Origin: Myxococcota bacterium
GTDB lineage: Bacteria > Myxococcota_A > Polyangia > Polyangiales > Sandaracinaceae
Length of the DNA stretch: 48,766 nucleotides
Direction of reading: 5' to 3'
NCBI GenBank assembly: GCA_036149055.1
Contig: JAYZQJ010000077.1
Span: forward strand, 1-48,766
Shown: positions 1-48,766 of the stretch, in pieces
Layout: every line of letters starts with the position of its first letter
Position numbering within the stretch: the stretch's first letter is position 1
Program-made: the position numbers and the translations under genes
Notes under the pieces: model-generated
Told to the model about the DNA's origin: nothing
Databases searched by the model: none
The model's input: the letters and a program-made list of their open reading frames with translations, nothing else

Positions 1-192
1 TCGGCGGGACGCTCACCGAGCGGCGGCCGGCGCCTGCTCGGCTGGGCCGTCGGCTCCCACTGGGCGCTCTGAGTCTTGGGGGGGGGGGGGGGGGGACCCC
101 CCCCCCCCCCGGGGGCGCGGCCCCCCCCGGCCCGCCCCCCCCGCCCCCCCCCGCCCGCGCGGGGGGGGTCCCCCCCACCCCCACCACACACC

Positions 193-1590
193 TCAGCGCA
201 TCGCGCGCCAGGCCTGGTCGAGGGAGTCGCGGATGCAGCGGTAGCAGTCGGTGCGGCCGCCACGCCCGCAGCCCTCGCGGGGGGCCTCGCGGAAGCGGGC
301 GACGACCGGGGCCGCCCGGGGATCGCGGGCGGCGGTGATGCGCTGGAGGGCGTCGCGCCGGTCGGTGCAGTTGCGCGCGAGCTCCAGGTCGGCGGCGGCC
401 CGCACGCCGGGGGGCAGCGGGATCGGCCGCTCGAGCAGGTGCGCCGCGGCGCGCCGGCGGGCGTCGCGGTAGGGCCCGGTGGCCACCACCTCGAAGAGCT
501 CTCGCTCGGGCTCGGCCAGCGCCTCTCCGATCGGCTGGGCGGCGACGGTGGGGGGCGCGGTCGGCGGCGGCGGCGCGGGCGCGCTCGCGGTGGGGGGCGG
601 ATCCTCTCCGCCGAGCCAGAGCGTCAGGCCCACCGTCAGCCCGAGCAGCGCGAGCGCGCCGCCGGCGGCCGCCGCGAGCAGCCAGGCCCTCGGCCGGGGC
701 CGGGCCCCGAGGCTGGGCTGCGACCGCGGCAGCGCCCGGAGCGCGGTGAGCTCGTCGCGGACCTGGGCCGCCGCCTCGGGTCGGCGCGCCGCGGTCGGCT
801 CGAGCGACGCGCGGATCAGCGCCGCGAGCTGCTCGGGGAGGGCGCCGGTCGGCGGCGTCGGCGGCGCGGGCGGCTCGGTGAGCTGGGCGGCGACGACCTT
901 GGTCAGCTCGCGCTCCCGGTAGAGCGGCCGGCCGGCGCACATCTCCCAGAGCAGCACGCCGAGGGCGTAGAGATCGGCGCGGGCGTCGGTGGGCTGCCCC
1001 AGCGCCTGCTCCGGCGCCATGTAGCCGGTCGTGCCGACGATGTGCCCCTCGGCGGTGAGCCGCCGCTCGGCGCGCTCGTCCACCAGCCCGACCACCCCGA
1101 GGTCGAGCACGTGGACCCAGGGGGAGCCGTCGTCGCGCTTGCCGAGCAGCACGTTGTCGGGCGTCAGGTCCCGGTGCACGAAGCCGCGGGCGTGGATGGC
1201 CGAGAGCGCGTCGGCGATCTGCGCGCCGATCGCGCAGGCCTCCCGCCAGCTGACGGCCCCGCTCGAGAGGCGCTCCCGGAGCGAGATGCCACGCACGAGG
1301 GTGGTGACCAGGAACGCGCCGCCGTCCGGCAGGGTGCCGAAGTCCATCGCGGTGATCACGTGGGGGTGCTCGATCTTGGCGGTGGCCTTCGCCTCGCGCA
1401 GGAAGCGAGCCCGGATCTCGTCGTCCGCGACCAGCTCCGCGCGGATCACCTTCAGCGCGACGCGCTTCTCGAGCTCGAGGTGCTCTGCCTCGTAGACGCT
1501 GCCCATGCCGCCGTCGCCCAGCGGGCGCAGCACGCGGTAGCGCCCGTCCACGACGCGGCCGAGCCAGGGATCGACGCCCGCCTCGCTCAT
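193..1590 (-). CDS. Membrane-anchored Hanks-type Ser/Thr protein kinase with Cys-containing extracytoplasmic C-terminus
   Basis: GDGGMGSVY, VALK, HRDLTPDN, DLG and GTTGYMAPE motifs; a TM segment; a Pro-rich linker; a C-terminal C...CGRGGRTDCYRC. Confidence 0.93.
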   Translation of the reverse strand: MSEAGVDPWLGRVVDGRYRVLRPLGDGGMGSVYEAEHLELEKRVALKVIRAELVADDEIRARFLREAKATAKIEHPHVITAMDFGTLPDGGAFLVTTLVRGISLRERLSSGAVSWREACAIGAQIADALSAIHARGFVHRDLTPDNVLLGKRDDGSPWVHVLDLGVVGLVDERAERRLTAEGHIVGTTGYMAPEQALGQPTDARADLYALGVLLWEMCAGRPLYRERELTKVVAAQLTEPPAPPTPPTGALPEQLAALIRASLEPTAARRPEAAAQVRDELTALRALPRSQPSLGARPRPRAWLLAAAAGGALALLGLTVGLTLWLGGEDPPPTASAPAPPPPTAPPTVAAQPIGEALAEPERELFEVVATGPYRDARRRAAAHLLERPIPLPPGVRAAADLELARNCTDRRDALQRITAARDPRAAPVVARFREAPREGCGRGGRTDCYRCIRDSLDQAWRAMR

Positions 1591-1597
1591 CGACGTG

Positions 1598-2050
1598 TCA
1601 CTCGTCGGAGGACGCGACGCGGCGGTGCGCCGACACGTCGACCCGGCGGAGGCGCTGGCCCGAGCGGCGTCGCCGCGGCCCGGCCATCGACCGCTCGACG
1701 AGCGCGAGCAGGTCCACGAACCGGAAGGGCTTGCGCAGCACCTGGTCGAAGTGGGTCAGCTCCACCCGGCGCATGCGGGAGCCGCTCACCAGGTAGATGC
1801 GCGGGCAGCGCGGGCCGAGCTGCTCTCGCAGCGTCTTCGCCAGCTCCACGCCGTCGAGCCCGGGCATCTGGTAGTCGGTGATCAGCACGCGCGGCGGGCG
1901 CTCGAGCGCCTCCTTCAACGCGCGCCGCGGGTCGCCGAAGCCCCGCGCGCGGAAGTCGCGGTCGCGGAAGAGCGTGAGCAGCCCCTGGAGGAGCGTGCGG
2001 TCGTCCTCGACCACCCAGACCTCGCGGCGTCCTTCGTCGGCGTCGCTCAT
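1598..2050 (-). CDS. Single-domain response regulator with basic C-terminal tail
   Basis: C-terminal part of ORF 1598..2515 from the ATG at 2050 (MSDADEG); VVEDD, LITDYQMPGLDG, VSG, RKP; start overlaps the upstream stop. Confidence 0.88.
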   Translation of the reverse strand: MSDADEGRREVWVVEDDRTLLQGLLTLFRDRDFRARGFGDPRRALKEALERPPRVLITDYQMPGLDGVELAKTLREQLGPRCPRIYLVSGSRMRRVELTHFDQVLRKPFRFVDLLALVERSMAGPRRRRSGQRLRRVDVSAHRRVASSDE

Positions 2051-2499
2051 CCCGCCTCCTCTTCGCCCCGCGCGTCGATGGCGGCCTGGAGCCGGGACGG
2101 GTCGACCTTGCGGCGGGTGCCGGATCGCGGCGGGCTCGCCACCCGGCGCAGCTCGGTGAGCAGCGACCGGTAGGCGTCGGCGCTCGCGCTCTCCTCGGGC
2201 AGCGGGGCCGCCTCGAGCCACTCCGCCTCCGCCTCGCTGAGATCGGCCGGCGCGTGGTCCTCGAGGAAGCGCTCGTAGCCGGCGCTCGGCCCGAGCTCTC
2301 GCAGCCCGAGCAGCGACTCGACCGGCACCTGGAGGACCTCGGCGATCTTGCGCACCGACTCCAGGGTCGGGCGGGTGCGGCCCTTCTCCCAGTGATCCAC
2401 GTGCTGCCACGACGTGCCGAGCGCGCGCGCGAGCTGGTTCCGGTTCAGCCCGGCGCGCTCGCGCGCCTCGGCGATGCGTGTCCCGATGGCGTCGTCCAC
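2047..2499 (-). CDS. XRE-family helix-turn-helix transcriptional regulator
   Basis: IGTRIAEARERAGLNRNQLARALG...WEKGRTRP is a typical HTH_3 domain. Confidence 0.88.
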   Translation of the reverse strand: MDDAIGTRIAEARERAGLNRNQLARALGTSWQHVDHWEKGRTRPTLESVRKIAEVLQVPVESLLGLRELGPSAGYERFLEDHAPADLSEAEAEWLEAAPLPEESASADAYRSLLTELRRVASPPRSGTRRKVDPSRLQAAIDARGEEEAG

Positions 2500-2560
2500 G
2501 GACAGACGGTCGCACTATCTAAAGCTCTTTGCAATCAGGGGTGATCAGGACCTTGCCTTC

Positions 2561-2585
2561 GGTACCCATACCCCCTATGGGTACC
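2561..2585. promoter_or_regulatory. CsoR operator (perfect inverted repeat around a C tract)
   Basis: GGTACCCATA-CCCCC-TATGGGTACC lies directly before csoR and matches the TACC...GGTA plus G/C-tract pattern of CsoR operators. Confidence 0.85.
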
Positions 2586-2588
2586 TGC

Positions 2589-2867
2589 ATGGATGACGCG
2601 ACGAAGCGCGACGTGCGCGCCCGGCTGAAGCGGGCGGTGGGTCAGGTCGAGGGAGTGCTGCGCATGATCGAGGACGATCGCTACTGCGTGGACGTGCTGA
2701 TGCAGCTGGCGGCGGCGCGCGCCGCGCTCGGCAAGGCGGGGGGCGTGGTGCTGCGCGCCCACGTCGACACCTGCGTCTCCACCGCGTTCGCCTCCGACGA
2801 TCCCGCCGAGCGGGAGGCGAAGGCGGCGGAGCTGGCCAAGGTCTTCGAGCGGTACATGGCCTCGTGA
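2589..2867 (+). CDS. csoR: Copper-sensing transcriptional repressor CsoR
   Basis: [28 protein letters not shown]...HVDTC has the C-H-C Cu(I) ligands; lies upstream of a Cu-ATPase. Confidence 0.92.
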
Positions 2868-5332
2868 TGGAGCCGGAGCTTCGCGATCCCGTGTGCGGCA
2901 TGTCGGTCACCGAGGACTCGCCGCATCACCTCACCCACCGCGATCGGGACTTCTGGTTCTGCCGCGCCGGCTGCCTCGAGAAGGCGGCCGCCGATCCCGC
3001 GAAGCACCTCGAGGTGAAGGATCCCGTCTGCGGGATGACCATCACCAAGGCCTCGCCGCACCGCGCGACCCACGAGGGGACGCGCTACTGGTTCTGCCGG
3101 GCCGGCTGCCGGGAGAAGTTCGAGGCCGACCCGGAGGCGCACCTCGCGCCGCGCGCGCCGGATCCGGCCGCCGAGGGCGTGCCCCACGTCTGCCCCATGC
3201 ACCCGGAGGAGACGAGCCTCGGCCCGGCCGACTGCGGCATCTGCGGCATGGCGCTCGAGCCGGTCACGATCACGCTCGAGGAGCCGGACAACCCGGAGCT
3301 GCGCGACATGAGCCGGCGCTTCTGGGTGAGCCTCGCGTTCGCCGCGCCCCTGCTCGTGATCGCGATGGGCGACATGTTGCCCGGGGCGCCGTTCAGCGCG
3401 CTCCTCGGCGCGCGCGGGCGGGTGTTCGTGGAGCTCGCGCTCGCCACCCCGGTCGCGCTCTGGGGCGCGTGGCCGTTCTACGTGCGCGCCGTCCGCTCGC
3501 TCGCCAACCGCAGCCTCAACATGTTCACCCTGATCGGGATCGGGGTCGCCGTCGCCTACGGCTTCAGCGTCGTCGCCGCGGTCGCGCCCGGGCTCTTCCC
3601 CGCCTCGTTCCGGCATCACGGCGCGGTCGCGGTCTACTTCGAGGCGGCCGGCGTGATCGTCACGCTCATCCTGCTCGGTCAGGTGCTCGAGCTGCGCGCG
3701 CGCGCGGCCACCGGCTCGGCGATCCGCGCGCTGCTCGGGCTCAGCCCCGAGACGGCGCGGCGGGTCGGGGAGGGGGGCGAGGAGGAGGACGTGCCGCTCG
3801 AGGCGGTGAAGGCCGGCGATCGGCTCCGGGTGCGCCCGGGCGAGAAGGTGCCGGTGGACGGGGTGGTGCTCGAGGGCCGCTCGGCGGTCGACGAGTCGAT
3901 GATCACCGGCGAGCCGATCCCGGTGGACAAGGCGGAGGGCGACGCGGTGGTCGGCGCCACCGTCAACGGCACCGGCGCGCTCCTCATCCGGGCGGAGAAG
4001 GTCGGCGCCGAGACGCTGCTCTCCCGCATCGTGCAGATGGTCGCCGAGGCGCAGCGCAGCCAGGCGCCGATCCAGCGGGTCGCCGACCGCGTCAGCGCGT
4101 ACTTCGTGCCGACCGTGCTCGCGGCCGCCGCGGTCACCTTCGCCGTCTGGGCGCTCGTGGGCCCCGAGCCGAGGCTCGCCTACGCTCTGGTCAACGCGAT
4201 CGCCGTGCTGATCATCGCGTGCCCCTGCGCCCTCGGGCTCGCGACGCCGATGAGCGTGATGGTCGCGACCGGTCGCGGCGCGTCGATGGGCGTGCTCTTC
4301 CGCGACGCGGCCGCGATCGAGCGCCTCCGGGACGTCGACACCCTCGTGCTCGACAAGACCGGGACGTTGACGGAGGGGAGGCCGGCGCTGGTCGAGGCCA
4401 CGGTGGACGACGAGACGCTGGCGCGGGTCGCGGCCGTCGAGGCGCACAGCGAGCACCCGCTGGCCCAGGCGATCGTGAGCGCGGCCCGCGAGCGCGGCCT
4501 CTCGATCCCGGCCGCCGAGGACTTCGCCTCCGAGACCGGCGCCGGCGTGCGGGCCCGCGTCGACGGGCGCGAGGTCCGGGTGGGCAACGCCGCGATGATG
4601 CAGGGGCTCGACGCGGACGCGCACGAGGCCCCTGCGTACGAGGCCCCCGCGTACGAGGCCAAGGCGGAGGCGTGGCGCGCCCAGGGCCGTACGGTGATGG
4701 TGGTGGCCGTCGACGGCGCGGTGGCCGGGCTCCTCGCGGTGGCCGACCCGATCAAGGCGGGGGCCCGCGAGACGCTCGACCGGCTCCGCGCGAGGGGGCT
4801 GTCGATCGTCATGCTCACCGGCGACGCCGAGGCGACCGCGCGCGCGGTGGCGGAGGAGCTCGGCATCGACGCGGTGGTCGCCGGGGTGCGCCCGGACCAG
4901 AAGCGCGACGAGATCGCGCGGCTCCGGGACGAGGGCCGGGTGGTGGCGATGGTCGGCGACGGGATCAACGACGCGCCCGCGCTCGCCCGGGCCGACGTCG
5001 GCCTCGCGATGGGCACCGGCACCGACGTGGCGATGGAGAGCGCGGGCGTGACCCTGGTCGGCGGCGATCTGCGCGGCGTCGAGCGCGCGGTCGCGTTGAG
5101 CCACCGCACCCTGCGCAACATCCGCCAGAACCTGGTCTTCGCCTTCGGCTACAACGCGCTCGGCGTCCCGATCGCGGCCGGCGTGCTCTACCCGGTCTTC
5201 GGGCTCCTGCTCAGCCCGATGATCGCCGCCGCCGCGATGAGCCTCTCGAGCGTCTCGGTGATCGGCAACGCGCTCCGTCTCCGCTCATTCGGCGAAGACG
5301 AGGTCCTCCACGAACGCGCGGTCGGCGGCTGA
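2867..5332 (+). CDS. copA: Cu(I)-translocating P1B-type ATPase with two YHS-like domains and a CPMHP metal-binding domain
   Basis: DPVCGM twice, [42 protein letters not shown]; start may be 2864 or 2867. Confidence 0.95.
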
Positions 5333-6442
5333 TCCCTCGCCGGGCAGGAGCATGTGCTCGGCGCCCTCCGCGACGTACAGCGACAGGTTCGGGTGCGGCG
5401 CCACGACGTCGCGCTCGAGCCGCGCGAGCCCGTCCGCGAAGACCTCGGGCGGGTAGAGGGTGAAGACGCTGCAGCGCGGCGTGTAGCCCATCGAGTAGAA
5501 GAGGCGGATGACGTAGTCCTCGCGGTAGGTCATCAGGCCGAAGCGCTCCTCCGGGTAGCGCGCCGCGAGGTGCGACAGCAGCGCGACCAGGCCGCCGCCG
5601 GAGGGATCGCGGCACGCGTCGCAGCCCTCGGGCAGGGTGCGCGCGAGCCCCCAGACGTCGCGCCACTGACGCTGGAGGCAGACGGGCATGTAAGGGTCGG
5701 GCAAGGGGGTGCCCGAGTCGTCGAGGAGGGTGACCCGCGCGTCCGGGAAGGCGTCGTGCACGCGCGGGTAGCTCAGGGCGGCGCCGAAGCCGCCCGCGCT
5801 CGAGCCGGTCAGGAGCACGTGGGGCGGATCGAAGGTCGCCGCGAGGCGCTCGAGCACGATGCGCATGTTGACGGCCCCGACGTGGGTGTAGCCGTCGGAG
5901 GCCTCGAGCACGTCCCCCGCGAACACGTCGCCCGAGCAGTAGGGGACGAAGACGTGGGTCCAGTCGCGGAAGCGCCCGTCGCGGGCGAAGAGCCAGCTGT
6001 AGCGCTCGACGCGCGGGAGGAAGTCGGCGGCCCGCTCGGCGCCGAAGGACCGCCGCGACACCCCGCTCCGACAGGAGGCCTCGTTGAAGCAGGCGCCGCC
6101 CTCCTGGAGGTAGAGGATCAGGCCGGCGTCGGGATCGCCGCGGCGGATCATCACGCCGCTCGGCGAGCCGTCGAGGCAGCGGGTCCGGGGCAGCGGCACC
6201 CAGACCCACTCCCGGTCGGGCAGCGCGAGCGGCCCGGGGTCGGGCGCGTCGTCGGGCACGTAGGGCGGCGGGAGGGGCGCGGGCGTCCAGTCGGCGCGCG
6301 GCGGCGGCGGCGGGCTCGGGCCCGAGTCCGAGGGCCCAGCGTCCGGGAGCCCGGCGTCCGAAGCCCGATCGTCGCGAGGGGCCGTCTCGGCGCAGCCCCC
6401 GAGGCAGAGCGCGAGGAGCGCGACGCAGAGGCGGCGGCTCAC
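5285..6442 (-). CDS. Pectinacetylesterase/Notum-like hydrolase, probable lipoprotein
   Basis: GTG start at 6442 coupled to the upstream stop; lipobox [34 protein letters not shown]. Confidence 0.82.
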
Positions 6443-7833
6443 GCCTCCTCCGCGAGCGCGATCAGCTCCTGCGCGGCCCGCTCGCCCGACCAGAGGGCGC
6501 CGTGCACCGTCGCCGGGTACTCGGGGTGGGTGTGCTCGCCCGCGAAGCGGAGGCGCTCGTGGGCCGGCGCGCCGAGCACCTCGATGGCCTCCGGGGATCC
6601 GCCGGTCGGCACGTGCATGTAGCTGCCCCGCGCGAAGGGATCGCGGCTCCAGCGGCTCATCGCCACTGCCTCCGGCTCGGGCACGTCGTCGCCGAACATG
6701 CGCCGGAGCACGGTCATCACCCGCCCCGCCGCCGCGTCGTCCGAGAGCCCCTCCAGCGACCGCGCCGCGCTGCCGCCCGCGAAGGCGATCAGGATCGGCG
6801 TGTCCGCGTGGTACGCCCAGCTGAGCATCACCGGCAGCTGCGGCTCGCCGTCCGCCATCGCGCCGAGCAGCTCGGCGTCCTCCGGCCAGAAGACGCGCGG
6901 GAAGCGCAGCGCGACCTTGTTGAGCGTGCCCATCGCGAGCTGCCGCGAGGCGCGCCGCTTCGCGCTCGAGAGGGGCGGCGAGAAGCGCACGCTGCCCGCC
7001 TGCAGCACCCCGAGCGGCAGGGTGACGATGGCCGCGTCGGCCTCGAAGGTGCCCTGGTCGGTGCGGATCTCGACGCCCTCGTCGCCGTAGCGGATCGCGC
7101 GCACACGCTGCTCGGTGCGCACGTCCAGGCCCTCCGCGAGGGCGTCGACGATCGCGCCGTAGCCGCCGGGGAAGAGCCGGTCGCCGCCGCCGAGCTCCTC
7201 GTCGAACCCGAGGTGGCCGAGGGACATGGCGCTCGCGTCGGCGGCCAGCGCGACCTCCATCGTCTCGACTCGCCAGGCGAGCGCGCGCCGCTCGGCCGGG
7301 TCGAGCGACTCGCCCTCGAGGGCTCGCTCGATGCCCCAGGCGATCGACCGGTCCTGCTCGAGCGTCTCGGCGATCTCGGCGACGTCCTCGAGCAGCGCGT
7401 CGAAGGCCGACCCGATCTCGTCGATCTCGGCGCGCGCGAGGCGGCGGCCGTCCACGTCCCAGAGCTCCGGCGTGTCGTAGTCGGTCGGGCGCGTCTCGAG
7501 CTCGAGCGCCGCCGCCATCTCGGTGATGGGGTTGCCGTCGACGCCGTGGATCCACGAGGCGCCGAGGTCGAGCGGGACGCCGAGCTGGTCGGAGGTCCAG
7601 ACGCGGCCGCCGATCCGCGCCCGGGCCTCGAGCACGGTCACGTCGAAGCCGGCCTGGCGCAGCCTCCGCGCCGCGCCGAGCCCGCTCACGCCGGCCCCCA
7701 CCACCAGCGCGCGCTCGGCCCGGCTGGGCGCGGGGAGCGGCTCGACCCGCTCGGACCCGCCGCACTCGCAACCCCCGAGCTGGGCGCTCAGCGCCGCCGC
7801 GCCGAGCCCCGCGAGCCAGTCCCTCCGCCGCAT
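6439..7833 (-). CDS. Flavin-containing amine oxidase (MAO/PAO family), Tat-exported lipoprotein
   Basis: RRRDWL Tat motif plus LGGC; GAGVSGL, EARARIGGR, DLGASWIHG, GSY, FAGEHT, TVHGA. Confidence 0.9.
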   Translation of the reverse strand: MRRRDWLAGLGAAALSAQLGGCECGGSERVEPLPAPSRAERALVVGAGVSGLGAARRLRQAGFDVTVLEARARIGGRVWTSDQLGVPLDLGASWIHGVDGNPITEMAAALELETRPTDYDTPELWDVDGRRLARAEIDEIGSAFDALLEDVAEIAETLEQDRSIAWGIERALEGESLDPAERRALAWRVETMEVALAADASAMSLGHLGFDEELGGGDRLFPGGYGAIVDALAEGLDVRTEQRVRAIRYGDEGVEIRTDQGTFEADAAIVTLPLGVLQAGSVRFSPPLSSAKRRASRQLAMGTLNKVALRFPRVFWPEDAELLGAMADGEPQLPVMLSWAYHADTPILIAFAGGSAARSLEGLSDDAAAGRVMTVLRRMFGDDVPEPEAVAMSRWSRDPFARGSYMHVPTGGSPEAIEVLGAPAHERLRFAGEHTHPEYPATVHGALWSGERAAQELIALAEEA

Positions 7834-7851
7834 GCAGCGAGGGTATCAGCG

Positions 7852-8484
7852 TCAGGCGTCGTACGTCGTCGTCACCTCGACGGTCAGGCCGTCGTTCGAG
7901 AGCTCGTCCAGGGTCACGCGGCTCTCGATCTGGCGGGCGCCGTTCTTCTCGAGCAGGAGGGTCACGCCGGGCGGCAGGTGATCGGTGACGTTCGCGCGGA
8001 AGGCGCCGTCGCGATCGGTGAACCGGAAGACGCAGCGCCCCGGCTCGTTCTCGACGAGCTCGAGCCGCCCCGACGTGTAGAGCCGCATCCAGAAGCCCGG
8101 GATGAGCTTGGCCACGGTGGTCGGGCTCATGATGCCGAGGAACATCTTGTAGAGCGCCTGCAGGAGGCGGCCGCCGCCCAGCTGCACGAGCTTCTCGTAG
8201 AACTGCTCGCGGGTGACGCCGGTCTCGCGCGAGGCCTCCACGAAGGCGGCGTCGAGGAAACGATCCCACGTGGCGACCGGGTAGAAGCTGCTCGCGAGGA
8301 GCGGCCCGTCGATCAGGTCTCGGTCGGCGTCGGTGAGCCGACCGAGCGCGCGCTCGTACACGCCGTCGCCCCACTCGCGGCGAATGGTCCCCCGCGCCTC
8401 GTTCATCACGGCGCCACGAAGCTTCTCATCGCGCGGCGGTGGCGAGGCCGACAGAGACGGTGACGAATCTTTCTCTTGCTGCAT
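7852..8484 (-). CDS. Hypothetical protein resembling myxobacterial DUF2378/V4R-like ligand-binding proteins
   Basis: KLRG...WGDGVYERAL...LLASSFYP...W..LY.SG pattern; preceded by GGGGAGGAG RBS; divergent from the sigma54 activator. Confidence 0.6.
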   Translation of the reverse strand: MQQEKDSSPSLSASPPPRDEKLRGAVMNEARGTIRREWGDGVYERALGRLTDADRDLIDGPLLASSFYPVATWDRFLDAAFVEASRETGVTREQFYEKLVQLGGGRLLQALYKMFLGIMSPTTVAKLIPGFWMRLYTSGRLELVENEPGRCVFRFTDRDGAFRANVTDHLPPGVTLLLEKNGARQIESRVTLDELSNDGLTVEVTTTYDA

Positions 8485-8578
8485 GCTCCTCCCCGTACTG
8501 AAATGGCCTCCACATCAAAAAGCCACATTCGGTGGTTGTACCGCGAGGGCAAAAACCGGACAATCCATGTCCTGTTGA

Positions 8579-9982
8579 ATGGCCAATACGTCTGGAGCAG
8601 CTGCTGACGTTCTACTGGTCGGTGACCCGAAGGCCTCCTCCGTCGATCTCGCGGAGTGCCTTCGCGCGCGAGGCTATCGGGTCGAGGTGAGCGAGCGCGG
8701 GTTGCCCGCGTCGTTCGAGGGCTCTCCCCCCGACCTGGTCGTCGTGTGCCCGCCCGTCTTCGCGCGCACCGCGGACGACGTGCTCGGGGAGGTGCGGGCC
8801 CGGGACGGCGGCACACCGGTGGTGATCGCCGGCGCGCGTGATCAGGTGCGCGCGGAGCGCTTGATGGCCGCCGGCGCCTTCGAGTGCGTGCTCGATCCCG
8901 CGGACGAGCCACATCGCCTGCTCGCGGCGGTCGGCTACGCGCTCGGCGCGCGCGAGGAGGACCGCGCGCTCAGCTACCTGCGCGAGCGAGACGCGACCGG
9001 GGCGCGGCTGATCGGCCAGCACCCGTCGATGCGGCGCATCTTCGACATGGTCGCCCAGGTCTGTCAGCGCACCGCGTCCGGCGCGACGCCGGCCATCCTG
9101 GTCTGCGGCGAGACGGGCACCGGCAAGGGCGCGCTCGCGAAGTCGCTCCACTACCGCAGCCTCCGCCGCCACCGCCCGTTCGTGGAGGTCAACTGCGCCG
9201 CGCTGCCGCCGAGCCTCGTCGAGTCGGAGCTCTACGGCTACGAGAAGGGCGCGTTCACCGACGCGGCCCGCAGCCGCCCGGGGCTCTTCGAGACCGCGAA
9301 CCGCGGGACCCTCTTCCTCGACGAGATCCCGAGCGTGCCGCTCGGGACCCAGGCCAAGCTGCTGACCTCGATCGAGGAGAAGGTCTGTCGGCGGATCGGC
9401 GGCCGCGAGGTCACCCGCCTCGACGTGCAGATCATCGCCGCCGCTCAGCCGGTGCTGCGATCCCTCGTCCAGTCCGGCGGCTTCCGCGAGGATCTCTACC
9501 ACCGCCTCAACGTCATCCGGATCGAGCTGCCGCCCCTCCGCGAGCGAGGCGAGGACGCCATCCTGCTCGCGCGCGCGTTCGTCGACGAGCTCTCGCGCGA
9601 GTACGGCATCCCGCCGCGCCACCTCTCGGAGGACGCGGAGGACTTCATCCGAAGTTACCACTGGCCGGGCAACGTCCGAGAGCTCCGGAACCAGATCGAG
9701 CGCATCGTGCTCCTCTCCGAGGACGAGGCGATCGAGGGCTGGCAGTTCGAGCGCGTGAGCGGCGAGCTGGTGCAGCTCTCGGTCGACGACGCGGAGGACG
9801 AGCCGGAGCTCCGGATCCGGATGCCGGCCTCGGGGCTGCCGCTCGTCGAGGTGGAGAAGCGGCTGATCTCGCGCGCCCTCGAGCTGAACGACGGCAACGT
9901 CACCCGGACCGCGCGCTACCTCTCGATCACCCGTCAGACGCTCATCTACCGGATGAAGAAATTCGGGCTCAGCCGACGATGA
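8579..9982 (+). CDS. Sigma54-dependent enhancer-binding protein with degenerate receiver domain and Fis-type HTH
   Basis: GETGTGK, GAFTDA, LFLDEI, FREDLYHRLN, WPGNVREL, C-terminal HTH. Confidence 0.93.
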   Translation: MANTSGAAADVLLVGDPKASSVDLAECLRARGYRVEVSERGLPASFEGSPPDLVVVCPPVFARTADDVLGEVRARDGGTPVVIAGARDQVRAERLMAAGAFECVLDPADEPHRLLAAVGYALGAREEDRALSYLRERDATGARLIGQHPSMRRIFDMVAQVCQRTASGATPAILVCGETGTGKGALAKSLHYRSLRRHRPFVEVNCAALPPSLVESELYGYEKGAFTDAARSRPGLFETANRGTLFLDEIPSVPLGTQAKLLTSIEEKVCRRIGGREVTRLDVQIIAAAQPVLRSLVQSGGFREDLYHRLNVIRIELPPLRERGEDAILLARAFVDELSREYGIPPRHLSEDAEDFIRSYHWPGNVRELRNQIERIVLLSEDEAIEGWQFERVSGELVQLSVDDAEDEPELRIRMPASGLPLVEVEKRLISRALELNDGNVTRTARYLSITRQTLIYRMKKFGLSRR

Positions 9983-9992
9983 CAGTCAGGGG

Positions 9993-10038
9993 TGTAGCAT
10001 TTGCCACCATCGCTGACTCGAGTGTGGCTTTTCAAACA
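9993..10038 (+). promoter_or_regulatory. Candidate tandem enhancer (UAS) sites TGT-N10-AC[A/C]
   Basis: TGTAGCATTTGCCACC (9993-10008) and TGTGGCTTTTCAAACA (10023-10038), 30 bp apart, upstream of the sigma54 promoter. Confidence 0.5.
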
Positions 10039-10098
10039 GCGTTGTTTCATATCGGACAGCTCGCTCCCGGTCGCCGTCCGATCGTCCCATCCCGCGAC

Positions 10099-10114
10099 AG
10101 GCACGTTCATTGCT
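10099..10114 (+). promoter_or_regulatory. Sigma54 -24/-12 promoter
   Basis: AGGCACGTTCATTGCT has exact GG-N10-GC spacing with GGCACG and TTGC; lies just downstream of an EBP gene and ~30 bp before RBS/ATG. Confidence 0.82.
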
Positions 10115-10142
10115 CGTCCCCAAATCGAGAGGGGAGCACGAG

Positions 10143-11999
10143 ATGAGCATCAACAAGGGGAGCTGGGTTCTCGCCGCCGCCTGCCTCGCGGCGATGGCGG
10201 GGTGCGCAGGAGACGAGGCCGTGGGCGCGGCGAGCAAGCCGCTCCTGATCGCCACCGACGGGCCGACCACCACCGACACGGCGATCGGGCTGGCCCTCGA
10301 GATCGAGAACGGCGCGAGCCCCCCGCTGCGGGTGCGCGCCGGGCAGAAGTTCTTCCTCGACCAGGTGGACATCCGCGCCTTCGTCACCACCGACGTCGAC
10401 AACCCCTCCCTCGACGCGCTGCGCGCCTCGAGCGACTTCGCGTCGCTGGACTGGCGGGGGCTCGCCCTGGCGGAGAACGAGCCGGTGCTGCTCCCGAACC
10501 CCGACGGGACGTTCACCGACCGCCGCTTCTACCGCGACGCCGCCTGGATGGAGCGGCACAGCCTGATGGTGCTCTGGCAGGTGAACGCCCGCGGCCGGCG
10601 GGTGGGGCGCCCCCTCCTCGTCTCGCTCGGTCAGGATGATCGCCGCCGGCGTCACGACCACTTCTTCATCCGGCGGCTGCGCGGCATCCAGTGGGCCAAC
10701 GACTGCGCGGCGCCCACCGACTGCAGCGGCGCGACGAGCTTCCAGGAGGAGGGGCTGGTCGAGGTCCGCAACGCGCGGAGCACCGCGCAGACCTTCCGCA
10801 TCGCGCCGGAGACGACCGGGCTGCGCCTCTGGTGGAGCGCGCGTCGCGGCGCGCCCTACGAGATCCCGGTCGAGCAGGTGGCCTCGCCGGAGTACGACTA
10901 CAACTTCGACATCGAGCTCGCCGCGGTCACCCCGCCCGGCCCGCATGGCTACTACGAGCCCGGCACCGACGTGACCTTCCGGTTCACGATGACCGACGGC
11001 TCGGGCACCCGCCTGCACCCGGAGGGCTCGATCCCGTCGTACGCGGAGGTCGCCTTCGGCGCGAACACGACCGGCATCCAGTACTACCGCGGCTTCTTCG
11101 ACCAGCCGGCGACCTACTGGCGTCGCAAGCACCGCGAGCGCGGCATGGGCGCGATGATCATCGGGCCCAACCAGGACATCCAGCCGATCCGCACCATCGC
11201 GCCGCTCGAGGCCTTCCTCGGGCCCGACCCGACCATCCCGGTCGGCCTGCCCGATCGCGACGGCGTCTACTCCGAGGCGGCGACCATCCCCGCGTCGGCG
11301 GTGGTCTTCGGCGGGGCGTTCGTCCCCGGCAACACGCCGTGGTTCGAGCCGCAGCCCGACACGATCACCTTCCAGATCCCCGCCGACGTCCAGCCCGGCA
11401 CCTACCGCGTCGCGATCAAGGGCCGCCGCGTCTACCTCGGCCAGGACATCCCGCGGACCACGGTGGTGGAGATCCAGGTCGGCACGACCACGCCCACGTT
11501 CGCCGAGATGACCACCGGCCCCTGCACCAGCTGTCACTCGGACGGCGGCGAGCTCGCGCTGGTCCTGCACGCCAACGACGACCGGGCCGCCTGCGCCGGC
11601 TGCCACGTGCCGCTGGGCTTCGAGCTCGAGGGGCCGGTGTACGTGCGCACGCACTTCATCCACTCCCGGAGCGATCGCTACGACGCGCCGACCCAGGAGT
11701 GCGCGACCTGCCACGTGGACGAGGCGAGCATCCAGCGCACCAGCCAGAGCGCCTGCCTGAGCTGCCACACCAGCTACCCGCCCGATCACGTCGCCGCCTT
11801 CGGCCCGATCGAGAGCATCTACACCGGCGGGCTCGACGCCGGCGCCTTCGAGCAGTGCACGGGCGCCTGCCACACGGAGCACCCCGGCGCCGGCTTCGAC
11901 ACCGACTTCCACGTCGACGAGGACCTCGACGAAGACACGGACGAGGACTTCGACGAGGACACGGACGAGGACTTCGACGAAGACGTCGACGAGGACTGA
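10143..11999 (+). CDS. Multiheme (probably five-heme) c-type cytochrome lipoprotein
   Basis: RBS GAGGGGAG; lipobox MAGC; CTSCH, CAGCH, CATCH, CLSCH and CTGACH clustered at the C-terminus; acidic tail. Confidence 0.85.
   Translation: MSINKGSWVLAAACLAAMAGCAGDEAVGAASKPLLIATDGPTTTDTAIGLALEIENGASPPLRVRAGQKFFLDQVDIRAFVTTDVDNPSLDALRASSDFASLDWRGLALAENEPVLLPNPDGTFTDRRFYRDAAWMERHSLMVLWQVNARGRRVGRPLLVSLGQDDRRRRHDHFFIRRLRGIQWANDCAAPTDCSGATSFQEEGLVEVRNARSTAQTFRIAPETTGLRLWWSARRGAPYEIPVEQVASPEYDYNFDIELAAVTPPGPHGYYEPGTDVTFRFTMTDGSGTRLHPEGSIPSYAEVAFGANTTGIQYYRGFFDQPATYWRRKHRERGMGAMIIGPNQDIQPIRTIAPLEAFLGPDPTIPVGLPDRDGVYSEAATIPASAVVFGGAFVPGNTPWFEPQPDTITFQIPADVQPGTYRVAIKGRRVYLGQDIPRTTVVEIQVGTTTPTFAEMTTGPCTSCHSDGGELALVLHANDDRAACAGCHVPLGFELEGPVYVRTHFIHSRSDRYDAPTQECATCHVDEASIQRTSQSACLSCHTSYPPDHVAAFGPIESIYTGGLDAGAFEQCTGACHTEHPGAGFDTDFHVDEDLDEDTDEDFDEDTDEDFDEDVDED
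11916..11999 (+). repeat. 12-bp tandem repeat x7 (GACGA[G/A]GACnnn) encoding a (DEDx)n tail
   Basis: gacgaggacctc gacgaagacacg gacgaggacttc ... gacgaggactga. Confidence 0.9.
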
Positions 12000-12028
12000 A
12001 CCTTCTCACCTGGAGAGCTTTCGAACCC

Positions 12029-13192
12029 ATGGCCAAGGTCCAACTGAGGAGCGCGCGCACCACCAAGACCGACGTCGACGAGGCGATCGCCGAGCTGATG
12101 GAGCAGCTCGGCGAGGGCGAGCCCCGGCTCGTCACCCTCTTCGCCTCCCGCGACCGCGATCACGGCGCGCTCAACCGGGCGCTCCGGGACCGGCTGCCGA
12201 GCGGGACGCGCCTGATCGGTGCGTCGAGCGCGGCGGAGATCGACCACCGCGGGGTCGGCTTCGGATCGGTCGTGGTGTCCGCGCTCGACGGGGACCTCGA
12301 GGTGGGCGTCGGGCTCGGTGGGGGCCTCAGCGAGGACGCGCTCCGCGCGGGCTCGACCGCGATGAAGAGCGCCTGCGCGCAGCTCGGGACGAGCCCCCGC
12401 GACCTCGACACCCGCACCCACGTCGGGCTGGTGATCGACGACGGGTACAAGAACAAGAAGGAAGAGCTGCTGATGGGCGCGCTCGACCAGAACCAGGGCA
12501 TCCTCCTGGTCGGCGGCGGCGCGAGCTGCGGGGAGATGGATCCCGCCAAGCAGTCGGCGCTCGTGCACGTCGACGGCGAGGTCGCCGAGGACTGCGTGGC
12601 GGTGGCGATGATCCGCACCGACGCGCCCTTCGGGGCGCTCCGTCACCACGCCTACACGCCCACCGACGAGCGGGTGACCATCACCGAGGTGAGTGACGAC
12701 GGCTACCGCGCGCTCACCATCGACGACCGCCCGGCAGCGGAGCGCTACGCCGAGGCGATCGGCGTGTCCGTGGAGGAGCTACCCTTCGGCGCGCCGCGCG
12801 GCTTCTCCGATCGCCCGCTCGCGATGCGGGTCGGTCGCGAGTACTTCATGCGCTCGCCGCTCATGCCGATGCCCGACGGCTCGGTGCTCTTCGCGAACCT
12901 GCTCGAGGAGGGCGCGGAGTACGAGCTGATGAAGCTGGGCGACCAGCCGACGATGATGCGGGAGTTCCTCGAGGAGGAGGTCCCGCGCCGGGTCCGGAGC
13001 CCGCAGGCGGCGCTCTACTTCCACTGCAACGGTCGCCAGTACGTGGCGATGCAGAAGGACGAGGCGGGCGCGCTCTCGAGCACCTTCGCGGCCGGCCCGA
13101 CCTGCGCGGGCTTCAACGTGCAGTTCGAGATCTACTGCGGCTTCCACATCAACACGACGCTCACCGCGCTCGTCTTCGGCTCCGACGAATGA
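12029..13192 (+). CDS. FIST-domain (NosP-like) signal transduction protein
   Basis: ATG at 12029 (MAKVQL); LIGASSAAEI, LVGGGAS, IDDRPAAERY, HCNGR, GF...EI...HINTT. Confidence 0.85.
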   Translation: MAKVQLRSARTTKTDVDEAIAELMEQLGEGEPRLVTLFASRDRDHGALNRALRDRLPSGTRLIGASSAAEIDHRGVGFGSVVVSALDGDLEVGVGLGGGLSEDALRAGSTAMKSACAQLGTSPRDLDTRTHVGLVIDDGYKNKKEELLMGALDQNQGILLVGGGASCGEMDPAKQSALVHVDGEVAEDCVAVAMIRTDAPFGALRHHAYTPTDERVTITEVSDDGYRALTIDDRPAAERYAEAIGVSVEELPFGAPRGFSDRPLAMRVGREYFMRSPLMPMPDGSVLFANLLEEGAEYELMKLGDQPTMMREFLEEEVPRRVRSPQAALYFHCNGRQYVAMQKDEAGALSSTFAAGPTCAGFNVQFEIYCGFHINTTLTALVFGSDE

Positions 13193-15255
13193 GCGAGCTC
13201 GCCGAGGAGAACGAGCGGCTCCAGAAGGAGCTCGCCCGACAGAAGCGTCTCGCGACCCGCGCGCTCGCCAGCTATCAGCAGCGCGCCCTGCAGATGGAGC
13301 TCATCCGTCAGCAGAACGAGGACCTCGATCGCCTCGCCGCCGACCTGGCCCGCGCCAAGCGGGTGGCGGAGGAGCGCGCGCGCGAGGTCGAGGAGGCGGC
13401 CCGGCTGAAGAGCGAGTTCCTCGCCAACTTCAGCCACGAGATCCGCACGCCCCTCAACGGGATCATCGGCTACTGCGACCTGCTCGGGCAGGAGGAGGGC
13501 GAACGGCTCACCGCGCACGGGCGGCGAGACCTCACGACCATCCGCCGGAACGCCAAGACGCTGCTCGCGCTGATCAACGACATCCTGGACCTCTCGAAGA
13601 TCGAGAGCGGCCAGATCGACGTGGTCACCGAGGACGTGAAGCTCCCCGACGTCTTCGAGGAGTGCGCGGCGACGGTGCGCGAGCGGCTGAAGAACAAGGA
13701 CGTGGAGCTCCGCGTGGTCGTCGAGGACGGCGCCGACGTCGCGCGCACCGACGGGCTCAAGCTCCGCCAGATCCTGCTCAACCTGCTCACGAACGCGGTG
13801 AAGTTCACCGAGCTGGGCGAGATCCACGCGCGCGCCCGCCGGGCCGGCGACGACCTCGAGATCGTGGTGGAGGACACCGGCGTGGGCATCCCGCCCGAGC
13901 AGCTCGAGAGCATCTTCGAGAAGTTCCGGCAGGTGGACGGCTCCTTCACGCGCACCGCCGGGGGCACCGGGCTCGGCCTCGCGATCGTGCGCGAGCTGAC
14001 GCGGCTGCTCGGGGGGCGCGTGGAGGTCGAGAGCCTGCTCGGGCGGGGCACGACCTTCCGCGTCAGCCTGCCCGGCGTGCTCCGGGAGACCGAGCGGCCG
14101 GCGCGGCGCGAGGAGACGGGCTCGGAGCCGACCCTGCGCGGCAGCGGAGAGACCCACGTGCTGCTCGTCGACGACGACCCGCTGATCCAGGCGCTGGTGC
14201 GCTCGCGGCTCGGCGCCGACGGCATGAAGGTCACCACCGCGATCGACGGCGCGGAGGGGCTGCGCCTGATGCGCACCGCGTCTCCCGACGTCGTCATCCT
14301 CGACATCCGCATGCCGAAGCTCGACGGCTGGTCGGTGCTCTCGGCGATGAAGAGCGACGCGGAGCTCGCGCGCATCCCGGTGATCATCCTCTCGGTGGAG
14401 GAGGAGCGCGGGCGCGGGTTCTCGCTCGGCGCCTTCGAGTACCTCGTGAAGCCGGTGGAGCCGGACCGCCTGGTCAGCGTGATCTCGAGCGCGATCTCGC
14501 CGACCCAGGGCGAGGTGCTGGTGGTCGACGACGACGCCGACACCCGCGAGCTCGTGCAGCGCCGGCTGCGCGCGGAGGGCTTCGACGTCTCGCACGCCGC
14601 GACCGGCGAGGACGCGCTGCTCCGGATGCGGGTCTCGCCTCCGTCGCTGATGGTGCTCGACCTGGTGATGCCGGGCGTCGACGGCTTCGAGGTCCTCTCG
14701 CGGATCCGCGCCGCCGGGCACGAGTTCCCGGTGGTGGTGCTGACGGGCAAGGAGCTCGACGACACCGACCGGGTGCGGCTGCGCGAGGGGCTCGCGCGGG
14801 TCATCCAGAAACACGGCCGCTCGATCGAGGAGGTGGTGGACGAGGCGAAGCGCTTCGTGACCCGCCGCCGGGAGCTCCACGCGGCCCGGGTGCCGCGGGT
14901 GCTCTACGTCGAGGACGTGGCGCAGAACCGCGACATCGTGCGGCGCTACCTGCGCGGCGTCGTGGAGCTCCTCGAGGCCGAGGACGGAGAAGAAGGCGTC
15001 GACGTCGCACGCCGGGAGCAGCCGGATCTGATCCTGATGGATCTGAGCCTGCCGCGAATGGACGGCTGGACCGCGACCCGGACGCTGCGGGGCGACGCAG
15101 CGACCGGGGCGATCCCGGTGGTGGCGTTGACCGCGCATGCGTCCGCGGAGGACCGCGAGCGTGCGCTGGGGGCGGGGTGTTCCGACTACCTGACGAAGCC
15201 CGTGGAGCGAGGTCAGCTCGTCCGGGCCATCCGGAAGAACCTCAACCGAACGTAG
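13189..15255 (+). CDS. Cytoplasmic hybrid histidine kinase with three receiver domains
   Basis: FSHEIRTPLN H-box, NAVKFT, DTGVGI, GTGLGL; three REC domains each with the phospho-Asp; no TM or sensor domain. Confidence 0.93.
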   Translation: MSELAEENERLQKELARQKRLATRALASYQQRALQMELIRQQNEDLDRLAADLARAKRVAEERAREVEEAARLKSEFLANFSHEIRTPLNGIIGYCDLLGQEEGERLTAHGRRDLTTIRRNAKTLLALINDILDLSKIESGQIDVVTEDVKLPDVFEECAATVRERLKNKDVELRVVVEDGADVARTDGLKLRQILLNLLTNAVKFTELGEIHARARRAGDDLEIVVEDTGVGIPPEQLESIFEKFRQVDGSFTRTAGGTGLGLAIVRELTRLLGGRVEVESLLGRGTTFRVSLPGVLRETERPARREETGSEPTLRGSGETHVLLVDDDPLIQALVRSRLGADGMKVTTAIDGAEGLRLMRTASPDVVILDIRMPKLDGWSVLSAMKSDAELARIPVIILSVEEERGRGFSLGAFEYLVKPVEPDRLVSVISSAISPTQGEVLVVDDDADTRELVQRRLRAEGFDVSHAATGEDALLRMRVSPPSLMVLDLVMPGVDGFEVLSRIRAAGHEFPVVVLTGKELDDTDRVRLREGLARVIQKHGRSIEEVVDEAKRFVTRRRELHAARVPRVLYVEDVAQNRDIVRRYLRGVVELLEAEDGEEGVDVARREQPDLILMDLSLPRMDGWTATRTLRGDAATGAIPVVALTAHASAEDRERALGAGCSDYLTKPVERGQLVRAIRKNLNRT

Positions 15256-15265
15256 GCAAACTTCG

Positions 15266-15637
15266 ATGGAAAACTCTCTTCGCCTGCTCGTGGTCGATGA
15301 CGACGAGGAGCATCTGGAGCTCGTGCGCCGGCTCCTGTCCGCGTACCAGTTCGAGGTGCGCACGACCTCCTCGCCGATCGGGGTGTCCAACCTCGTCCGC
15401 GAGTTCCTCCCCAACGTCATCCTGATCGACGTCAACCAGCCCGCCCTCAGCGGCGACCGCATCCTCACCCTGGTCCGCCGCAACGCGAAGTCGGCGGCCA
15501 AGCTGGTGCTCTTCTCCTCGGCGGACCCGGAGCGCCTGCGTCAGCTCGCGCGATCGGTGGAGGCCGACGGCTGGATCCCCAAAGGGCTGGCGCCGCGTGA
15601 GCTCGCCGACCAGCTCCGGAGGGTCTGCGCCACCTGA
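15266..15637 (+). CDS. Single-domain response regulator
   Basis: LVVDDD, ILIDVNQP, FSS, IPKG. Confidence 0.88.
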   Translation: MENSLRLLVVDDDEEHLELVRRLLSAYQFEVRTTSSPIGVSNLVREFLPNVILIDVNQPALSGDRILTLVRRNAKSAAKLVLFSSADPERLRQLARSVEADGWIPKGLAPRELADQLRRVCAT

Positions 15638-15655
15638 GCTCGACCGGAGGTACCC

Positions 15656-17425
15656 ATGGCTCGAAGCGTCACCGATCCCCTCTCGATCGCGTGCGCCGAC
15701 GCGCTCCTGCGCGTGTGGCCACGCCTCTACGACGAAGACCCGCCCGACCTCGCGCTCGCCTGGATCGAGCGCGCGGTGGCCTCGCCGCCCGAGGGCTGGC
15801 GCTCGCTCGTCTCCGACGACCACACCCCGGTCGAGCTCTCGATCGCCTCCGGCCCGGAGGGGGAGAGCCTGCGCCTGCTCGTCGAGGCGCAGGCCGACGA
15901 GGCGACCACCCCGGCGCAGATGGCCGCCGCGCTCTCGCTCCAGCGCTGGGCCTGCGAGCGGCTCGGCGCGCGCGGGGAGCGGCTCGACGCGATCGCGCCG
16001 TGGCTGCTCCCGGACGGACACGCCGGCCGCTTCGGGCTTTGGCACGCGGCGGTCTTCCGTCCGGGCGGCGGGATCGACCTCAAGGCCTACTTCGATCCGG
16101 CGGCCCGGGGAGCGTCCCGCGCGGCCGAGACGGTGGAGCGCTCCCTCGAGGCGCTCGGACTCCAGCGCGCCTGGCCCGCGGTGGCGGCGCTGGCGGAGCG
16201 AGGGCCGGCCCTCGATCGGCTGGGGTTCTTCTCCCTCGACCTGGTGGAGCCGGAGCGGGCCCGCACCAAGGTCTACGTCTCGAAGCACCGGGCCAGCGTC
16301 GCCGAGCTCCGCGCGGCGGCGAGGCTCGCGCGTCACGGCGACGAGGACGCGCTGGTCGCCCACCTCGAGGCCACCGTCGGCGCCCGCGAGGGCTTCCTGC
16401 CGGCGTCGCTCCCGGTGGTCACCTGCCTCGACTTCGCGGGCGACGATCCCACCCCGCAGCACCTCACCGTGCACGTGCCCGTCCGCGCCTACGCCCCGGA
16501 CGACGCGGCGGCGATGGATCGCGCGCGCGCGGCGCTCCGGGCGGCCGGCCTCGCGCCTCGCCGGACCGAGGAGGGCGTCGCCGCCTTCGCCCGCCGCGAG
16601 CTCGACGCCGGCTCCGGCATGATCCCTTACGTCTCCCATCGCAGCGAGGCCGGCGGCGGGCGGGTGACCGTCTACCTCTCCCTCGAGGCCCGCGAGGTCG
16701 CCGCGCCCCACGCCGGCGCGCGGGCGGTCGAGCGCCGCCCCGCGTCGAGCGCCTCGGTGGAGGCGACGATCGAGGCCCTCGCCGCGGCGCCGATCGCGCA
16801 TCACCCGTTCCTCCAGCGCCTCGCCCGCGAGCCCCTCGCGCTGGAGCGGCTCGCGCTCGTGCTGCTGAACTTCCAGCTGGCGATCACCCGCGACTTCGCG
16901 CGTCGGCTCGCGCAGACGGTGGCGCGGGTGGACGACGAGGCGGTGCGGTCGATCCTCGCCAAGCAGCTCGACGACGAGCTCGGCCACGGCGACCCGGACG
17001 CGGCGCACCGGCTGCTCTTCGATCGCTTCGTCGAGGGCCTGCGCGACCACGTGCCGGATCCGTTGCCGGAGGGCCACCTCGCGCCGGGGCGGCGGCTCGC
17101 GGAGACGCTGGAGCAACTCTACGTGCGCGAGCCGGAGGGCTGGGTCGGCGTCGGCGCGACCCTGGTGATGGAGGTCTTCGGCCAGCAGGTCGACGCGTTC
17201 CTCGGCGAGCAGTTCCGGCGCCAGAGCGCGCTGCCCGCGTCGGTGCTGGAGTGGCTCACACTGCACGAGGAGCTCGAGCACGACCACGTCGACGAGGTCT
17301 TCACGCTCGCCCGCCGGATCCCGGAGGGCGCGCCGCGGGATCGCGCGCGCGAGGGGGTCGAGGCGCTCGCGACCGCGGGCTGGGCGTTCTTCGACGACAT
17401 GTACCGCGCGGTCTGGCCGTCGTGA
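15656..17425 (+). CDS. Fusion of a tryptophan dimethylallyltransferase-type (DMATS/ABBA) prenyltransferase and a heme-oxygenase-like diiron oxidase (HDO)
   Basis: N-terminus: SDDHTPVELS, LKAYF, FFSLDL, RTKVY, HVPVRAY, RVTVYL as in bacterial IptA/CymD/PriB-type enzymes. C-terminus: HPF, DELGHG...H, E, H..LE.DH diiron ligand pattern. Confidence 0.85.
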   Translation: MARSVTDPLSIACADALLRVWPRLYDEDPPDLALAWIERAVASPPEGWRSLVSDDHTPVELSIASGPEGESLRLLVEAQADEATTPAQMAAALSLQRWACERLGARGERLDAIAPWLLPDGHAGRFGLWHAAVFRPGGGIDLKAYFDPAARGASRAAETVERSLEALGLQRAWPAVAALAERGPALDRLGFFSLDLVEPERARTKVYVSKHRASVAELRAAARLARHGDEDALVAHLEATVGAREGFLPASLPVVTCLDFAGDDPTPQHLTVHVPVRAYAPDDAAAMDRARAALRAAGLAPRRTEEGVAAFARRELDAGSGMIPYVSHRSEAGGGRVTVYLSLEAREVAAPHAGARAVERRPASSASVEATIEALAAAPIAHHPFLQRLAREPLALERLALVLLNFQLAITRDFARRLAQTVARVDDEAVRSILAKQLDDELGHGDPDAAHRLLFDRFVEGLRDHVPDPLPEGHLAPGRRLAETLEQLYVREPEGWVGVGATLVMEVFGQQVDAFLGEQFRRQSALPASVLEWLTLHEELEHDHVDEVFTLARRIPEGAPRDRAREGVEALATAGWAFFDDMYRAVWPS

Positions 17426-18552
17426 TCGACCTGACCTCGCTCCGCGCCCGCTTCCCGCTGCTCGAGGAGCGGCTCTACTGCGCGACGCCGGGGCTCGGGC
17501 CGGTCCTCCGGGAGACCTACGAGGACCTGGAGGCCTATCGGCGCACCTTCGCTCGGCGCAGCCGCGCCCTCGAGGAGTGGGTCGAGCGCTACGAGGCGCT
17601 GCACGGTCTGGTCGAGCGGCTCCTCGAGGCGCCCCCCGGCTCGGTCTTCCTCACCGACACGGCGACCTCGGCCCAGGCCGCCCTCGCCGCCGCGGTGACG
17701 CCCCGCGGCGCGCGCACGCGGATCGTGACCGGCGCGGCCGACTTCAAGTCGAGCCGCTACCTCTGGAGCGCGCAGGAGAGGCGCGGCTTCGACGTGATCG
17801 CGCTCGACGCGCACGGCGACGCCGCCCCGCTGCTCGAGGCCATCGACGAGCGCGTCGCGATCGTCGCGCTCTCCCTCGTGTCCCCGCGCACCGGCGCCCT
17901 GCTGCCCGCCGAGGCGATCGCGGCCCGGTGCCGGGAGGCGGGTGCCACCCTCGTGCTCGACGCCTACCAGGCGGTGGGCGTGGTCCCGGTCGACGTCGGC
18001 GCGCTCGGGGCGGACGTCGTCGTCGGCGGCACCCACAAGTGGCTGCACGGCGGCGGCACGGGGCTCGCGTTCGGCTACGTGGCCCCGGCGCTCTCGGCGC
18101 GGCTCGAGCCCGTCTACCCCGGCTGGCTCGGGCACGCCTCGTTGCATGCCTTCGCCGACCGCTTCGAGCCGCGGGCGGGCGCGCGGCGGCTCGCGCAGGG
18201 CACGCCGGCGATGGAGCCCGTCTACACCGCGCGGGCCGGGCTGGAGCTCGCGCTCGAGGTCGGGGTCGCCGCGCTCCGCGCGCGCAGCCTCGCGCTCACC
18301 GCGCGCCTCCACGAGGGGCTGAGCGCGCGCGGCATCGCGGTGCGCACGCCGGCGGCGCCCGAGCGCCGAGGCGGCATGGTCTGCGTCGACCTCGTCGACG
18401 GGGGCGAGGCGGTCGTGGCGGCCCTCGCCGCGGAGGGGATCGACGTGGACACCCGGGCTGGGGCCGGGGTGCGGGTCGGGCCGCACCCGACGCAGACGGA
18501 GGACGACATGGACCGGGTGGTCGACGCCCTCGCGCGGGCGGTGTCTTCGTGA
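17422..18552 (+). CDS. Class V PLP-dependent enzyme, kynureninase-like
   Basis: GTG start overlapping the upstream stop; LDAYQAVG, GGTHKWLHGGG (PLP Lys), PGWLG, GTP, RRGG. Confidence 0.8.
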   Translation: MIDLTSLRARFPLLEERLYCATPGLGPVLRETYEDLEAYRRTFARRSRALEEWVERYEALHGLVERLLEAPPGSVFLTDTATSAQAALAAAVTPRGARTRIVTGAADFKSSRYLWSAQERRGFDVIALDAHGDAAPLLEAIDERVAIVALSLVSPRTGALLPAEAIAARCREAGATLVLDAYQAVGVVPVDVGALGADVVVGGTHKWLHGGGTGLAFGYVAPALSARLEPVYPGWLGHASLHAFADRFEPRAGARRLAQGTPAMEPVYTARAGLELALEVGVAALRARSLALTARLHEGLSARGIAVRTPAAPERRGGMVCVDLVDGGEAVVAALAAEGIDVDTRAGAGVRVGPHPTQTEDDMDRVVDALARAVSS

Positions 18553-19595
18553 CCGATCCCCTCGACGCGTTCGACGCGAGCCTCGCGCCGCTCGCCAGCG
18601 CGTACCTGCCGGGCGCGCTCGTCGCCGCGGCGGTCGAGCTGGGGCTCTTCGAGCGGCTCACCGCGCCCGCCGCGCCCGAGGAGGTCGCCGCGTCGGTCGG
18701 CGCCTCGGTCGAGGGCACCGCGCGCATGCTGCGGGCGCTGGCCGCGCTCGGGGTGGTTCGCCACGCGGGCGAGGGGCGGTTCGACTGCCCGCACCACGAG
18801 GCGCTCCGCGCCGATCGCCCGGAGAGCGTGGGCGCGCTCTTCCTCCACCATCACCGGCACGTGGCCCCGCTCTTCGCCCGGCTCGCCGACAGCGTCCGGA
18901 CCGGCGCGCCCCAGCACGGGGCCTGGCGCTTCGCGTCCGCCCCGCCCGCGCCCACCGCCTACGAGGAGCTGACCCGGCACCCGGAGGAGGTGGCGCTGTT
19001 CCTGCGAGCGATGGATCGCGACGGGCGCGGGGTGGGCGAGCGGATCGCCTCGGCGGTCGATCTCCGCGGCTGCGACCGGCTGCTCGATCTCGGCGGGGGA
19101 GGGGGCGCGGTCGCGCGCGGCCTGCTCCGCGCGGTCCCGGGGCTGGTCGTGGAGAGCGTGGACCTCGGGCCGGCCTGCGCCTACGCGAGGGCCCGGAGCG
19201 AGGCCCAGGGGCTCGCCGGCCGGCATCGCCTCTTCGAGCGCGACCTGAGGCGGCCGCTCGATCTCGAGCCCGCGCCCTGCGTGCTGCTCTCGGCCGTGCT
19301 CGCCGACTTCCCGGCCCCGGAGCGCGCGCTCGTCATGCGCCACGCGGCGGACTGCGTGGCCGAGGGCGGCACCCTGCTGATCAGCGAGCGGCTCCTGCAC
19401 GACGATCGCTCGGGGCCGGTCGGCGCGGCGATGCTCTCGCTCCTGACCTTCGCGGCGTTCGGCGGCGATCAGCTGAGCGCCGACGACGCCTGCGCGCTCC
19501 TCGCGCAGGTGGGTTTCGGGGTGGTCGCCCTCTGCTCCGCGCAGGACGGAGAGCGCGATCTCGTGGTCGCCGAGCGGGTCAGGCCCGCTCGATGA
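18549..19595 (+). CDS. SAM-dependent methyltransferase (Methyltransf_2 with dimerisation domain)
   Basis: AAVELGLF winged-helix N-terminus; LLDLGGGGG; LSAVLAD; GGTLLISE. Confidence 0.87.
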   Translation: MTDPLDAFDASLAPLASAYLPGALVAAAVELGLFERLTAPAAPEEVAASVGASVEGTARMLRALAALGVVRHAGEGRFDCPHHEALRADRPESVGALFLHHHRHVAPLFARLADSVRTGAPQHGAWRFASAPPAPTAYEELTRHPEEVALFLRAMDRDGRGVGERIASAVDLRGCDRLLDLGGGGGAVARGLLRAVPGLVVESVDLGPACAYARARSEAQGLAGRHRLFERDLRRPLDLEPAPCVLLSAVLADFPAPERALVMRHAADCVAEGGTLLISERLLHDDRSGPVGAAMLSLLTFAAFGGDQLSADDACALLAQVGFGVVALCSAQDGERDLVVAERVRPAR

Positions 19596-20748
19596 CCAGC
19601 GCGGTGGCGACCCCGGCCCCGCCGCAGATCGAGACGACCGCGCGTCGCTCGCCCCGGGCCTCGAGGGCGTCGAGCGCGGTCGCGACCAGCACCCCGCCGG
19701 TCGCGCCGAGGGGGTGCCCCATCGCGATGGCTCCGCCGAGCACGTTGAGGCGCGCGTGGTCCACCTCGAGCGCGCGCGAGAAGTGCTCCGGCACCACCGC
19801 GAACGACTCGTTGACCTCGTAGACGTCGACGTCGCCGGCCTCGAGGCCCGCCCGCGCCAGCGCCTTCCGGGTGGCCTCCACGTTGCCGTGCAGCATCAGC
19901 GTCGGCTCCACCGCGGCGTGCGCCCACGCGCGGACGAGGCCCCGGGGCGCGCGGCCGAGCCTCTCGAGCGCCGCGTCGTCGGCCACGAGGAGCGCCGACG
20001 CGCCGTCGGCCAGCCCCGGCGCGCTGCGCGCGTGATGCACCGGCGCGACCTCCACCCCGGGGTAGCGCGCGGCGATCCGGCGGCGGGCGTCGGCGTCGAG
20101 CAGGTCCCCGAAGGCGCCGGGCCGGGCGCTCACCTCGTCGAGCGTCAGGCCGTCGCGGATGAGCGCGTCGTGCGCGAGCCCCGCCGCCGGGACCAGGCTC
20201 CGCGCGAACGCGCCGCCGTCGCGCGCGGCGGCCGCCCGGGCGTGGGACCGCACGGCGAGGGCGTCGAGGGCCGCGCGCTCGATGCCCGCCTCGGCGGCCA
20301 GCAGGTCGGCCGCGACCGCCATGTGCACGAAGCCGGTCGCCTCGGCCACCTCGGGGTCGAAGCACCAGGGACCCCGGTCGGCGAACATCGGCACCCGGCT
20401 CAGCGACTCCACGCCGCCGGCGACGATCAGGGACTCCATCGGGGACGAGACGCGCGCCGCCGCGGTGGCGATGGCGTCGAGGCCGCTCGCGCAGAAGCGG
20501 CTCACCGTGGCCCCGCCGCCCTCGAGGCCGGCGAGCAGCGCGGCCATCCGGGCGACGTCCGTGCCCTGCTCTCCGGTCGGCATCGCGCAGCCGACGATCA
20601 CGTCGTCCACCGCCCCGTGCCCGGTCCGCTCGCGCAGCGCGCGCAGCAGATCGGCGAGCAGCCGCGTCGGCGGCACCCCGGACAGCTCCCCGCCCTCGCG
20701 GCCGCGCCCCCGGGGCGTGCGCACCGCGTCGACGATCCAGGCGGTCAC
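19579..20748 (-). CDS. Acetyl-CoA C-acyltransferase (thiolase)
   Basis: DAVRTPRG, RFCASG, GGVES, EVNESF, GHPLGATG, ICGGAG. Confidence 0.9.
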   Translation of the reverse strand: MTAWIVDAVRTPRGRGREGGELSGVPPTRLLADLLRALRERTGHGAVDDVIVGCAMPTGEQGTDVARMAALLAGLEGGGATVSRFCASGLDAIATAAARVSSPMESLIVAGGVESLSRVPMFADRGPWCFDPEVAEATGFVHMAVAADLLAAEAGIERAALDALAVRSHARAAAARDGGAFARSLVPAAGLAHDALIRDGLTLDEVSARPGAFGDLLDADARRRIAARYPGVEVAPVHHARSAPGLADGASALLVADDAALERLGRAPRGLVRAWAHAAVEPTLMLHGNVEATRKALARAGLEAGDVDVYEVNESFAVVPEHFSRALEVDHARLNVLGGAIAMGHPLGATGGVLVATALDALEARGERRAVVSICGGAGVATALVIERA

Positions 20749-21968
20749 AGCCCGACGACGAAGCTGACGGTGGTGGTGGCGCTGCCCCCGAGGTTGAGGG
20801 TCTGCGCGCGCCGCGCGCCCTCGACCTGGATCTCGCCCGCCTCGCCCCGCACCTGGCGCGCGCCGTCGAGCAGCATGCGGACGCCGGTCGCGCCGACCGG
20901 GTGGCCGAGGCCGATCAGCCCTCCGCTCGGGTTCATCGGCAGCGCCCCGCCGCGCTCGAAGAGCCCGGCCTCGAGGGGTCGGAACGCCTCGCCCGGCTCG
21001 GCGAGCCCGAGGTGATCGACGATCGCGTAGCCGGTGATCGAGAAGCAGTCGTGCACCTCGAGGAGGTCGGCGTCCCGCGCGCCCTGCATGCCGGCGCGGC
21101 GCCAGGCGTCCTCGAGCGTCTGGCGGAGGTGGGGGAAGACCCAGCGGCCGCCGCGGCTCGCCCGGAGCTTGTCCTCGAGCGCCATCGGCGCGGTGCGGTG
21201 GCCCCAGCCGAGGATGCGCGGGACGGCGTCGAGGGAGACGCCCCGGCGGTCGGCCCACGCCCTCGCGCCCCGCTCGCTCGCGAGCACGACCGCGGCCGCT
21301 CCGTCGGTGATGCGCCCGCAGTCCTGGCGGCGGAGCCGGCCCTCGACCACCGCGTTGGCCTCGTCGTCCTCGGCGTACATCGCGTCGCTCAGCCGCCAGC
21401 CGCGGGTCTGGGCGACCGGGTTGCGCTGCGCGTTCTCGAGGTCGATGCGCGAGACGAGCGCGAGGTGGTCGCGGTCGAGGCCGTAGCGGGCGTCGTACTC
21501 GTCGGCGACGCGGCTGAAGAGCGACGGCCAGACGTACTTCGCGTCCTCGGCCTCGCGGCCCGTCCAGGCGGCGCAGCCCAGGTAGTCGGCCGCGACGTCG
21601 CCGGCCACGTTGCGCATCTGCTCCACGCCGACCACGAGGACGAGGTCGTAGCGGCCGGCCTCGATCTCGGCGGTCGCGGCGAGGGTGGCGACGCTGCCCG
21701 AGGCGCACGCGGCCTCGTGACGCGCCGTGGGGAGGCCCGCGAGGTCGTCGTGCAGGCTGGCGAGCACGCCCCCGAGCTGGCCCTGACGGCAGAAGAGCTC
21801 GGCGGTGAAGTTGCCGACGTGCGCCGCGTCGAGCTCGCCCGGCGCCACGCCGGTGGCCTCCAGGGCGCCCTGCACCGCGTCGCGCATGATCGCGTCGACG
21901 CCGAGCCCCTCGCGGCTGTAGTTGCGACCGAAGTCGGTCTGGGATCCGCCGAGCACGAAGACGGTCAC
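20745..21968 (-). CDS. SCP2-type thiolase-like protein
   Basis: EAACASG, DGAAA, EVHDCF, NPSGG, GHPVGATG, NLGG. Confidence 0.88.
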   Translation of the reverse strand: MTVFVLGGSQTDFGRNYSREGLGVDAIMRDAVQGALEATGVAPGELDAAHVGNFTAELFCRQGQLGGVLASLHDDLAGLPTARHEAACASGSVATLAATAEIEAGRYDLVLVVGVEQMRNVAGDVAADYLGCAAWTGREAEDAKYVWPSLFSRVADEYDARYGLDRDHLALVSRIDLENAQRNPVAQTRGWRLSDAMYAEDDEANAVVEGRLRRQDCGRITDGAAAVVLASERGARAWADRRGVSLDAVPRILGWGHRTAPMALEDKLRASRGGRWVFPHLRQTLEDAWRRAGMQGARDADLLEVHDCFSITGYAIVDHLGLAEPGEAFRPLEAGLFERGGALPMNPSGGLIGLGHPVGATGVRMLLDGARQVRGEAGEIQVEGARRAQTLNLGGSATTTVSFVVGL

Positions 21969-23347
21969 AGCGAGCCTCCCTCGACCCAGGTGGCGTGGAA
22001 GCCGAGGGGCACGCGCTGCGGGATGGCCGCCCTGGCGCGCGGGCCCTCGTCGAGCGCGCGCGCGTCGTAGATCCACAGCTCGGAGGCGTCCCGGGCGGTG
22101 TCGTGCACGAAGGTCAGGAGGTAGCCGTCGTCCTCCGCCGCGGATCCCTCGCGCGGGGCGAAGGGCGCCTCGCTCCCGTAGACCCCGGGGCCGAAGGCGT
22201 GACGCGCCACCTCGCCCTCCGGGCCGTACTTCACGACGCCGTCGAAGAAGAGCGTGCGCGCCTCGGGGATGGTCATGTGGTAGCTGTAACGCGACTTGCG
22301 TCCGGCCACCCGGGCGTCGATCGACGGGAACTCGGCGCTGCGGTCGTCGAGCGCCTCCTCGGTGCACGCGCCGGTCTCGAGGTCGAAGCGCCAGCGGTGC
22401 AGCCGCGCGGTCAGGCGCAGGTTCGCGAGCGCCCGGGCGAGGGGGCCGTCGTCGGGCCGCGGCGCGGGGATCGGGTCGTCGCAGCGGCAGCCGACCATGA
22501 CGATGGCGCCGTCCTCCTCCCAGGCGTTGACCGAGTGGTAGATGTAGCAGGGCTCCGCCTCGAACCAGCGGACCTCGCCGCCGCGCCTCGGCACGACGCC
22601 GAAGCGGGCCGGCACGTCGCGGTGGTAGTCGACCATCCACTTGCGATGCTTCAGCGCCTCCGGGCGGAACCACACCGGGAGATCCATCAGGATCGCGTAG
22701 CGCTCGGTGAAGGCCATGTCGTGCGGGAGCCGCGGCCCGGGCAGCTCGATCTCGGTCTGGTGCACGAGCCGGCCGCCCGCGTCGACCACGCCGTAGCGCA
22801 TGAACGGAGGCACCGGCCCGTAGTCGAACCAGAGCAGCTCGCCGCTCGCGGGATCGACCTTGGCGTGCGCCGACAGCCGGGCCGGGCGGTCCCCGCCGAA
22901 GGTGTGCGCGCCGCGGCTCTCGAGGGTCGAGGGATCCACCCGGTGCGCGCCGCCGCAGATGTACCAGAGCGTCAGCAGCTCGCCGCCGTGGAAGAGCACG
23001 TCGGTGTTGCCGGTGTCGCGGTAGGGCTGCCCCTTCGGGTTCTCCCGCGTGCTCTCCATGAGCCCGCGCCAGAGCGGCCGGCCCGCCTCGTCCTCCATCC
23101 GGGTGGCCGCCGTGCGGACGTAGCGGTTGCGGTAGCGCAGCGCGCCGTCCTCGACGTGCACCGCGTGCAGCATGCCGTCCCCGTCGAACCAGTGATGCGC
23201 GCCGAGCGGCGCCCGCTTCGGGTTGGGGCCGTTGCGCACGTAGGCGCCGAAGAGATCGCGCGGGACCTCGCCCTCGATGACGTCGAGCGCGACGTCGATC
23301 TCGGTCGACACCGGCGCGTAGGGACCGCTCAGGTACGGATTGTCCAC
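21965..23347 (-). CDS. Carotenoid/stilbenoid cleavage dioxygenase (RPE65 family)
   Basis: RNGPNP, HWFDGDGM, SAHAKVD, HDM, YHSVNAWE, EFP, EAPF, GFHATW (four Fe-binding His). Confidence 0.93.
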   Translation of the reverse strand: MDNPYLSGPYAPVSTEIDVALDVIEGEVPRDLFGAYVRNGPNPKRAPLGAHHWFDGDGMLHAVHVEDGALRYRNRYVRTAATRMEDEAGRPLWRGLMESTRENPKGQPYRDTGNTDVLFHGGELLTLWYICGGAHRVDPSTLESRGAHTFGGDRPARLSAHAKVDPASGELLWFDYGPVPPFMRYGVVDAGGRLVHQTEIELPGPRLPHDMAFTERYAILMDLPVWFRPEALKHRKWMVDYHRDVPARFGVVPRRGGEVRWFEAEPCYIYHSVNAWEEDGAIVMVGCRCDDPIPAPRPDDGPLARALANLRLTARLHRWRFDLETGACTEEALDDRSAEFPSIDARVAGRKSRYSYHMTIPEARTLFFDGVVKYGPEGEVARHAFGPGVYGSEAPFAPREGSAAEDDGYLLTFVHDTARDASELWIYDARALDEGPRARAAIPQRVPLGFHATWVEGGSL

Positions 23348-23384
23348 CCCTCCGGGCTAACAGATCGCGGCGCGCCGCGGAAGG

Positions 23385-23927
23385 TCAGCGCCGGTAGGTG
23401 AGGCGGTAGCGGATGTCCGCGGGGAGCTGGGGCGCGCCGATGCGGGCGGCCATGGTGAGGCGGCGGCCGTCGGCCGAGACGCTGAAGACGTTGGTCCGGC
23501 GACCCTCGCCGGCGTCCTGGCGCGCGATCAGGCGGCCGCGGTCGAAGCGGAGCGACATCCGGATGTCGTTGCCGTCCGGGCCACGGAGGGCGACCGCGGG
23601 CGCGCCGAGGCGGAGGCGCTGCGGGCCCCAGGCGTCGTAGCCGAGCCGCACGTGCTGCTCGTCTTCGACCCGGATCACCACGCGCTCCTCGGGGTTCAGC
23701 CGGCCGTGGATCTCACCGCGGGCGATCTCGCGGATGAAGAGGTTCATCTGATCGACGACGCGATCGATGGCGTCGTCCATCCGGTCGACCTGCCGCCGGC
23801 CGTCGAGCCGCCAGGTGCCCGAGAAGTCCTCGAGCGCGGTCGTCTGCGAGCGCGCCGGGCTGATGACGACCGCGCCGAGGAGCGCCGCCGCCGCGAGCCA
23901 ACCGATCGTCCAGGTCCCCCACCGCAT
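23385..23927 (-). CDS. Hypothetical secreted protein
   Basis: Signal-peptide-like N-terminus, DFSGTW motif, C-terminal YRLTYRR; start uncertain. Confidence 0.6.
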   Translation of the reverse strand: MRWGTWTIGWLAAAALLGAVVISPARSQTTALEDFSGTWRLDGRRQVDRMDDAIDRVVDQMNLFIREIARGEIHGRLNPEERVVIRVEDEQHVRLGYDAWGPQRLRLGAPAVALRGPDGNDIRMSLRFDRGRLIARQDAGEGRRTNVFSVSADGRRLTMAARIGAPQLPADIRYRLTYRR

Positions 23928-24093
23928 GCCGAGTCGCCGTGCAGGATAGGGGCCAATCGCGGCTCCGGGAAGGGTGGGGCCGTCGATTGTGCCAGGCGCG
24001 ACAAAGCCGCCCCGGTCCGTGCGCGCTGGCACGGTCCAGCCCGTCTGCGGAACATCACGTGGCGCGCCGCGCGCCCGGGCTAGGCTCCCGCCC

Positions 24094-25632
<1,539 letters not shown>

Positions 25633-25635
25633 GCG

Positions 25636-27624
25636 TCAGGCCTCCGCCGGCGCCACGCTCGGAGCGGGGAGGCTGAAGCGGACCACGGTGCCCCGGCCGG
25701 CGGCGGTGTCGATGCTGACGTCGCCGCCGAGCTGCTCCGTCGCCGCGAGCACCGCGCCCATGCCGACGCCGCGCCCCGACAGCTCGCTGACGGCGGCGCG
25801 GGTGGTGACCCCGTCGGCGAAGAGCGCCGAGCGCAGCTCGTCCTGCGAGTTGGCCGGGTGTCCGCTCAGCGCGGCCACGCGGCGGACCTCGTCCCAGTCG
25901 ATGCCGCGGCCGTCGTCGGCGATCTCCACCACGACCCGATCCGCCTCGGCGCGGGTGGCGAGGCGGAGGTGGCCCTCGGCGGGCTTGCCGAGCTCCTGCC
26001 GATCGTTCGCCGGCTCGATCCCGTGGTCGACCGCGTTGCGCACGACGTGCACGAACGCGCTCCAGAACGACTGGTAGCCCTCCGCCGGGAGCCGGAGATC
26101 GTTGGGCTCGAGCTCGACCTCGACCTCCTTGCCGAGCCGCTCGGCGATCCCGCGGGCCTGATCGGCGATCCGCGTGAGCCGGTGCCGGGTGGGCTCGAGC
26201 TTCCACTCCGAGGCGATCTTCGCGAGCTCGTCGTGGGAGGTGCCGTGGGCCACCGCGGCGAGGAAGGCGCGGTACTCCTCGTCGTCGAGCTCGATGCGCG
26301 GCTTCTGCTCGCCGAGCAGCGCGCCGAGGCGCTCGCCGATCTCGTCCCAGCGCGCCTTCAGCTCGGCCTTCTCGGCGTCACCGGGGGGCGCGCTCTCCTC
26401 GGCCATGCGGGTCTCCATCGCGTGGCAGAGATCGGCGATGGACTGGAGCCCGTAGATGCCCGCGTTGCCCTTGAGGGTGTGCAGCCAGCGCTTCAGGACC
26501 GCGGGCTCGGCGTCACCGGCCGTGATGTGCGCCACCAGCTCGCGCGCCTCCAGGTAGAACTCGAGCACGCCGTTCTTGTCGGTGACGATCCTCTTGAAGA
26601 GGGCGAAGAGCTCGCGCTCCGTCCGCTCGGCGCGCTCGCGAGCCCGGCGGGCGGTCGCGTCGGTGATCACCACCAGCACCCGCTCGAAGTCCTCGCCGCC
26701 GATCGGTCGATAGTCGAGCTCGAGCTCGCGGCCGTCGGTCTTCAGCGCGCGGGGGAGCTGATGCAGGGTCAGCTCGAGCGGCATGAAGCCGGCGAGGACC
26801 TCCTCCCAGCCGAGCTCGAACCAGGTCGCGGCCTCCGGGCTGGCCTGGCGGAGGAGCGCGGCGAAGGGGGCCCCGCCCTCGACGTCGTCGAACCAGGTCT
26901 CGACCACCCTCGAGTGCTCGGCCGAGAGCACGGCGTCGCGGTCCATGGTGAGGAAGCCCTGCTCCACGTTGTCGAGCACGAGCTTCATCTGCGCGTTGCG
27001 CGCGTCGAGCGCGGCGGTGCGCGCGGCGACGATCTTCTCGAGCCCGATGACGTTGTCGAAGAAGCTCCGCGCCACGTAGATGGCGGCGGTGCTCTCGAGC
27101 ACCACGAAGAGCGCGTGCACGCCGACCACCCAGAACGGCGCGTCGTAGTTGAAGACGCTGCTCGGCAGCACGACCCAGAGGATCGCGTGGTGCGCGGCCA
27201 CCGTCACCGCGGCGGCGAGGATGGACATCGGGTTGCCGTAGAGGGCGAGGAGCGCGAGGAGCACGAAGAAGTAGAAGTGCATCTCGATCTGCACCGGGCC
27301 CTGCCCGAAGTGCACGAGGAGGCCGCCCATCAGCATCGCGGTGACGCCGAAGACGACGGCGTGGGCGCGAGGGTGGCTGAGCGTGCGCGCGGCGATCACC
27401 GGGCCGGCGAGCACCAGCGCCGAGAGCGCGACCGCGCTGAGCGGGCCGGTGTCGTTGAAGTAGGCGATGGCGACGAAGACCGGCGGGTGGGCGAGGAAGA
27501 ACCACAGCCCGATCCGGTTCACCTTGCGCAGATAGGCGCGCTCGAACTCCGTGACCTCGGCCGGGAGGGCCAGGTAGCGCCAGAGCGCGCCGAGACCGCG
27601 CTCGCTCTTCTCTCCGTCGTCCAT
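25636..27624 (-). CDS. Membrane-integral CheA-like histidine kinase (multi-TM + PAS-like + Hpt + HATPase, no CheW domain)
   Basis: TM region with IEMHF; LDNVEQG; LHTLKGNAG (Hpt); VRNAVDHGIE, DDGRG, SGRGVGM. Confidence 0.85.
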   Translation of the reverse strand: MDDGEKSERGLGALWRYLALPAEVTEFERAYLRKVNRIGLWFFLAHPPVFVAIAYFNDTGPLSAVALSALVLAGPVIAARTLSHPRAHAVVFGVTAMLMGGLLVHFGQGPVQIEMHFYFFVLLALLALYGNPMSILAAAVTVAAHHAILWVVLPSSVFNYDAPFWVVGVHALFVVLESTAAIYVARSFFDNVIGLEKIVAARTAALDARNAQMKLVLDNVEQGFLTMDRDAVLSAEHSRVVETWFDDVEGGAPFAALLRQASPEAATWFELGWEEVLAGFMPLELTLHQLPRALKTDGRELELDYRPIGGEDFERVLVVITDATARRARERAERTERELFALFKRIVTDKNGVLEFYLEARELVAHITAGDAEPAVLKRWLHTLKGNAGIYGLQSIADLCHAMETRMAEESAPPGDAEKAELKARWDEIGERLGALLGEQKPRIELDDEEYRAFLAAVAHGTSHDELAKIASEWKLEPTRHRLTRIADQARGIAERLGKEVEVELEPNDLRLPAEGYQSFWSAFVHVVRNAVDHGIEPANDRQELGKPAEGHLRLATRAEADRVVVEIADDGRGIDWDEVRRVAALSGHPANSQDELRSALFADGVTTRAAVSELSGRGVGMGAVLAATEQLGGDVSIDTAAGRGTVVRFSLPAPSVAPAEA

Positions 27625-27706
27625 GAGACGCCGCAACGGCCGCGACCCTCCACGGCTTGAGGCGGCCGCTCTCAATTCCATCGATCCGGAACCGTTGAGG
27701 CCTCGG

Positions 27707-28330
27707 GTGGCGCTTCGCTGGCAAATCCTCGTCTTCGCCGCGGCGGCGTCGTTCGTCACCGCCTTCGTGTCCGGGCGGCCGGCGGACGACCGGAGTGAGG
27801 AGCTGGCGGCGGCGACCCGGACCTACGTGCCGCTGTCTCCGCCGCGGCCGCTCGGGGCCTTCTCGCTCCGCGATCATCGCGGCGAGCCGTTCGACGAGGG
27901 CCGCCTCCGCGGGCGCTTCAGCCTCGTCTTCCTCGGCTACACGCGCTGCCCCGACGTCTGCCCGACGACCCTCGGCGTGCTGGCGCCGGCGCTCGACCGG
28001 ATCGGCGACGCGCAGGTCGTGTTCGTGAGCGTCGACCCGGAGCACGACGACGTGGACCGGGTGCGAGCGTACGTGAGCGCCTTCCACCCGCGGCTGATCG
28101 GCGTCACCGGCTCGCGGGAGGCGCTCACCGCGTTCACCGCCGCCCTCGGCGGGCGCATGGCCGAGGGGGAGGGCGCGCGGCTCGATCACCCGACCAGCGT
28201 GTTCGTGGTCGACGACGAGGCGCGGGTCGTCGCGACCCTGCTGCGGCCGAGCAGTCCGAGCCGGATCGTGCGGGAGCTGGAGCGGGCGAGGGCGCAGACG
28301 CGAGCGCAGACGCGAGCGGAGGCGCGGTGA
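27707..28330 (+). CDS. SCO1/SenC-family copper chaperone
   Basis: GYTRCPDVCP, FVSVDPEHD, LDH; GTG start at 27707 is inferred. Confidence 0.88.
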   Translation: MALRWQILVFAAAASFVTAFVSGRPADDRSEELAAATRTYVPLSPPRPLGAFSLRDHRGEPFDEGRLRGRFSLVFLGYTRCPDVCPTTLGVLAPALDRIGDAQVVFVSVDPEHDDVDRVRAYVSAFHPRLIGVTGSREALTAFTAALGGRMAEGEGARLDHPTSVFVVDDEARVVATLLRPSSPSRIVRELERARAQTRAQTRAEAR

Positions 28331-28908
28331 GCCCGGTCGCGAAGGAGCGGCTCGGCAAGGCCGCGCTGACACTCTGGTTGCCGGTCACGCTCGCGATCGT
28401 GGCCTCGCTGATGGTCAGCCACGTGGTGGCGATGCCGTCGCCGACCGACGGCGCGCGTCTTCGCGACGGAGTGTCCGCGCTGCGACGCGGCGACGGCGCC
28501 TTCCGGCTGCACGTCCTCTACGAGCGCTGCTCCTGCACGCGGTCGCTCTGGGCGCACCTCATGGAGCGCGGGGCGCAGGCCGGCGTCGACGAGCTGATCC
28601 TCTACGTGGGCGCCGACCCGGAGCGCGCGGCCGAGGCGCGGCGGCGAGGCTACCGCTTCGCGCGACGCACCCCCGAGGCGCTCTCCGAGACCCTCGGCCT
28701 CGACGCGGCGCCGCTCTTCGTGGTCGCCGAGGACGAGATCGCCTACGTCGGCGGCTACTACGCGCTCCCGGCCGCGGTGGATCCGCGAGACGAGGCGATC
28801 GTGCGCGCGCTGGCCGACGGAGAGCGCGTGGCGCCGCTGCCGATCTATGGCTGCGCCGTCTCCCCCGCGCTCCAGGACCAGGTCGACCCGCTCGGCCTCG
28901 TCTACTGA
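28327..28908 (+). CDS. Membrane-anchored Cys-motif (CSC...GC) protein, thioredoxin-like/RedB-like
   Basis: N-terminal TM; LYERCSCTRSL and PIYGCAV; translationally coupled to sco. Confidence 0.6.
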   Translation: MSPVAKERLGKAALTLWLPVTLAIVASLMVSHVVAMPSPTDGARLRDGVSALRRGDGAFRLHVLYERCSCTRSLWAHLMERGAQAGVDELILYVGADPERAAEARRRGYRFARRTPEALSETLGLDAAPLFVVAEDEIAYVGGYYALPAAVDPRDEAIVRALADGERVAPLPIYGCAVSPALQDQVDPLGLVY

Positions 28909-31031
28909 AGCCTCAGGCCGTCGCCGAGCGACTCCACCTCCGCGCCGCCCGGGCCCCGGTAGGCGTAGAGCACGTAGAGCACGCCGTGCGCCTCGCAGTG
29001 GACGAGCAGGCTGCCGCCGAGACCCATCGGCGTCTCCTGGCGCGCCGCGGTCGCGGGCGCGCAGTCGCCGAGGCGAGCGGGCTCCGGGGACGGCGGCCCG
29101 AGGCGCGCCATCGGGAACGCGGCGACCACCAGGCTCCGGGCCTGCTCCGCCGCCGAGCCCCCGTCGCGGGGAGACGCGAGGAGGGCCGCGGTGCCGCCCT
29201 CCTGGTCGAGCGAGAGCCAGATCCCCGCCTCGTGGCCGTCGATGTCGAAGGGGCCGTCGAGCGGTCGGGACGAGGTGAAGGTGAAGCCGAGGCGCGGGTC
29301 GCGGTAGGCCCCGTCCTCTCCGAAGCCGCTCGCCGGCGGCGCGGTGTCGATGCGCAGCCCCTGCAGGGCCGCGCGTATGGCCGCGTCATGAGTCGCGACG
29401 TCGCTCGCGCTGCCGCGCAGGTCGATCTCCCACTCGCCCTCGCCGTCGCTCCACCAGGCGCTCACGTGCACGAGCCCGCTCGGAGGGTCGGGCGTGCGCA
29501 TGATCCGCCCCGCCCCGAACGGCTCGCCGGCGACCGCGTCGCTCTGCCCGGCGCGCCAGCGTAGATGGCCCACGATCCCGAGCGCGGGCGCCTCCAGGCG
29601 CGCGAGCTCTCGAACCGAGACGCCCGCCGGGCCGAGCCACTCGAAGCCGGTCACCCGAGCGCGCCACGCGGAGGAGGGACGCGTCCACGACACGCGCTCG
29701 CCTTCGAACCAGAGGGTGTCTCCCCGCACCCAGTGTTCGGGCCCGACGTGCGTCCAGGACTCGAACGAGGGGTCGCGCGGTCCGGAGGAGACGCGTGGGG
29801 TGAGCTCCCGCAGCGCGGCGTCGGCGGCCTCCAGGGTCGGCGCGAAGACCTGGAGCGAGATGGCGCGGCCCTCCATCGGCAGCCACCCGGCGCGGCCCTG
29901 GTGCGGCCAGGCCGCCTCCTCGTGGACGGCGGCGAAGGTCACCCGCCCGCCGGCCAGATCGAGCGTCAGCGGGGGCGCTTCGGTCGCGGCGGGCGCCGCC
30001 CAGTGGGGATCGGCGCGCACCTCTGCCTCCGTGCGGCCGGTGGTCGGGAGCGCCGCGAGCCGCGCGATCACCTCCGGTCGGCGTCGACGGACCACGAGGA
30101 ACGCGCCATCCCAGGTCGCGCTCGCGGTCGAGCCGGGCAGCAGCTCCCACCTCTCGTCGCCCTCGAACGAGACGCCCCAGGCGCGGCTGTGGAAGGTGCC
30201 TTGCTCGAGTGACCAGCCCGCGCCGCGCGCGTCGACGGACGGGTACGACTCGTCGTCGGCGATCTCGCCCCCGAGCAGCGTGAACGACGAGTGCGCCCGC
30301 GGGAACCATGGCTCGCCGGTCGGCGCGTCGCCGTACCGCTGGGCGAGCAGGACGTACAGGTGGCCGCGGTCCACGAGGAAGGTGAGCTCGCGCCACCGGA
30401 TGCCGTCGTCGTCGGTGACCTGCTGACGCGCCCGCAGCGCCTCGCGGCCGTCCAGCCGCGTGGGCTCGAGCGCGGACCGCCAGGACACGTTGACCTCCGC
30501 GATCTCTGGCAGCTGCAGCGCGGCCGCGTCGGCGAGGGGGAGGCCGTAGGTGGGCTCCACGAACACCGCCACCACGAGGTCGGCGTGGTCGGCTTCGTGC
30601 ACGCCCTGGATCCGGTAGCCGGCGACCGCGCGCGGGTGCAGCGCCCCGATCCGCTCGCGATCGAACATCTCGGTGTCGTCGGTCGGCGGGGTCAAGCGGA
30701 AGCGGAAGGCCTCGTCTTCGATCGGCTGGGGGCGCTGCCCCTCCTGCACCGCGGCGACGAAGCTCCGGACGCTGACCGCGCCGAACGCCAGGCCGACGGT
30801 GACCAGCACCACGAGGCTGGCCACGATGGCGCCCAGCGAGTGCGCGAAACGATCGCCGCGGAGCGAGACGAAGCCGAGGACCAGCGCGACGAAGGCGGCG
30901 CAGGCGGAGATCGCGAGGACCGCCATCGCCGCCCGGGGCGCGACCAGGAACGCGGTGACCGCGCCGCCCGCCGCGCAGACCGCGCAGAGCAGCGAGCTCG
31001 CGAAGGCGATCTGGCCGCGGCGCGCGCTCAC
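28902..31031 (-). CDS. Hypothetical membrane protein with a large repeated soluble domain
   Basis: 709 aa ORF, three N-terminal TM helices, starts 8 bp after the POT transporter stop. Confidence 0.65.
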   Translation of the reverse strand: MSARRGQIAFASSLLCAVCAAGGAVTAFLVAPRAAMAVLAISACAAFVALVLGFVSLRGDRFAHSLGAIVASLVVLVTVGLAFGAVSVRSFVAAVQEGQRPQPIEDEAFRFRLTPPTDDTEMFDRERIGALHPRAVAGYRIQGVHEADHADLVVAVFVEPTYGLPLADAAALQLPEIAEVNVSWRSALEPTRLDGREALRARQQVTDDDGIRWRELTFLVDRGHLYVLLAQRYGDAPTGEPWFPRAHSSFTLLGGEIADDESYPSVDARGAGWSLEQGTFHSRAWGVSFEGDERWELLPGSTASATWDGAFLVVRRRRPEVIARLAALPTTGRTEAEVRADPHWAAPAATEAPPLTLDLAGGRVTFAAVHEEAAWPHQGRAGWLPMEGRAISLQVFAPTLEAADAALRELTPRVSSGPRDPSFESWTHVGPEHWVRGDTLWFEGERVSWTRPSSAWRARVTGFEWLGPAGVSVRELARLEAPALGIVGHLRWRAGQSDAVAGEPFGAGRIMRTPDPPSGLVHVSAWWSDGEGEWEIDLRGSASDVATHDAAIRAALQGLRIDTAPPASGFGEDGAYRDPRLGFTFTSSRPLDGPFDIDGHEAGIWLSLDQEGGTAALLASPRDGGSAAEQARSLVVAAFPMARLGPPSPEPARLGDCAPATAARQETPMGLGGSLLVHCEAHGVLYVLYAYRGPGGAEVESLGDGLRLQ

Positions 31032-31038
31032 GCCGGCC

Positions 31039-33096
31039 TCAGAACTCCGCGGGCTGCGCCGTGTCCTCGTGGTCCGGGTGCATGCCGCGCTTGAGGAGCG
31101 GGGAGAGGGCGAGCAGCACCACCGCCGCGCCCAGCGCGGTCACGCCGATGATGCCGAAGACGTCGCCGTAGGTCTGCGCGGTCTCGGCCGGCGCGGGGAT
31201 GAACTGCAGCCCCTCGTCTCCGTGAGAGACCCCGGTGAACGTCGCGATCACGGCCGCGAGGTAGTTCGAGAACGCGGTGGCGAGGAACCACCCGCCCATG
31301 ATGCTGCTCACCAGCCGGCCGGGCGAGAGCTTGGTGACCATCGACAGGCCGACCGGAGACGAGAAGAGCTCGCCCGTCGTCACGAAGAGCCACCCCACCA
31401 GGAGGAAGGCCATCGACGACATGCCGCGCGCGTCGGCGTTCTGCGCGCCCCAGTAGAAGACGAGGAAGCCGAGCCCGAGCTGCGCGATGCCGAGGCCGAA
31501 CTTGACCGGGGTGCTCGGGTCTCGCCGCCGGGCGGCGAGGAACGCCCAGAGCGCGCTCAGCGGGAGGCCGAAGATGATGATGTAGACCGGGTTGGCGGCC
31601 TGGAACTCGCTGGCCGGGATCTCGGACTCGCCGAGCCCCATGCCGACGTTGCCCTCCACCACTCGCCACTCGAGCACGTCCGCGCCGTTCATCTCGGGGC
31701 CGGCGGCGGCGCGCAGGTAGGTCAGGCCGGTCATCGTGAGCACGTCGCTGTCGCGCACGCGCTGCTGGAGGCCCACGATGTCCTCCTCGCTCGCGCGCGA
31801 CTCGGGATCCCGGGTCCGGTTCCGGTGCTCCTCGACCGTCCGGATCGCGTCGGCGATCAGCTCGCCCATCGCCGGATCCCCGTTGACCTTGCCGAGCTGC
31901 TCCTGGGAGAGGAGCGGCAGGTCGGCGAGGTCGCCGGTGGCGGCCGGCGAGACGCGGAACCGGATCGTCTCGCCGACCTGTCCGGTCTCGACCTGCGCCG
32001 TCTCGTCGACCCGGTCGATGTTGCGGTCGGTCCAGTTGTTGAGGCTGGTGCCCGCCTGCTCGAAGCAGGCCCAGAAGAACATGTTGAAGAAGAAGATCGT
32101 CAGCACGACGATCAAGCGGTGCCGCTCGATCTTCGTGCACTTCGTCACCATGTCGTAGATGACGTAGACGAAGAAGAGCACGCCGGTGATGTTGAGCACC
32201 CAGCCGGCGGCCGAGCCGTCCTGCACGATGAAGGTGAAGGCGACCACCGCCAGGCCGGTGCCCAGGTAGACGGCCATCTCCGCGGGCAGGAAGCCCAGCA
32301 GCTTCTTCTTCAGGGCCGCGGGGTCCGGGGGCGCGCCCGCGTCGTCGGGCAGGGGGCCCTTGCTCAGCGCGCGGATGGCGACCACGCCGGCGATCAGCAG
32401 CATCACCGCGAGGAGCAGGCGCACCATCAGCTGCAGCGGTGAGTCCTGGAGGAAGGGCACCGCGAGCGCGGTGGCCGCCACGCCGCCGCCGATGAGGATC
32501 TGGGTCAGGAGGGTCGGCGCGACGAAGACGGCGACGCCGATCGCCATGCCGGCGGTCGCCAGCCCGAAGCCCCAGTGCCAGCCGTAGGTCTCGCCGACGT
32601 AGCCGCAGATGATGGGGCTCATCGCCGCGCCGAGGTTGATCCCCATGTAGAAGATCGTGAAGCCCGCGTCCTTCTTGTCGCTGGTCTTCGGGTAGAGCTC
32701 GCCGACGATCGTGGAGATGTTCGGCTTGAAGAAGCCGTTGCCGGCGATGAGCAAAGCGAGCGCCGCGAAGAATGCCCAGCGGTTCTCGATGGTCATGAGG
32801 AGGTGACCCGCCGCCATCAAGAGCCCACCCACGATGACCGCCCGCCGACGCCCCAGCAGCCGATCGGCCAGCATGCCGCCGAAGTAGGGCGTCATGTAGA
32901 CGAGCGCGGTGTACGCGCCGTAGACGCCGTAGGCCTCGCCGTCGTTGAGCCCGAGGAAGCCCTTGATCATGTAGAACAAGAGCAGCGCGCGCATGCCGTA
33001 GTAGGAGAAGCGCTCCCACATCTCGGCGAAGAAGAGCTGGAACAGACCCGTCGGATGCCCGAAGAGGGTCGGCTGTTTCGCGGCGGCGCTCGTCAT
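31039..33096 (-). CDS. POT/PTR-family proton-dependent oligopeptide transporter
   Basis: GHP, EMWERFSYYGM, GNGFFKPNIS, FYMGINLG, GELFSSPVGLS. Confidence 0.93.
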   Translation of the reverse strand: MTSAAAKQPTLFGHPTGLFQLFFAEMWERFSYYGMRALLLFYMIKGFLGLNDGEAYGVYGAYTALVYMTPYFGGMLADRLLGRRRAVIVGGLLMAAGHLLMTIENRWAFFAALALLIAGNGFFKPNISTIVGELYPKTSDKKDAGFTIFYMGINLGAAMSPIICGYVGETYGWHWGFGLATAGMAIGVAVFVAPTLLTQILIGGGVAATALAVPFLQDSPLQLMVRLLLAVMLLIAGVVAIRALSKGPLPDDAGAPPDPAALKKKLLGFLPAEMAVYLGTGLAVVAFTFIVQDGSAAGWVLNITGVLFFVYVIYDMVTKCTKIERHRLIVVLTIFFFNMFFWACFEQAGTSLNNWTDRNIDRVDETAQVETGQVGETIRFRVSPAATGDLADLPLLSQEQLGKVNGDPAMGELIADAIRTVEEHRNRTRDPESRASEEDIVGLQQRVRDSDVLTMTGLTYLRAAAGPEMNGADVLEWRVVEGNVGMGLGESEIPASEFQAANPVYIIIFGLPLSALWAFLAARRRDPSTPVKFGLGIAQLGLGFLVFYWGAQNADARGMSSMAFLLVGWLFVTTGELFSSPVGLSMVTKLSPGRLVSSIMGGWFLATAFSNYLAAVIATFTGVSHGDEGLQFIPAPAETAQTYGDVFGIIGVTALGAAVVLLALSPLLKRGMHPDHEDTAQPAEF

Positions 33097-33159
33097 CAGG
33101 CTGGGGACCATCTTCTCCGCCCTGGGCCCTGTCAAGCTGATGCGGGTATGGTTCGGGCC

Positions 33160-35988
<2,829 letters not shown>

Positions 35989-36007
35989 GGTGCGGTAGAC
36001 TCGTCCG

Positions 36008-36715
36008 ATGCGCACCGAGCACGTCTCCTACACCGAAGGCGACGTCGCCTTCGACGCCTTCGTCGCGCGACCGGAGCGAGCGGGGCCCGCGCCCGCCGTG
36101 CTGGTGGCGCACGCCTGGGGCGGCCGCGACCGCTTCGCCGAGGACAAGGCGCGCGCGCTCGCCGAGCTGGGCTGGGTCGGCGCCGCGATCGATCTCTATG
36201 GCGTCGGCCGCCGCGGCACCGACCGCGAGAGCAGCGGCGCGCTGATGAACGCGCTGATCGCGGACCCACCCGAGCTCCGGCGTCGGCTCACCGCGGCGTT
36301 CCAGACGGTGCGCGGGCTCGACGGCGTGGATCCGGACCGCGTGGGCATGATCGGGTTCTGCTTCGGCGGGCTGTGCGCGATCCTCGGCGCGCGCATGGGC
36401 TTGCCGCTGCGCGGGGTGGTCAGCTTCCACGGCCTGCTGAAGGTCGGTGAGCCGCTCGAGGCCACCCCGCGCGCTCGGATCCTCGTGCTGCACGGCCAGG
36501 ACGACCCGATGGTCCCGCCGAGCGACGTCGGCGCGTTCGCCGCGGAGATGAAGCGGATCGGCGGCGACTGGGCGCTGCAGGCCTACCCCGGGGTGATGCA
36601 CGCCTTCACCAACCCGAACGCGAACGATCCCGACTTCGGCACCGTCTACGACGCCGAGGCGGACCGACGCTCGTGGGCGTCGATGCGGCGCTTCTTCGAC
36701 GAGGTGTTCGGGTGA
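36008..36715 (+). CDS. Dienelactone hydrolase family protein
   Basis: HAWGG, GFCFGG, VSFHG, HGQDDP, HAFTNP. Confidence 0.92.
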   Translation: MRTEHVSYTEGDVAFDAFVARPERAGPAPAVLVAHAWGGRDRFAEDKARALAELGWVGAAIDLYGVGRRGTDRESSGALMNALIADPPELRRRLTAAFQTVRGLDGVDPDRVGMIGFCFGGLCAILGARMGLPLRGVVSFHGLLKVGEPLEATPRARILVLHGQDDPMVPPSDVGAFAAEMKRIGGDWALQAYPGVMHAFTNPNANDPDFGTVYDAEADRRSWASMRRFFDEVFG

Positions 36716-36740
36716 TAGAAGGGGTCCGGGGAGGTGCTCG

Positions 36741-36992
36741 ATGATCGAGGTTCGAGTCGCGGGGCGAGGCACGGTTCGGGAGGGGACGCGCACGCTGGAC
36801 GAGGAGGCGGAGGCGCGCTGCGATCTCTGCGGAGAGGAGGTCGACGCGGTCGCCTCGACCGGCGCGGAGGGGGCGGGGCCGTTCGCCTGCAAGGCCTGCC
36901 TGCGGGGGCGGCTGGAGGCGATCACGCTCGCCGCGTGGGAGCTCCGCGACCCCGCGGACCGCGGGCTGCCCTGGGGCAAGTTCAGCGGCTGA
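36741..36992 (+). CDS. Small putative zinc-finger protein
   Basis: RBS GGAGG; CDLC...CKAC. Confidence 0.6.
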   Translation: MIEVRVAGRGTVREGTRTLDEEAEARCDLCGEEVDAVASTGAEGAGPFACKACLRGRLEAITLAAWELRDPADRGLPWGKFSG

Positions 36993-37074
36993 CGCGTGGG
37001 AGTGAGGACACGCGGCGCGGCTGACGTGCCACGCCGCGGGGCGTGAACGGCCCCGATCCGCGGGGCCAGGGCGG

Positions 37075-37091
37075 TTGGCACGCGGGCTGTA
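37075..37091 (+). promoter_or_regulatory. Possible sigma54 promoter (imperfect -12)
   Basis: TTGGCACGCGGGCTGTA has a perfect -24 TGGCACG but GT instead of GC at -12; ~25 bp before the ATG at 37115. Confidence 0.35.
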
Positions 37092-37114
37092 GTGGAGGGT
37101 GGGCGGAGGAAGCC

Positions 37115-37774
37115 ATGACCCGAACGCTCGTCGCCGCCGTCTTTCTCGCCCTCGTCGCCAGCCCGATCGCCTACGCCCAGGACGAGGCCCTCGCGTCCGC
37201 GGGCGCGGAGTACCTGGAAGAGGACGACTACTTCGAGGAGGACGTCGAGTTCTGCGGCGGGGGCGAAGAGACGCTGGTCGACGAGGCCTACTACGCGATG
37301 GAGGGCGGGGACGCCGAGGGCGCCCGTGATCTCCTCATCGACGCGCTCCGGCGCGGCGACGTCGCGGACTGGGAGCGCCCGTCCGCCATCGTCACCCTCG
37401 CGGAGGCGCAGCTCCGCCTCGGCGAGACGCGGAGCGCGGTCGTGAACTATCGCAAGGCCTTGCGACGGTGGCCGGACCAGGTCGGGCCGGGGGCCAGGGT
37501 GGGGCTCGCCTCGGCGCTGTTCCTGCGCGGCTCCCGCGGCGCCGCCTTCACCGCCGCGTCCGCCGCGGCCGACCAGGTCTGCAGCGATCGCTGGTCCCAG
37601 GTGGCCTGCTACGGCGCGCAGCAGATCATCGCCCGCACCAGCCGGGACGACGATCAGCGGGCGGCGGCCGCCACCCGCGCCGCCGGGCTGCGCGGGGAGT
37701 ACGCCGACCTCACCGAGAGCTTCGACCGGCTCGACTACACCCTCGGCCTCCGCCGCACCCCGCCGGTGGGCTGA
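37115..37774 (+). CDS. Secreted TPR-like helical protein
   Basis: RBS GGAGGA; signal peptide ending AYA-Q; LAEAQLRLGE...YRKAL TPR-like segment. Confidence 0.7.
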   Translation: MTRTLVAAVFLALVASPIAYAQDEALASAGAEYLEEDDYFEEDVEFCGGGEETLVDEAYYAMEGGDAEGARDLLIDALRRGDVADWERPSAIVTLAEAQLRLGETRSAVVNYRKALRRWPDQVGPGARVGLASALFLRGSRGAAFTAASAAADQVCSDRWSQVACYGAQQIIARTSRDDDQRAAAATRAAGLRGEYADLTESFDRLDYTLGLRRTPPVG

Positions 37775-37775
37775 C

Positions 37776-38948
37776 GTGCGCTGGACTCTCCTGGTGCTGG
37801 CGTCGCTCCTCGCGTCGCCGGCCGCGGCGCAGAGCGCGGGGCGCGAGGCCGTCGAGCGCTACGGCTGCGCCACGTGCCACACCGTGCCCGGCGTGCGGGT
37901 GAGCCGACGGCAGAGCTGCGTCGGCTGTCACGAGCGCGTGGTCGGCGCCCGGCGCAGCGGGCTGGGGCGGGCGCCGCGAGTGCAGCACTACCTGCACGTC
38001 CCCGACCTCCGGCACGTCACCCGGCGCCTGCGCGAGGACTACCTCGTGTCCTACCTGCAGAACCCGCACGACGCCCGACCGCGCATGGAGGAGACGATGC
38101 CGCGGCTGCCGGTCACCGAGGACGACGCCCGCCTCATCACGCGCTACCTGCGCGCGCAGGCCGGGGAGGTCGAGGTCCCCGCGTCGCCCGCGCCGGACCC
38201 GGGCAACGTCGGCCCCGGGCGCGCCGCCTTCGAGCGCGCCGGGTGCATGACCTGCCACGAGCTCGGCAACCTGGACTTCGGCGTGCATCTGCCGCCGGTC
38301 GCGCTCCGCCGGATCGGCGACGCCGCTTTCGAGGCGCCGAACCTGCGCTTCGTGCGAGACCGCATGACGCCCGACGTCGCCCTCGCCTGGATCCGGAACC
38401 CTCGCGCGATCGACCCGAACACCGAGATGCCGCACCCCCAGCTGAGCGACGGGGACGCGCGGGTCATCCGCGACTTCCTCTTCCTGGTGGACCCCGGGCG
38501 GCCCGCCGCCGCGCGCCGGCCGACCCTCGAGCTCCAGCCGCTCTCCCGCCGCGTGCGCTACGCCGAGGTGCGGGCGGTCTTCGACCGCTCCTGCATCCAC
38601 TGCCACGCCCACACGGACGGCGAGGCCAACGCCACCTTCGGCTTCGCGCCGAGCTCGCTCGATCTCTCGAGCCCGGAGGGCGTGCGCGCCGGCGTGCTGC
38701 TGCCCGGGGGCGCGCGCCGCTCGGTCCTCGCGCCCGACGAGACCGGGCTGCCGCCCCTCGTCTGGCGCCTCGTCCGGCGACACGAGGAGGCGACGCGAGA
38801 TCAGGCCGGGGTGCTCGCCGATCCCCTCGGGCCCGCGCTCGCGCCCCCCGACGACACCCCGCCCGGCATGCCGCTCGGCCTGCCCCCGGTCGCGCCGGAC
38901 GACATCCGCCTCCTCTACACCTGGGCGCTCCAGGGCGCCCCCGAGTGA
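37776..38948 (+). CDS. Secreted tetraheme c-type cytochrome
   Basis: Signal peptide; CATCH, CVGCH, CMTCH, CIHCH; MP distal-ligand motifs. Confidence 0.85.
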   Translation: MRWTLLVLASLLASPAAAQSAGREAVERYGCATCHTVPGVRVSRRQSCVGCHERVVGARRSGLGRAPRVQHYLHVPDLRHVTRRLREDYLVSYLQNPHDARPRMEETMPRLPVTEDDARLITRYLRAQAGEVEVPASPAPDPGNVGPGRAAFERAGCMTCHELGNLDFGVHLPPVALRRIGDAAFEAPNLRFVRDRMTPDVALAWIRNPRAIDPNTEMPHPQLSDGDARVIRDFLFLVDPGRPAAARRPTLELQPLSRRVRYAEVRAVFDRSCIHCHAHTDGEANATFGFAPSSLDLSSPEGVRAGVLLPGGARRSVLAPDETGLPPLVWRLVRRHEEATRDQAGVLADPLGPALAPPDDTPPGMPLGLPPVAPDDIRLLYTWALQGAPE

Positions 38949-38973
38949 TCGACGTGGGGTCGCGGTGGTCGCT

Positions 38974-40590
<1,617 letters not shown>

Positions 40591-40653
40591 GGGGTCTCCT
40601 GTTGGGGTGGATCCGCAGCATAGCGGGCGGCCCTCGCTTGGCCGTGCGTGTTC

Positions 40654-41415
40654 TCAGGTCGGCTCGAAGACCTCCCAGTAGATCCAGCTCGAGACGCGGA
40701 CCTCGAGGTCGAGCCAGCCCTCCCAGCCTCCCATGCGCACGCCGCCTTGCAGGGCGAACTCCTCGCCGATCGGGATGAGCGCGCCGAGCATGCCGCTGAG
40801 CATCGGCTCGCCGTCGTCGAGGTCGAACCAGACCTCGATGGTCGGGATCACCGGCCACGCGTCGGGGCCCTCGATGACCGCCGCGACGAAGAGCTCGAAG
40901 GTCCGCTCCTGCGTGAGGTTGGTCCAGACGTTCAGGTGCAGGGTCCCGGCGTCCCAGCGCTGGGCGAAGAGCAGCGCCAGCGTCGCGCCGAAGCCGGTCT
41001 CCGCCTCGATCCCCGGCAGGAGCAGGCCGGTCTGGAGCGCGAGGCTGATGCCGTCTCGCTCGCCCTCGCTCGAGTAGCCGCCGTCGACCAGCAGGGTGCG
41101 GGTCGCGATCATCTGCTCCTGGAGCGCGTAGCGGCTCTGATCGGGCACGTCGTCGAGGAGCGCCCAGCCGCGGGTCAGCAGCAGGACGTCCCAGCCCTCC
41201 CCGAAGCCCCAGTAGATCTGCGCCGAGGGCGCCACGAGGTAGTGCTCCTCCTCGCCGATCACCGTCTGCCAGTAGCCGATCGGCTGGAGCTCCAGCTCCA
41301 TCGTGCCGTGCTCGACCACCCGCGCGTCGTTGAGGTCGATGAGGTAGGCGTGGGCCCGGGCCGGCCCCGCGAGGAGCGCCACGAGAGCCAGCGACGAGGC
41401 GGCGAGCCGGGGCAT
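40654..41415 (-). CDS. Hypothetical exported protein, possible beta-barrel
   Basis: Signal peptide ending ARA-HA; alternating amphipathic strands rich in aromatic residues. Confidence 0.6.
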   Translation of the reverse strand: MPRLAASSLALVALLAGPARAHAYLIDLNDARVVEHGTMELELQPIGYWQTVIGEEEHYLVAPSAQIYWGFGEGWDVLLLTRGWALLDDVPDQSRYALQEQMIATRTLLVDGGYSSEGERDGISLALQTGLLLPGIEAETGFGATLALLFAQRWDAGTLHLNVWTNLTQERTFELFVAAVIEGPDAWPVIPTIEVWFDLDDGEPMLSGMLGALIPIGEEFALQGGVRMGGWEGWLDLEVRVSSWIYWEVFEPT

Positions 41416-41642
41416 GGAGGCGGCCCATGGTACCCGCGGAGCGTCCCGCGCGGGTAGCGTGGAGCGCGGTGGGCGCCGCCTGCGGTCCGTGCACCGCAAC
41501 CGCGCTCGGGGGGCGTCCAGATCCCGGTCGCCGGGCGAGGGCGACGGGCGCCGGGCTCCCCCGAGGTGACAGGCGCGCTTGGCGATCGGCGGCTGCGGCG
41601 GGCTCCGCGGGGCTGCGCACGGCGTTTGCACAGTCGGTGGGC

Positions 41643-42569
41643 ATGCCGACCACCAGAGCCCTCAGCCTCTTCCTGATGACCTCCTTGCCGCTCGCCGGCT
41701 GCACCGCGCAGCTCGGGGAGCCGGACCCCGACCCCGCGTCCACCCTCGCCGAGGAGGGCGAGTGGTGGGACGAGGGCCCGCCCGAAGACGAGCCCTCGGC
41801 CGATCCCCCCGACGCGGGCGAGGAGACCGAGACGGCGTCGTTCGAGCTGAGCGGGGCGCCCCGCTTCCAGCTCCCGTTCCCCTGCGGACAGGTCTGGGCG
41901 GGCCAGACGCGCACCAACCACAGCCCGCTGCGCTCCATCGACTTCAACCGCGCCAACGACGTGGGGGACCCGGTGGTCGCGGCCGCCGCCGGGCGGGTCA
42001 CCGTGGTCTCGAACCTCGGCAACCGGAGCTACGGGCGCTGGATCGAGATCGATCACGGCAACGGCTACCGCACCCGCTACGCGCACCTCCGATCCCAGGG
42101 CGTCAGCGTCGGGCAGCGGGTGAGCCAGGGGCAGCGCATCGGCACCGTCGGCGACACCGGCGGATCGTCGGGCCCGCACCTCCACTACGAGCTGCGCCGC
42201 TGGGGCACCGCCATCAGCCCGGTGTTCGACGGCCGCACCGCGCACTTCTTCGGCACCCGGAACTACCGCAGCCAGAACCGCTGCGGAGGCGGAGGCGGAG
42301 GCGGCGGCGGCGGCGCCACCGGGCACCCGGGGCGCGTGAACACCAACGGCGCGCGGCTCACCGTGCGCTCCGGCCCGGGCACCGGCTTCCGCGCGGTGGG
42401 ATCCCTCGCCGACGGTCAGCGGGTGCGCATCCGCTGCCAGAAGCGCGGTCAGCGCATCACCGGCACCTACGGCACCACGCGCATCTGGGACTTCGTGGGG
42501 ACGGGCTACGTGAGCGACGCGTTCGTCTACACCGGCTCGGACGGAAGGGTCGCGCCCAACTGCCGCTGA
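41643..42569 (+). CDS. M23 metallopeptidase lipoprotein with C-terminal SH3b-like domain
   Basis: Lipobox LAGC; H....ID, YAHL, HLHYE; Gly linker; LTVRSGPGT. Confidence 0.9.
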   Translation: MPTTRALSLFLMTSLPLAGCTAQLGEPDPDPASTLAEEGEWWDEGPPEDEPSADPPDAGEETETASFELSGAPRFQLPFPCGQVWAGQTRTNHSPLRSIDFNRANDVGDPVVAAAAGRVTVVSNLGNRSYGRWIEIDHGNGYRTRYAHLRSQGVSVGQRVSQGQRIGTVGDTGGSSGPHLHYELRRWGTAISPVFDGRTAHFFGTRNYRSQNRCGGGGGGGGGGATGHPGRVNTNGARLTVRSGPGTGFRAVGSLADGQRVRIRCQKRGQRITGTYGTTRIWDFVGTGYVSDAFVYTGSDGRVAPNCR

Positions 42570-42597
42570 CTTCCCCCGCTCCCTCGTGGTACGAGCA

Positions 42598-42626
42598 CGC
42601 CGCGGACGGTTGACCCGTCCGCGGCG
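42598..42626. terminator. Perfect 12-bp GC-rich hairpin between the M23 gene and the ABC operon
   Basis: CGCCGCGGACGG-TTGAC-CCGTCCGCGGCG; no U-tract, so a terminator role is uncertain. Confidence 0.4.
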
Positions 42627-42675
42627 AGTGCTTAACGGCCATCTTCGGCACGTTTCGCGCTGGACGAGGGAGCTG

Positions 42676-43653
42676 ATGATCGTCGTCGACCGCGTCTCCA
42701 AGTACTACGGCAGGAACGCCGCCGTGCGCGACCTCGATTTCCGGATCGAGGAGGGCGAGTGCGTCGGGTTCCTCGGGCTCAACGGCGCCGGCAAGAGCAC
42801 CACGCTGCGGCTCCTGAGCTGTCTCCTCCTGCCCACCTCGGGCCGCGTGACCATTCGCGGCTTCGACGTCGAGGAGCAGCCGCACGAGATCCGCAAGCTG
42901 ATCGGCTACCTGCCGGACGAGCCGCCCCTCTACCCGGAGATGCGGGTCGAGGAGTTCCTCCGCTTCGCCGGCAAGCTCCGGCGCATGGACGCGGAGAAGC
43001 TGGCGACGCGGCTGCCGAAGGTGATGGCCCAGACCGGGCTCGAGCAGGTGCGCGATCAGACGATCGGCACGCTCAGTCACGGCTACCAGCAGCGGGTCGG
43101 GATCGCGCAGGCCATCGTGCACGAGCCGGCGCTGCTAATCCTCGACGAGCCGATCCAGGGGCTCGACCCGGTGCAGATCGTCGAGATGCGGGCGCTCATC
43201 CGCTCGCTGCGCGGAGAGCACACGATCCTGCTCTCCAGCCACATCCTCTCGGAGATCGAGCAGACCTGTGACCGGATCCTGATGCTGCACGACGGCCGCA
43301 TCGTCGCGCAGGGGACCGAGGACGAGCTCATCCACGGCGCGGCCGAGGGGCCGGCCGGCTACCGGGAGGCGCTGAGCGCGCACTGGGTGGAGCTCGAGGT
43401 GCGCGGCGACGAGCCGGACGTGCGGGCGGCGCTCGCGCTGGAGGGCGTCGAGATCGTCGAGCTCACCCGCGGCTCCGGCGACGTGCTGCGGGTCAAGGTC
43501 AAGAGCGTGACCGAGGCGCGCGAGCTGATCGCCAGCCGGGTCGTGCAGGCCGGGCTCGGCCTCCGCGGGCTCAAGCGCACCACGAGCGCGCTCGAGGACG
43601 TCTTCGTTCGGCTCAGCCAGGGCGAGAGCGAGGAGGAGGAGGTGCGCGCGTGA
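42676..43653 (+). CDS. ABC transporter ATP-binding protein (GldA-like)
   Basis: GLNGAGKST, LSHGYQQR, LILDEP, SSHIL. Confidence 0.92.
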   Translation: MIVVDRVSKYYGRNAAVRDLDFRIEEGECVGFLGLNGAGKSTTLRLLSCLLLPTSGRVTIRGFDVEEQPHEIRKLIGYLPDEPPLYPEMRVEEFLRFAGKLRRMDAEKLATRLPKVMAQTGLEQVRDQTIGTLSHGYQQRVGIAQAIVHEPALLILDEPIQGLDPVQIVEMRALIRSLRGEHTILLSSHILSEIEQTCDRILMLHDGRIVAQGTEDELIHGAAEGPAGYREALSAHWVELEVRGDEPDVRAALALEGVEIVELTRGSGDVLRVKVKSVTEARELIASRVVQAGLGLRGLKRTTSALEDVFVRLSQGESEEEEVRA

Positions 43654-44375
43654 GCAACGTCGGCCTCATCATCAAGCGCGAGCTCGGGAGCTACCTGCGG
43701 ACCCCGAGCGGGTACTTCATCGCGGCGGGCGTGCTCCTGCTCGACGGCCTGCTCTTCAACGCCTTCGCCCTCGGCGAGGAGCCGCAGCTCTCGAGCGACG
43801 TGCTCCGGATCTTCTTCTACTGGGCGGGCATCGTCACGATGCTGGGCGGCGTCGTCTTCTCGATGCGCCTGCTCGCCGAGGAGCGCTGGACGGGGACCGA
43901 CGTCCTCCTCTTCACCTCGCCGATCCGCGAGGGCGAGGTGGTGCTCGGCAAGTACCTCTCGGCGCTGATCTTCCTGACCGCGCTGACCCTGCTGTCGCTC
44001 TACCTGCCCGCCCTGATCTTCGTGAACGGGAAGGTCAGCTGGGGGCACATCGGCGCCGGCTACCTCGGCATGATCCTGCTCGGCGCGACCACGCTCGCGG
44101 TCGGCACCTTCGCGTCGGCGCTGACGAAGAACCCGTTCCTGGCCGTGCTGCTGAGCGGGCTCTTCGTGGGGCTCCTCGAGCTGTGCTGGCCGCTGGGTCA
44201 GATCGCCGAGCCGCCGCTGACCGAGGTGCTGTCCTACGTCGCGCTGCACACCAAGCACTTCTCGCCGTTCCAGCGCGGCCTGCTGCAGCTGAGCGACGTC
44301 GTCTTCTACCTGGGCATGATCTACCTCTCGCTCCTCGCCGCGACGAAGGTGCTCGCCAGCCAGAGGTGGCGCTGA
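43650..44375 (+). CDS. ABC-2 permease (GldF-like)
   Basis: KRELGSY, SMRLLAEE, T.P...EVVLGKY; six TM segments. Confidence 0.9.
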   Translation: MSNVGLIIKRELGSYLRTPSGYFIAAGVLLLDGLLFNAFALGEEPQLSSDVLRIFFYWAGIVTMLGGVVFSMRLLAEERWTGTDVLLFTSPIREGEVVLGKYLSALIFLTALTLLSLYLPALIFVNGKVSWGHIGAGYLGMILLGATTLAVGTFASALTKNPFLAVLLSGLFVGLLELCWPLGQIAEPPLTEVLSYVALHTKHFSPFQRGLLQLSDVVFYLGMIYLSLLAATKVLASQRWR

Positions 44376-46459
44376 TGGACCGTCGACGGAAGCAACAGAT
44401 GATCGCGGGCGCGCCCGCGCTGATCGGGCTGGCGGTGGTCTCGCGGCTCTTCGGCGTGCTCGGCGCGGCGGCCTTCCTGCTCCTGCTCCTCGTGGTCTAC
44501 GGCGCCTGGGAGGTGCTCGGGCCGGGCGAGCCGGACCAGCCCAAGATCGAGGTGCGGCGGAGCTTCTGGGTCGGGCTGCTGCTCCCCTTCGGCCTCGCGC
44601 TGCTCTTCGTCGCCGAGCGCGTGGTGAGCGACGTCGACGCCCAGCTCGGGTGGTGGCGTGGCCTGGCGCTGACGTGCCTCGCGGCGGCGGCGGGATGGCG
44701 CGCCTGGCAGGTCAGCCGCTCGCGCGGGCAGCGGCGCAAGGTCGAGATCTGGCTCTCGGTCGCGACCGGCGGGGTGCTCCTCGCGCTCGGGCTCTACGCG
44801 CTGAGCACCGACGCCGGGCTCGCGTGGATGGGCCTCGAGGGAGAGGCCGCCGAGCGCGCGGGCGGCGCCCTCGGCGCGCTGTGGGTCGCGCTCCTGATCG
44901 TCAGCGGCGCCGCGCTCTTCGCGATGGAGAGCGCCTATCGGTTGATGCCGATCGAGGAGGCGATCGAGCTGCGGCGGATCGGCGCCGCGGCCGGGACCGG
45001 GCTGAGCCTCGCGCTCTCCCTCGTGTTCGTGGCCAGCCTGGCGTTCGTCAGCAGCGAGCGAGAGAAGCGCTGGGATCTGTCGTACTTCAAGACCACGCGG
45101 CCGAGCGAGACGACGATCCGGCTGGTGCAGCGCCTGGACGAGCCGGTCCGGGTGGTGCTCCTCTACCCCGAGGTCAGCGAGGTGCTCGAGCAGCTCCGGC
45201 CGTACTTCACCGAGCTCGACGCGGCGTCGGAGTCGCTGACCCTCGAGGTGAAGGATCACGCCCTCGCGCCCGAGCTGGTCCGCGAGCACCGCGTGCGGGG
45301 CAACGGCTTCGTGCTGCTGGTGCGCGGGGAGGGCGACGGGCAGCAGGCGGAGAGCTTCGAGATCGGCGAGGACCTCGAGGCCGCGCGCAGCCGGCTGCGC
45401 ACCCTCGACGGGCGCTTCCAGGAGCACTTCGCCCAGCTCACGACGCGGCCGCGCGACCTGCACGTGACCACCGGGCACCGGGAGCGCAGCGCGAGCGCGA
45501 CCGACGGAGACCCGGCGCCGACGCGGGTGACCGAGCTGGTGGCGGCGCTCCAGCGGAGCAACATCCAGCGGCGCGAGCTCGGCATCGCGCAGGGCCTCGC
45601 CAGCGGGGTCCCGGAGGACGCGCGCGCGGTGGCGGTGATCGGGCCGCGCGAGCCGTTCCTGGCCGAGGAGTCCCGGAGCCTGCTCGACTACGTCGAAGGC
45701 GGCGGGCGGCTCCTGGTCTTCGTCGACCCGGACGCGGACCATGCGCTCGGGCCGCTCCTCGCCGGGCTCGGGCTCGAGCTCCGCGAGGGCGTGCTCCACA
45801 GCGACGGCAGCTACGTGCGGCGCACCCGCACCGAGGCCGACCGCCAGGTCGTCTACTCCAACCACTACACGGCGCACCCGACGGTGACCCTCGCGAACCG
45901 CTACCGGGCGCGCGTGGCCAGCATCTTCGACGGCGCCGGCGCGCTCCAGCGCCTCGAGGGCGCGGCGCAGCTCGACGGGGTCGAGGTCACCTTCCCGATC
46001 CGGACCGAGGGCGGCTTCTGGCTCGACCGCGACGGGGACCACGCCCGGGGCGACGGCGAGCCCACCGAGCCTCGCTTCCACCTCATGGCGGCGGTGACCG
46101 TGCCCGGGGAAGACGGTCAGGAGGGCCGCGCGGTGGTGGTGGCGGACGGCGACTTCATCACCGACGCGTGGATCGGCAACCAGGGCAACGCCTTCGTGCT
46201 GATGGACGCGCTCAACTGGCTGGTCGGCGAGGACGAGGTCTTCGGGCCCACCCAGACCGAGGAGGACGTGCCGATCCAGCACACGCGCGACGAGGACGAG
46301 GCCTGGTTCTACGCGACCAGCTTCGGCGCGCCGCTGCCGCTCCTGCTCGCGGGCATCTGGCTCGCGCGTCGCCAGCGCCGCGGCGGTCGGGAGCCGGCGC
46401 CGAAGCGCGCGCCCGAGCCCCCGCCGCCCGCGCCGAAGAAGAGCGAGGAGGAGGAGTAG
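44375..46459 (+). CDS. GldG-like ABC auxiliary component with extra N-terminal TM helices
   Basis: WDLS...S..T, TTGHRE, GP..PF, GGRLLVFVDP, DGDF, N..F...LNWL; C-terminal TM. Confidence 0.82.
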   Translation: MDRRRKQQMIAGAPALIGLAVVSRLFGVLGAAAFLLLLLVVYGAWEVLGPGEPDQPKIEVRRSFWVGLLLPFGLALLFVAERVVSDVDAQLGWWRGLALTCLAAAAGWRAWQVSRSRGQRRKVEIWLSVATGGVLLALGLYALSTDAGLAWMGLEGEAAERAGGALGALWVALLIVSGAALFAMESAYRLMPIEEAIELRRIGAAAGTGLSLALSLVFVASLAFVSSEREKRWDLSYFKTTRPSETTIRLVQRLDEPVRVVLLYPEVSEVLEQLRPYFTELDAASESLTLEVKDHALAPELVREHRVRGNGFVLLVRGEGDGQQAESFEIGEDLEAARSRLRTLDGRFQEHFAQLTTRPRDLHVTTGHRERSASATDGDPAPTRVTELVAALQRSNIQRRELGIAQGLASGVPEDARAVAVIGPREPFLAEESRSLLDYVEGGGRLLVFVDPDADHALGPLLAGLGLELREGVLHSDGSYVRRTRTEADRQVVYSNHYTAHPTVTLANRYRARVASIFDGAGALQRLEGAAQLDGVEVTFPIRTEGGFWLDRDGDHARGDGEPTEPRFHLMAAVTVPGEDGQEGRAVVVADGDFITDAWIGNQGNAFVLMDALNWLVGEDEVFGPTQTEEDVPIQHTRDEDEAWFYATSFGAPLPLLLAGIWLARRQRRGGREPAPKRAPEPPPPAPKKSEEEE

Positions 46460-46461
46460 TC

Positions 46462-47523
46462 ATGAACATGAAGAGCGTTCTGGCGCACCTGGTCCTCGCC
46501 CTCGGCGGCCTCACCCTCGCGTACCTCGTGTGGACCGGCGAGGAGTCGGCGGCGGCGCCCGGCGAGGTCACGATCTTCGAGTGTGATGCCGACGCGCTCG
46601 ACCGGGTGGCGCTGACCCTCGGCGAGCGCGAGGTGACGATGGAGCTGAGCCGCGAAGACGGCGAGCGCCTCACCTGGCTCACCGTCACGCGCACGCCCGA
46701 GGAGGGGGAGCCGAGCACGACGCGCTTCGTCGGCTCCGACGACGTGGCGGAGTTCCTCGAGCAGCTCGCGCCGCTGCGCGCGACCCGCGCGCTCGGGACC
46801 CTCGACGAGCAGCAGCGCGAGGACGTCGGCCTGGCCGAGCCCGAGGGGGAGCTGTCGCTGCGCTGCGGAGACCGGAGCGCCACCTTCCAGATCGGCGCGC
46901 GCGCCTACGGCAACGGCGACCGCTACGTGCAGTCCGAGAGCGGCGCGGCCTACCTGGTCGGCCGCGACCGCCTCCAGCCGCTCGAGTCGGCGGAGCACCA
47001 GCTGATGCAGCGCGCCTTGCACACGTTCGAGTGGAGCGAGGTGGAGCGGCTCACGGTGAGCGGCTGGGGCGCCGAGCGGACCCTCCTCCAGCGCAACCGC
47101 CTGGACCCGCAGCGCGCCGAGTGGGTCGACGCGGGCGCGCCGGATCGCCGGAACGAGCTGTTCGGCAACTGGCTGCAGCGCTACCCGCGCATGCGCGTCC
47201 AGAAGTACCTCGGCCCCGAGGAGACGCCCGGCGCCGACCTGGAGTCGTCGAGCGAGCGGCCGGAGCCGCTGATCCGCATGGAGATGCGCGGCGAGGACGG
47301 CGCCCTCGGCCAGCTCGAGATGCAGCGCGTGGGGCGCGCCGCGTACTACGCGCGCACCGGCACCACCCGGAGCTGGGTCCGGGTCCCGGCGAGCGTGGCG
47401 GCGGGGTTCATCGAAGACGCGAGGGCGGTCCTCGGACAGGAGCCCGAGCCCGAGCCGGTTCCGGCCGAGACGGAGTCCGAGACCGCGACCGAGCCCGCTA
47501 CCGACGCTCCGGCGGGGGAGTGA
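46462..47523 (+). CDS. DUF4340-like exported protein
   Basis: Follows the GldG-like gene; N-terminal TM; two similar halves; position typical of DUF4340 genes. Confidence 0.65.
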   Translation: MNMKSVLAHLVLALGGLTLAYLVWTGEESAAAPGEVTIFECDADALDRVALTLGEREVTMELSREDGERLTWLTVTRTPEEGEPSTTRFVGSDDVAEFLEQLAPLRATRALGTLDEQQREDVGLAEPEGELSLRCGDRSATFQIGARAYGNGDRYVQSESGAAYLVGRDRLQPLESAEHQLMQRALHTFEWSEVERLTVSGWGAERTLLQRNRLDPQRAEWVDAGAPDRRNELFGNWLQRYPRMRVQKYLGPEETPGADLESSSERPEPLIRMEMRGEDGALGQLEMQRVGRAAYYARTGTTRSWVRVPASVAAGFIEDARAVLGQEPEPEPVPAETESETATEPATDAPAGE

Positions 47524-47537
47524 AGGTCGGCAAATTA

Positions 47538-47683
47538 CTCTCGCAAAGACGCAAAGACGCAAAGAGGTTGGGGGCGACGGGGTGGAAGGCTCGCCGGCTT
47601 CGTGGCGACCGCGTGGCGGTGATGACGGGGTGGCGCGAGTCGCCGACCGGTTGCCGGCTCGTCCCTTTGCGGCTTGGCGAGAG
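47538..47683. repeat. REP/MITE-like element with imperfect 19-bp terminal inverted repeats and CGCAAAGA x3
   Basis: CTCTCGCAAAGACGCAAAG (47538-47556) versus CTTTGCGGCTTGGCGAGAG (47665-47683), 2 mismatches. Confidence 0.55.
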
Positions 47684-47798
47684 CCATTCGTTCCCGGGGC
47701 GTCCGGAGGGGGATCCAACCTGGCGGGTGTGATTCGGAGGACTCGCGCGGCGGAGTGAGATCGTCGGAACTCTGTCGGCTCGGTGGCCTCCGAGGGTC

Positions 47799-48419
47799 AT
47801 GGAAGCCGACGCGTTGGAGCGTGAGATCCTGCGACCGGAGGCGCCCGTGCGCTTTCGGGATCGACAGCGGAGCCGTGGCACCCTGCTGCGGGTGAGCGTG
47901 GTACCCGCGCTCTGCGTTGCCATGGCGGTGCTCGGCGTCGACACCTCGACCGTGGTCGTGATGGCGGCCGCGGCGGTGGTCGCGGCCGCGCTCGAGATCG
48001 CGAACGGCAGCTACCGCACGGTGGTCACCGACCGCGCCGTGCACGTGCAATGCGGCCTTCGGGTCGACCGCATCCTCCGCCACCAGATCACCGAGGTGCG
48101 CGTCGCCCCCTACCGCGCCACCGAGGCCCTCGTCGGCCGCGGCGTCTTCCGCCAATCGCGAGACGGCCGCGTGCGCACCTTCCGCGCCGGCGGGATCCGC
48201 GAGACCGTCCGCATCACCTGGGACCGAGGCGACGGCCCACGCACCACCATCATCGCCACCGATCAGCCCGACGCCCTCAGGGGCGCCCTGAGCCCCCCGC
48301 CCCGCGTCCGCCTCGACCCCGAAGCCCTCGCCGAAGCCGATGGCCTCCTGCTCCCCCAGCCCCGAGAGCCGAGAGCCTCACCCCAGCCCCGAACCCGCCG
48401 CATCCTCGAGTCGTCCTGA
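47799..48419 (+). CDS. Hypothetical membrane protein, possible PH-like domain
   Basis: RBS GAGGG; two TM helices followed by a beta-rich domain ending ATDQPDAL. Confidence 0.6.
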   Translation: MEADALEREILRPEAPVRFRDRQRSRGTLLRVSVVPALCVAMAVLGVDTSTVVVMAAAAVVAAALEIANGSYRTVVTDRAVHVQCGLRVDRILRHQITEVRVAPYRATEALVGRGVFRQSRDGRVRTFRAGGIRETVRITWDRGDGPRTTIIATDQPDALRGALSPPPRVRLDPEALAEADGLLLPQPREPRASPQPRTRRILESS

Positions 48420-48506
48420 GTCAGCGCGAGCCGTGCCACGGAGAGGGCCAGCGAGCACGAGCGCGAGCGCGAGCCGAGCCGAGCCGCGAAACGAAGCGGA
48501 CCGGCG

Positions 48507-48659
48507 AAGGCGGCCAGCGAGCGCGAAGCGCGAGCCGCTGACCGAACGGAAGGCGGAGCGGGTTGCGGAAGGGAGAAAGGCGGCCAGCGAGCGCAAGCGC
48601 GAGCTGCTGACCGAACGGAAGGCAGGGAGAAAGGCGGCCAGCGAGCGCGAAGCGCGAGC
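48507..48659. repeat. Three copies of a ~48-bp REP-like unit
   Basis: AAGGCGGCCAGCGAGCGCGAAGCGCGAGCCGCTGACCGAACGGAAGGC at 48507-48554, 48577-48623 and (partial) 48631-48659. Confidence 0.75.
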
Positions 48660-48766
48660 GCGTGCCGCAGGGCCCCCAGCGCCCCGCGCTGGGGTCGCGG
48701 GGCGCCCGCGCGCACCCCCCGCGGCGCCCCCCGGGGGGGGGGGGGGGGCCCCCGGGGGCGGCGCCC

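What the first reader, a model, noticed from the sequence alone, without database searches (positions are those of the whole stretch)
8579..19595. Candidate new system: sigma54-driven operon joining a multiheme cytochrome and a FIST phosphorelay to a prenylated-tryptophan biosynthetic cassette
Seen: eight same-strand genes (EBP, pentaheme lipoprotein, FIST, triple-REC kinase, RR, DMATS-HDO fusion, kynureninase-like enzyme, methyltransferase). The last seven have gaps under 30 bp or overlapping start/stop codons and sit behind one sigma54 promoter. Known: in actinomycetes, Trp DMATS genes (e.g. S. coelicolor SCO7467) lie beside signalling genes and yield small prenyl-indoles, and FIST/NosP proteins control co-encoded kinases. 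Inference: a self-contained module that makes and senses a prenylated indole or anthranilate signal, or a redox-active metabolite linked to a surface cytochrome. It has no NRPS or PKS, and I know of no characterised cluster with this layout.
Basis: partly seen in the sequence, partly recalled or inferred. Interest (0 to 1): 0.9.

Follow-up and report, generated by a model that had tools for sequence, protein, structure and literature searches.

The report
Myxobacterial sensor with swappable tryptophan cassette
Many myxobacteria keep a five-haem cytochrome gene and a FIST–kinase sensor next to one of two alternative tryptophan-modifying enzyme sets; these likely make a small diffusible aromatic compound that the sensor would read, and in this copy a diiron domain is predicted to do the job that a haem tryptophan oxygenase likely does in the other version.

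Summary
In detail: eight same-strand genes, with gaps of 29, -4, 10, 18, -4 and -4 bp among the last seven, and the window's best sigma54 site at 10099-10113.

The linkage is conserved. In one 401-genome sample, 35 genomes carry the cytochrome. Of the 26 with a FIST gene beside it, 25 also carry an enzyme cassette; of the 9 without, 1 does.

The cassette comes in two nearly exclusive forms: DMATS–HDO + kynureninase-like + methyltransferase (type A, here), or TDO-family oxygenase + kynureninase-like + methyltransferase (type B). Each oxygenase also occurs fused to the PLP enzyme. PLP enzyme and methyltransferase trees split by cassette type; the FIST tree does not.

So the HDO likely fills the tryptophan-oxygenase step, which would be new HDO chemistry (inferred, untested).

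- The EBP and sigma54 site are lineage-specific add-ons, and the EBP receiver lacks its Asp.
- The PLP enzyme is not a canonical kynureninase.
- Prenylation is optional.
- That FIST senses the product is not shown.

I found no description in ten literature searches, and no related earlier finding in three scan look-ups.

The parts
8579..9982 (+). Sigma54 enhancer-binding protein with a degenerate receiver-like N-terminus (no phospho-Asp) and GAFTDA loop; accessory, not core
   Evidence: Pfam; alignment; beside the cytochrome in 6 of 54 loci
10099..10113 (+). Sigma54-type -24/-12 promoter-like site, 30 nt before the cytochrome ATG
   Evidence: 10 of 11 consensus positions, unique in the window; 9 or more in 5 of 6 EBP-adjacent loci
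10143..11999 (+). Predicted pentahaem lipoprotein: two beta-sandwich domains plus a five-haem domain, resembling half an MtrC with an extra N-terminal domain; acidic tail
   Evidence: Motifs; AlphaFold model pLDDT 93.5; best VIA match MtrC domains I-II 9EOV, Z 8.6, rmsd 6.7, 225 aligned; Atlas 0.93 to OmcA/MtrC clusters
12029..13192 (+). FIST/FIST_C sensor protein (NosP-like, below the NosP cut-off), no evident signal peptide
   Evidence: Pfam; NF041558 136.5 bits vs cut-off 450; invariant Cys333 and Arg336
13189..15255 (+). Hybrid histidine kinase: conserved N-terminal coiled coil, HisKA, HATPase, three REC domains; no sensor domain of its own
   Evidence: Pfam; conservation; weak complex prediction with FIST
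15266..15637 (+). Single-domain response regulator
   Evidence: Pfam
15656..17425 (+). Tryptophan DMATS fused to a haem-oxygenase-like diiron oxidase (HDO); motif E441-H451-E506-H537-E541-H544
   Evidence: motif in 12 of 12 aligned fusions; model pLDDT 95.2, Z 23.7 to HrmI and 21.4 to CADD
17422..18552 (+). Kynureninase-like class-V PLP enzyme lacking the Tyr226 and His204 equivalents; part of the clade tied to DMATS-HDO
   Evidence: fused to DMATS-HDO in P0143
18549..19595 (+). SAM-dependent methyltransferase (Methyltransf_2 + dimerisation domain); absent, or with a cytokinin-dehydrogenase-like FAD oxidase in its place, in some loci

Best explanation
This is a conserved myxobacterial module in which a FIST protein, a triple-receiver kinase and a pentahaem cytochrome sit beside a swappable tryptophan-modifying cassette that likely makes a small membrane-permeable aromatic, which the FIST–kinase pair would read and the cytochrome would handle at the cell surface. 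Proposed steps, all inferred: (1) DMATS prenylates L-Trp on the benzene ring, probably C6. (2) The fused diiron HDO oxygenates the indole ring but leaves the amino-acid side chain intact, standing in for the TDO-family haem oxygenase of type B loci. (3) The PLP enzyme cleaves off the alanine side chain. (4) The methyltransferase caps the product, for example as a methylated prenyl-anthranilate or oxindole/isatin-type compound. (5) FIST docks on the kinase's conserved coiled coil and passes the signal to receiver domains; the core module has no DNA-binding output. Shown: gene content, linkage, cassette swapping, intact HDO motif, fusions. Not shown: any product, ligand or activity.
For: Linkage, in one 401-genome class sample: cytochrome in 35. 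HDO domain at the preset E<=1e-20 in 20 genomes, 15 with the cytochrome and 14 within 17 kb. At E<=1e-40, a cut chosen afterwards, 15 of 15. Type B TDO (E<=1e-70, a gap seen after the search) in 13 genomes, 12 with the cytochrome and 8 within 10 kb. By my tally of the maps, 25 of 26 genomes with FIST beside the cytochrome have a cassette, against 1 of 9 without. Interchange: only 1 cytochrome genome (G768) has both types. DMATS-HDO is fused to the PLP enzyme in P0143, TDO is fused to it in L102 and L110, and DMATS-MT-HDO are fused in P0007. Type A PLP enzymes form one clade (96/99, 20 rows, six families) and methyltransferases split by type. A third Tyr-less PLP clade also lies next to TDO-family genes in 11 of 15 loci with a called TDO. 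The HDO persists with a degenerate DMATS and an upstream Trp-halogenase-like gene in L077, so HDO + PLP enzyme is the core. G000 has a separate housekeeping TDO and a Tyr-bearing kynureninase-like gene. FIST with kinase residues 1-145 (two copies): weak support, ipSAE 0.56 vs best control 0.01, runs agree in at least 88% of contacts, partner pLDDT 91; a pass at 0.60 or under was reached by 18 of 157 solved complexes and by both mismatches that passed.
Against: FIST does not follow cassette type: 4 changes on the tree, and type A monophyly is rejected, p-AU 0.0003. One sensor lineage would therefore have to read both prenylated and unprenylated products. Cassettes occur without the sensor (L029, L104, L105, L107, L109) and sensors without a nearby cassette (L042, L063). 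Five genomes with weaker HDO hits lack the cytochrome. NosP-type FIST proteins are haem/NO sensors (recalled). The two Trp-acting HDOs described in the papers read, AetD and SktA, destroy the side chain rather than the ring (PMC11869266, PMC13108848). Type B TDO lacks the GTGGS loop, so its product need not be N-formylkynurenine, and the PLP enzyme lacks Tyr226, so the anthranilate outcome is uncertain. Related genomes are not independent, and genus g68 contributes many of them.
Confidence: 0.45

Rival explanations
1. Co-regulated redox module. FIST is a NosP-like haem/NO (or O2) sensor that does not bind the metabolite. The cassette makes a redox-active or antimicrobial aromatic that works with the MtrC-like cytochrome, for example as an electron shuttle, and the genes are grouped because they serve the same condition.
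For: FIST ignores cassette type. The cytochrome stays beside DMATS-HDO-PLP genes where the kinase is absent or the FIST is of another clade (L002, L093, L094, L096). The cytochrome tree partly sorts by cassette, with 3 changes. Its fold resembles MtrC I-II. NosP is the only NCBIfam hit of the FIST.
Against: No MtrB porin was found in 5 of 5 genomes searched. Cytochromes without an adjacent FIST almost never come with a cassette (1 of 9). The NosP score is far below cut-off.
Confidence: 0.33
2. Same module, different chemistry. The HDO is an AetD/SktA-like side-chain-cleaving enzyme or an N-oxygenase, or acts after the PLP enzyme, giving a prenyl-indole aldehyde, nitrile or oxime like indiacens or 5-DMAIAN rather than a ring-opened product.
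For: Known Trp-acting HDOs behave this way (PMC11869266, PMC13108848). The best structural match is the N-oxygenase HrmI (Z 23.7) and the best profile match is BesC. Prenyl indoles are known from Sandaracinaceae (PMC9306752).
Against: AetD ranks only 15th (Z 15.7). Destroying the amino acid would leave nothing for a PLP enzyme that is fused behind the HDO (P0143) and whose relatives sit beside TDO-family oxygenases.
Confidence: 0.17
3. Chance neighbourhood: an independent small gene cluster landed beside an unrelated signalling locus and was inherited with it.
For: Both halves occur alone in some genomes.
Against: Two non-homologous cassettes occupy the slot in six families, in tandem, divergent and convergent arrangements. 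15 of 20 HDO genomes carry the cytochrome against a background of 35 of 401.
Confidence: 0.05

Closest known systems
Actinomycete conservon + indole prenyltransferase clusters (IptA type A; SCO7467-7468 type B; PMC3617294, passages read)
   Same: A signalling cassette sits beside a Trp prenyltransferase, and the enzyme part comes in two alternative types. The DMATS here is closest to these enzymes (7W8U, E 8e-39).
   Different: The sensor here is FIST + hybrid kinase + RR, not the four-gene conservon. The partners are HDO or TDO, a PLP enzyme and a methyltransferase, not tryptophanase or FMO. A multihaem cytochrome is included. The likeness is convergent apart from DMATS.
NosP–NahK FIST/hybrid-kinase pairs (recalled; papers not retrieved)
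   Same: A FIST gene overlaps a kinase gene that has a coiled coil and no sensor domain.
   Different: Below both family cut-offs (136.5 vs 450; 223.6 vs 400); three REC domains; tied to a cytochrome and an enzyme cassette; haem/NO binding untested.
Trp-acting HDOs AetD and SktA; HrmI, CADD, BesC
   Same: HDO fold and the E-H-E-H-E-H dimetal motif; a ring-substituted Trp is the likely substrate.
   Different: Under 20% identity in the structural alignments; fused to a prenyltransferase; paired with a PLP enzyme; occupies a TDO-family slot.
TDO–kynureninase–methyltransferase routes (actinomycin/sibiromycin precursor type, recalled) and MarE (PMC11904535, passages read)
   Same: Oxygenase + kynureninase-like + Methyltransf_2 gene set in type B loci.
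   Different: No NRPS or formamidase was recognised in the loci mapped. The TDO loop is neither GTGGS nor SLGGR, and the PLP enzyme lacks Tyr226.
MtrC/OmcA surface cytochromes
   Same: Beta-sandwich + pentahaem unit, predicted lipoprotein.
   Different: Five haems (three in some relatives), an extra N-terminal beta domain, and no MtrB found in the genomes searched.

Membership tests
HDO superfamily | E-H-E-H-(D/E)-H dimetal motif (PMC11363339) | tested here: met
   E441, H451, E506, H537, E541 and H544 in 12 of 12 aligned fusions
HDO superfamily | Seven-helix haem-oxygenase-like fold | tested here: met
   Model pLDDT 95.2; Z 23.7 to HrmI, rmsd 2.6, 221 aligned; PF14518 above cut-off
HDO superfamily | O2-dependent diiron catalysis | not testable with these tools
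   Needs an enzyme assay
Trp DMATS (IptA/PriB type) | PF11991 domain with the DDHxPxE motif and conserved basic/Tyr residues | tested here: met
   PF11991 56.4 vs 25; residues invariant in 12 of 12; TIGR03429 is below cut-off, 99 vs 164
Trp DMATS (IptA/PriB type) | Regiospecificity (C6 vs C5) | tested here: inconclusive
   Best PDB hit is a 6-DMATS; sequence alone does not fix the position
Kynureninase (TIGR01814) | Family score above cut-off | tested here: not met
   77.7 vs 246.4, although 1QZ9 is the best PDB hit
Kynureninase (TIGR01814) | Tyr226, His204 and Asp132 of P. fluorescens kynureninase (roles recalled) | tested here: not met
   His, Gln and Ser here; Asp201, Lys227 and Trp256 are kept
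NosP (NF041558) | Family score above cut-off | tested here: not met
   136.5 vs 450
NosP (NF041558) | FIST + FIST_C gene adjacent to a kinase gene | tested here: met
NosP (NF041558) | Haem and NO binding | not testable with these tools
   Needs spectroscopy
MtrC/OmcA | Ten haems in two pentahaem domains | tested here: not met
   Five motifs
MtrC/OmcA | Beta-sandwich + pentahaem fold | tested here: inconclusive
   Z 8.6, rmsd 6.7; PF22113 below cut-off; Atlas 0.93
MtrC/OmcA | MtrAB porin-cytochrome partner | tested here: not met
   None in the locus; PF11854 in 0 of 5 genomes
Conservon-prenyltransferase clusters | Four-gene conservon upstream of DMATS | tested here: not met
   Upstream genes are FIST, hybrid kinase and RR
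Canonical TDO (type B partner in other genomes) | Conserved His/Arg/His positions and the GTGGS loop (PMC11904535) | tested here: not met
   His65, Arg127 and His200 are invariant, but the loop is replaced in 7 of 7 aligned type B copies

The most novel reading that the evidence does not exclude
A widespread, undescribed myxobacterial chemical-signalling system with interchangeable dialects. A non-haem diiron HDO acts as a functional analogue of tryptophan dioxygenase, oxygenating or opening the indole ring of prenyl- or halo-tryptophan. A Tyr-less kynureninase-like lyase and a methyltransferase finish the signal, a FIST protein is its haem-independent receptor, and a half-MtrC cytochrome switches its redox state at the cell surface.
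Probability: 0.25. Interest if true: 0.9.

Novelty: new variant of a known kind. Interest (0 to 1): 0.72.

Why it matters
It supplies a concrete candidate ligand pathway for a FIST domain other than haem or NO, and a candidate small-molecule signal in myxobacteria (that few of these are chemically defined is my recollection). The HDO-for-TDO swap predicts a reaction not among the roughly dozen validated HDO reactions summarised in the 2026 review (PMC13108848, parts read), and three purified proteins can test it. It also points to a role for a lone MtrC-like cytochrome outside a porin conduit. I rate it a variant rather than categorically new because every part belongs to a known family and the logic of a sensor beside alternative Trp cassettes has an actinomycete precedent.

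Tried and rejected
- 'HDO is needed because the genome lacks TDO': rejected. TDO is present elsewhere in 9 of 10 genomes checked.
- 'Sigma54 control is core': rejected.
- 'FIST co-evolves with the product': rejected.
- Cytochrome-FIST fusion in L090: most likely a frameshift artefact, since the cytochrome match lies in two frames.
- Frameshifts in G010's FIST and DMATS: probably assembly errors, since its TDO is also split.
- Identity with M. xanthus Hpk37/MXAN_0712 (a recalled lead): the search listing gave no link to this locus.
- phmmer of the HDO domain alone against PDB: 0 hits. FIST profile against PDB: nothing significant.
- Foldseek on the cytochrome: only weak, low-TM hits.
- Plasmid search: partial DMATS hits only.
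- Literature searches with no hit. Searches gave background papers only.
- Five paper look-ups (FIST, NosP, kynureninase mechanism) were not held, so those facts are recalled.
- Scan look-ups: one unrelated finding, then none.
- RNA contig depth was not used to rank genes.
- Three of 18 loci failed gene calling and were left out of the count.
- Trees left out short or truncated rows. The FIST AU test used 30 of 37 rows, dropping loci with no cassette seen.
Full report
OBSERVATION. The host genome G000 is 9.9 Mb and 96% complete; close homologues are named Sandaracinaceae by NCBI. The sigma54-like site at 10099-10113 is the only 10-of-11 match in the window, with a chance of about 0.0012 for such a gap. 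RNA-library contigs from one seawater study bridge FIST through DMATS (X1 12391-16549, X2 9665-15909, X3 14966-15924), and in X1 also DMATS/PLP and PLP/MT. The flanks are covered as well and contigs cannot show a single transcript, so co-transcription remains an inference from the gene overlaps.

CONSERVATION. The order cytochrome-FIST-kinase-RR-DMATS/HDO-PLP recurs in G001, G002, G010 and G014, and in rearranged form in Haliangiales and Kofleriaceae records. The cytochrome has at least 375 homologues, including named ones in Archangium, Corallococcus and Myxococcus. I mapped 54 distinct cytochrome loci with my own gene caller and BLAST labels (a mixed, non-random set). For counts I used one 401-genome class sample searched three times. 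The cytochrome occurs in 35 genomes. The HDO domain occurs in 20 at E<=1e-20; 15 of these have the cytochrome, 14 within 17 kb and one on another short contig. By my tally, 26 of the 35 have a FIST gene beside the cytochrome (one, in G642, labelled by likeness to its G618 counterpart). Of these 26, 25 carry a cassette, against 1 of the other 9. Relatives are not independent, but the linkage spans families f1, f9, f18, f26, f28 and f101, in tandem, divergent and convergent layouts.

THE SWAPPABLE CASSETTE (main new result). In many loci the DMATS-HDO slot is filled by a TDO-family gene (PF03301), again followed by a class-V PLP enzyme and a Methyltransf_2. This type B TDO occurs in 13 of 401 genomes; 12 have the cytochrome, 8 within 10 kb. 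Only G768 has both types. Type A PLP enzymes form one supported clade apart from type B, and methyltransferases split the same way, although families f18 and f26 hold both types. Fusions mirror each other: DMATS-HDO-PLP (P0143, a single record) and DMATS-MT-HDO (P0007), TDO-PLP in L102 and L110. L077 has a degenerate DMATS, an intact HDO motif and a Trp-halogenase-like neighbour, so ring decoration varies while oxygenase + PLP enzyme stay. A third clade of Tyr-less PLP enzymes also lies beside TDO-family genes (11 of 15 loci with a called TDO, from 18 fetched). I infer that the HDO performs the tryptophan-oxygenase step.

ENZYME ANATOMY. The DMATS is closest to actinomycete Trp prenyltransferases, a 6-DMATS first. 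The HDO has the full E-H-E-H-E-H motif (motif from PMC11363339) and folds like HrmI, CADD, FlcD and BesC, with AetD lower. The PLP enzyme's best solved relative is kynureninase, but Tyr226, His204 and Asp132 are replaced, the first two in both types (roles recalled). The type B TDO keeps the conserved His/Arg/His positions but lacks the GTGGS loop, whose replacement in MarE is linked to monooxygenation (PMC11904535). The product is therefore unknown; ring-opened anthranilate and oxindole/isatin outcomes are both open. G000 has a separate TDO and a Tyr-bearing kynureninase-like gene for ordinary catabolism.

SENSOR AND CYTOCHROME. Neither FIST nor kinase shows a signal peptide or hydrophobic segment by inspection, so the input is likely cytoplasmic or membrane-permeable. 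The kinase coiled coil is highly conserved, and a FIST-kinase complex has weak model support (0.56 vs best control 0.01). The EBP lacks a phospho-Asp, so it is probably not the kinase's output; it and the sigma54 site are confined to a few loci. Some loci carry an Hpt and further REC genes upstream. The cytochrome models confidently and best resembles MtrC domains I-II, with MtrF, OmcA and UndA also in the top 14 (Z 8.6 is only just above the tool's caution level). MtrB was not found in 5 genomes.

AGAINST MY READING. The FIST tree interleaves the two cassette types and type A monophyly is rejected. Cassettes and sensors each occur alone. The Trp-acting HDOs in the papers read cleave the side chain (PMC11869266, PMC13108848). 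I therefore give make-and-sense with a ring-oxygenating HDO 0.45, a co-regulated redox module 0.33, alternative HDO chemistry 0.17 and chance 0.05.

LITERATURE SEEN. Passages: PMC3617294, PMC11904535, PMC11363339, PMC9306752, PMC5010890. First 10,000 characters: PMC11869266, and PMC13108848 plus passages. No supplements were read. NosP/NahK, kynureninase residue roles, the sigma54 consensus and actinomycin-type routes are recalled. Ten searches of the open-access library found no description of this cluster; subscription papers and MIBiG were not searched.

VERDICT. The module is real, conserved and undescribed in what I could search. It is a convergent counterpart of the actinomycete conservon-prenyltransferase clusters, with a testable prediction of new HDO chemistry. 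Interest 0.72.

Noticed in passing
window 7852-8484 (-): Gene divergent from the EBP with no Pfam hit. Atlas neighbours are unnamed Myxococcota clusters, with V4R/DUF2378-like clusters nearest among named ones. Kept in G001 only among the loci mapped.
   Followed up: partly
window 6439-7833 (-): Flavin amine oxidase (PF01593). Contigs of runs X1 and X2 skip 6475-7786, so a related population appears to lack most of it.
   Followed up: no
L031, L032 (G019, G003); L033, L037, L038: A second class of myxobacterial DMATS loci with no PLP enzyme, cytochrome or FIST recognised: DMATS with a degenerate or separate helical domain, a ~160-aa unknown protein, and a P450 or cytokinin-dehydrogenase-like oxidase. 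Candidates for prenyl-indole (indiacen-type) pathways.
   Followed up: partly
L067 934-2274, L069 10806-12116, L029 7021-8358, L077 5246-6550: A cytokinin-dehydrogenase-like FAD oxidase (PF01565 + PF09265) follows the PLP enzyme in several type A loci; it might oxidise the prenyl chain.
   Followed up: partly
L116-L133: A widespread third pairing of a TDO-family gene with a GTPSLKG loop and a Tyr-less kynureninase-like gene; 15 of 15 called TDOs lack GTGGS. Function unknown.
   Followed up: partly
L079-L081, L088, L097, L092: Where FIST is absent, the cytochrome often still lies next to another sensor or regulator: a STAS-domain protein, GAF-LuxR, LuxR or a LysR-like gene (by eye).
   Followed up: partly
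L042, L092-L097: Three-haem short form of the cytochrome, forming its own clade.
   Followed up: partly
P0175: A protein with two tandem HDO domains of this family.
   Followed up: no
window 11895-11999: Acidic D/E repeat tail on the cytochrome; His-rich or absent in relatives and variable in length in the sequenced population.
   Followed up: no

Follow-up and report, generated by a model that had tools for sequence, protein, structure and literature searches.

Tryptophan prenylation beside a sensor-kinase cassette has precedent in bacteria. In actinomycetes, prenyl-indole clusters of type A (IptA with a tryptophanase) and type B (SCO7467 with the FMO SCO7468) pair a tryptophan prenyltransferase with a downstream tailoring enzyme, and both are in fixed linkage to a cassette of this kind, the conservon (excerpt of PMC3617294). 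Dimetal oxidases of the heme-oxygenase-like type (HDOs) are an extensive family in which roughly a dozen reactions have been assigned (excerpt of PMC13108848). Among them, AetD and SktA act on brominated tryptophan, while the substrates of BesC, HrmI, CADD and FlcD are lysine derivatives, protein tyrosine or oxime acids. BesC also feeds a PLP enzyme, BesB. Two further precedents concern partner genes rather than oxidases: actinomycin and pyrrolobenzodiazepine clusters contain sets of TDO, kynureninase and methyltransferase, and modules of the NosP–NahK type consist of a FIST protein and a hybrid kinase.

The locus described here lies in a window of 48,766 nucleotides (the whole stretch of DNA that was analyzed; Table 1) and shares features with each of these systems. 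Its prenyltransferase belongs to the same family as those of the actinomycete clusters, and it likewise has downstream tailoring and keeps a fixed association with a sensor-kinase cassette; however, the tailoring set here pairs an HDO fused to the prenyltransferase with a kynureninase-like enzyme and a methyltransferase, with neither a tryptophanase nor an FMO found among the genes of the window operon, the sensor comprises a FIST protein and a hybrid kinase, and the hosts are myxobacteria and cyanobacteria. The cluster works like the actinomycete prenyl-indole clusters and belongs to neither type A nor type B. With AetD and SktA it shares the HDO fold, a six-ligand site, a ring-substituted tryptophan as likely substrate and a ring-modifying enzyme upstream, but the HDO is of another subfamily, there is no halogenase, and a PLP partner is present. 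BesC, HrmI, CADD and FlcD are the nearest solved HDOs to the domain in the fusion, although structural identity is 14–19% and none of these, nor BesB, is fused to a prenyltransferase. The kynureninase-like enzyme recalls the kynurenine pathway (kynA/kynB/kynU), yet the cluster contains no heme dioxygenase and no formamidase, and no KynB-type cyclase or formamidase was found in genome G000. As in the actinomycin and pyrrolobenzodiazepine sets, a kynureninase-like enzyme is accompanied by a Methyltransf_2 enzyme (P0003, with SibL among its PDB matches at E 7e-13, though not the best); here, a prenyltransferase–HDO gene precedes the kynureninase-like gene. Finally, the coupling of a FIST_N/FIST_C protein to a soluble hybrid kinase resembles that of NosP–NahK, but here it is joined to a biosynthetic operon. 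Both domains of the fusion come from known families; in searches of the main texts of the open-licence literature, neither a DMATS–HDO fusion nor a bacterial prenyl-kynurenine route turned up. The DMATS–HDO architecture may nevertheless appear in the network figures of HDO papers.

Table 1. Features of the prenyltransferase–HDO operon, with positions in the window
Feature	Position	Strand	Evidence or remark
Multi-CxxCH cytochrome c-like protein, signal-peptide-like N terminus	10110..11999	+	Cytochrome_C7 match below cut-off; recurs beside cluster
FIST_N/FIST_C sensory protein, 387 aa	12029..13192	+	Overlaps kinase start
Soluble hybrid histidine kinase (HisKA, HATPase, three receiver domains), 688 aa	13189..15255	+	Pfam
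Single-domain response regulator, 123 aa	15266..15637	+	18 bases 5' of fusion
DMATS–HDO fusion gene, 589 aa (P0001)	15656..17425	+	Open frame, Pfam, AlphaFold2 model
Tryptophan dimethylallyltransferase domain (ABBA barrel), ~residues 1–355	15656..16720	+	Pfam, structure
Heme-oxygenase-like dimetal oxidase (HDO) domain, ~residues 364–589	16745..17425	+	Ligands, structure
Kynureninase-like class V PLP enzyme, 376 aa (P0002)	17422..18552	+	Start overlaps fusion stop by 4 bases; PLP lysine K206
SAM methyltransferase, Methyltransf_2 family, 348 aa (P0003)	18549..19595	+	Overlaps PLP gene by 4 bases

The first-pass annotation had described the fusion as one continuous frame with DMATS motifs followed by an HDO-type ligand set, a description that the present analysis bears out. 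The frame opens with ATG, runs uninterrupted through 589 codons and closes with TGA; GGAGG stands a few bases 5' of it. The motifs SDDHTPVE (residues 53–60), KAY (143–145), KVY (205–207), VPVRAY (274–279) and RVTVY (336–340) were all located, as were the ligands E441, H451, E506, H537, E541 and H544. Pfam recognizes Trp_DMAT (45–300, E 4e-15; 56.4 bits, cut-off 25) and Haem_oxygenas_2 (410–572, E 5e-14), both above cut-off; the score against TIGR03429, 99.1 bits, is under that model's cut-off of 163.85. All six HDO ligands are invariant in the 63 aligned fusions, and so are E60, R73, Y145, R203, K205, Y207 and Y340, aligned to IptA, which we take to be the indole-binding Glu and the diphosphate-binding Arg, Lys and Tyr residues. 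The AlphaFold2 model, built on 63 homologues (pLDDT 96.1, pTM 0.95), contains an ABBA barrel and an HDO fold: residues 4–352 superpose on 6-DMATS (Z 42.9, rmsd 2.2, 339 aligned), and residues 363–589 superpose on HDOs, the best of them being HrmI, matched over 363–587 (Z 23.9, rmsd 2.6, 220 aligned). A single-sequence model of the HDO domain alone (pLDDT 43.5) was left out of the analysis. The nearest solved sequence to the fusion is IptA, a 6-DMATS (E 8e-39), and all nine matches at E ≤1 are prenyltransferases; Foldseek with the fusion model returned prenyltransferases only, among the matches listed, and ESM Atlas matches carried generic family names only. The identity of the DMATS domain as a bacterial tryptophan prenyltransferase, closest to 6-DMATS, is well supported. 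Prenylation would be expected at C6, judging from the nearest structures (IptA, 6-DMATS, PriB) and from H273/Y325, a pattern as in IptA; that the HDO domain would act on prenyl-tryptophan is the natural reading of the fusion.

The fusion is real and is widespread in bacteria, both myxobacteria and cyanobacteria. An artefactual join, a doubt raised at first pass, is rejected on three grounds: both Pfam domains occur in 67 of 73 homologues (one of the 67 representing the window's own cluster); a genome scan, in which 484 stretches were confirmed and 79 loci kept, yielded 52 loci spanning both domains (L001–L050, L053, L076); and the junction is crossed, in an independent run (X5), by a contig of 13,462 bases that covers 11914–19700 with 39 differing letters and no gap. 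The 52 loci fall in Polyangia, Polyangiaceae, Sandaracinaceae, Kofleriaceae, Archangium and Nannocystaceae, and in the cyanobacteria Chamaesiphon and Nostoc; proteins in the sequence group 87% identical to the window's fusion protein carry the label Sandaracinaceae. Within the window's own family, profile matches occur in 13 of 32 genomes, four of these with an unbroken full-length fusion, and two near-complete genomes (G027, G028) lack the DMATS–HDO fusion and carry a different one. In phylum samples, with 7 and 11 candidates scored per genome, there were 4 and 2 carriers of 251. The architecture itself varies: one homologue is a triple DMATS–HDO–PLP fusion (L028/P0087), another (P0010) has a methyltransferase inserted between the DMATS and HDO domains, and some DMATS fusions end in a ligand-less HDO-like tail. 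The fusion is single-copy in G000. RNA-library contigs (X19) cover 12391–16549 and 16804–18122, although contigs cannot demonstrate transcription.

The HDO domain is BesC/HrmI/CADD-like, not AetD/SktA-like. It has the seven-helix heme-oxygenase-like fold, with superpositions on HrmI and CADD that span 209–220 residues, and a set of three His and three carboxylates on core helices 1–3; structural Z scores descend from HrmI (23.9) through CADD (21.6), FlcD (19.1), BesC (19.0), RohS (17.6), UndA (16.9) and SznF (15.9) to AetD (15.7). The best sequence match of the domain profile is BesC (E 5e-7), and the first-ligand motif, QL[DN][DE]ELG...H, is of the CADD/BesC type. Ligand spacing is as in RohS (E124, H134, E190, H218, D222, H225; excerpt of PMC13133933). 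No conserved acidic residue stands 26–27 positions before E441 in the 63 aligned fusions, and the seventh Glu of 3H/4C HDOs (SznF, RohS) is therefore not seen; the invariant F414 aligns with a Phe of CADD, the HDO to which the domain was directly aligned. Together, these two observations make this a 3H/3C site. Such a site usually implies a ligand supplied by the substrate (excerpt of PMC13133933), with HrmI, a 3H/3C N-oxygenase, as an exception (excerpt of PMC13108848). Membership of the AetD/SktA group was rejected on its low structural rank (Z 15.7 vs 23.9 for HrmI) and on sequence, since neither the whole fusion protein nor the HDO-domain profile matched AetD at E 1, whereas the same tool matched true AetD-like proteins of other loci at 2.5e-7 and 3e-43. 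Those AetD-like HDOs occur in other prenyltransferase clusters, where they are either fused or stand apart in the company of an FMO or FAD oxidase; a close member of the fusion-linked PLP family is absent from the three tested genomes with such clusters. An Aetokthonos match (L051), considered as an AetD-type context, proved to be a stand-alone 250-aa PF14518 protein amid regulatory genes; no PLP gene lies beside a stand-alone HDO homologue in five of five genomes. In this HDO subfamily, the attached prenyltransferase all but identifies the substrate, and a partner enzyme constrains the product.

Most of the information on function is carried by the neighboring genes. Here the first-pass annotation, correct as to fusion, folds and ligands, had overlooked the kynureninase-like partner, the methyltransferase and the signalling genes. 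The PLP gene lies immediately 3' of the fusion in 43 of 52 loci (10/10 by Pfam and 33/42 by paired genome searches, the count including the triple fusion). Three of the nine other loci are at contig ends, and six are Chamaesiphon genomes that lack the gene, in which the fusion runs straight into a kinase of 1800–1950 aa (four of the six listed, two scanned). The fusion ligands are intact in all six, and decay of the HDO upon loss of the PLP gene is rejected accordingly. Conversely, genome G338 carries a fusion-type PLP gene alone, next to a regulator, with no HDO or DMATS match; the Trp_DMAT search also missed the known weak fusion of G188, and the absence of DMATS from G338 is therefore not proven. 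From the Chamaesiphon genomes and G338, coupling of fusion and PLP enzyme is not obligatory.

The closest solved relative of P0002 is the Pseudomonas fluorescens kynureninase (E 5e-33; profile E 4e-45). Its KYNU_C domain is above the Pfam cut-off, while its score against the TIGR01814 equivalog, 77.7 bits, does not reach the cut-off of 246.4. The PLP lysine K206, the GW motif (G234-W235) and the C-terminal arginines R345 and R351 are unchanged across all 11 fusion-linked enzymes aligned. At the positions of D132, H204 and Y226 of the P. fluorescens enzyme, presumably important kynureninase residues, P0002 has S111, Q183 and H205; TDO-linked paralogues also lack equivalents of all three, and because the deviation is common to them, it is probable that the entire subfamily has kynureninase function. 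Of the ten nearest paralogues (281–333 bits), five lie ≤1 kb behind a TDO gene and two behind glycine-cleavage genes, with G223 a sixth case linked to TDO; in gene order, the DMATS–HDO fusion occupies the place that TDO holds in these paralogous operons. A ring-facing Trp (W102 in human numbering) together with a Thr marks bacterial kynureninases that prefer kynurenine, although the motif is not strictly required (excerpt of PMC11329768). The specificity Thr is T261 in the window protein. The Trp is retained in five of five aligned TDO-linked paralogues and swapped for L, I, M, V or F in 11 of 11 fusion-linked enzymes, and a smaller residue here would leave space for a prenyl group. This loop aligns in an uncertain register—HMM alignments to distant enzymes place the position at S47/R48 rather than L50—with Trp in neither register.

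The fusion, its folds, the conservation of its ligands and the gene linkage are observed here, and from them we infer the chemistry of a possible pathway. The N-terminal domain would prenylate L-tryptophan with DMAPP, probably at C6. The HDO, with Fe(II) and O2, would then cleave the indole C2–C3 bond of prenyl-tryptophan to N-formyl-prenylkynurenine, replacing TDO, a step suggested by genomic context. The kynureninase-like enzyme could cut the Cbeta–Cgamma bond to give prenylanthranilate and alanine, whether or not the formyl group is lost beforehand, and one of two unrelated methyltransferases, where present, may cap the product. The lipophilic product might in turn be a signal for the adjacent kinase, or have its synthesis regulated, via the FIST protein, hybrid kinase and response regulator. 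We favor this sequence of events tentatively, at somewhat below an even chance.

The main argument for ring cleavage by the HDO is the absence of TDO. TDO is encoded elsewhere in 32 of 52 fusion genomes and in G000, where it lies on a different contig beside unrelated genes (G000 also has an IDO match); in none of the loci inspected did it lie within the cluster. Twelve of 43 genomes with fusion and PLP gene show no TDO, these TDO-less genomes being mostly MAGs of unstated completeness, and eight cyanobacterial genomes with both genes have no TDO, IDO or PrnB match, in searches of which that for IDO rang in G000 as a control and those for PrnB and single-protein TDO rang nowhere and had no positive control. 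If the PLP enzyme requires a kynurenine-type substrate in such genomes, the substrate has to come from the cluster itself, whose sole oxidase is the HDO. Dioxygenase-type cleavage by an HDO has precedent in FlcD (excerpt of PMC13133933). Against ring cleavage, no HDO that cleaves an indole ring is described in the available text of PMC13108848; HrmI, first by structure, is an N-oxygenase, and BesC, first by sequence, is a C–C lyase. Ring cleavage, if true, would be new to the HDOs and would open a way into kynurenine chemistry that does without heme. A bolder form of the proposal holds that the HDO is a heme-free analogue of TDO and the first indole-cleaving HDO, and that the operon makes a prenyl-anthranilate autoinducer read by the FIST protein and hybrid kinase, an undescribed circuit common to myxobacteria and cyanobacteria; taken as a whole, this is doubtful.

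Kynureninases also catalyze retro-aldol reactions, and the absence of TDO fits a pathway of that kind equally well. The HDO might hydroxylate prenyl-tryptophan with the ring intact, either at Cbeta or, to give a 3-hydroxy-oxindole, at C2/C3; retro-aldol cleavage by the PLP enzyme might then release prenylindole-3-carbaldehyde and glycine, or prenylisatin and alanine—in effect, a non-homologous version of the type A clusters. The indiacens have a 3-formyl structure. Type A clusters, with their prenyltransferase and tryptophanase, yield 6-dimethylallylindole-3-carbaldehyde (excerpt of PMC3617294), a DMATS–tryptophanase fusion occurs among the homologues (P0241), and the indiacens are prenyl indoles reported from Sandaracinus (excerpt of PMC9306752), the family label borne by relatives of the window protein being Sandaracinaceae. 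However, the origin of the PLP enzyme is among the kynureninase-like proteins linked to TDO rather than in a tryptophanase or threonine aldolase, and the two near-complete genomes of the same family carry a different fusion instead. A search for DMATS-only homologues returned 15 proteins, none from a named cultured indiacen producer. We regard a retro-aldol route as unlikely.

Of the three HDO reactions offered at first pass, ring oxidation fits best, and side-chain cleavage and nitrile or oxime formation fit worst, given the AetD results above and the PLP partner. It is nonetheless conceivable, if quite unlikely, that the HDO attacks the amino-acid side chain (to a nitrile, an oxime or by skatole-type cleavage) or N-oxygenates the amine, with the PLP enzyme acting earlier, on a side product or in detoxification. 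AetD and SktA do act on ring-substituted tryptophan (excerpt of PMC11869266), the FMO SCO7468 converts 5-prenyl-tryptophan to an aldoxime (excerpt of PMC3617294), the top structural match is an N-oxygenase with the same type of site (excerpt of PMC13108848), and six genomes manage without the PLP gene. But AetD and SktA consume the alpha-amino acid (excerpt of PMC11869266), and its loss would deprive the kynureninase-like partner of its substrate; the 43/52 linkage to an enzyme that requires an alpha-amino acid would go unexplained. Nitrile or skatole chemistry is also made less likely by the BesC/HrmI/CADD-like character of the domain, and AetD-like HDOs, readily detected in other clusters, keep company with an FMO or FAD oxidase and lack the fusion-type PLP gene.

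A host TDO or IDO could instead open the ring, leaving the HDO only to tailor the product by desaturating or hydroxylating the prenyl group, hydroxylating the ring or N-oxygenating the arylamine of prenylanthranilate. The 32 fusion genomes with TDO, and G000, would accommodate this, and HDO desaturases and N-oxygenases are known (excerpts of PMC13108848 and PMC13185094); yet eight of the 12 TDO-less genomes with fusion and PLP gene are also without IDO, and TDO keeps outside the cluster in the loci inspected. We regard a tailoring role after host ring opening as distinctly unlikely. Least probable, and by our estimate very unlikely, is that the HDO is mainly a sensor or switch (for O2, iron or NO), controlling prenylation or communicating with the kinase, rather than a biosynthetic oxidase: signalling genes dominate the operon, some stand-alone HDO homologues adjoin histidine kinases or regulators (L051, L052, L055) and some DMATS fusions end in an HDO-like tail without ligands, but other stand-alone homologues adjoin an aromatic amino-acid hydroxylase and a methyltransferase (L058, L052), and the triple enzyme fusion and the inserted methyltransferase of P0010 point to a pathway. 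Under most of these readings, an unusual reaction is likely.

The setting of the fusion is a genuine, conserved biosynthesis-plus-signalling operon. In the window, the genes from the cytochrome c-like gene through the methyltransferase lie on one strand with overlaps or short gaps, and the linkage of biosynthesis to FIST protein, kinase and regulator is plain. By rough clustering of raw ORFs, the FIST family is present in 18 of 52 loci (Pfam-confirmed in six of these); 22 loci have the cytochrome-like family, and 24 have at least one of the two methyltransferase families (representatives confirmed). The order FIST–kinase–fusion–PLP recurs in G188, from another family, and large kinases stand 3' of the fusion in Chamaesiphon; only the FIST linkage was weighed, as kinases lack a background rate near random genes. 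The fixed link of the biosynthetic genes to a FIST–kinase module offers a candidate ligand for a FIST domain and, in myxobacteria, a possible signal. Polyangium jinanense (fusion protein WP_272425585.1), Chamaesiphon polymorphus and Nostoc flagelliforme are cultured hosts with named records.

A second type of cluster, carried on a plasmid of Calothrix sp. NIES-4101 (locus L056), begins with an unfused DMATS gene, after which come genes for an AetD-like HDO, an FMO and an SDR; in a sequence comparison, this HDO matches AetD at E 3e-43. Rough clustering of raw ORFs places L056 in family 17 together with L042, L060-L062, L064, L065, L068 and L077, the comparison with AetD covering L056 alone. The layout of the L056-type cluster parallels that of the skt cluster, except that the halogenase is replaced by a prenyltransferase; a prenyl-skatole or a prenyl-indole nitrile is a possible product.

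An independent fusion joins DMATS to an AetD-like HDO within a single gene (L089, genome G014); its HDO half matches AetD at E 2.5e-7, and matches of similar length occur at L087, L088, L090 and L091. At L084 (G028) and L085 (G027), the tail fused to DMATS resembles an HDO but its metal ligands have been lost, and a FAD-binding oxidase-like gene lies divergent from these fusions, as it does from that of L089. Fusions P0073-P0075, P0120 and P0124 retain an intact HDO half, while their prenyltransferase half has no Pfam match and has lost the catalytic motif. Fusions that incorporate further enzymes are listed in the table.

Coordinates of features in related loci, the window and its genome
Feature	Location	Strand	Length (aa)
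DMATS, AetD-like HDO, FMO, SDR	L056:7407-12042		
DMATS-AetD-like HDO fusion	L089:760-2622	-	
DMATS-ligand-less HDO-like fusion	L084:1204-3171		
DMATS-HDO-kynureninase-like fusion	L028:7806-10796, P0087		996-997
DMATS-methyltransferase-HDO fusion	P0010		883
DMATS-tryptophanase fusion	P0241		889
Stand-alone HDO homologue, hydroxylase	L058:6184-8666		
Stand-alone HDO homologue, hydroxylase	L052:8019-10342		
Split fusion	L024:7974-9793		
TDO, kynureninase-like gene	L100:3818-6231		
Cytochrome c-like protein	window 10110-11999		
Thiolases, carotenoid oxygenase	window 19579-23347	-	
IDO-family match	G000:C288:12754-13344		

Stand-alone homologues of the window's HDO adjoin a biopterin-dependent aromatic amino-acid hydroxylase at L058 (Sorangium sp. 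So ce1128), where a methyltransferase also lies beside the pair, and at L052, where a kinase and a regulator do. The fusion is split across two frames at L024, and the PLP gene is split in G051 (contig C92) and carries an internal stop in G044 (C27); each of these breaks occurs in a single record and may be an assembly error.

Short kynureninase-like genes (~380 aa) lie behind tryptophan 2,3-dioxygenase (TDO) at L100, L103, L104, L105 and L109. Their proteins lack several classical-kynureninase residues, and the genes probably constitute an unrecognised kynureninase subfamily.

The window also encodes a multi-heme protein resembling cytochrome c, the tail of which is acidic and repeated; its family, as delimited by rough clustering of raw ORFs, adjoins the fusion at 22 of 52 loci. 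Two thiolases and a carotenoid oxygenase of the RPE65 family are encoded in a convergent block that is not conserved with the cluster. In the window's genome (G000), the IDO-family match falls within an open frame of 1632 codons.
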